Part shown: piece after piece, positions 1-64,000 of the stretch | Layout of the letters: every line of letters begins with the position of its first letter | Numbering within the stretch: the stretch's first letter is position 1 | NCBI RefSeq assembly: GCF_032444005.1 | Contig: NC_091288.1 | Location: 206,522,001-206,586,000, forward strand | Reading direction: 5' to 3' | Length of the DNA: 64,000 bases | From: Ranitomeya imitator | Lineage: Eukaryota | Program-made: the position numbers and the translations under genes | Notes under the pieces: model-generated | What the model was told of the DNA's origin: nothing | Database searches by the model: none | The model's input: only the letters and a program-made list of their open reading frames with translations

Positions 1-2450
1 GATGTGCAGGTCACTACTGGAGCTGTGTGGAATAGCAGAGGTGGATGTGCAGGTCACCACTGGAGCAGTGTGGAATTACAGAGCTGGATGTGCAGGTCAC
101 CACTGGAGCAGTGTGGAATAGCAGAGCTGGATGTGCAGGTCACTACTGGAGCTGTGTGGAATAGCAGAGCTGGATGTGCAGGTCACCACTGGAGCAGTGT
201 GGAATAGCAGAGCTGGATGTGCAGTTCACTACTGGAGCTGTGTGGAATAGCAGAGCTGGATGTGCAGGTCACCACTGGAGCAGTGTGGAATAGCAGAGCT
301 GGATGTGCAGGTCACCACTGGAGCAGTGTGGAACAGCAGAGGTGGATGTGCAGGTCACCACTGGAGCTGTGTGGAATAGTAGAGGTGGATGTGCAGGTCA
401 CCACTGGAGCAGTGTGGAATAGGAGAGCTGGATGTGCAGGTCACTACTGGAGCTGTGTGGAATAGCAGAGGTGGATGTGCAGGTCGCCACTGGAGCAGTG
501 TGGAATAGCAGAGCTGGATGTGCAGGTCACTACTGGAGCTGTGTGGAATAGCAGAGGTGGATGTGCAGGTCACTACTGGAGCAGTGTGGAATAGCAGAGC
601 TGGATGTGCAGGTCGCCACTGGAGCAGTGTGGAATAGCAGAGGTGGATGTGCAGGTCGCCATTGGAGCAGTGTGGAATAGCAGAGCTGGAAGTGCAGGTC
701 ACCACTGGAGCAGTGTGGAATTGCAGAGCTGGATGTGCAGGTCGCCACTGGAGCAGTGTGGAATAGCAGAGGTGGATGTGCAGGTCGCCGCTGGAGCTGT
801 GTGGAATAGCAGAGGTGGATGTGCAAGTCGCCACAGGAGCTGTGTGGAATAGCAGAGCTGGATATGCAGGTCGCCACTGGAGCAGTGTGGAATAGCAGAG
901 CTGGATATGCAGGTCGCCACTGGAGCAGTGTGGAATAGCAGAGCTGGATATGCAGGTTTCCACTGGAGCAGTGTGGAATAGTAGAGCTGGATGTCCAGGT
1001 CGCCACTGGAGCAGTGTGGAATAGCAGATGTGGATGTGCAGGTCACCACAGGAGCAGTATGGAATAGCAGAGCTGGATATGCAGGTTTCCACTGGAGCAG
1101 TGTGGAATAGCAGAGGTGGATGTGCAGGTCGCCACTGGAGCAGTGTGGAATAAAAGAGCTAGATATGCAGGTCGCCACTGGAGCAGTGTGGAATAGCAGA
1201 GGTGGATATGCAGGTTGCCACTGGAGCAGTGTGGAATAGTAGAGCTGGATGTGCAGGTTGCCACTGGAGCAGTGTGGAATAGCAGAGCTGGATGTGCAGG
1301 TCACTACTGGAGCAGTGTGGAATAGCAGAGCTGGATGTGCCGGTCGTCACTGTAGCAGTGTGGAATAGCAGAGGTGGATATGCAGGTTGCCACTGGAGCA
1401 GTGTGGAATAGTAAAGCTGGATGTGCAGGTTGCCACTGGAGCAGTGTGGAATAGCAGAGCTAGATGTGCAGGTCACCACTGGAGCAGTGTGGAATAGCAG
1501 AGCTGGATGTGCAGGTCACTACTGGAGCAGTGTGGAATAGCAGAGCTAGATGTGCAGGTCACCACTGGAGCAGTGTGGAATAGCAGAGCTGGATGTGCAG
1601 GTCACTACTGGAGCAGTGTGGAATAGCAGAGCTGGATGTGCCGGTCGTCACTGTAGCAGTGTGGAATAGCAGAGGTGGATATGCAGGTTGCCACTGGAGC
1701 AGTGTGGAATAGTAGAGCTGGATGTGCAGGTTGCCACTGGAGCAGTGTGGAATAGCAGAGGTGGATGTGCAGGTCAGCATTGGAGCAGTGTGGAACAGCA
1801 GAGTTGGACATGTAGGTCAGCATTGGAGCAGTGTGGAACAGCAGAGTTGGACATGTAGGTCAGCATTGGAGCCGTGCGGAACAGCAGAGTTGGATATGTA
1901 GGTCAGCACTGGAGCAGTGCGGAACAGCAGAGTTGGATATGCAGGTCAGCATTGGAGCAGCGTGGAACAGCAGAGTTGGATATACTGATTAGCAGCGGAG
2001 TGACGTGGAACAGCAGAGCTGGATATGTGGGTAAGTACCTGGACCAGCATGGAACAGCAGATTTGGATATGCAGTCAGTACTGGAGCAGTGTAGAACAAT
2101 AGAGCTGTATATGTAGGTCAGCACTGGAGCAGTGTAGAACAGCAGATTTGGATATGTTGGTCAGCACTTGAATGGCATGGAACAGCAGAGCTGGATATGC
2201 TAGTTAGCACCTGGAATAGCTGAGCTGAATATGCAGGTCGGCACGTGGTGCAGCGTGATACAGCAGAGCTGGATATGCTAGCTAGCACCTGGAATAGCGG
2301 AGCTGGATATGCAGGTCGGCACGTGGTGCAGCGTGATACAGCAGAGCTGGATATGCAGGTGGACGCTTGGAGCGGTGTTGAACAGTGCAGTTGGATATGC
2401 AGGCCGAAACGATGGAATAGCAGAGCAGAGTGTGCAGCGAGGCATCTTGG
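1..2450. repeat. 43-bp minisatellite array, degenerating toward its right end
   Basis: The unit GCAGAGCTGGATGTGCAGGTCACCACTGGAGCAGTGTGGAATA recurs with period 43 (GATGTGC at 1 and 44). Copies diverge after about 1800. It explains the repetitive ORFs at 4-2116. Confidence 0.95.
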
Positions 2451-2925
2451 AACAGCAGCATTGAGTAGGAGGACAATGAGCTAAACAGAAGAATAAGGCG
2501 CAGCGGTGGATCGATTTCTGGCCTGAGGAACACGTCTGTCCGATGTTGGAACACATCATCCTTTTTCATTTCATAAATTCTTGTGGCGACATTGTCCGCC
2601 CGTCATTCCCAGCAGCGTTTATATCACCCCCTTTATTATTCGAATTGTTAATCTGTTTATCTGGGTAAGAGCACAGGCGCCTGGGAGCAGCAGAGTCGAG
2701 TGTACAGTATAGCTGAGATGAGAGTGTCAGGAGACATCTCCACAGAGCCAGTCCTGGGTGCAAAGAGCTCAGGTGTTTAGTGGCCATAATGGGCACTGAA
2801 CCACCCGAATACTCATACAGCAAACCTCTGCCTGAAACTAAAAAGACCTGGGGGAGCAAAATCAGAGGCGCGCGCCGGTCGTCGCAGTAGCCATTTCTAA
2901 TCTCTTTGTGGTGTACTTTCTGCAG

Positions 2926-5900
2926 AAGTCAATAACTCATCGAATGATCTACGTGGCGAGGATAACTCCGGGGCAAGCGCATCGCAGGGATATACCAGGT
3001 AACTGCTGCGCAAGAACCACAAACTTTGAAAACATTTTTTTTCCTTACATAATTGCAGGTATTTTGGGCTGCAGAATTTCGTTCCAATTGGGTTTTATTA
3101 ATATTTTTGCACCGTTTTGCGTTTACAGGCTCTTTCTTTCACTGCAAATTCAACTTTAAAGAATTCTCGAAAGTGTGCAGAAAAAAAGATGAGTTCCAAA
3201 CCCTCTTGTAAATCGTTAAAAAGAGCTCACTGATATAGTCTCAGTTAACTCATTCTGCAGCCTAGGAAACAAAAAGTCTGTAAAAGCCAAACGGTGCAAT
3301 TTTTCTTAAAGGGAATGTGACAGGCGATTACTGTTGAAGCCACCGCGGCCATCATGACAAACCCGTGACTCGAGGGGAGTGGGGAGAAGCCGTCTGAGCG
3401 GCGTGGTCCTAAACTGCCCCTTTAATATTTTTTCTCTGAAACAGCGCAGGATTTCAGCGTAAAACACACCTGACTGAATTGACTAAGCCGGTCGTCAGGT
3501 TCCCTTTAATGAAACCCGATTGCAAAACTTTTTTTTTTATCCCCCGATCCATTAAAATAAAATAAAAAATATGCAGGGGGTCCATATTTAAAGGGGTTTT
3601 CCAGGGCATATTTTTTTATTATTATTTTTTAAAGCAGATCTTTTACCAGATTTCACAATACCAACTGCACATTATTAAATAGATCTTAGACCTAAGGAAG
3701 CTGGTGTACTTACTTTTAAATTCCATGTCTTATTATCACAAGATTTCTCATATTAAAAAATATAACATATGGATTGATGACGATGATGATGATTTCTTCT
3801 TCTCTGCACACACAGATCATTGCGAAAGATTATTTCATCGACTGATAAAATCCAACCTGGGAGAATCCATCTCCGGATTACTGCTGCTCTACCCCGGCTG
3901 TGTCATTCATATGATTGAGGTTAGTGCTATGAAATGGGAATGTGGACTGGGAATTAAAGGGGTGTTCCAGGACCTTCAGATATATTTTCATAAGTAATTA
4001 ATATCAGGAAGGTGGGGTCCTCCCCAAGTGAATGGGGGGGACATTGCAGTACCATTCCTGACCACTACACATTGAACTTTTTTGACAGTTTTTGGTCCTA
4101 AAAAGTTGCAAACTGATAATTATTTTTATAGCGTTCCTGCCAATGGTGAAAAAATAGGTGTAAAGTCCAAGAGGGGTATGACCAAATACTTTATAGACCG
4201 ATTTATTAATCTTTAAACCAGAAAATGTCACAAATTTTGCACCTGCATCTATGCCTTTTAACCCCTTTGTGACGTGACCTTTTCTCTTTTCTGCACTTTT
4301 GTTTTTTCCTCCCTTTCTTCCAAGAGCCGCAACTTTTTTTTTTTTTTCTTGGTACCATTTTGGGGTACCTATGTCCAATACCAAATATGATTACTTTTAT
4401 ATTATTATTATTTTTGAACTAAGAAAAGCAGGATTGACTCAAAACCTCGTTTTTTTATATAATTTTTTTCAAAACATTTTTCCTTTATTTTTTTTTCACT
4501 TATAAATGGATATAGTTAGATAGCGCTTGTAAAAACAAACAACTTTGCAATTTACTACCTGTTAACATTTCCAGCCATTCGTGAGATATTAATATTTTTC
4601 TTTTCATCTTGTTGCCTTGGAGACCAAGTGGTCGGTCTCCTAGGCAACGAGATGTAAACAAAAGAAAAGTGCTAATATCTTAAGAACGGCTGCAAATTTT
4701 AATAAGCAGTAAATTGGAAAAGTGCTTGTTTTTGCAAGCACTATCTGACAATACCAATTTATGACGATGGGAAATAACCCCTTCAATTCTACAGTGTGAT
4801 CTCCTATGAAGCCCTCAGTAACTGTCCTGTGTGTTGTTAATGTCTCCCTGTTCACTGCTTCCGTAGGCTTCTTCCGAAATCCTCTCTGGGATAAATCAAG
4901 ACCTCATCCAGATCCAGGGTCCAAAGTACGACTTTATTATTTATTTTTTTTGAGAACCAATACCGAATTACGTGTTTTCTAGAACATCTGGAATAGTTAT
5001 GTAACACTACGTGCAGGTCTGATCCTCGCAATTTACTGCGTCCGCACATAACCCATCCATATTTTCTAGCTCACTTCTGCAGGACATCAGAATCCTTGTG
5101 ATCTCGCACAACATCCGGAGCAGGCTGCTTCCGCAGTGGTATTTCCACACCGTGACGCTGCCCACGCAGTACTTGGGTGACGTTGGGTCTGGACTGTCGG
5201 AGACCGTGGTGGAAGAATGTCTCACTCTTATGTTGAAGTTAGGAGTGTTCTTGTCTCAGATACTAAGTGTAAGTTCACCCGTAGCGAAAAAAAAACCAAA
5301 ACGCTGATTTTATCCACTCGCAGAGTATTAGCTCATTTTGGTCGTTATTTCGGAGAAATCAGTTTGAAAAAATGTGGACCACACAGGATAAGATCGGACT
5401 ATTCCAATGTGGACCCCCTGGCCGGCTTATCCCCGCCCATCACCATTGAGGTCTCTTCTGAGAAAGCCAGTTATTCAGTTGGCGAGGGCTGGCAAATTTA
5501 CCCGGGGGCTAGTCAGGTCTTTCCAAACTGCTCATATCAGCAATTATTTACTTTTCTACCTCGTCTGTAGCATTTTTTCTCTACTCTCCATAAGACTTTA
5601 GATACTTTCTCCCCTGTCCACTGCACATCTGTATACGCCTATCTTTCCGCTGCAACCTCTAACACTGGGTGAAGGGAGGGAAGAGCAGACAGTCGGGCGC
5701 AGGACCTCTGATCCATTCATATCAGTTTTGCAAAAGCACGCGGTTAGGTAAAGGACTTCACAATCTGCAGCGGCAAAACGGTAGAAAATCGAAGTTTCTT
5801 AACTTTGTACTTAGGAAATGAACTACTTAGGTGAAGGCGTATAGGACAGCGATTATAGGCCGTAATATATTGGATGCTGACATTCTAGACTTATGGTAAA

Positions 5901-6160
5901 GCTTTTCTTATAGCTGAATGCATATATTTGTGCAGCCTGGCAGCAAAGGTCTGGGAGGAAATGTGCACGACTTGGCGCCCGAACTGCTGGTCAGAGAAGA
6001 GAACATCGACTTCCTTATTCGCTCCGAGACGTTTCTCACACCAGAAAAGTTCCTCAAAATGTATAACGAGCCGATCAACAGTTCTGTTGCTTCAGGTAAA
6101 CCCGTACAGAAGGCGTCATGGTGTGTAGGACAGGACGACACATGCTTACCGCATATCTAA
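2926..6160 (+). CDS. TEX47: TEX47 (C7orf62)-like protein, multi-exon, 5' exon(s) not located
   Basis: In-phase GT-AG exons: 2926-2998 (KSITHRMIYVARITPGQAHRRDIP), 3816-3919 (DHCERLFHRLIKSNLGESISGLLLLYPGCVIHMIE), 4867-4925 (ASSEILSGINQDLIQIQGP), 5070-5268 (SLLQDIRILVISHNIRSRLLPQWYFHTVTLPTQYLGDV...), 5936-6160 (PGSKGLGGNVHDLAPELLVREENIDFLIRSETFLTPEKFLKMYNEPI...). These are colinear with human TEX47 motifs as recalled (GEAVTGLLLIYP, VISHNIPMRLFMQW, GTKGPGDNLHQVAPDLL, FINMYNRPI). A possible extra donor lies at 6095/6096. Confidence 0.8.
4560..4785. mobile_element. Partial MITE, same family as the element at about 52345-52787
   Basis: Shares GGTCGGTCTCC..GGCAAC..TGTAAACAAAA..AAAAGTG..AAGAACGGCTGCAAATTTTAATAAGCAGTAAATTG with 52630-52785. 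Confidence 0.6.
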
Positions 6161-7129
6161 CCTGGCAGGTATCAGGAGGTGTGATGTCACGAACCCCTAG
6201 TTATGTTTTATGTGGAACTGATCAGAGCCAGAATACCACTTAAAGGGGCGATGCCATCTTCACAAATTTGATTCCCCATTATGTCCTGAATCGGTAGTAA
6301 TTGGTAAATCAGTGTGTACGCACCGCCAACAATTATCAGAAGAAGGGACTTGCGTGACTTTGGCCAGGAATTGACGCAGGAGACAAATCTCCCTGCATCC
6401 TGGGCATTAAAAAAGGTAGACTACCAAACAACAGGTTTTATTAAGAAAGAAAGATATATACACAGAGAACATAATAAAAATGAGTTGTACAGTAAATGGG
6501 GAGACACATATGGCAGAAGGAACAAAATGACACCACACGGCGCTATTACAGGATACCAGTGTGACACGCTGCGGCATCCAAAGGTCTATCCCCCCCGAAC
6601 ATGTCTCAGGATAACGAGCAATAGATAGGATATAAAGGGGTGGTCTTTGGTTCAGTAATGGTTAAAATTGCAAGCTGCTTGTTAAAACATGAAACTGAAA
6701 TTGACCCTTTATTAAAATCCTCAGATGGCCGTAGATATCGGACGGCAATGTATGGACTGGTCACGGGTCTCCCAACCTGAGCACGACAGCTGTATAGAAA
6801 TATATGAAGTTGTCGCACTCGGGTGGGCAGAGCCGCCGGCCAGTCTCTGCATTGTGGTCCGATTTATACGGACCTCTGACTGCGACCTAAGGAAGAGTCT
6901 GGAGAGATCGCTGGAGGTCGCACGAGCAGTCGGCCTACAGCTCCTCATGTCATGTCCAGCCTTACAGCATCAAGCACCATGGTCCATGGATTGGGATATT
7001 TTAGTCTGGACTCTTCCAGGAGACCAGAATCCTGCTTTGTGGTGTTGTAAGAAATGTATTCTAAAAAAGCAGAACCAGAAGATCTGAACTCGTTCCTTTG
7101 TATCCTCCTTTCCTTACAGCTTTTCTCTG

Positions 7130-8010
7130 GCCCGCTCCTCAGCACCTGTATGTCTAGAAGACATCCTGGGTCCTCCTCCGCTCCTCAGCATCTGTATGTA
7201 TAGAAGACGTCCTGGGTCCTCCTCCGCTCCTAAGCACCTGTATGGATAGAAGACATCCTGGGTCCTCCTCCGCATCTGTATGGATAGAAGACATCCTGGG
7301 TCCTCCTCCGCATCTGTATGTATAGAAGACATCCTGGGTCCTCCTCCACTCCTCAGCAACTGTATGGATAGAAGACATCCTGGGTCCTCCTCCGCATCTG
7401 TATGGATAGAAGACATCCTGGGTCCTCCTCCGCATCTGTATGGATAGAAGACATCCTGGGTCCTCCTCCGCATCTGTATGGATAGAAGACATCCTGGGTC
7501 CTCCTCAGCATCTGTATGTATAGGAGACATCCTGGGTCCTCCTCCGCTCCTAAGCACCTGTATGGATAGAAGACATCCTGGGTCCTCCTCCGCATCTGTA
7601 TGGATAGAAGACATCCTGGGTCCTCCTCCACTCCTCTGCATCTGTATGGATAGAAGACATCCTGGGTCCTCCTCCGCATCTGTGTGGATAGAAGACATCC
7701 TGGGTCCTCCTCCGCATCTGTATGGATAGAAGACATCCTGGGTCCTCCTCCACTCCTCAGCAACTGTATGGATAGAAGACATCCTGGGTCCTCCTCCGCA
7801 TCTGTATGGATAGAAGACATCCTGGGTCCTCCTCCACTCCTCAGCACCTGTATGTATAGAAGACATCCTGGGTCCTCCTCCGCATCTGTATGGATAGAAG
7901 ACATCCTGGGTCCTCCTCCACTCCTCAGCACCTGTATGTATAGAAGACATCCTGGGTCCTCCTCCGCATCTGTATGGATAGAAGACATCCTGGGTCCTCC
8001 TCCGCTCCCT
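7130..8010. repeat. 38/47-bp minisatellite
   Basis: Unit GCATCTGTATGGATAGAAGACATCCTGGGTCCTCCTCC with period 38 (7272 to 7310), interspersed with 47-bp variants carrying an extra ACTCCTCAG/GCTCCTAAG. Confidence 0.95.
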
Positions 8011-8499
8011 TCATTCACTGCTCGCGGTTTTCTTCTATATTTCACAAAATAAACAAAATACAAGAAATAAACTATTGTGGTGACTGTTTATTTTTCAGTA
8101 ACATGAAGACATTACTCCTAATCTCAGGTAGTGCAGGCTGCAGTCCATGGTGGATCCATGCAGCATAAGCTGACATTGGCGCTGACCAGTTTATGTGGTG
8201 GAGCATCTGACCAAACATGCCAGTCTGTAGCTTTCAGAAGGAAAATGGGCAGCGTATCCATCCTGTACGAACAGAGTCTAGTCTCATACAGCAAACTGCA
8301 CGGGCAAATGTATCCAGCTGGATTTGCAGGAAGCGAATCACAAAAAAATTTGGTTGCTCAGCACCACCGACGCCCGCTTGTCCCTACCAACATCCTTACA
8401 TCGACTCATCACAGACATGCTCTTGTCCTTACCAACGTCCCCTCATCTCCACGGATGTCTGCTCGCTCCTTTCTACGTCCTCTCATCACCACCGGAATC

Positions 8500-10050
8500 C
8501 TTTCATCCCTACTGACAACCCCAACATCTGCTCACCGCCACTGATGTGCCCTTGCCCTTACTAACGTCCTCTCGTTCGCCCCGATCGACGTCCGTTTGTC
8601 CATATCAACATCCACTCATCTCTACCGACGTCCCCACGAACATCCCTGTGTCCCCACCGGCGCCTGAAAGCCTGTCTTCTCATCCGCATCGACGTCCCCT
8701 AATCCCCAACATCAGCTCATCGCCCCCGATGAGCCATTGCCCCTTCCAACGTCCCCTCATTCGCCCCCACAGACTTCCTCTCATCCCCACGGATGTCTGC
8801 TTGTCCCCTCATCCTCAACAACATGCACTTGTCCCCTCATTCGTCCCAACCCGACGTCCGCTCGTCCCCACCGACGTTCCCTGGTCCCCAACATTTGCTC
8901 ATCGCCGACGTGCCCTCCACCCTACCAACATCCTCTTGTTTGCCCCACCGATGTCCCCTCATCCCCCACGGATATCCGATTGGTGGGGAGGAGGGCACGT
9001 CGTGAGGACAATGTCCGCTCGTCCCCTCATTTGACCCCACAGGCGCCACCTCCGACTTCTTCTCTTCCCCATCGACGTCCCCTAATCCCCAAAATCTACT
9101 CATGGCCACCGATGCCCCCTTGCCCCTACCAACGTCCCCTCATTCACCAACACCGACTTTCCCTCATCCCCATGGATGTCCGCTCGTCCCCTCATCCCCA
9201 TCGACGTCCTCTCGTCGATGATGCCCGCTCATCCCAACCAACGTCCTCTCATCCCCACCGACGTCCCCTCTTCCCCACCAACGTCCCCTTGCCCTGTCTT
9301 CCCCAATGGCGTATTCCCGTCCCCACTGACGTCCTCTCATCCCCTCTTCCCCACTGACGTCCTCTCGTCCCCACTGGCGTCCCCTCTTCCCCACTGACAT
9401 CCTCTCGTCCCAACTGACGTCCCCCTTCCCCACTGACTTCCTTTCATCCCCTCTGACGTCCTTTCATCCCCCTCTTCCCCACTGACGTCCCCTCTTCCCC
9501 ACTGATGTCCTTTCATCCCCTCTGTTGTCCCCTCTTCCCCACTGACTTCCTTTCATCCCCTCTGACGTCCTTTCATCCCCCTCTTCCCCACTGACGTCCC
9601 TCTTCCCCACTGACGTCCTTTCATCCCCTCTGTTGTCCCCTCTTCCCCACTGACTTCCTTTCATCCCCTCTGACGTCCTTTCATCCCCCTCTTCCCCACT
9701 GACGTCCCTCTTCCCCACTGACTTCCTTTCATCCCCTCTGACGTCCTTTCATCCCCTCTGTTGTCCCCTCTTCCCCACTGACTTCCTTTCATCCCCTCTG
9801 ACTTCCTTTCATCCCCCTCTTCCCCACTGACGTCCCTCTTCCCCACTGACGTCCTTTCATCCCCTCTGACGTCCTTTCATCCCCCTCTTCCCCACTGACG
9901 TCCCTCTTCCCCACTGACGTCCTTTCATCCCCCTCTTCCCCACTGACGTCCCTCTTCCCCACTGACGTCCTTTCATCCCCCTCTTCCCCACTGACGTCCT
10001 TTCATCCCCCTCTTCCCCACTGACGTCCCCTCTTCCCCACTGACGTCCCC
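8500..10050. repeat. C-rich degenerate-to-perfect tandem array (CCCCACTGACGTCC core) directly upstream of PGP
   Basis: Degenerate copies from about 8500 become near-perfect (CTCTTCCCCACTGACGTCC / TTTCATCCCC units) from about 9310 to 10050. Confidence 0.9.
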
Positions 10051-10079
10051 TTTTCCCACCCACGACCTCTCAGTCAGGT

Positions 10080-10830
10080 GCGATGTCGCCATTCTGATCG
10101 CGGCAGACACAGGGCCGCACGGTGCACATATCGGGCAGACATCGATCCGCCGTCCCCAGTCGGTGACAGGTCTCTTCAGAGCCGCCTCTTCCGGTCCCTC
10201 CCGGCCTCCACCAGGGAGAAGACATGACGGCCTCCAAGTGCTCGCGGCTGAGCGGGGAGCTGTCCCGCCGGGTCCTGGCCTCGGTGGACACGGTGCTCTT
10301 TGACTGTGACGGGGTGCTGTGGCGGGGGGACGAGGCGGTGCCGGGGGCCCCGGAGCTGGTCACCGCCCTGCGGAGCAGCGGGAAGCGGGTCTTCTACCTG
10401 ACGAACAACAGCACCAAGACCCGGGCCATGTACGCCGACAAGCTGGGCCGGCTGGGCTTCGGCGCTGAGCCGGGGGAAGTGTTCGGCACCGCGTACTGCA
10501 CGGCCCGGTACCTGCGGGACGAGGCGCGGCTGCAGGGCAAAGTCTATCTGATCGGTGGCACGGCGCTGAGCCGGGAGCTGGAGGCGGCGGGGATCCCGCA
10601 TGTGGGGAGCGGCCCGGAGCCGGTGACCGGCGGCATGAAGGACTGGGCGGCGCTGGAGAAGGACCCGGATGTGCGGGCGGTGGTGGTCGGCTTCGACGAG
10701 CATTTCAGCTACATGAAACTGACGCGGGCGCTCCGCTATCTGCAGGACCCGGACTGCCTGTTCATCGCCACCAACACCGACTCCCGCCTGCCGCTGGAGG
10801 GAGGACGCGTCATCCCCGGTACTGACCTGA
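10080..10830. promoter_or_regulatory. CpG-rich island over the PGP 5' end and exon 1
   Basis: GC and CpG density are visibly high compared with the AT-rich flanks. It covers the start codon region. Confidence 0.6.
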
Positions 10831-13800
10831 CGCGACTGAAGGAGACGCCGCTCTGCCTCCTTTATAAAGACTGACCTTGTTTCCCGTAGCAACCTATCAG
10901 AGCGCAGCTTATAGTTGTACTGAATTGAAAGCTGCGCTCTGATTGGCAGCACTGGGTAACTAGGACAGTTGTCTCTTGAAACTGATTTTTGATTGGTTGC
11001 TATGGGTTACTGGAGCAGGGTTCTGTTAAATCTGAGCTGGGATTGGTTGCTATGGTAACTAGGGCAGGTTTCTGTTAAAACTAAGCTGGGATTGGTTGCT
11101 ATGGTAACTAGGGCAGCTTTTCCCGTTAACGTAGGTCTTATAAACGAGGCGCTATAGAAATGTCACAATGTCTGACTGACACTGGCCACAATTGAATGGA
11201 AAAATGCCGTCAGTTACGTCAGACGTGTCAGTTTCCCACTGAAAAGATATTGGGCCGTGTTGAATTGGGTAAAGTTTAATCAAGCTTTAGAATTTTCACA
11301 CCACAAAAATAAAATAACTGATTGTGACAGAGGAGGAAATGTCTCCGTCCCGTCCGGGCGCTGTTGTGTCACCGTCGCTCGGCTCGTTACTTCACATCTT
11401 GTGCATGACTGGTGGCCGGTGACACATGGAAACACGACGGCGTCTCTGTGTCCGGTTATATCACCCTGTTCACACTTGCATACAATCACAGACGACACCC
11501 GCGGGGCCGGAGCCGGCACCCGACAACGGCCCAGATCTCTCTGTGTGTTCATTGCTGGACTTATTGCTTCCTCTTTTGGTTCTGGTGGAACATGACCGCT
11601 GCAGCCTATCGGAGACTGCCTGCAGCGGTCACGAGGAAGCCTACGGGAGTCACAGGCAGCACTGGAGGAATGGCAATAGTCACATTGATGAGAATGGTTT
11701 ATTTCTCAGCGCCCTGGGCCAGATCTTCAGGTAAAAATGAGTCTAGGACGACCCCTGTGAGCCGCCACGCACTAGAGATTTAGGCCGATTTAGACAAAGT
11801 GCGTTCATCCATCAGCAGCGCCTTTTCTTGGCTCAAACCAGCGTCACAGATGGAGCCGATGGCAGATATGTTCGATCTTTTCCCGCTTGGTGATCTAATT
11901 GACTTATAGGGATTGGTGTTGAACAACAGATCTATATTCCGTCAGCCGAAGACCGGGCTGTAATAAAGACTGAGCCGTCGGTTTCTCTAGATTGACCACT
12001 AGATTGTGGTATTGTCATCCAAGATGGCGACCTTCACTGGACGAGATTTTCAGAAATCTGTCTGAGGTCCCTAATGTGCGTCCAGCATTATCTTGGCCTA
12101 ATGTGATAATCCGTGTCAACATAACTGTATGATCCTTTATACAAGTTAAACTCAATGTCTGCCCACTAGCCAAATTGACAGCTCAGTGCCCCTCCTCCCA
12201 GCTGCTGAATCTGTCAACATTGCCTGATTGACAGCTCCTCAGTGCTCCTCCTCCCTACTGCAGAATATCCAGCCATCTAGCATGATTGACAGCTCCTCAG
12301 TGCCCCTCCTCTCTGCTGCGGAATCTCCACCCACCTTATCCTGATGGACAGCTCCTCAGTGCCCCTCCTCTCTGCTGCGGAATCTCCAGCCATCATGATT
12401 CACAGCTCTTCTGTGCTGCAGAATAGAATATCCAGCCATCTAGCATGATTGACAGATCCTCAGTGCCCCTCCTTCCAGCTGCTGAATCTGTCAACATTGC
12501 CTGATTGACCGCTCCTCAGTGCCCCTCCTCCCTACTGCAGAACATCCAGCCATCTAGCATGATTGACAGCTCCTCAGTGCTCCTCCATGAAGCAGAATCC
12601 CCACCCACCTTATCCTGATGGACAGCTCCTCAGTGCCCCTCCTCTCTGCTGCAGAATCTCCAGCCATCATCATTGACAGCTCCTCTGTGCTGCAGAATAG
12701 AATATCCAGCCATCTAGCATGATTGACAGATCCTCAGTGTCCCTCCTCCCAGCTGCGGAATCTCCATGCACCTTAGCCTGATTGACAGCTCCTCAGTGCC
12801 CCTCCTCCCTGCTGCAGAATATCCACCCACCTTAGCATAATTGACTGCTCCTCAGTGCCCCTCCTCCCTGCTGCATAATCTCCACCCACCTTAGCTTAAT
12901 TGACAGCTCAGAGTCCCTCCTCCCTCCTGCAGTCTCTCCACCCACCCACCTGATTTACAGCTCCTCAGCGCCCCTCTTCCCTGCTGCGTAATCTTCACCC
13001 ACCCACCTGATTGACAGCTCCTCAGTGCCCCTAATTTCTGCTGCTGAATCTCTGCCCACCTTAGCCCAATTGACAGCTCCTCAGTGCCCCTCCTCCCTGC
13101 TGCAGAATACCCACCTTAGCCTGATTGACAACTCCTCAGTGCCCCTCATCCCTTCTGCTGAATCTCCACCCACCTTAGCCTGATTGACAGCTCCTCAGTG
13201 CCCCTCCTCCCTGCTGCGGAATCTCCAGCCACCCACCTGATTGACAGCTCCTGAGTGTCCCCTCTCCCTGCTGCGAAATTTCCACCCACATTAGCCTGAT
13301 TGACAGCTCCTCAGTGCCCCTCATCCCTTCTGCTGAATATCCACCCACCATAGCCTGATTGACAGATCCTCAGTGCCCCTCCTCCCTGCTGCGGACCCTC
13401 CACCCACCTTAGCCTGATTGACAGCTCCTCAGTGCCCCTCCTCACTGCTGCAGAATATCCACCCACCTTTTCTTTAGAAACGCTCAGACTTTTTATCAGT
13501 TGTCCTTCTGTTTTTTAGGAACCGGCTGCATGGTGCGAGCAGTGGAAACTGCAGCTCATCGCAAAGCCCAGGTCATCGGGAAGCCCAACTCCTTCCTCTA
13601 CGACTGCGTAGTCAAAGAATGTGGCTTGGATCCGTCAAGGACTGTGATGGTGGGAGATCGCCTGGACACAGACATTCAGATGGGCTCCACCTGCGGGATC
13701 CGAACACTCCTGACCCTGACCGGATTCTCCAGCCTGGAGGAGGCAAAGTCCCACCAAGAAAACGGCTCCCTCTCCTTGGTCCCGGACTTCTACGTGGACT

Positions 13801-13844
13801 CTGTGGCCGACCTGCTTCCGGCACTGTCTCCTGCTGATCAGTGA
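10224..13844 (+). CDS. PGP: Phosphoglycolate / glycerol-3-phosphate phosphatase (HAD class IIA), 306 aa
   Basis: Exon 1 is 10224-10818 (donor G|GTACTG) and exon 2 is 13519-13844 (acceptor TTTTTTAG|GA). Total 921 nt, in frame. HAD motif I DCDGVLW, TNNSTK, GKP and motif [10 protein letters not shown] are present. Adjacency to BRICD5 and MLST8 matches the known human cluster and favours PGP over PDXP. Confidence 0.95.
12170..13470. repeat. Degenerate minisatellite of about 59 bp in the PGP intron
   Basis: Unit TTGACAGCTCCTCAGTGCCCCTCCTCCCTGCTGCAGAATCTCCACCCACCTTAGCCTGA; TTGACAG at 13359 and 13418. Confidence 0.9.
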
Positions 13845-14649
13845 CCGCTTGCACCAGAAGGAACGGTTCCATCAACTGCAGCAGAATTTACATAGAATGA
13901 AAAATTATATCTGTATTATTTATTTTATAAAATATTGAAATATTTTACAGAATCTGCGTTCAATTTCAGCTCATTGTTTTGGCAGGGAAGGGGGGTGGGA
14001 ACAAGACCCTTACAGGATAGATTACACGCATACTATAGCTTTTGGTCCCATCACATCCATAGCGATGGACTTCCGCTACGATGAAAGACAACCCCATACT
14101 TCCTGCTCACTGCAGATAGACATGACCGCTGCAGCCAATCACTTTGGTCACTTATAGCCAGTGACTGGATGCCGCAGTCAAACAGGAAAATTGGTGACTG
14201 ATGGAGGACCTAGCTGGCCTTGAAGGCGGAATATCAAGGGGCATTCTTAGTGCTGTAAGGGCTATTTATGATAGGTTGGGGTCCCCACCTGTAGGGCAAC
14301 TGGGGACCCCTGTTCTACAATGGTTGCAGCTGTATTTAGAAGGGGGGGGGGTGACAAAATGCAGAGCTGCGGTGTAGGTGTTCATCACCCTCCATAATAA
14401 GGAGCTATGGAAAAAGCAGAGAGGTGAGAACTATCACATTAGGAATACTTTGGTAACCCTTCCAATACTTTGGGCTAGCTTTGCACATGTTGCCAGCAGA
14501 AAGAGTTCAGTCCTCTAAAGTTTGGGGTATAAAGAAATTTAAGTTTGCAGGATCACATGTTCGCAAACACCTCATTTAAAGGAACCATATTCTTTTTAAA
14601 TAGAATACAAATAACTTGTACAATTTACATTGTTCTGTACATTGAGCAT

Positions 14650-15980
14650 GCATAGAGTGTGCATAAAGTGAGTGTGCATAAAGTGAGTGTGCATAGTGAG
14701 CATGCATTGTGTGAGTGCATAGAGTGAGCATGCATTGTGTGAGTGCATAGAGTGAGCATGCATTGTGTGTGCATTGTGTGAGCGTGCATAGAGTGAGCAT
14801 GCATTGTGTGTGCGTGCATAGTGAGCATGCATTGTGTGTGTGCATAGAGTGAGCATGCATTGTGTGAGTGCATAGAGTGAGCATGCATTGTGTGTGTGCA
14901 TTGTGTGCGCATGCATAGAGTGAGCATGCATTGTGTGTGCGTGCATAGAGGGAGCATGCATTGTGTGTGCGTGCATAGAGTGAGCATGCATTGTGTGTGC
15001 GTGCATAGAGTGAGCATGCATTGTGTGAGTGCATAGAGTGAGCATGCATTGTGTGTGTGCATTGTGTGCGCATGCATAGAGTGAGCATGCATTGTGTGTG
15101 CGTGCATAGAGTGAGCATGCATTGTGTGTGCGTGCATAGAGTGAGCATGCATTGTGTGTGCGTGCATAGAGTGAGCATGCATTGTGTGTGCGTGCATAGA
15201 GTGAGCATGCATTGTGTGTGCATTGTGTGAGCGTGCATAGAGTGAGCATGCATTGTGTGTGCGTGCATAGTGAGCATGCATTGTGTGTGTGCATAGAGTG
15301 AGCATGCATTGTGTGAGTGCATAGAGTGAGCATGCATTGTGTGTGTGCATTGTGTGCGCATGCATAGAGTGAGCATGCATTGTGTGTGCGTGCATAGAGT
15401 GAGCATGCATTGTGTGTGCGTGCATAGAGTGAGCATGCATTGTGTGTGTGCATAGAGTGAGCATGCATTGTGTGAGTGCATAGAGTGAGCATGCATTGTG
15501 TGTGTGCATTGTGTGCGCATGCATAGAGTGAGCATGCATTGTGTGTGCGTGCATAGAGTGAGCATGCATTGTGTGTGCGTGCATAGAGTGAGCATGCATT
15601 GTGTGTGCGTGCATAGAGTGAGCATGCATTGTGTGAGTGTGCATCGTGTGAACGTGCATAGAGTGAGCATGCATTGTGTGTGCGTGCATAGAGTGAGCAT
15701 GCATTGTGTGAGTGTGCATCGTGTGAACGTGCATAGAGTGAGCATGCATTGTGTGTGCGTGCATAGAGTGAGCATGCATTGTGTGAGTGTGCATAGAGTG
15801 AGCATGCATTGTGTGAGTGCATCGTGTGAGCGTGCATAGAGTGAGCATGCATTGTGTGTGCGTGCATAATGTGAGTGTATAGAGTGATCATGCATTGTGT
15901 GAGTGTGCATAGAGTGAGCATGCATTGTGTGAGTGTGCATCGTGTGAGCGTGCATAGAGTGAGTATGCTTAGCGTGAGCA
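14650..15980. repeat. 30-bp minisatellite
   Basis: Unit GTGCATAGAGTGAGCATGCATTGTGTGTGC. It gives the 10-aa periodic ORFs (MHAHSMHAHT) in three minus frames. Confidence 0.95.
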
Positions 15981-16319
15981 TGTGCTGTTCTGCTGGATGT
16001 CATAGGAAATGTAGTTCTCTCTGCTGAGGCTGTAGGAGCTGCCATTCTGCTGCCTCTGTCTTCACCTGCAAGTGTGACTGTGGGACAGAGGAGATGGGTG
16101 AAGGGTTAGTGATCACTTTCAATAATTAGTCTTTGTATTTCCAGACCTTTGATAATGTGGTAAATAAACAAATCGGGAAATCAATTAAATTATAAATATT
16201 AACCTATCACCCCCCAAAAAAAAATCTGTACAGAGCATCATCTACTACTAGATGTGTCCCAACCTGCTGTCCACTGCCTGTTGTCAAGTGTAATCCTTCT
16301 TTAGCAGCAGAGAAGAGAA

Positions 16320-17580
16320 ATATATATCTACAGGAAGTGGGGGCTGCTCTATATCTACAAGATGTATGGGCAGGTCTATGGCTGTACAGGAAGAGGGGGC
16401 GGGTCTATATATCTGCAGGAAGTGTGTGGGGGGAGGCTATATCTGTACAGGAAGTGGGGGCAGGTCTATAATCTGTACAGGAAGTGGGGCGGGTCTATAT
16501 AAGATGTAGGGGTGGGTCTATAGCTGTACAGGAACTGGGGTTTGGTCTATAGCTGTATAGGAACTAGGGGTGGGTCTATATACAGGAAATGGGGGCGGGT
16601 CTTCATCAACAGGAAGTGGAGGCATGTCTATATCGCTACAAGAAGTGGGGGCGGGTTTATATATCTACAGGAAGAGAGGGTGGCTCTATATCTCTACAGG
16701 AAATGGGGGTGGGTTTATATCAACAGGAAGTGGGGGCGGGACTATGTCTTTACAGGAAGTGCGGGCATGTCTTGGTCTCTAGAGGAAGTGGGTCTATCTA
16801 CAGGAAGTTATGGCGAGTCTATACAGGAAGTGGGGGCGGGTCTATATCTCTACAGGAAGTCTGGGCGGGTCTATATTTCTACAGGAAGTGGGGTGGGTCT
16901 ATATCTCTACAGTTAGTGGTGGCGGGTCTATATCTCTACAGGAAGTGCAGGCAGGTCTTGGTCTCTCTCCAGGAAGTGGTGGGTCTATATCTCTACAGGA
17001 TGTGAAGTCGGGTCTATATCTCTACAGAAAGTGGGGGTGGGTCTATATCTCTACAGAAAGGGGCGGGTCTATATCTCTACAGGAAGTGGGGGCGGGGCTA
17101 TAGAGGAAGTGGGGGTGGGTCTATATCTACAAGAAGTAGGGGCGGATCTAAATCTACAGGAAGTGGAGGCAAATCTATATTTACAGGAAGTGGGGGTGGG
17201 CCTTTACAGGAAGTGCAGGCGGATCTATATCTCTACAAGAAGTAGGGATGGGTCTATATCTCTACAGGAAGTTGAGGCGGGTCTATATCTTAAGGAAGTG
17301 GAGGCAGGTCTATATTTACAGGAAGAGGAGGCGGGTCTATATTTACAGGAAGTGGGAGCAGGTCTATGTCTCTACAGGAAGTACGGGCAGGTCTTGGTCT
17401 CTCTACAGGACGAGGTGGGTCTATATCTATAGGGAAGTGGGGCGGGACTATACAGGAAGTGCAGGCGGGACTATATCTCTACTGGAAGTGCGTGCGGGTC
17501 TTTTTTCTCTATAGGAAGTGGTGGGTCTATATCTCTACAGGAAGTGAAGGCAGGTCTATATCTACAGGAAGTGGGTGCGG
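16320..17580 (+). repeat. Degenerate minisatellite of about 29 bp (ACAGGAAGTGGGGGCGGGTCTATATCTCT)
   Basis: Dozens of ACAGGAAGTG and GGGGCGGG cores at roughly 29-bp spacing. Confidence 0.9.
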
Positions 17581-17859
17581 GTCAGATTGGGTACTTGGGT
17601 AGAGCCTGACTAGGAAAACCTGAAGTAGCGTCATGTTAGGTGTGATGGGCAGCCACAAGGATTTGCTTTATCCTATGTCTCAAGACAGTGTCAGACTGAG
17701 ATGCCAAGGGCCCACCAGTAACCAAGGCCAGGAGCCACTTAACTACATGTGAATGTGACATTATCCTCAATCACAAATGTATATAACAATGATCTGGGGA
17801 GATTGTGACATGAATACGATGCCGCCATTGTCTGTACAGAGTGATACAAGTATATTGTG

Positions 17860-18690
17860 CCAAGTACTGCTCATATACCACTCCTGCACAGCGACCCACA
17901 GGAGGATTCTCCCACTCTCCTGTGGGCCAGTCCAAGCCTGTACTCAAGATATAGTAAGGGGCCTGACGTTCACCTCTCGGAGAGGTCGGGCGCAGATCTC
18001 CGCAGCTGTCAATCCAGGTTGGATCTGGCCGCCCTTCATATACCACTCCTGCACAGAGGCCCACCGGAGGATTCTCCCGCTCTCCTGTGGGCCAGTCCAA
18101 GCCTGTACTCAAGATATAGTAACGGGCCTGACATTCACCTCTCGGAGAGGTCGGGCGCCGATCTACGGAGCTGTCAGTCCAGGTTGGATCTGGCCGCCCT
18201 TCATATACCACTCCTGCACAGCAGCCCACCTGAGGATTCTCCCGCTCTCCTGTGGGCCAGTCCAAGCCTGTACTCAAGATATAGTAACGGGCCTGACGAT
18301 CACCTCTCGGAGAGGTCGGGCGCCGATCTCCGCAGCTGTCAGTCCAGGTTGGATCTGGCCGCCCTTCATATACCACTCCTGCACAGAGGCCCACTGGAGG
18401 ATTCTCCCGCTCTCCTGTGGGCCAGTCCAAGCCTGTACTCAAGATATAGTAACGGGCCTGACATTCACCTCTCGGAGAGGTCGGGCGCCGATCTACGGAG
18501 CTGTCAGTCCAGGTTGGATCTGGCCGCCCTTCATATACCACTCCTGCACAGCAGCCCACCTGAGGATTCTCCCGCTCTCCTGTGGGCCAGTCCAAGCCTG
18601 TACTCAAGATATAGTAACGGGCCTGACGATCACCTCTCGGAGAGCTCGGGCGCAGATCTCCACAGTTGTCAGTCCAGGTCGGATCCGGCC
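17860..18690. repeat. 165-bp tandem repeat, about 5 copies, with alternating A/B variants
   Basis: CATATACC anchor at 17872, 18037, 18202, 18367 and 18532 (period 165). Confidence 0.95.
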
Positions 18691-20500
18691 GCCTTTCACG
18701 GTAGGTGACCCTTGTGTTACCGCCTGGCAGGTGGCCCAGTAGGGTCTGTCCTAGTCCTTGAAGTCGTCTTTCTTCCCGTCTGTCCCCGCTTTCCTGCACA
18801 CTGTGTCTTTTGTGACTTGCTGAGAGGCAGGAATGTGTGCACTTGGCGTCCTCTCCATCCTGCCACCGATAAGGCCTTTTTTTTGCCTTTTCCCCCCTTA
18901 GTACAAAGCCCGGGTTTGTGTTTCCATCTCACTGCCTCCAGTTCCAGGGGGGCTCATTCTTTTCTTGTCTTCCAGTTTCTCATCACAGCCCGGCCATTGT
19001 TAGATTCCTGCCTCTCGAGTTTCTCAGGTGGAGCCTGGCGGAGAAGGTGGCTCTGGAGGTGCTAGCTGCCCGGGTGCTGATGGACGCGCCCTTCACCCCT
19101 CGCCGTCCCTGGACCACGCACAATCTGCACATTGCAAGGACTGGCAGAGATTGGGACCGCAGCACAGCATGGAGGGGAGCGCAGACTCAACGGTAAGAGC
19201 GCCGGCGCTTTATTGGCCAAATTTCGGGGACAGTCATGTGACCTTATAATAAAAGGGGGGGACTAATTAGCAAATTCCTGGGTGTTTTTTTGGTATTTCT
19301 TCTGTTCACAAACTTTTTTTTATGTTTTTTTTTGCCACCAATTTATTACATTATATTTTTTTTTTAATATCTAGTAATTTAGATTTTTAAAATATTTAAC
19401 CATTTATAACATATTTCCATATACTGTCGCCCCCCCCGGACCTTCTTTTTGGTCATTTTTTTGGGTGGGCAGCCCAATTTAATAATTAGCAAAGAACAGG
19501 GTTCAGTGATTTGGAGGATGGGAAGGAGATTTTCTAGGGTTCCAATGATAATAAAAAAATTGCTAAAGTTTTCTGACATGATGGACAAGTACAGAGACAT
19601 TTCCCTACGACTACATTCACACATCCATGTCCATTTTTTCTACATTTAACCATTTTTCTCTCGTTTCTGCTATTTTTCTCATCTGTATATAAAAACTGAA
19701 GCAGGTAGACCTCATATCGTGTTTTTTTTTTAAATTTTATTATTATGCATTGACTCATAGCAATGGATCAGAGAAAAAAAAAGGATGAAAAACTAAAGTA
19801 AGGCCGCGTTCAGACGAACTTATGGATTAAAAATCATCTGTTTTTCAGCCAGAAAAAAAAACATGTCTTAAGTTTTTCAGCCCCATAACCTCAGCCGCTG
19901 CAAAATGGATAGATGACACACGGATCTGTTTTTACATATAATCTTTTTTTTTTTAATTACCGGTACTTTTCACTTTATTTTTCAGTCCCCCTTAGGGGAC
20001 TTGAACCTGTGGTGGTTTGTACTCCATATTGACAGCAACTGTTAAAGGGGTTAAACAGCCGTGATCAGAGATAACTCCAAATTTTAAGTATATTCACAGA
20101 GGTAAATGATATTGGCTGTTCTCCCACCGCTGAGACTCTCAGCAATCCCAGGATCGTGGTAAAGAAGTGACTTGTTTAAATGGAGTATTGACTGGAAAAA
20201 AGGCAACCATGATCCATTTATTTTCTATGGGACTCTACTCTGCTTTTAGGGACCGGAAGTGGAACCAATAACCAGCTGTTAATTTGCTAAGATGGCTACC
20301 ACTAGGGGGAGCTCACTACACTCAACATGTAGACATTATGCAGAATGTTGCTTTGCTCCCTCTTGTGGTCGGAACCAGTATTAGCCCCTTTAGCGGTGGC
20401 ACTCAGGAGACGAGCCCGCGCCACTCGTCATGGGTGCCGGCTGTCATGGCTAGCACCGGACAATAAGTGACCAACACTGAATACATCTATTTTCCTCCAG

Positions 20501-35350
<14,850 letters not shown>

Positions 35351-35818
35351 GCCGAAGATACGAAAAAATATGGGCTCCTCGCAGCGCGGCCGATCCCTCC
35401 CTAGTGGATTTTGCACAAATTGTGGGAGGAGTTAGTTTCGGATTGGTCGGTGTGGTTTCCTGTTAACTCTTTGGTGACAGCTGGACTGCGCAACGTATTA
35501 CGTCTCCGACAACAGGGACGACTGATCCACAAGTCGGATGTCCCCCCCCCCCCGGTGACAGAAGTGGGGGACGATTATACACCGAGATGCCAGATTCCCG
35601 TTTGTATACTCCACCTTGTATGTGTGATTACATATTAAAAATACATCACTTTTCAGTGCAGGACTCCGGTCATTTACTGCTTTATTAGGAATCTCCTGCA
35701 GACAAATCCTCGAAATAAAGAGTCGCCTGAGGCCACAGAGTCACATCCTCCTCTGTCCGCCGTCATCTCAGGCCGAAGAGCAAAGTCTTATATTAAGTAA
35801 CACCAGATCATGATCGGA

Positions 35819-38800
35819 TTACCCCAGGACGCTGTCATTAAAAGCCAGGCTGACCACCGCCTTCTGGTGACCGCTGTACTCCCTCTTGATCTCTCCGGTC
35901 TCCACACACCAAAGCCGGGCCAGGTTATCAGACGAGGCTGGAGGAGAGAGCAGAAGGCTAAACATACATCTACAGCAGCAGAATAGTGAGCGCAGCTCTG
36001 GGGTATAACACAGGATTCAACTCAGGATCAGTAATGTAATGTACACAGTGACTGCACCAGCAGAATAGTGAGTGCAGCTCTGGAGCATAATACAGGATGT
36101 AACGCAGGATCAGTAATGTAATGTATGTACACAGTGACTGCACCAGCAGAATAGTGAGTGCAGCTCTGGAGTATAATACAGGATGTAACTCAGGATCAGT
36201 AATGTATGTACACAGTGACTGCACCAGCAGAATAGTGAGTGCAGCTCTGCGGTATAATACAGGATGTAACTCAGGATCAGGAATGTAATGTATGTACACA
36301 GTGACTACATCAGCAGAACAGTGAGTGCAGCTCTGGGGTATAATACAGGATGTAATTCAGGATCAGTAATGTAATGTATGTGCACAGTGACTGCACCAGC
36401 AGAATAGTGAGTGCAGCTCTGGAGTATAATACAGGATGTAATTCAGGATCAGTAATGTAATGTATGTGCACAGTGACTGCACCAGCAGAATAGTGAGTGC
36501 AGCTCTGGGGTATAATACAGGATGTAACTCAGGATCAGTAATGTAATGTATGTGCACAGTGACTGCACCAGCAGAATAGTGAGTGCAGCTCTGGGGTATA
36601 ATACAGGATGTAACTCAGGATCAGTAATGTAATGTATGTACACAGTGACTGCACCAGCAGAATAGTAAGTGCAGCTCTGGGGTATAATACAGGATGTAAC
36701 TCAGGATCAGTAATGTAATGTATGTGCACAGTGACTGCACCAGCAGAATAGTGAGTGCAGCTCTGGGGTATAATACAGGATGTAACTCAGGATCAGTAAT
36801 GTAATGTATGTACACAGTGACTGCACCAGCAGAATAGTGAGTGCAGCTCTGGAGTATAATACAGGACGTAACTCGGGATCAGTAATGTAATGTATGTACA
36901 CAGTGACTGCACCAGCAGAATAGTGAGTGCAGCTCTGGAGTATAATACAGGACGTAACTCAGGATCAGTAATGTAATGTATGTACACAGTGACTGCACCA
37001 GCAGAATAGTGAGTGCAGCTCTGGAGTATAATACAGGATGTAACTCAGGATCAGTAATGTAATGTATGTACACAGTGACTACACCAGCAGAATAGTAAGT
37101 GCAGCTCTGTAGTATAATACAGGATGTAACTCAGGATCAGTAATGTAATGTATGTACACAGTGACTGCACCAGCAGAATAGTGAGTGCAGCTCTGGGGTA
37201 TAGTGTAGGATGTAACCTTCTATGGTGGGGTAAATATATAAGAACACTCTTCATACCTGTTACAATGTACTGCGAGTCCCCTGAGAAGGCGCAGTCCCAC
37301 ATCCAGCCCCGTGACGTCTCTCCTGGGTTATTACTCTTGATGCTCAGCTCTGTCATCAGAGAGAAGTTGGATGTCCTCCATATTTTGCAGGTCTGGTCGG
37401 CAGAACACGTGGCCAGGAGTCTGGAAGGGTAAAGGGGGTCACATCACACATTTGTATTATGACCGCAGATGACATAGGTGCATGTTCACACTGGGAGTCG
37501 GGACGTCGTTCTGTGCGCACTCACGTGGAATCCGGGCTGAATTTACAACTGAGCGCGCAGCGACTGTGAGAAGGGATTTTCGTTTTAGGGATGAGTTGTG
37601 TGAGATCTTCCCCGAGGCCTCCGGTCAGGTTCCAGACAAAGCAATTTCCCTAAGAAGAAGTATAAAGGTTAAGAGACAATCCGCACACGTCAGCCATACC
37701 AGAAGTCTTCCTTCCTGATCCCACATACATGTGCACGCTGGGATTGGCTGAGCATGCATGTCTCCTCAGTGGGAAGTGGAAGAAGCAGCTGACAGACCCC
37801 TTACCCAAATAATGATAGGACAGGTTAAAAACAATCTGCCCGATCCTTCTCTTCCCAGTCATCTGTTGCCGGGGTCGGGGGGAGAGCTGAGAGGCCCTTC
37901 CATACACATTACATGGTGGGCTGCACATTGTGGTCCATGATAGCAAAATCAAGTGTGGCCAAAAAAACCCAGCTGGTTTGCACTGCTGAAGACCACCCCT
38001 TTAAGATTGTGGAACTATCACTATTTGGCACAACCTTAGCAAACAGTGCAGCTAAGAAATGATTTACCAGGGAGGGATAACAACAATACAATATTCTGTG
38101 TACCTAAGTGCAAAACCAAGGTGAGGACCTATGACATTGAAAGGATTTTTCCATTCGATGGCAGTAAATATCAGTGCGTCCAATTCCCGGCCACCCCGGC
38201 AGCAAGACCCCCTTTGAAATAAATAAAGGGCCGGCACCACTTCCCTGCCCAGCGGGATTATTAAAAATGGGATGTAGTTCTTCATCCCCCTTTATATCAA
38301 TGAGGGTCTCATAATCAACACGCCGGCACTCACAAAGCTGTTGACGGCGGCCATGTAACTGGCGTCTGGGTCTATGTGGACGGCGTTGACGGCTGCATCG
38401 GCCTCAGGAATAAGCTGCTCGTTGTGATCGGTTTTGAGGTCCCATATGTGAATTGCTCCGCTCTGGTCACCTACGATGAGCTCGGCCTAAAGAGAGAATT
38501 AAAAATGTATCAGAACAAATAATAATAATAAAAAAAGAAACAGGGCCAACTACGTAACATGGCCATCATCAGCTGGATACGGTGCAGACTCAGCTCCTGA
38601 GCCTGCATCATACACAGGGATCCGACGTTAGGCCAAACGTCAAGAAAGGGGTTAACATGCAAGGAACTCACTTGGTAGAACTGGGACCTACAAATGATAA
38701 CTTGCTGGGAGCCTCGATTACAAGAACGGAGCCCCTCGGCTGTCTCCACTCGTCCCATACACAATGAATGGAGCAGGGGCGCACACTCACGGCCACCGAA

Positions 38801-41800
38801 CCAGTTTATATGTTTTCTTGCCGGATTAAAGGAATGTTACCGTAGAATTATAGGCTTTTTTTTTTTTTTACCTCTACCTTGTAACCTTGACACTGTCCCA
38901 TTAAATAGTCTGGTAGCAGAACGTCCTACATCCATAAGATATGTTCCCAGGACCGGGGGGCTTGGAGCAAGTATTACATTTTTCTTCCGTTCAGACACAA
39001 AAGAGCCTTGTATAAGGGGAAGTCTCCCAAATAACAAGGTGGCATTGTGTCTCCGGCTTATCTCCCATGTAAAGCGCAGCTGTCTGCACACACCTGGCCG
39101 ACTCACCTTACTAAATGACAACTTTCACAGCACCAGGAAAACATTATGTGCGCGTGTCGAAAGAAAGGGGGAACTCGGGTCTGTGCCGAGCGACTGCGAT
39201 CGCACCCAGATATATAGGATAAGGTAACGCACCACGTCCGCGGCTTCTAAGACGTGGTAGGAAAGTCAGACTAAAGGTCCGTGGAGCCTTCAAAAAAGGG
39301 GAGCCTTCAAAAAAACTTCAGAAACTTTGTAATAAACTTTGTTTCAACTTCTTGGCTTGCTGCCAGTAGAGACCTGCTTGTCTAAGGCTAGGTTCATATT
39401 GCGTTAGAGCAATCCGTTTAGCGCCTAGCACTAGCGGATTGCGCTAACGCAATGTTGTTTTATGGGGTCGCGTTAAACGTCCCCGCTCTCGCAGATCTCC
39501 GATCTGCGAGAGCGGGGAACGGACCTCGGGCGCGCCGCGCCACGGCGCCACGGCGCAAGCAGCGTCCACGGCGCGCCACAAAACACCGGCACATCGCTAG
39601 CGCGTGCCGAAAATGGCACGCGCTAGTGATGCGCGTCACCATTGCTGTTAATGGCCGCGCTAACGGACTCGTTGCACGGCGTTAATTTCGCTGTGCAACG
39701 CTGTCCGTTAGCGCGGTCACATTAACGCAATATGAACCAAGCCTAAGAGAAAAAAAGCGAGCGGCAGTACAAACCTAGACATGGCCGATCAACATCTCTC
39801 CCCTACGATCAGTCCACCAGCGCCCCCATACATATTAGAGGGGCGGCTGAACCTGTCGATATCAGTGATGTGTGGGGGGCTTTAGATCTGTCCATCCAGA
39901 GATATCAAGCAGAAATCAAAACACAAAAGGACTCAATTCAGCATTTACAAAAGTCCCTTTTCCTGAGATATCAAGCAGAAATCAAAACACAAAAGGACTC
40001 AATTCAGCATTTACAAAAGTCCCTTTTCCTTTTTTTTCTTGTGGTATTCATGGACAATTTTATTTTTTTTTTCATAAAATTTTTCCCAATTGTCGCATCC
40101 GGTTCATGAATTTTGTGCAACATTAAATATTCTATTCATTTTTATCATTTACCTTCTTAAAAGCAATAAAGTGGCACGTTCTGCAAAAATGCAGAAAAAA
40201 CTTCCCAGGCGTGCATAAAAAAAAAAAAAAAAAAAAAAAATCACTCCAGGAGGAATTGACTGCTTCACAATTTGAACAAAAGTTTTGCAACTTTTTAAAT
40301 AGGTGAAATTGATGAAATGGCAGCAGAGATCTGGAAACACCCAAAACCTCACCCACAATGGCGAACATAAAAAAAGAAAAAAAAAAAAAAAAAGACATAC
40401 AGGCGAACACAAAGTGGAATTTAAGAAAGGTGTCGATTGAAAAAAAAAAAAAAAGATGCCAAAAAACGAGACAGGTCCTGGAGCTCACCAGTCAGGGCGG
40501 GCAGGGGGCTATCCCCGTCTGGGAGGTAATATTTGGTCACTTTAAATTTTGGGTTTTGGTGTAGTCTACGTATGAAGACGATACCGCCCAGTGACTCCTA
40601 GGGGAGCACAGTCCACACCGCTGAACCCCAGGACCTGGCTATGCTCTAGACAGCCATGTCAAACCAAGATGATAGTTTCCTTGTTGATTTTCTTCTTTGT
40701 GAACACTGATTATTCACTACGATTGCTGGGGGTCCGACCACCCAGACCCATCCCAAGAATGAGACCCATTGATCTTAACCCCTAGCGATCAGTAAGTTCC
40801 CTTCTATCCCATGCGTAGAGTATAACTTTCAATCTCTGGAGAAACTCTCTTTAAAAGGTGTCAATATATCCCAAGACTTGCTGCAGGGCACTTACCTGGT
40901 TGGGATGGAGAACGACACAATTGATTGGTGCATTTACTTGGAAGATTCGCTGACACTGAAGGTTTCGTGACCTGAGAATAAAAAAAATCAGAAGAGTCAA
41001 TGTGGTAGATGCGAGTGATTAAAAGGGGTTTTCAAATCAACAACGTGATAAAAATATCTTCTGTGCAGGAAACTCTTTCACAAGTAAGAAATATTTAGGT
41101 AGCTGCCATTGTGCCAACGTAATACAAAGCTACGACTGCCCGGATCAGAGAAAAATACAAACCGGGCAGTATAAAACCGCCTCGTAGCCATGATTGCCAA
41201 CACTATGGGGACAGCCCGAGACAAGATAACGATCCCCAGGGCAGTCGTCCTTTTGGAAAGACTGTTAAAGGGATACCAGCGACATGCCCTGATAGCTGTC
41301 TATGTACTGGCACACTATAAAGGCAAACATAGGAACGCCAGTATGTTGTTTTTATAACAAAATGGATTAAAAAAAAAAATAGTCTGGTCTTAAAGGTATT
41401 AATAACAGTTTACGTCCGTGTGAACCTGATGCATTTACACGTTTCTATGGCTGGCATGTAAGGCCACGTTTCCTTGGTAGTCGCTGTGACAAGGCTCAGC
41501 CAGATCCTGCTTTCCATGGAAATAATCTCCGATCGCTGGGGTCCATGGCGCTCAGCTGATCGCAGGCTCTTTTATTTCATACATTGCTCTTCATATAATA
41601 AAATATTTATATGGAGCATAAATCCACCAAAAGCAAAAAAATTCTCAAACACGAATGAAGCGGAAGCCAGGAGACGTCGCACCTCAGGTCCCATATCCGG
41701 GCCATACAGTCTTCTCCACCTGTATACATCCAGCGTCCATCCTCATGGAATCCAACAGAAGTGATGTTCTTGCTGACGCCGTCATAGTTGATAACGGGAT

Positions 41801-43644
41801 TGGGGTTGTTGGAGTTCAGATCGTACATCCGGATGTGCTGATATCCTAGGAACAGGAGCACAGGGCCGAGGAGGATTAGGAAACCAGGTGAATGCAATGT
41901 GTAGAATACAAGAGGTAAGGCAGAATCATAAGATAAATTACATAGTAATGAGGGTCATCCAGGACCCTCAACGATTAGCAGAATGAAGGGGTGAAGTGCT
42001 CACTGGGGCACAGCAATGTCAGTTATACGTACGCCTGGCTCCACTGCAACACCAGACACAGCCGCAGATATATGTCCTGTCAGGTACTACGGGGGACCAT
42101 TAGGAATCAAAGTTATCAAACATTGAAGCTTATCCTTAAAGGGGTTAGAATCGCTTACTTCTGCATAGGGAGGTCGGAGGGTCTGCTAAGGGGGCTCTGA
42201 CGACCAATTGATAGGTCTCGACCGCCGCCCAAAAGTATCATGTACAAGACCAACTCTAATCGGACAGGTGTATAACACCTTATGCTTGTGCATGAGGCCG
42301 TCACCGAAACACCAGCTGCACCCCTTATCTCCCAATATGAAAGTGAAAATCACCAGTTAACCCCTTAAAGATCCCTATTCACAAAATATTGATCTTGATC
42401 AAGCCAGCCAATCATCTAACATGTATGAAGTAGAAAAGGTGCACATCGATTCACAGGACCCCGGCCCATGTCTATAATCTGGGGTCACTGGACAGAAGCC
42501 CTAAGAATCGCTTCCTATCGGACGGCATCCCCGACTTCTGTTTCAATTCGCCAGCCTGGCGCGACATCAGCATTGTGGTGTGAAGCACATGTGACATCGC
42601 ACGTGGCTCGTTAATCAATAGAAGGGCCATAGATGCTGGCAGGTAGGAAGCGGGTCCCAGGGCTCTTGTCTGGTGACCACAGATTATTGATAGGGATACT
42701 TGACCAGATCAATAAAACGTTTTGCACCATCTCTTGTGTGAGGGGATTCATGACCCTCCCTCAAAGTCTGGATTTAACCATCCGTCAGGGGCAACTGATC
42801 TGACAGGCGCAGCTCACTTAGTTTAATTTCTCTATTTTCAGTGGTTTGTCTGGGAAACACCATACTTTTCTGGTTATTAAACATTTTTTTTTTTTTACAC
42901 CTGATTATGTGTATTCTCATTTATTACATTCTTATTAAGGTAACTGATCACTTTTAGAGCATTGAAATTTAAAAAAAAGGAAAATATAGCCAATTTTCTA
43001 GCCTGTGCTGGACATGCGCAATGCCCCTAAACTCGTTATGAAACATATTGCCCCTGAGGGAGGGTTAAACATCAGAAATTCATAATTCTGAGTACGGACC
43101 GCAGTGTCCAGACTAGTTGTCCCCAAATTCAACAGACTCCTATATTCCTTTGTATTCCACTTTCCCCATTCGGCCGCACTAAGCGAGGTTGTGTATGGGG
43201 GGAGTTCGCCTGACCGCTATCTAAGGAGTATGGCCGCCCCTTATCAGACAGAAATCACGGTCACTCACCTGCAGCTGCAATCATGCTGCGATCTGGAGTC
43301 ACTTCCAGAGAGTTCACTTGCTAAAACTTTCAGTCAAGGAACACAATGAAGCAGAAACAAAACCTGCAGGAGGTCAGACACACTGCTGAACATTAGGACT
43401 AGAAACAAAGGAATGGACAAAAAAAAACAAAACAAAACACAACTGTATTCGACAATCATCTCTCCCGGACGACTAGTCCTGCCCTATCATGAAGAAAATG
43501 TGTGAAGGATACAGAGTCCTGGTGCTGCACGGTCCGCGTACAGATGCCGCTATGGGCTTGCCAAAACCTCACCGTGTGGTCATATCCGGCTGTGGCGAGA
43601 ATGACGGGATCACTGCCCACCGTGCCCTGTGATGAGTTCAACAT
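35819..43644 (-). CDS. MLST8: Target of rapamycin complex subunit LST8 (WD40), complete CDS, 327 aa
   Basis: Exons 43513-43644, 43269-43320, 41683-41845, 40896-40971, 38334-38486, 37525-37649, 37257-37420, 35819-35937. All are GT-AG and in phase. They translate to [33 protein letters not shown] ... [17 protein letters not shown], nearly identical to human mLST8. Confidence 0.97.
35971..37215. repeat. 86-bp minisatellite filling the last MLST8 intron
   Basis: Unit TACACAGTGACTGCACCAGCAGAATAGTGAGTGCAGCTCTGGAGTATAATACAGGATGTAACTCAGGATCAGTAATGTAATGTATG. ORF starts are offset by exactly 86 (36363, 36449, 36535...). Confidence 0.95.
39386..39743. mobile_element. PIF/Harbinger-type MITE in an MLST8 intron
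   Basis: TAA|GGCTAGGTTCATATTGCGTT ... AACGCAATATGAACCAAGCC|TAA. It has a 3-bp TAA duplication and an internally palindromic, GC-rich body. Confidence 0.8.
39900..40029. repeat. 65-bp direct tandem duplication
   Basis: GAGATATCAAGCAGAAATCAAAACACAAAAGGACTCAATTCAGCATTTACAAAAGTCCCTTTTCCT-type unit present twice. Confidence 0.85.
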
Positions 43645-43689
43645 GTTTCCTAAATATAGAAAAAAAGAATGAATTATTGCAGCGGTAAG

Positions 43690-44070
43690 CAGGAGGCCCC
43701 TGTGCGCAAGCAGTAGGCCCCTGTGCGCAATCATGAGGCCCCTGTGCAACCACGAGGCCCCTGTGCGCAAGCATGAGGCCCCTGTGCAAGCACGAGGCCC
43801 CTGTGCGCAAGCACGAGGCCCCTGTGCGCAAGCACGAGGCCCCTGTGCGCAAGCACGAGGCCCCTGTGCGCAAGCACGAGGCCCCTGTGCGCAAGCACGA
43901 GGCCCCTGTGCGCAAGCACGAGGCCCCTGTGCGCAAGCACGAGGCCCCTGTGCGCAAGCACGAGGCCCCTGTGCGCAAGCACGAGGCCCCTGTGCGCAAG
44001 CACGAGGCCCCTGTGCGCAAGCACGAGGCCCCTGTGCGCAAGCATGAGGCCCCTGTGCGCAAGCATGAGG
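43690..44070. repeat. 21-bp minisatellite next to the acceptor of the MLST8 ATG exon
   Basis: Unit GCGCAAGCACGAGGCCCCTGT, giving 7-aa periodic ORFs. Confidence 0.95.
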
Positions 44071-45089
44071 TCGCTGTACAACCACATCCCCTCTTTTGGG
44101 CTCTCCAATATCAAAACCGCTCCTCTTGGCATTGATTGCCCTGCTATGTCCCGTCTTCATTGTTCCTTCCTGCATCGGATCATGGGCAGTACGTCCGCCG
44201 CGAGGCCGCGCCATTCAGCACAAAGAGCATTGTGCCGAATTTTGGGGGCAAAACGCTCAGCGATATTCACCTTACCACTCCGCCGGTCTCATTACACAGG
44301 AGAAGCTAGGAGATGAGCGATCAGCCAACCCCATAAAGGAACGAGAGGCCGGGAGCAGCAGGGGGGATGGGTGAGGGTCGCTTTATCGCTCCTGCAGACT
44401 ATTTCTGCAGTTTTGTGCCAGAAATCCGCAAAAGGTAAAATCCACAGTAACTTATGCGGATATTGCAGCAGGTCTATGCGGAAATCAATGTGGAATTCCA
44501 GCTGCGGACTACATCTGTAGTCAAGATTCAAAGGGATTTTCTGGAGGGGGGGGGGTTCTACCCCCTCCTACCAAAAAGAGCCTAACTCATCCTCCCCTGG
44601 TCCGGCGCTGAGTCTCCACTGCTGCTCCTGCCGTCTGTTATTGTCGACAGCACTGCAGCCAATTATTCAGCTCGTGATCGGCTGCAGTGCTGTCAACGCG
44701 ACGTCAGCGCTGCAGACAATAACAGACATCGGGAGCAGCGTCGAAGACTCAGAGCTGGACCGGGGAAGAGTGAATAAACAAGAGATTTTATTACGAAAAA
44801 AAAACAACCTGCAGACAGGGATTAAAAAAAAAAAACAAGAAAAAAACACCAATAAATTTCTATAAAAGTCCACACAATAAATTAACCCATAATATACACA
44901 GATTATCCGCTAAGGCCCAGAAACTGAAGAACTGCTCATATCTGAGGTTTTGTTACAATGGCAGCAGCCAGGACAGGAAGACTGTAAGCAACTCCCTGCC
45001 AAACGCCAGCAGCTGCAGAACTACAAGTCCCAGCAGAGTGCTCACCCACCACCCCCCTCTGCGCATCTCCCAGGTTCCCCATCCTTCCT

Positions 45090-45335
45090 CCTCACCTCCA
45101 GTCCTGCACTGCACTGCGGCGGCGCGCAGTGATGACGTCAGAGACCCTGCTGCTCACGTGTCCAAAGTAACAAGTCTGCAGCCACAACCCTGTTCTTCTG
45201 CAAACAGACGAGATTGGAAATTAGATTTTTCTCTCCGAATATTGTCGTCTTCATTTATGGAGCCATTTTTCCGACGTCTAAAGTAAAATGATAGGAAATG
45301 ACTCAGGAAAAATGGCCGCCGCCAAGGTAAAGACA
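45090..45335 (-). promoter_or_regulatory. Likely MLST8 non-coding first exon and promoter
   Basis: Minus-strand donor GAG|GTGAGG at 45096/45095, GC-rich leader, perfect CRE TGACGTCA at 45133-45140, E-box CACGTG at 45155-45160, YY1-like AAAATGGCCGCC near 45310-45322. Confidence 0.5.
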
Positions 45336-48300
45336 GAGACGGGACAGTTTGTCCTCTAGTGACTGAAGCGGTTGTTGCCTGGCAACTGGAAAAGACGGAA
45401 AACAGTGTAACGTAGAAGGTTTGGGTGTTATAATGGAATATAGAGCGTAATAAGGAGAATTAACCCCTTCCCTCTTCAGCTAATTATTCCTTTTTGTGCT
45501 TTCATTTTCCCCCCTTTCTTCCCTTCTTTCTTTGTTATCTTCCCATCCTCATTGAGCTACGAGCGCTTGTTTGCAATTTCGTCTGACACCGTTCACTTTA
45601 TCACACGATGTCCCGAAAAACGAGGACATGAACTCCGAGCACGGTGAAATGGTGAAAAATAAACACAATTCCGCTATTGTTTTTATGGCGTACATTCTGC
45701 GGCAAAAACGAGCGGGTGACACGATTCTCGAAATCGGGACGATTCCGGCGATACCAAACTTGTACGACTTTTATATTGAAGTGGTGACAAAAAAAAAAAA
45801 ATCAGAGTTTAGTAAAAAAAATACAAATTTTTGCCGCCATTTTCCAAAATCCATAATGTTTATATTCTGCCGTCGCTGCGGCCGTGAGAGGGGATTGGTT
45901 TTAGTTTCTTTTGTGGGGTTTTTATTTGTATCATTTTGGATTAGATCTGACTTTTTGATAATTTTTTCGCCTTTTTTGTGCAACCGAAAAAACAACAATC
46001 TCTTAGTATCTCTCTTTTTATTTATTTAATTTTTTATGTGTGTATTTTTTTTTTTTAATCGTTCAGATTCATTCATTTTATATTTCGATAGGTCGGACTT
46101 TTGCAGACCCTCCGGTATGGCATATGTTTAGGTTTTTTTTTTAATATCTTTATTTCTTTTTTTTAATTCATTTTTTTTTTTTTTAGCGATTTTGTTAATA
46201 ATTGTTACATTTTAGTTTTTTTTTAATATCTTTATTTCTTTCTTTAATTCATGTTTTTTTTTTAACAATTTTGTTAATAATTTTTACATTTTTTTTTTAA
46301 ATTTACATTCTTCTTTGCAGAATCCGTTTCTCAGAATTGTTCGGACCCGCTGGTGGACACAGACCGAAAAGGGCAAGGACAATATATGGGCCCCATGCAG
46401 TGCCATAGCCCCTCATAATACACAATTCCACATATTTTGGGGGTGATAGTGCCCCCTTATCTCTTGGGCCCCTGTTGCACCAATGCTATGTCCGCCCCTG
46501 GTCGATCGTGCTGACATGACTACAGGCTGTGCGGTTGGACAGACGGGCCTGACCGGTTGCGGTGCCAGACATTATGGGCCAGATTACTCCACATGTCGGC
46601 CTTCCCCGGTGGCAGTGGCTCCTGTCCTCCTCCACTAGCCTCTTCTAACAAGCGCTGGTCCACTTTGACCAACTTTCATGGTTGTCCAAGTCAATCTAAG
46701 CCGGGGACCAGACGCACCGCCGGTGTTAGGCCACAAAATTTGATCGGGTGGATCAAAGGGTGCACAGGAACCTCTACCACGAGGGCCGGCAGCGGCGTTT
46801 CCTGGCCCATTGTGTACCGCCAGGTTCCCCCACCTGTGCCATTGTTTAAAAAAAGTGGGTCATGCCACAATTTTTTTTTGCCAAATTGTGTGGTTATTTA
46901 TGATGGGTATTAAAAATATGTGCCTCTCGCCGCCAGTATTCCTCGGGAAGAAAGTTCATTTCTAGCACTTAAGACGAATTCTTATGACCCTCGTCCAAAA
47001 ATCACTTCTCTGGGCGGAGACCCGGCAGCGTTCAGCTTCTCAATAACCGTGAGCATCTGCTCTTTTCGTGTTTTTGTTTTTTTTTTTAAAGAGGCTGGCA
47101 ATGAAGGAAGAAGAAGGCGGCTTGTGTGTTGGAGCGACGACATCATCATCCGTGGGAGAAGGGGTTCATCAGCAGTGATCAGGAATCAGGGATGGCCTCC
47201 GGCAGTCCGTGGTAAGTGACGGTGTATCGAGCGCTTGAATCAGAGGTGTCAATATCAATCTGAAGGCCGGGATCAGGCGAGCGGGGAAACAATCCAACAA
47301 TCCGGCGCCGGACAATAGCCGGTGACTTCTGCAATCTATGTCTGCTTTTTACATCCACAATTAAATAAAAATAATATAAGGCCCAATACAGATTCTTATG
47401 TGATCTTTGCAGCGGATCCATTAAAAGCAGATGGTGTCTTTTCCTTTTAGGCAACCATTGAGTTCCATGGATGAGTCTGATGGCCGAAACTCGCCTGAAC
47501 GAGGCCTAAGAACGACTGTCATCCTCATATTCCATGGGGATGTTCACGTCAGTCTTTTTGTCTGCTGACCACTGATCCGTGTTAAAAATAAAAACAGTCA
47601 TCTTATGCTTTGGTCCATTTTTGCAGAGCGAAGTCACAGTAAATGGGACTGAAAATAAAAATACGGACGCCATAGTCTTTTTTTTTTTTACCTACTGGTT
47701 GCTAGAAAAGGCTTGGGAAAACTCCATCTTTTTTGCATACACAATAGTAAAAAAAGACCCAAAATGGATACAACACTGATGGAAATCGGTCCCTTTTTTT
47801 TTTGCAGATGCAATGTGTGAATAACACCAGTTTATCGGTATATAGAGTAATGTTTTATGAAGAATACAAGTCCTGCCGGGTCCTTTATAAAACTTCTACA
47901 GCTTTCTCATACACTCAGCACTTTCAAGTTCTCTGTTTGCTGTCAGTGAATAGCGGGGGAAATTCAATATTTTACATTATTCCGTAATACAAGTGAATGA
48001 AGTGAAGCAGACGCAGGCAGACGCCTATTCATTCCCCGTGGTGCAATTAAGATAGATGGGAATGTGCCATAAGTTGAGAATACCCCTTTAAATTAACCCT
48101 AAGGGCTGATTTACACACAGGCAGATTTCCCCCCTGATTGACGTTATAACAAATCATCCTGCATAGACCAACGCAGTAATTATGGAATGCCCCTTGAAAC
48201 AAGACGTCTGTTGAAATGCTTGATGCCACCACTAGATGGCAGATTGATGCCATGATCCATTTCTCAGCAGCACAGTGAGCAGCATAACCCCCAGCATCTC

Positions 48301-51300
48301 CTGTATCTATAGGGGTCTAGGTAGTGTCGGCCTGAGAACTACAGACAAAAATCCTTTCTATATGTGCAATTTCTTTCTCCATTCCACAGCAGCAGGGTTA
48401 ATACTGTTTCTTATTATATCCAAAGGTGGAGATTCAGAGACAGATTCCTCCCATCTGTAGGAGCTAATGCACATAATTGGACGTAGGGGAAGGTTTCTGA
48501 CGCAGCAAGCTGCCTCCCAGACCGAGAAAACAGCAGCGGTGCCTGAAACCCCTCACCTTACTTCCAAATTTCTATGTTCTATCCACCCATACTAAACACC
48601 CCGCAGGGTAATCGCCAGGTTGTGCACAGTCACCGACCTGATCTTTGGCACTTTAGTGTCTCTACGCCTATTGCAAAGCTTCACGTTGAGAGTTGTAGTT
48701 TTACAGACATTGGAGGTCCACAGTTTGGAGACCACCGCTGTAAACTGTGTGAATGATACATTGACTTATTTATGGGGATCCGCCAATGATCTACCCACAA
48801 AAGTGGCGTCAGCCAAAGGTGTTGATTTTGGGCAGGAGTGGCCGACCTCCCGATATGAGTAGCGGTTGCTCTATCTTTTTCTGGGTTGATGAACCATTCT
48901 TGGAAGTGTCTGTAATCAGCTTTCTCTTCTCTCCTGATTGAGAACTGGTGAACAGAGTCCTCCGACCCCAGCGGTGGACCAACATATCCAGATCGGCCGA
49001 GCGTTCATGTGTTTTCGATGGGAAGAGGGAGAAGATGCCTCTTTGCAGAACAAAGCAAACTCAATATTCCCAATCCTCCTCTCCCCCAACATCAAATGTC
49101 TGGGGAGGGTCAGGATGACCCCCATACACAGGAGATCATATTGTGCTGCCAGAGAGTCTATCTTTTCTGTAATCTGTACAGAATCCACAACCAGGTTTTC
49201 TAAATGAAAACTTGTTAAAAATTGCTTCAAAGGTTAATGAGCCCGTGCATCCTCTGTTATTACCATCTGTATGTATATGTATACATATATACTCTGCACA
49301 CAGGCCGGTGACTGATAACGCAGGGCGTGCGCTTTTCAATGACTGCCAGTGATCGTCTCTCCAGTCCCCTGATCGGAGCTGGTAGATAGTAATAGCGGTA
49401 ATAAAAGCTAAGTATAGAAGCGCCAGCAAAGAAAAATATTCGAAAACTTCATTTTCATTGTTTAATGCTCCTAAAAAATAAACAGCTTTAAAAGACGTCT
49501 ATATAATCTAGGAATGTGTCCGTGTGTCGCTGGGTTATATGGACGGTTCTTATATACGTTTGTCCAAGAAAAATTATGTTTAAAGACATTTTTCTTCTGC
49601 AAACGCGGGAGCTTCTGTACTTGGCTGTTATCTGGTGATGTCTCGCCCATCCTCTGATGACGCGTCTGCTCCAGGTAACCAGTGACCTTGTCTTTAGTAT
49701 TGTTAGACAATGAAAATGTGGGAAGGTGGAACCCATGACAGGCGCACAATAGGCTATAAAAAATGGAGTAAGGTAGGGACTGACTGAGCGGGTGCAGAGG
49801 AGAAGATGGGGCGGAGACGATCGTTCTTGTGGTCGGGGGATCGGGAGAGAGAGCTGGCAGCCGAGTAATAGTTCGGGAAACAGCTATATAATTTGTCTGG
49901 GGGGCTTGGAAAGGACTTATATATTGATATCCTATCCTCAGGATATCAGGTCAGAGGGGTCTGACACCTGGCACCCCAACCGATCAGCTGCTCGGCTTCT
50001 GCTGTAAACAGTGTACAGCAGAAGCTGCTCGGCTTCTGCTGTAAACAGTGTACAGACGGGGAACAGCACAGTTCTGTACGCCACATAGTGGCAGCTCCAT
50101 GTTACTGCAGCTCAGGTCACTTTAATAGGAGCTGAGCTGCAATACCGATAACAGCCACTACACAGTGTACGGAGCTGTGCTTTTCCTCCTCAGGACGCAG
50201 CCGCCAAGGGAGCTACAAACAGCTGATCGGTGGAGGTGGTGGGTGTCGGACCCTCACAGATCTGACATTGATCACCTGTCCTAAGGATAAGTCTTCAAGG
50301 TATATAAATCCTGAACCACATGTGGTTTGTGAGTTATTTTTAATTGACAATGGAGGGATTAGTATATTTACCCACTATCTAACGGGTATATTCCAGCGAT
50401 TGCTCTGGACAACTAGATTTTGTATGATCAGTGGTTTCAGATTCTTAAAAATTCTTCCTTGCCAAAAAAAAATGCATAAAAAAATTGAGATTATGTAATA
50501 TAAATTAGGTTGTGTTATACAGCTTGCACCTGCCTCTAACAGCAGTGACCTGAGCTGGCCCTGATCATTGCTGTTAATCACCCACGGTAGCATTTAAATG
50601 GTTCTGTTGTCCATGCGTATGTGTTGGTTTTTTTTTAGCCATTTTACTGCACTTGATTTTCTTTTTTGTTTCATCTTTCAGTACATTATATTATTAAGTG
50701 AACAAGGTTATTCAAAACTACGACTTGTCCCTGCAAAAAAAACAAAAAAAACAATAAGAAAACTTTATGCCTATTGGAAGAGGAAAAAAACGAAAGCTCA
50801 GAAATGAAAAAATGGTCTGTAATTAAAAAAAATACTATTATTCATCCTAGGTGCGGACCAAACCCTTGAATATATATTTACTTTTAGTACAGAAAGGTTG
50901 TCAGAGAGGTGAGTGATGCCCGTGGGTGTTGCATACTGAAAAAACCCTGCAGTGTCACTGTTCCAGCATCCGACACCTAGCACTGTGCCCGAGCACGCAT
51001 GTACCATGATCCGTAGTTAATCTAGTAATACATGTCTGTTTTTATCATGCACGCTGCACCGCAAGCTGTGACATTTCTCCAGAGCAGGAAATACGAGTTC
51101 TGCTCTGAACTTCCTGGTGTGTCCCTGTGATCTCCAGTGAGCTGACAGCCACAGGTCTGCAGCAGGACTTCCACCTTGTCATACCAGCACAGGAGTTCAT
51201 GGGGGGGATCAGGTAAAGAGAACTACGGTACATCCTCAATTTCTGTGAAACTTTCTTGCACTGTTATCTGAAATGATAGTGGGCATCAGCCTGTGGATCT

Positions 51301-52344
51301 GCCTTGTTTTCATGCGACACTGTCACTCTATTTCTTTCAGAGTATTATCATATTTAAGGTCTTAATATTTTAACCTCATTTGGTCCAAATTCTATCTATT
51401 TCCCACCATTGATGTCCCAGGTTATACCCCCTTAGTTTGTAGGTCCGGCTGTGGGCACCACAAACACCCCAAGTGATGTGTGTTTGTTTGTGCCCACAGC
51501 CTGACCTAAAATAGTGTCCAGTTGTGGGCACTGGAAACACCCCAAGTCACAGGTATTAGCCGGTGCCTTCAACCGGACCTAAATTAGGGTCTGGCTGTGG
51601 GCACGATAAACACCCCAAGTTTCTGGTGTATGCTGATGCCCAAAGCCAGACCTAAAATAGGAGTAGAATTTGGCAGACTTTTATTGGAGCATTGATTCCC
51701 TTATGGTAGGCTGTACCGAGAGCTGTCAAACTGATCTGATATAGACATGCATGCTCAAACTTCTGGTATGTTGTCAGAGGCCGTTAAGGTAAGGGTTACC
51801 TAATTACTCTATAGCCTTGGTGACACTTGCAGGATCCACTGGTAATCTAGATGAACACATACACATTTGATAAAAGCCAACTTCAGCAGGAATGACCAGT
51901 CCTTTGATGTGTGATCGGAAACTTGGGATTTCAATGGCCGGTCCTTATGTGTTCAGGGAAGATAATCCGATAGCAGAACTTCCTCACAGAAGTTTTATGC
52001 CCTCTCCCCATTGACACAATCGCTCGCTCGGCCAACAGCTTTCTCACGCGTATGACCAGCTTAAAAGGTTTGTTCACCTTTAAGAACATTTTTTTTATTT
52101 CAGTGCATATATTTGGGCCTAGAAATAGTTTTTGCAATTGGGTTTCATAAAAAAACTTTGCTCTGTTTGACTTTTACGCTCTTGGTTTCCTGCACATTCC
52201 TGGAGGTGGTCTGACCTCCTTATAGTATCAATGGCAGGTAGCACCAAGTGACAGTAAAGGGAATTGATATGAAATGTACACAGGAAAACTGCAAAGCTTT
52301 ATTATGCAACGTATAGCACACAATTGCCAAAACCAGAATATCCC

Positions 52345-52787
52345 TTTAAGGGGTTATTGCAGTCTTCGTGAATAGATATTGTCGGATAGTGCTCGTAGGT
52401 TCAAGCACATCTGCAATTTGTTAAATTTTTAAACCATTCTGGAGATATTAACATGTTCGTTTACAACTCGTTGTCTTGGAGACCGACCACCACTGATTGA
52501 CAGCAGAAGGCGCACAATGCTTAGAGGCTCTTTTCAGCTTGTAAGCTCTGTTCTGAAGCTGCTCAGGGTCTCTGGAACGCGCTGTTACCACCTAATCCCA
52601 GCTAGTGCTCACAAGCTAGACAGCAGCGATGGTCGGTCTCCCAGGCAACAAGCTGTAAACAAAACAAAAGTGTTAATATCTCAAGAACGGCTGCAAATTT
52701 TAATAAGCAGTAAATTGCAAAAGTGCTTGTTTTTACTAGCACTATGTCAAAAATATCAATTTATGAAGATGGGAATAACCCTTTAAG
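52345..52787. mobile_element. TTAA-flanked MITE (T2/Kolobok-like)
   Basis: TTAAGGGGTTATTGC ... GAATAACCCTTTAA ends, with the internal inverted arms GGAGACCGACC / GGTCGGTCTCC. Confidence 0.7.
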
Positions 52788-52898
52788 GAGTTTTGCCAGC
52801 CAGTACATCCTATAGCCTCGTCTCCCCATATCAGTTTGCAGGTGCCGGCTTTGGTTTCACCTTTGTATTTGTTTCCATTGTTTCTTATTTCCGTAGAG

Positions 52899-55800
52899 AT
52901 GCCTTCCATGAGGAGAATTCAGTATCTGCGCCTTGGCGTCCTGGCCATTCTGGTGCTGGCTTTGATAAAGTTTATGTATCAAGGCAGGTGAGTGATCTTC
53001 CCACGCTATCATGAGTTTCTCAGCCTTTGGCCTTTTCACACCTGATTTTAGAAACCAACCACCTTGGAGGCAAGGAAATACACCAGCCGTTTGTAAAGTC
53101 TCCTACTACCCTATGTAAAATGTATATTATGTGCCCATTATAGAGCTGGTGTGTCCTTACTGGGCCCCATCAAGTACCCAAATTACAAGGTGTCCCACTA
53201 GCACTCCCAGCAGTCAGCTGTGGGACAGATGTATAATTTCCCTACAGCTCCCCCACAGGAGGAGCTGAGTATTACTACACATTGCTCTGTGTAATCTGTG
53301 GACCATCTTCTTCAACCGGCCCTCGAATCCCGGCATCCTGGGGGCCACTTCTGATTACTAGACCTTGCGTGACGTCATAACATGAGCTTAGTAATCAGAA
53401 GAGGCCAGCCGTGGATGCCATACTAGGCTCCTGCAAATCTTTTTACCAAACTCCAGATAACATTAAAGAGTAACTAAACTTTCTTATACATTTTTCACAA
53501 TTAGAAGGCACCTGATTCATCTGCAGATTGGTGGGGTCCGGGTCCTGAACCTCAACCGCCCCCCCCCCCCCTTCCCGATCAAGCAATGGACCCCCGAGAA
53601 GTAGGCAGCTCAGCAGACCGGAGCGCACAGGCAGACCGGAATAGAAAGCAGGGGCTCACTTCTCGGGGGTCTATTGCGTGATCGTAGGGGATTTCAGGAC
53701 CTGGATGCCCACCAATCTGCAGGTGGTTCAGGTCTCTGCTAAATATGAAAAATCAAGAAGAAAATGGAGTTATTTTCTAATTCCCGTTTGTGACCTAGGA
53801 CCTTTATGAATAAGGCGGCCAGCATAGAGGGGTAGATAGGTATTTCATGACTTACTGCCATAGGGCTGTGTCTAAATGTTCTGGCCCTGGGAGAACGACT
53901 TGTTGGTGCCCACTGGGAACACATCATCCAATGCCAACTCCTTCTGTAAAATGGGGAGACCTCCTGGAGGGGTTGGCAGGAGTCGGGAGAGAAGGCTGCC
54001 GGAGGAGTCGGGAGAGAAGGCTGCCGGAGGAGTCGGGAGGGAAGGCTGCCGGAGGAGTCGGGAGGGAAGGCTGCCGGAGGAGTCGGGAGAGAAGGCTGCC
54101 GGAGGAGTCGGGAGGGAAGGCTGCCGGAGGAGTCGGGAGGGAAGGCTGCCGGAGGAGTCGGGAGGGAAGGCTGCCGGAGGAGTCGGGAGGGAAGGCTGCC
54201 GGAGGAGTCGGGAGGGAAGGCTGCCGGAGGAGTCGGGAGGGAAGGCTGCCGGAGGAGTCGGGAGGGAAGGCTGCCGGAGGAGTCGGGAGGGAAGGCTGCC
54301 GGAGGAGTCGGGAGAGAAGGCTGCCGGAGGAGTCGGGAGAGAAGGCTGCCGGAGGAGTCTGAACCATTGCTCGCCCTACAGCTGTCTATTGTTTGTGGGG
54401 CTCCTGAATCATAGGTTTCGGGATAAGTGTTCGTTCTAGGTCATCCTAATGCCTTTTTATCGTTATTATTATTTTTTTATTATGTTTTTCTTTTATCGTG
54501 CTATTATATTCCGCAGCGCTTTACATATATTATCACTGTCCCCATTGGGTCTGACAATCTAAATTCCCTAGCAGTATGTCTTTGGAGTATGGGAGGAAAC
54601 CGGAGTACCCGGAGGAAACCCACGCCAATGCGGGGAGAACATATGTCTGTATGGCAGCATTGTCTATAGCATTGTAAAGAATAAAAAGAGCCAGCCCTCC
54701 AGTAGACTGGGCAGAGGAAACAGTAGACTGTATGTACCCCCTGTGGGGACGTTTGGGTTCACACTCCGTCTGTCCATCTCTCCATCTTATCATTTTTTAT
54801 TTCGGTTTGAGCAGATATTGTTCTCATTTTCTTGCCTTCAGTCCTCCCCAGGTGACACAGGCCATAAAGGTAAAAAGCAGGGTTGACTCGTTTTGGGGTC
54901 CGAAAGTGGAAAGTCCGATAGACCCAATTATCAAGGACCTTGCGCCGGAGCCGCCACGTGAGGAGGATACAGTCCTTCAGTCAAAGATGAAGAAAGTGGC
55001 CGGAAAGATGGTGAAAGATTTCAGTCATATTGAGATGAAGCTAGTCCACCTGGATCTGAAGGGAGCGCCCCCAAAAGTGTCCTACTACGAGCAGGTGAGA
55101 GGACCGGCTTATATGGTTCCTGCTATTTGGGTCCTGCGACTGGCCGGAAGCTTCACACCACGTGGAGACCAATGGTTGTGATGCCAAATGGTGCAGCCGT
55201 TGGGTGTCGGGTCTGATTATTAAAGCAAAATTGGAAACAGCCCAGGGTGACTGTGAAACAGAGGAGCGGTTGGAGGCCAGAGATGCCACAGGGGATGGCA
55301 CCATGGCGTACGTCCCAATGCTGAAGGACAAGACCGAGGCACAGCGAGCACAACAAGGCTTACAGATCCAGATATTCCACAGCCTGAACCTGCGCCCATC
55401 TTAAAATAATATCCCTAATAAATCCCTGTATTGTTCCTACATAGCTTAATATCCCTTTTATGGCCTCCATGCAGTATGACGCCCCTCTTACATATTGCTG
55501 CACCCACATTGTCCCCGACACATTGATGCCCTCACATTATTTACCCACAAGGTATGATGCACCTAAATAGTATCATGCCCCCACCAATCTCACCACTGCA
55601 CAGTATTATGACCCCCACAGTCCTCCCCCACACAGTGTGATGCACCCACACAATATGATATGCCCTGGAGTACCCCCACTAAATATCATGTCCCTCAGCC
55701 TCCTCCTCACAGTATGATATCTCTGCAGTTCTCCACACAATATGTTGCCCCCACAATCTTCTCCAACCTCTTTGTAAGGAGAACGCTGACGATCATGTCC

Positions 55801-55969
55801 GTGGCTGATGTACAGTGGGCCCGTAGCCCGGTGACCTGCTGCCTTTTGTCCCCTGTTAGATGTTCCCACTTCTCTCCAAGCTCGGGGCTAACGGCCTGCT
55901 GATCGAATACGAGGACATGTTTCCGTTCAGTGGAGAATTGTCCGTCCTGAAGTCTCCGTATGCTTACAG
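52899..55969 (+). CDS. HEXD: Hexosaminidase D (GH20)-like protein with N-terminal signal anchor, 5' partial; continues beyond the window
   Basis: Exons 52899-52987 ([29 protein letters not shown], phase 2), 54842-55094 (stem plus [21 protein letters not shown]) and 55860-55969 ([36 protein letters not shown]). Matches human [44 protein letters not shown]. It may be a paralog rather than the true ortholog. Confidence 0.85.
53975..54358. repeat. 25-bp purine-rich minisatellite in a HEXD-like intron
   Basis: Unit GGAGGGAAGGCTGCCGGAGGAGTCG. Confidence 0.95.
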
Positions 55970-56156
55970 GTGAGGGGCCGTAGTCACAACGTGCGACCAC
56001 CCGGCCATCATTGTAAAGGGGGGCAGCGAAAACTATTGTATTGAAGGACTAGAGTCTATAGATTGTGCGTGCATGCTGGGAATTGTAGTTTCTGAAGGCC
56101 AATGGCACAATTGTACTAGACACGTAAAGGTCGTATAATGACTGGGGGACAGCGAA

Positions 56157-58878
56157 GATCTCCAGTGCCACAGTATAAGCAGGCTACAGCAGAGCAGACT
56201 CCAGTGCCGCAGTATAAGCAGGCTACAGCAGAGCAGACTCCAGTGCCACAGTATAAGCAGGCTACAGCAGAGCAGACTCCAGTGCCACATTATAAGCAGG
56301 CTACAGCAGAGCAGACTCCAGTGCCACAGTATAAGCAGGCTACAGCAGAGCAGACTCCAATGCAGCATTATACACAGGCTACAGCAGAGCAGACTTCAGT
56401 GCCGCATTATAAGCAGGCTACAGCAGAGCAGACTCCAGTGCCACAGTATAAGCAGGCTACAGCATAGCAGACTCCAGTGCCACATTATAAGCAGGCTACA
56501 GCATAGCAGACTCCAGTGCCACAGTATAAGCAGGCTACAGCAGAGCAGACTCCAGTGCCACAGTATAAGCAGGCTACAGCAGAGCAGACTCCAGTGCCAC
56601 ATTATAAGCAGGCTACAGCATAGCAGACTCCAGTGCCACAGTATAAGCAGGCTACAGCAGAGCAGACTCCAGTGCCACATTATAAGCAGGCTACAGCAGA
56701 GCAGACTCCAGTGCCACAGTATAAGCAGGCTACAGCAGAGCAGACTCCAATGCAGCATTATACACAGGCTACAGCAGAGCAGACTTCAGTGCCGCATTAT
56801 AAGCAGGCTACAGCAGAGCAGACTCCAGTGCCACAGTATAAGCAGGCTACAGCAGAGCAGACTCCAATGCAGCATTATACACAGGCTACAGCAGAGCAGA
56901 CTTCAGTGCCGCATTATAAGCAGGCTACAGCAGAGCAGACTCCAGTGCCACAGTATAAGCAGGCTACAGCATAGCAGACTCCAGTGCCACATTATAAGCA
57001 GGCTACAGCATAGCAGACTCCAGTGCCACAGTATAAGCAGGCTACAGCAGAGCAGACTCCAGTGCCACAGTATAAGCAGGCTACAGCAGAGCAGACTCCA
57101 GTGCCACATTATAAGCAGGCTACAGCAGAGCAGACTCCAGTGCCACAGTATAAGCAGGCTACAGCAGAGCAGACTCCAGTGCCACATTATAAGCAGGCTA
57201 CAGCATAGCAGACTCCAGTGCCACAGTATAAGCAGGCTACAGCAGAGCAGACTCCAATGCAGCATTCTACACAGGCTACAGCAGAGCAGACTCCAGTGCC
57301 GTATTATAAGCAGGCTACAGCAGAGCAGACTCCAGTGCCACAGTATAAGCAGGCTACAGCAGAGCAGACTCCAGTGCCACTGTATAAGCAGGCTACAGCA
57401 GAGCAGACTCCAAAGCAGCATTATACACAGGCTGCAGCAGAGCAGACTCCAGTGCCACATTATAAGCAGGCTACAGCAGAGCAGACTCCAGTGCCACAGT
57501 ATAAGCAGGCTACAGCAGAGCAGACTCCAGTGCCGCAGTATAAGCAGGCTACAGCAGAGCAGACTCCAGTGCCACAGTATAAGCAGGCTACAGCAGAGCA
57601 GACTCCAGTGCCACATTATAAGCAGGCTACAGCAGAGCAGACTCCAGTGCCACAGTATAAGCAGGCTACAGCAGAGCAGACTCCAATGCAGCATTATACA
57701 CAGGCTACAGCAGAGCAGACTTCAGTGCCGCATTATAAGCAGGCTACAGCAGAGCAGACTCCAGTGCCACAGTATAAGCAGGCTACAGCATAGCAGACTC
57801 CAGTGCCACATTATAAGCAGGCTACAGCATAGCAGACTCCAGTGCCACAGTATAAGCAGGCTACAGCAGAGCAGACTCCAGTGCCACAGTATAAGCAGGC
57901 TACAGCAGAGCAGACTCCAGTGCCACATTATAAGCAGGCTACAGCATAGCAGACTCCAGTGCCACAGTATAAGCAGGCTACAGCAGAGCAGACTCCAGTG
58001 CCACATTATAAGCAGGCTACAGCAGAGCAGACTCCAGTGCCACAGTATAAGCAGGCTACAGCAGAGCAGACTCCAATGCAGCATTATACACAGGCTACAG
58101 CAGAGCAGACTTCAGTGCCGCATTATAAGCAGGCTACAGCAGAGCAGACTCCAGTGCCACAGTATAAGCAGGCTACAGCAGAGCAGACTCCAATGCAGCA
58201 TTATACACAGGCTACAGCAGAGCAGACTTCAGTGCCGCATTATAAGCAGGCTACAGCAGAGCAGACTCCAGTGCCACAGTATAAGCAGGCTACAGCATAG
58301 CAGACTCCAGTGCCACATTATAAGCAGGCTACAGCATAGCAGACTCCAGTGCCACAGTATAAGCAGGCTACAGCAGAGCAGACTCCAGTGCCACAGTATA
58401 AGCAGGCTACAGCAGAGCAGACTCCAGTGCCACATTATAAGCAGGCTACAGCAGAGCAGACTCCAGTGCCACAGTATAAGCAGGCTACAGCAGAGCAGAC
58501 TCCAGTGCCACATTATAAGCAGGCTACAGCATAGCAGACTCCAGTGCCACAGTATAAGCAGGCTACAGCAGAGCAGACTCCAATGCAGCATTCTACACAG
58601 GCTACAGCAGAGCAGACTCCAGTGCCGTATTATAAGCAGGCTACAGCAGAGCAGACTCCAGTGCCACAGTATAAGCAGGCTACAGCAGAGCAGACTCCAG
58701 TGCCACTGTATAAGCAGGCTACAGCAGAGCAGACTCCAATGCAGCATTATACACAGGCTGCAGCAGAGCAGACTCCAGTGCCACATTATAAGCAGGCTAC
58801 AGCAGAGCAGACTCCAGTGCCACAGTATAAGCAGGCTACAGCAGAGCAGACTCCAGTGCCACAGTATAAGCAGGCTAC
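56157..58878. repeat. 39-bp minisatellite array with a 1326-bp higher-order duplication
   Basis: Unit CAGAGCAGACTCCAGTGCCACAGTATAAGCAGGCTACAG, giving 13-aa periodic ORFs. Confidence 0.95.
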
Positions 58879-58879
58879 C

Positions 58880-61800
58880 TGTTGTGAATTCTGTGGCAGA
58901 GCTCCCTCCTGTGGTCACAAGTGGTACTTCGGCTGATTCTCTCTGTGAGCTTCCGTTAGTGGAGGGAAGTGGTACTGCGGCTTCTGAGTTTCCTCCCTCA
59001 GGTGATGTGGTGAGGTCGTTAGGTGCTGCTCTACTTAACTCCACCTAGTGCTTTGATCCTGGCTTCCTGTCAATGTTCCAGTATTGGACTTGTTTTCCTC
59101 CTAGATCGTTCCTGTGGCCTGCTGCTCTGCATAGCTAAGTTTTCCTTTGCTATTTTGTTTGCTTTTCTTCTGTCCAGCTTATCTATTCGTTTGCTGGAAG
59201 CTCTGGGACGCAGAGGGTGTACCTCCGTGCCGTTAGTTCGGTACGGAGGGTCTTTTTGTCCCCCTTTGCGTGGTTTTTAGGGTTTTGTGTGGACCGCAAA
59301 GTTACCTTTCCTATCCTCGCTCTGTTCAGAAAGTCGGGCCTCACTTTGCTAAATCTATTTCATCTCTACGTTTGTCTTTTCATCTTTTCTCACAGTCATT
59401 ATATGTGGGGGGCTGCCTTTTCCTTTGGGGTATTTCTCTGAGGCAAGGTAGGCTTATTTTCTATCTTCAGGCTAGCTAGTTTCTCAGGCTGTGCCGAGTT
59501 GCATAGGGAGCGTTAGGCGCAATCCACGGCTGCCTCTAGTGTTGTTGGAGAGGATTGGGGATTGCGGTCAACAGAGTTCCCACGTCTCAGAGCTCGTTCT
59601 ATGTTTTTGGGTTATTGTCAGATCACTGTATGTGCTCTGACCTCTCTGTCCATTGTGGTACTGAATTGCCTAAACATAACAGTACAGGAAGCCAAAGTAC
59701 TAATGATTCTCAATAGAGGGAAAAAAGAAGTTCTGAGACCATTTTTTTTTCTCTGCACTGTGTTTTGCCTTTTTTTTTCCCCTAGACATTTGGGTGGTTC
59801 AGGACACAGGTGTAGCAATGGACATTAGAAGTCTGTCTTCATGTGTGGATCAGCTCTCGGCAAGAGTACAAAAGATTCAAGACACTATTGATCAGAAATC
59901 TATGTTAGAACCAAGAATTCCTATTCCTGATTTGTTTTTTGGAGATAGAACTAAGTTTCTGAGTTTCAAAAATAATTGTAAACTATTTCTGGCCTTGAAA
60001 CCTCGCTCCTCTGGTGATCCAGTTCAACAGGTTTTGATCATTATTTCTTTTTTGCGTTGCGACCCTCAGGACTGGGCATTTTCTCTTGCGCCAGGAGATC
60101 CTGCATTAAGTAATATCGATGCGTTTTTCCTGGCACTCGGATTGCTGTACGATGAACCTAATTCAGTGGATCAGGCAGAAACAAATTTGCTGGCTCTTTG
60201 TCAGGGTCAGGATGAGATAGAGTTATATTGTCAGAAATTTAGAAAGTGGTCCGTGCTCACTCAATGGAATGAATCTGCGCTGGCAGCTATGTTCAGAAAG
60301 GGTCTCTCTGAAGCCCTTAAGGATGTCATGGTGGGATTTCCTATGCCTGCTGGTTTGAATGAGTCTATGTCTTTGGCCATTCAGATTGGTCGACGCTTGC
60401 GTGAGCGTAAATCTGTGCACCATTTGGCGGTATCACCTGAGCCTATGCAGTGCGATAGGACTTTGACCAGAGTTGAACGGCAAGAACACAGACGTCTGAA
60501 TGGGCTGTGTTTCTACTGTGGTGATTCCACTCATGCTATCTCTGATTGTCCTAAGCGCACTAAGCAGTTCGCTAGGTCTGCCACCATTGGTACGGTACAG
60601 TCAAAATTTCTTCTGTCCGTTACCTTGATATGCTCTTTGTCGTCGTTTTCTGTCATGGCGTTTGTGGATTCGGGCGCTGCCCTGAATCTGATGGATTTGG
60701 ATTATGCTAAGCGTTGTGGGTTTTTCTTGGAGCCCTTGCAGTGTCCTATTCCATTGAGAGGAATTGATGCTACGCCTTTGGCCAAGAATAAGCCTCAATA
60801 CTGGACCCAGCTGACCATGTGCATGGCTCCTGCACATCAGGAGGTTATTCGCTTTCTGGTGTTGCATAATCTGCATGATGTGGTCGTGTTGGGGTTGCCA
60901 TGGCTACAAGTCCATAATCCAGTATTAGATTGGAAATCCATGTCGGTGTCCAGCTGGGGTTGTCAGGGGGTACATGGTGATGTTCCATTTCTGTCAATTT
61001 CGTCATCCACCCCTTCTGAGGTTCCAGAGTTCTTGTCTGATTACCGGGATGTATTTGATGAGCCCAAGTCCGATACCCTACCTCCGCATAGGGATTGTGA
61101 TTGTGCTATCAATTTGATTCCTGGTAGTAAATTCCCAAAAGGTCGATTGTTTAATTTATCCGTGCCTGAGCACACCGCTATGCGGAGTTACGTGAAGGAG
61201 TCCTTGGAGAAGGGGCATATTCGCCCGTCATCGTCGCCATTAGGAGCAGGGTTCTTTTTTGTAGCCAAGAAGGATGGTTCGCTGAGACCTTGTATAGATT
61301 ACCGACTTCTAAATAAGATCACGGTTAAATTTCAGTACCCCTTGCCGTTGTTATCTGATTTGTTTGCTCGGATTAAGGGGGCTAGTTGGTTCACCAAGAT
61401 AGATCTTCGTGGTGCGTATAATCTGGTGCGAATTAAGCAAGGCGATGAATGGAAAACTGCATTTAATACGCCCGAGGGTCATTTTGAGTATCTAGTAATG
61501 CCATTCGGACTTGCCAATGCTCCATCAGTGTTTCAGTCCTTTATGCATGACATCTTCCGAGAGTACCTGGATAAATTCCTGATTGTGTACTTGGATGACA
61601 TTTTGATCTTCTCGGATGATTGGGAGTCTCATGTGAAGCAGGTCAGAACGGTTTTTCAGGTCCTGCGTGCTAATTCTTTGTTTGTGAAGGGATCAAAGTG
61701 TCTCTTTGGTGTGCAGAAGGTTTCATTTTTGGGGTTCATCTTTTCCCCTTCTACTATCGAGATGGATCCTGTTAAGGTCCAAGCCATCCATAATTGGCCT

Positions 61801-63983
61801 CAGCCGACATCTCTGAAAAGTCTGCAAAAGTTCCTGGGCTTTGCTAATTTTTATCGTCGCTTCATCTGCAATTTTTCTAGTATTGCTAAACCATTGACCG
61901 ATTTGACCAAGAAGGGTGCTGATGTGGTCAATTGGTCTTCTGCTGCTGTGGAGGCTTTTCAAGAGTTGAAGCGTCGTTTTTCTTCTGCCCCTGTGTTGTG
62001 TCAACCAGATGTTTCTCTTCCGTTCCAGGTCGAGGTTGATGCTTCTGAGATTGGAGCAGGGGCTGTTTTGTCGCAGAGAGGTTCTGATTGCTCAGTGATG
62101 AAACCGTGCGCCTTCTTTTCCAGGAAGTTTTCGCCTGCTGAGCGAAATTATGATGTGGGCAACCGAGAGTTGCTGGCCATGAAGTGGGCATTCGAGGAGT
62201 GGCGTCATTGGCTTGAAGGAGCTAAGCATCGCGTGGTGGTATTGACTGATCATAAGAACTTGACTTATCTCGAGTCTGCCAAGCGGTTGAATCCTAGACA
62301 GGCTCGTTGGTCGCTGTTTTTTGCCCGTTTTGACTTTGTGATTTCGTACCTTCCGGGCTCTAAAAATGTGAAGGCGGATGCTCTGTCTAGGAGTTTTGTG
62401 CCCGACTCTCCGGGTTTGTCTGAGCCGGCGGGTATCCTCAAGGAAGGAGTAATTGTGTCTGCCATCTCCCCTGATTTGCGGCGAGTGCTGCAAAAATTTC
62501 AGGCTAATAAACCTGATCGTTGTCCAGTGGAGAAACTGTTTGTCCCTGATAGGTGGACGAATAAAGTTATCTCTGAGGTTCATTGTTCGGTCTTGGCTGG
62601 TCATCCTGGAATCTTTGGTACCAGAGAGTTAGTGGCTAGATCCTTTTGGTGGCCATCTCTGTCGCGGGATGTGCGTACTTTTGTGCAGTCCTGTGGGATT
62701 TGTGCTCGGGCTAAGCCCTGCTGTTCTCGTGCCAGTGGGTTGCTTTTGCCCTTGCCAGTCCCGAAGAGGCCTTGGACACATATCTCTATGGATTTTATTT
62801 CAGATCTTCCCGTTTCTCAAAAGATGTCAGTCATTTGGGTGGTCTGTGATCGCTTTTCTAGGATGGTCCATCTGGTACCCTTGTCTAAATTGCCTTCCTC
62901 CTCTGATTTGGTGCCATTGTTCTTCCAGCATGTGGTTCGTTTACATGGCATTCCAGAGAATATCGTTTCTGACAGAGGTTCCCAGTTTGTTTCGAGGTTT
63001 TGGCGAGCTTTTTGTGGTAGGATGGGCATTGACTTGTCTTTTTCCTCGGCTTTCCATCCTCAGACTAATGGCCAGACCGAACGAACCAATCAGACCTTGG
63101 AAACATATCTGAGATGCTTTGTTTCTGCTGATCAGGATGACTGGGTGTCCTTTTTGCCGTTGGCTGAGTTCGCCCTTAATAATCGGGCCAGCTCGGCTAC
63201 CTTGGTTTCGCCATTTTTCTGCAACTCTGGGTTCCATCCTCGTTTCTCGTCAGGACAGGTTGAGTCTTCGGACTGTCCTGGTGTGGATACTGTGGTGGAC
63301 AGGTTGCAGCAGATTTGGACTCAGGTAGTGGACAATTTGACCTTGTCCCAGGAGAAGGCTCAACGTTTTGCTAATCGCAGACTCTGTGTGGGTCCCCGAC
63401 TTCGTGTTGGGGATCTGGTTTGGTTATCTTCTCGTCATATTCCTATGAAGGTTTCCTCTCCTAAATTTAAACCTCGTTTCATTGGTCCGTATAGGATTTC
63501 TGAGGTTCTTAATCCTGTGTCTTTTCGTCTGACCCTTCCAGATTCTTTTTCCATACATAACGTATTCCATAGGTCATTGTTGCGGAGATACGTGGCACCT
63601 ATGGTTCCATCTGTTGACCCTCCTGCCCCGGTTTTGGTGGAGGGGGAGTTGGAGTATATTGTGGAGAAGATTTTGGATTCTCATGTTTCAAGACGGAAAC
63701 TCCAGTATCTGGTTAAGTGGAAGGGTTATGCTCAGGAAGATAATTCCTGGGTCTTTGCCTCTGATGTCCATGCTCCCGATCTTGTTCGTGCCTTTCATGT
63801 GGCTCATCCTGGTCGGCCTGGGGGCTCTGGTGAGGGTTCGGTGACCCCTCCTCAAGGGGGGGGGTACTGTTGTGAATTCTGTGGCAGAGCTCCCTCCTGT
63901 GGTCACAAGTGGTACTTCGGCTGATTCTCTCTGTGAGCTTCCGTTGGTGGAGGGAAGTGGTACTGCGGCTTCTGAGTTTCCTC
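58880..63983 (+). mobile_element. Ty3/Gypsy chromovirus LTR retrotransposon
   Basis: The 5' LTR starts TGTTGTGAATTC at 58880 and probably ends ...CATAACA at 59681. A polypurine tract AAGGGGGGGGG lies just before the 3' LTR start at 63868. The 3' LTR matches the 5' LTR only to 63983. Confidence 0.95.
59818..63924 (+). CDS. Gag-Pol polyprotein, single uninterrupted ORF
   Basis: Capsid (PDLFFGDRTKF), CCHC knuckle (CFYCGDSTHAISDC), protease (FVDSGA), RT (YLDDILIFS), RNase H (VDAS...TDHKNL), integrase (HCSVLAGH..CGIC; MDF..SDRGSQF..QTER), chromodomain (YIVEKILD...YLVKWKGY..EDNSW). First ATG at 59818. Confidence 0.95.
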   Translation: MDIRSLSSCVDQLSARVQKIQDTIDQKSMLEPRIPIPDLFFGDRTKFLSFKNNCKLFLALKPRSSGDPVQQVLIIISFLRCDPQDWAFSLAPGDPALSNIDAFFLALGLLYDEPNSVDQAETNLLALCQGQDEIELYCQKFRKWSVLTQWNESALAAMFRKGLSEALKDVMVGFPMPAGLNESMSLAIQIGRRLRERKSVHHLAVSPEPMQCDRTLTRVERQEHRRLNGLCFYCGDSTHAISDCPKRTKQFARSATIGTVQSKFLLSVTLICSLSSFSVMAFVDSGAALNLMDLDYAKRCGFFLEPLQCPIPLRGIDATPLAKNKPQYWTQLTMCMAPAHQEVIRFLVLHNLHDVVVLGLPWLQVHNPVLDWKSMSVSSWGCQGVHGDVPFLSISSSTPSEVPEFLSDYRDVFDEPKSDTLPPHRDCDCAINLIPGSKFPKGRLFNLSVPEHTAMRSYVKESLEKGHIRPSSSPLGAGFFFVAKKDGSLRPCIDYRLLNKITVKFQYPLPLLSDLFARIKGASWFTKIDLRGAYNLVRIKQGDEWKTAFNTPEGHFEYLVMPFGLANAPSVFQSFMHDIFREYLDKFLIVYLDDILIFSDDWESHVKQVRTVFQVLRANSLFVKGSKCLFGVQKVSFLGFIFSPSTIEMDPVKVQAIHNWPQPTSLKSLQKFLGFANFYRRFICNFSSIAKPLTDLTKKGADVVNWSSAAVEAFQELKRRFSSAPVLCQPDVSLPFQVEVDASEIGAGAVLSQRGSDCSVMKPCAFFSRKFSPAERNYDVGNRELLAMKWAFEEWRHWLEGAKHRVVVLTDHKNLTYLESAKRLNPRQARWSLFFARFDFVISYLPGSKNVKADALSRSFVPDSPGLSEPAGILKEGVIVSAISPDLRRVLQKFQANKPDRCPVEKLFVPDRWTNKVISEVHCSVLAGHPGIFGTRELVARSFWWPSLSRDVRTFVQSCGICARAKPCCSRASGLLLPLPVPKRPWTHISMDFISDLPVSQKMSVIWVVCDRFSRMVHLVPLSKLPSSSDLVPLFFQHVVRLHGIPENIVSDRGSQFVSRFWRAFCGRMGIDLSFSSAFHPQTNGQTERTNQTLETYLRCFVSADQDDWVSFLPLAEFALNNRASSATLVSPFFCNSGFHPRFSSGQVESSDCPGVDTVVDRLQQIWTQVVDNLTLSQEKAQRFANRRLCVGPRLRVGDLVWLSSRHIPMKVSSPKFKPRFIGPYRISEVLNPVSFRLTLPDSFSIHNVFHRSLLRRYVAPMVPSVDPPAPVLVEGELEYIVEKILDSHVSRRKLQYLVKWKGYAQEDNSWVFASDVHAPDLVRAFHVAHPGRPGGSGEGSVTPPQGGGYCCEFCGRAPSCGHKWYFG

Positions 63984-64000
63984 ATTGTAGATTGTAAGCT

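Follow-up and report, generated by a model that had tools for sequence, protein, structure and literature searches.

In nematodes, the enzymes of GH20 subfamily 1 are built of a cytoplasmic, a transmembrane and a stem domain ahead of their catalytic part, and N-glycans are their substrates; they form a clearly separated clade inside the subfamily (PMC11308363). In vertebrates, the biological role of hexosaminidase D (HEXD) is described as uncertain (PMC11308363). The window analyzed here, i.e., the whole stretch of 64,000 nucleotides of Ranitomeya imitator DNA, contains the 5' part of the R. imitator gene named «hexosaminidase D-like». With a probability of about 0.8, this gene is considered to encode a lumenal, signal-anchored GH20 enzyme, and to be an ancient duplicate of HEXD that was apparently lost in mammals.

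Exons of the anchored gene

Three coding exons can be read from the sequence, with canonical splice sites and matching phases (Table 1). The anchor exon encodes the basic tail and the hydrophobic helix, i.e., residues 1-29 of XP_069590671.1, to which it is identical. Its phase-2 donor fits the acceptor at 54842, as the earlier note had proposed: over residues 1-150, the joined peptide shows 100% identity with XP_069590671.1 (570 aa), the RefSeq «hexosaminidase D-like isoform X1» of Ranitomeya imitator. The window encodes 150 of these 570 residues and the remainder of the gene lies past its end. The stem exon carries the conserved FWG (residues 47-49). The GH20 start motif is found at residue 95 of the joined peptide, hence an N-terminal extension of 94 aa, the very length given in that note. 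A nearby acceptor at 54852 can be discarded, as it leads immediately to a stop codon.

The exons are confirmed as genuine; they belong to the 5' end of a sister gene of HEXD whose product is predicted to be membrane-anchored. Their discovery is not new, since an identical gene model is already present in RefSeq for R. imitator; the new part is the interpretation.

Table 1. Features of the window (positions of the 64,000-nt stretch, strand and sequence details).
Feature	Positions	Strand	Details
PGP (glycerol-3-phosphate / phosphoglycolate phosphatase)	10224-13844	+	two coding exons, 10224-10874 and 13500-13844
MLST8 first coding exon	43513-43644	-	best PDB sequence matches: «Target of rapamycin complex subunit LST8» (alignment to residues 8-44, E = 2e-25)
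Possible upstream coding mini-exon	52052-52067	+	ATG ACC AGC TTA AAA G/gt, MTSLK; motif search
Anchor exon	52897-52987	+	acceptor tttccgtag/AG, ATG at 52899, coding part 52899-52987 (89 nt), donor AG/gtgagt, phase 2
Intron after anchor exon	52988-54841	+	25-nt tandem array at 53978-54359, 15.3 copies
Stem exon and GH20 start	54842-55094	+	253 nt, residues 30-114; acceptor ttgccttcag/T, donor CAG/gtgaga
GH20 exon	55860-55969	+	110 nt, residues 115-150; acceptor cctgttag/A, donor CAG/gtgagg
Next intron, start	55970-64000	+	39-nt tandem array at 56160-58878, 69.7 copies; Ty3/gypsy-type gag-pol ORF at 59794-63924

The acceptor of the anchor exon is strong and located only two bases 5' of the ATG, so that this exon is not the first one of the transcript. 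The mini-exon found upstream, if spliced to 52897, would put MTSLKE in frame before MPSMRR; it matches the N-terminus (MTSLKE-MPSM...) of R. variabilis isoform X2 (P0015, MTSLKEMPSMRR). It is a possible alternative upstream coding exon in R. imitator. An exact look-up of this R. variabilis isoform returned no gene on record. For the second start of R. variabilis, MGICQRSTHKE, a search of the window at 40-53 kb gave no match.

Eleutherodactylus coqui (89/256/110 nt) and a loon, Gavia stellata (95/238/110 nt), share this three-exon arrangement, with phases 2, 0, 2 in both species. A phmmer search with the 84-aa stem-exon peptide gave only 7 matches, with the E. coqui protein at E = 4e-27; so short a query did not extend to full-length relatives. 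The 110-nt exon occurs in the same phase in E. coqui, Gavia and turtle HEXD, and intron positions are common to both paralogs.

Separate runs yielded two Logan transcript contigs of other frogs (2467 and 2184 nt; 99.6% identity), which contain an uninterrupted ORF of 576 aa with anchor, stem and GH20 domain. Both are intronless, with an in-frame stop upstream of the ORF. As for the window itself, 13 sequencing runs contained 12-34% of the sampled words, none of these runs being on record as RNA.

It had been suggested in the earlier note that skipping of the transmembrane exon, with a start at an internal Met, could give a soluble isoform. The predicted isoforms do not support this route: isoform X2 of R. 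imitator lacks residues 445-478 and retains the anchor, while the anchor-less isoforms predicted in other amphibians (P0017, P0030 and P0046) start from alternative first exons.

Layout and orientation of the predicted protein

Judging from its sequence, the gene is one for a GH20 subfamily-1 (clade B) beta-N-acetylhexosaminidase with an intact active site, for which hydrolysis of terminal beta-GalNAc or beta-GlcNAc is predicted. The Pfam profile Glyco_hydro_20 (PF00728) gives 39.3 bits (cut-off 22.3) for residues 146-290 of the full R. imitator protein (P0241), i.e., a segment encoded almost wholly past the window, whose coding ends at residue 150. The catalytic residues were taken from the RefSeq protein of R. 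imitator, K103 being encoded inside the window. HIGSDE is located at residues 230-235 (encoded past the window), and the HIGxDE motif is retained in all 36 sequences compared (36/36). Residues K103, D234, E235, W283, W309, Y311, W387 and Y390 align with K66, D198, E199, W246, W272, Y274, W348 and Y351, respectively, of Trichuris suis HEX-2; all eight (K103 to Y390) are invariant in 49 clade members. D234 and E235 correspond to the polarising Asp and the acid/base Glu, the other six to the sugar-binding Lys and aromatic pocket. In the AlphaFold2 model, a TIM barrel near the N-terminus is followed by a C-terminal helical bundle, and the best PDB fold match is 8qk1 (E = 6e-33, TM-score of 0.85 by target).

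Upstream of this domain, the protein consists of a basic tail, one hydrophobic helix (~residues 9-27) and a disordered stem of ~65 aa. The layout agrees with the one drawn in the earlier note, as seen from: (i) the Kyte-Doolittle 19-mer maximum, 1.97 at residues 7-25; (ii) the AlphaFold2 model (mean pLDDT 83.4), with a helix at residues 3-26, a pLDDT <50 for residues 29-89 and a confident barrel; (iii) the relatives, 108 of 123 related proteins having an N-terminal 19-mer with hydropathy >1.6 upstream of the LVHLDLKG motif. It must be noted that the hydrophobic stretch is of borderline length (~16-19 aa, with R11 and K24). In 49 proteins covering sharks to frogs, the anchor residues L10, R11, V14, L15 and K24 are conserved at 90% or more, and W48 of the stem is invariant. 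The succession of tail, helix and stem fits type II secretory-pathway glycan-processing enzymes, and would put the catalytic domain on the lumenal side.

It is unlikely that the N-terminal stretch is rather a cleavable signal peptide, leaving a mature enzyme that is soluble, either secreted or lysosomal. The basic n-region and the shortness of the hydrophobic core (only ~11-16 uninterrupted residues, L12-I23, then K24) would suit such a peptide. However, strong sequence conservation is generally untypical of signal peptides, and this segment is the one just described as strongly conserved from sharks to frogs. The helix is not followed by a polar c-region bearing small residues at -3/-1, and inspection by eye reveals no good signal peptidase site there: in ...IKFMYQGS/PP, position -3 is occupied by Tyr or Gln and position +1 by Pro. 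Moreover, the closest characterised relatives are those described with a transmembrane domain between cytoplasmic and stem domains (PMC11308363).

The orientation of the helix can be appreciated from the charges of its flanks. The C-minus-N difference, a window-based and crude measure, is -1 in the R. imitator protein; among relatives, this crude measure is negative in 79 proteins out of 113, zero in 11/113 and positive in 23/113. A negative value favours an N-terminus in the cytosol. On the other hand, the catalytic part of the R. imitator protein has no N-glycosylation sequon (0), and the mean for the clade is 0.31 vs. ~2 expected by shuffling. Only one clade-specific Cys is found (C443), and no clear clade-specific disulfide pair. 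The scarcity of sequons and the single clade-specific Cys are unusual for a lumenal enzyme; two readings are possible, selection against sequons and a cytosolic domain.

The second of these readings, in which the helix anchors the enzyme with its catalytic domain in the cytosol (i.e., the nucleocytoplasmic activity of HEXD in membrane-tethered form), appears quite improbable. It would account for the near absence of sequons and of clade-specific disulfide pairs as well as for the 23 proteins with a positive charge difference, and the sister HEXD is indeed nucleocytoplasmic with a neutral pH optimum (PMC11308363). Nevertheless, the more positive flank is the N-terminal one in 79 of the 113 proteins, which predicts an N-in/C-out topology. 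In addition, sequons would be neutral in a cytosolic domain and expected near chance; their level, about one sixth of the shuffled expectation (a crude null), therefore fits lumenal selection against glycosylation better. Finally, it is highly improbable that the anchor exon is a gene-prediction artefact with the real start at an internal Met such as M95, as in HEXD: anchor-less isoforms are predicted in some amphibians, but the exon keeps its length, phase and splice sites in a bird and in a frog from a different family, 108/123 relatives retain the anchor, and in the intronless contigs of both runs a single ORF preceded by an in-frame stop covers anchor, stem and GH20 domain.

For the lumenal signal-anchored enzyme, which is the preferred reading, the hydrophobic helix would most likely be an uncleaved signal-anchor with its N-terminus in the cytosol. 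The first 94 residues would then form a basic tail, a helix and a flexible stem leading to a catalytic domain that faces the secretory-pathway lumen. We infer from this a type II orientation, residence in the Golgi or secretory pathway and trimming of GalNAc/GlcNAc from glycans.

Paralogy with HEXD and taxonomic distribution

In a tree of 45 proteins, two clades are split at 100/100 support, each following the vertebrate phylogeny; the trees are unrooted and comprise jawed vertebrates only. The soluble HEXD clade (~486 aa) extends from sharks to mammals. The anchored clade (~570 aa) comprises chimaera and sharks, ray-finned fishes, coelacanth, amphibians and sauropsids. The window protein is outside the mammalian HEXD clade, on the other side of the 100/100 split. 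Moreover, R. imitator has both genes, HEXD (XP_069606769.1, P0358) being on a different chromosome. The window gene is a paralog of HEXD, as previously claimed, and not its 1:1 ortholog.

The neighbouring genes lead to the same distinction. MLST8 is the head-to-head neighbour of the anchored gene, and both MLST8 and PGP are upstream of it within the window. PGP is recognized by Pfam Hydrolase_6 and Hydrolase_like, and by its best PDB match, glycerol-3-phosphate phosphatase, which scores 252 bits (pyridoxal phosphatase: 152 bits). Gavia has the succession WD40 gene, HEXD-like, CASKIN1, i.e., the anchored gene is between MLST8 and CASKIN1, while in turtle the order is OGFOD3-like, HEXD, CYBC1. 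With MLST8 and PGP, the window departs from the HEXD-type surroundings (OGFOD3 and CYBC1).

No mammal was found in the anchored clade among the best-120 match lists, platypus and marsupials included. All the mammalian matches listed are named hexosaminidase D and share 51-53% identity with the anchored query, i.e., the level of the soluble clade; the eight mammals of the trees are all in the soluble clade. On the basis of the best-120 match lists and of the trees, the anchored gene was apparently lost in mammals, as the earlier note had supposed. The same note would have been refuted by a 1:1 ortholog of HEXD with a transmembrane form already annotated across vertebrates, mammals included; the wide annotation is a fact, but only outside mammals, and the relationship with HEXD is not 1:1.

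According to the preferred scenario: (i) the HEXD duplication would be older than the split between sharks and bony vertebrates; (ii) the gene locations would fit the 16p13.3 / 17q25.3 paralogous regions; (iii) jawed vertebrates other than mammals would have retained the anchored gene, with MLST8 and CASKIN1 on either side.

Equivalents named «hexosaminidase D-like» exist in other frogs, caecilians, salamanders, turtles, squamates, crocodilians, birds, sharks, sturgeon, gar, coelacanth and bichir. These relatives of ~560-580 aa have the same anchor, stem and GH20 layout as in R. imitator. The RefSeq models of this name are automatic predictions, that of R. imitator showing no difference from the window peptide at the sequence level. 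In the literature searched, no functional or evolutionary description of the vertebrate anchored clade was found. The anchored gene thus appears widely annotated yet uncharacterised in that literature. Since the gene models are already public, the advance is interpretive and modest. One practical consequence concerns nomenclature: the 570-aa genes of Xenopus, Anolis and chicken should not be named plain «HEXD», because databases mix both names.

Comparison with known hexosaminidases

The catalytic part of the anchored protein is ~50-53% identical to that of vertebrate HEXD/HEXDC; the HIGxDE motif occurs in both, and intron positions are common to the two genes. The anchored protein differs from HEXD as follows: (i) HEXD has neither anchor nor stem and starts ~8-30 residues before LVHLDLKG; (ii) HEXD forms a separate clade (100/100), with OGFOD3 and CYBC1 as neighbours vs. 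MLST8 and CASKIN1 for the anchored gene; (iii) HEXD is present in mammals, whereas a mammalian anchored gene was not found among the best-120 matches. An anchored sister gene present from sharks to birds, with none found in mammals, offers a natural comparison for the role of the subfamily in vertebrates, and frogs, chicken and zebrafish are tractable models for it.

T. suis HEX-2 (PDB 8QK1) is the best PDB sequence match (E = 2e-75), with conserved substrate-binding residues. Identity with the nematode GH20 subfamily-1 enzymes (C. elegans HEX-2 to HEX-5; T. suis HEX-2) is only ~31%. Trimming of N-glycans and LacdiNAc by the nematode enzymes was shown experimentally, whereas the vertebrate anchored clade is known from sequence only. 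The functional reading is by analogy, i.e., it is drawn from the likeness to nematode HEX-2, -3 and -4. It may tentatively be proposed, as a possibility on the doubtful side, that the protein is a Golgi-lumenal enzyme trimming terminal GalNAc (LacdiNAc) or GlcNAc in the manner of these three enzymes, and that its loss in the mammalian stem lineage altered vertebrate glycan processing. The nematode layout is the only argument used here on an ancestral vs. gained anchor: given its likeness to the invertebrate layout, the anchored form might show what the soluble HEXD evolved from.

Insect fused lobes (FDL) provides a further analogy, as a membrane-bound hexosaminidase of the secretory pathway that trims GlcNAc off N-glycans (PMC11308363). 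FDL belongs, however, to GH20 subfamily 2, of the HEXA/HEXB type, and is not a close relative of the anchored protein.

Exon structure of the anchored gene

The exon coordinates that the earlier note had proposed for a membrane-anchored relative of hexosaminidase D (HEXD) all agree with the sequence of 52700-56200 and with a scripted joining of the exons (see table). The joined exons encode 150 aa, with the N-terminus [30 protein letters not shown] and the GH20 start [10 protein letters not shown] from residue 95 onward; the top-scoring hydrophobic 19-mer of this translation covers residues 7-25 (Kyte-Doolittle, 1.97). The 150 aa are identical (100%) to residues 1-150 of XP_069590671.1, i.e., R. 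imitator hexosaminidase D-like isoform X1 (570 aa), and 97%, 89% and 86% identical to the sequences of R. variabilis, Dendrobates tinctorius and Phyllobates terribilis, respectively. It must be noted that this exon model is a reproduction of the existing RefSeq model, and that R. imitator and well over a hundred other species already have public models of the gene.

Features located in the window
Feature	Position	Strand	Remarks
PGP, two coding exons	10224-13844	+	further upstream of anchored gene
Tc1/mariner-type transposase ORFs	22725-23747, 24563-25657, 26247-27219, 29845-30987		between PGP and MLST8
Assembly gaps (two)	23948-24283, 27479-27800
MLST8, first coding exon	43644-43513	-	head-to-head with anchored gene; best PDB matches LST8, E = 2e-25
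Candidate upstream coding mini-exon	52052-52067	+	ATG ACC AGC TTA AAA G/gt
Anchor exon	52899 (ATG)-52987	+	donor gtgagt, phase 2; read from sequence
25-nt tandem array	53978-54359		intron after anchor exon; 15.3 copies, 98% matches, G-rich
Stem and GH20-start exon	54842-55094	+	acceptor ...ttgccttcag, pyrimidine-rich; donor gtgaga
FWG motif (F47-W48-G49)	54893-54901		stem
Third exon	55860-55969	+	donor gtgagg
39-nt tandem array	56160-58878		intron after third exon; 69.7 copies, 92% matches
Open frames flanking gag-pol ORF	58884-59048, 63872-63997		near-identical, 41-54 aa
Ty3/gypsy-type gag-pol ORF	59794-63924	+	uninterrupted, 1376 aa; intron holding 39-nt array

A good acceptor (tttccgtag/AG) lies two bases 5' of the ATG, so the anchor exon is internal and at least one 5' exon precedes it. 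The candidate mini-exon, joined to 52897, would give MTSLKE-MPSM..., exactly as at the N-terminus of isoform X2 of R. variabilis.

The indirect evidence that the anchor exon would be real is strong. The homologous exons of Eleutherodactylus coqui measure 89, 256 and 110 nt (phases 2/0/2) and those of the loon Gavia stellata, with the same layout, 95, 238 and 110 nt; in both species and in the window gene the donors read CAG/gtgag and an acceptor lies two bases 5' of the ATG. An unbroken 576-aa ORF comprising anchor, stem and GH20 domain is present in each of two frog Logan contigs, which derive from distinct runs, measure 2467 and 2184 nt and are 99.6% identical to each other; in one of them an in-frame stop precedes the ORF. 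Since the gene spans many kb, intron-free contigs of such size must be spliced mRNA. Conservation reaches at least 90% at five anchor positions (L10, R11, V14, L15 and K24) in the alignment of 49 members of the anchored clade, and W48 in the stem does not vary. The FWG motif is conserved from sharks to frogs, amid a poorly conserved stem predicted to be disordered.

The earlier note had also suggested a soluble isoform produced by skipping of the anchor exon; this found no direct support, as R. imitator isoform X2 retains the anchor and lacks residues 445-478. Predicted anchor-less isoforms in Hyla sarda, Pyxicephalus and Ambystoma use alternative first exons.

As for the other features, the long open frames on both strands of the 39-nt array are repeat artefacts, the open frames on either side of the gag-pol ORF would fit LTRs, and one Tc1/mariner-type transposase ORF (340 aa) is apparently intact.

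Two HEXD paralogs in vertebrates

A search with the 84-aa exon peptide led to an E. coqui protein, with the cluster mate XP_066432656.1 («hexosaminidase D-like», 571 aa). This protein in turn retrieved models of ~560-580 aa, named «hexosaminidase D-like» or «hexosaminidase D», from amphibians (frogs, caecilians and salamanders), sauropsids (turtles, squamates, tuatara, crocodilians and birds) and fishes (sharks, chimaera, sturgeon, gar, coelacanth and bichir). The best 120 matches of this search include no mammal. A strongly hydrophobic N-terminal segment precedes the motif LVHLDLKG in 108 of the 123 retrieved proteins that contain it.

Searches limited to shorter proteins, together with one using a 491-aa protein of a frog, yielded a second set («hexosaminidase D», ~465-495 aa) without anchor. 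It comprises sharks, bichir, lungfish, amphibians, squamates, turtles, crocodilians and birds as well as mammals, i.e., platypus, marsupials and placentals. Both genes are present, on separate chromosomes, in many species, among them R. imitator (HEXD: XP_069606769.1, 487 aa).

The anchored protein is indeed a paralog of HEXD, as had been proposed: in the IQ-TREE phylogeny of 45 proteins the two sets split at 100/100 support, R. imitator has its separate HEXD, and synteny differs. A first quick tree gave the same split. Within each clade of the 45-protein tree the branching is broadly that of the vertebrate species tree; the duplication is thus older than the divergence of cartilaginous and bony vertebrates. 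The two paralogs have intron positions in common, including the 110-nt exon, which favours a genomic duplication over a retrocopy. In the first quick tree all five teleost sequences sampled from best-120 lists fell in the anchored clade and none in the soluble one; with this sampling, true HEXD may have been lost in teleosts.

Synteny agrees with the two-clade tree. The Gavia anchored gene is flanked by a 338-aa WD40 gene and CASKIN1, and turtle soluble HEXD by a 2OG-oxygenase gene (OGFOD3-like) and CYBC1. In human, CASKIN1, MLST8, BRICD5 and PGP lie side by side at 16p13.3, as do OGFOD3, HEXD and CYBC1 at 17q25.3. With PGP and MLST8, the window is thus the counterpart of the 16p13.3 neighbourhood. 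The regions 16p13.3 and 17q25.3 have many duplicate pairs in common, from the early vertebrate genome duplications.

In the literature searched, no statement was found that vertebrates have two subfamily-1 genes, nor of a membrane-anchored vertebrate subfamily-1 gene or its absence from mammals; the 2024 paper on Trichuris suis HEX-2 names no vertebrate member other than HEXD (PMC11308363). As far as this literature goes, the anchored gene is an uncharacterised member of GH20 subfamily 1. Its database name is «hexosaminidase D» for, among others, Xenopus, Bombina, Anolis, Pogona and chicken, and «hexosaminidase D-like» elsewhere. With such inconsistent naming, name-based orthology tables would confuse the two paralogs.

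Predicted topology and sequons

A cleaved signal peptide could take the place of a signal-anchor at the N-terminus, but the hydrophobic segment is strongly conserved and inspection of the sequence gave no usable -3/-1 cleavage site; we therefore argue for a predicted signal-anchor. Three Arg lie on the N-terminal side of the helix and the C-terminal flank is less basic; a crude count of flank charges favours the N-in/C-out orientation in 79 of 113 relatives.

In the catalytic part of the anchored proteins, N-x-S/T sequons are depleted about six-fold relative to expectation (mean 0.31 in 113 proteins vs. ~2 by shuffling; none in the R. imitator protein); in the soluble clade the depletion is only mild (0.93 vs. 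1.44). These values are to be given little weight since the shuffling null is crude and takes no account of conservation or relatedness. The catalytic domain may never meet the glycosylation machinery, or it may do so and sequons would be selected against, the latter being more plausible because the depletion is deep.

Structure and comparison with nematode enzymes

Modelled with AlphaFold2 (49-sequence alignment, mean pLDDT 83.4), the full-length R. imitator protein contains a helix at residues 3-26, a low-confidence and probably disordered stretch (29-89), and a confident barrel from residue 95 to ~390, followed by a helical bundle. T. suis HEX-2 (8QK1) is the top PDB match, both by sequence (E = 2e-75) and by fold (TM-score 0.85 by target), Streptococcus GH20C being the runner-up. 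The catalytic and sugar-binding residues of HEX-2, i.e., K66, D198, E199, W246, W272, Y274, W348 and Y351 (PMC11308363), align with K103, D234, E235, W283, W309, Y311, W387 and Y390, respectively, of the R. imitator protein; K103 alone is encoded inside the window, the others being taken from the RefSeq protein. All eight are invariant in the anchored clade, and on this basis the anchored enzyme is very likely active.

By analogy with nematode enzymes, the best reading of the anchored protein is that of a secretory-pathway enzyme that would trim GalNAc/GlcNAc. Its closest characterised relatives, the nematode subfamily-1 enzymes, for which cytoplasmic, transmembrane and stem domains are described, remove GlcNAc and/or GalNAc from N-glycans (PMC11308363); the layout of tail, anchor and stem has precedents among these nematode proteins of GH20 subfamily 1.
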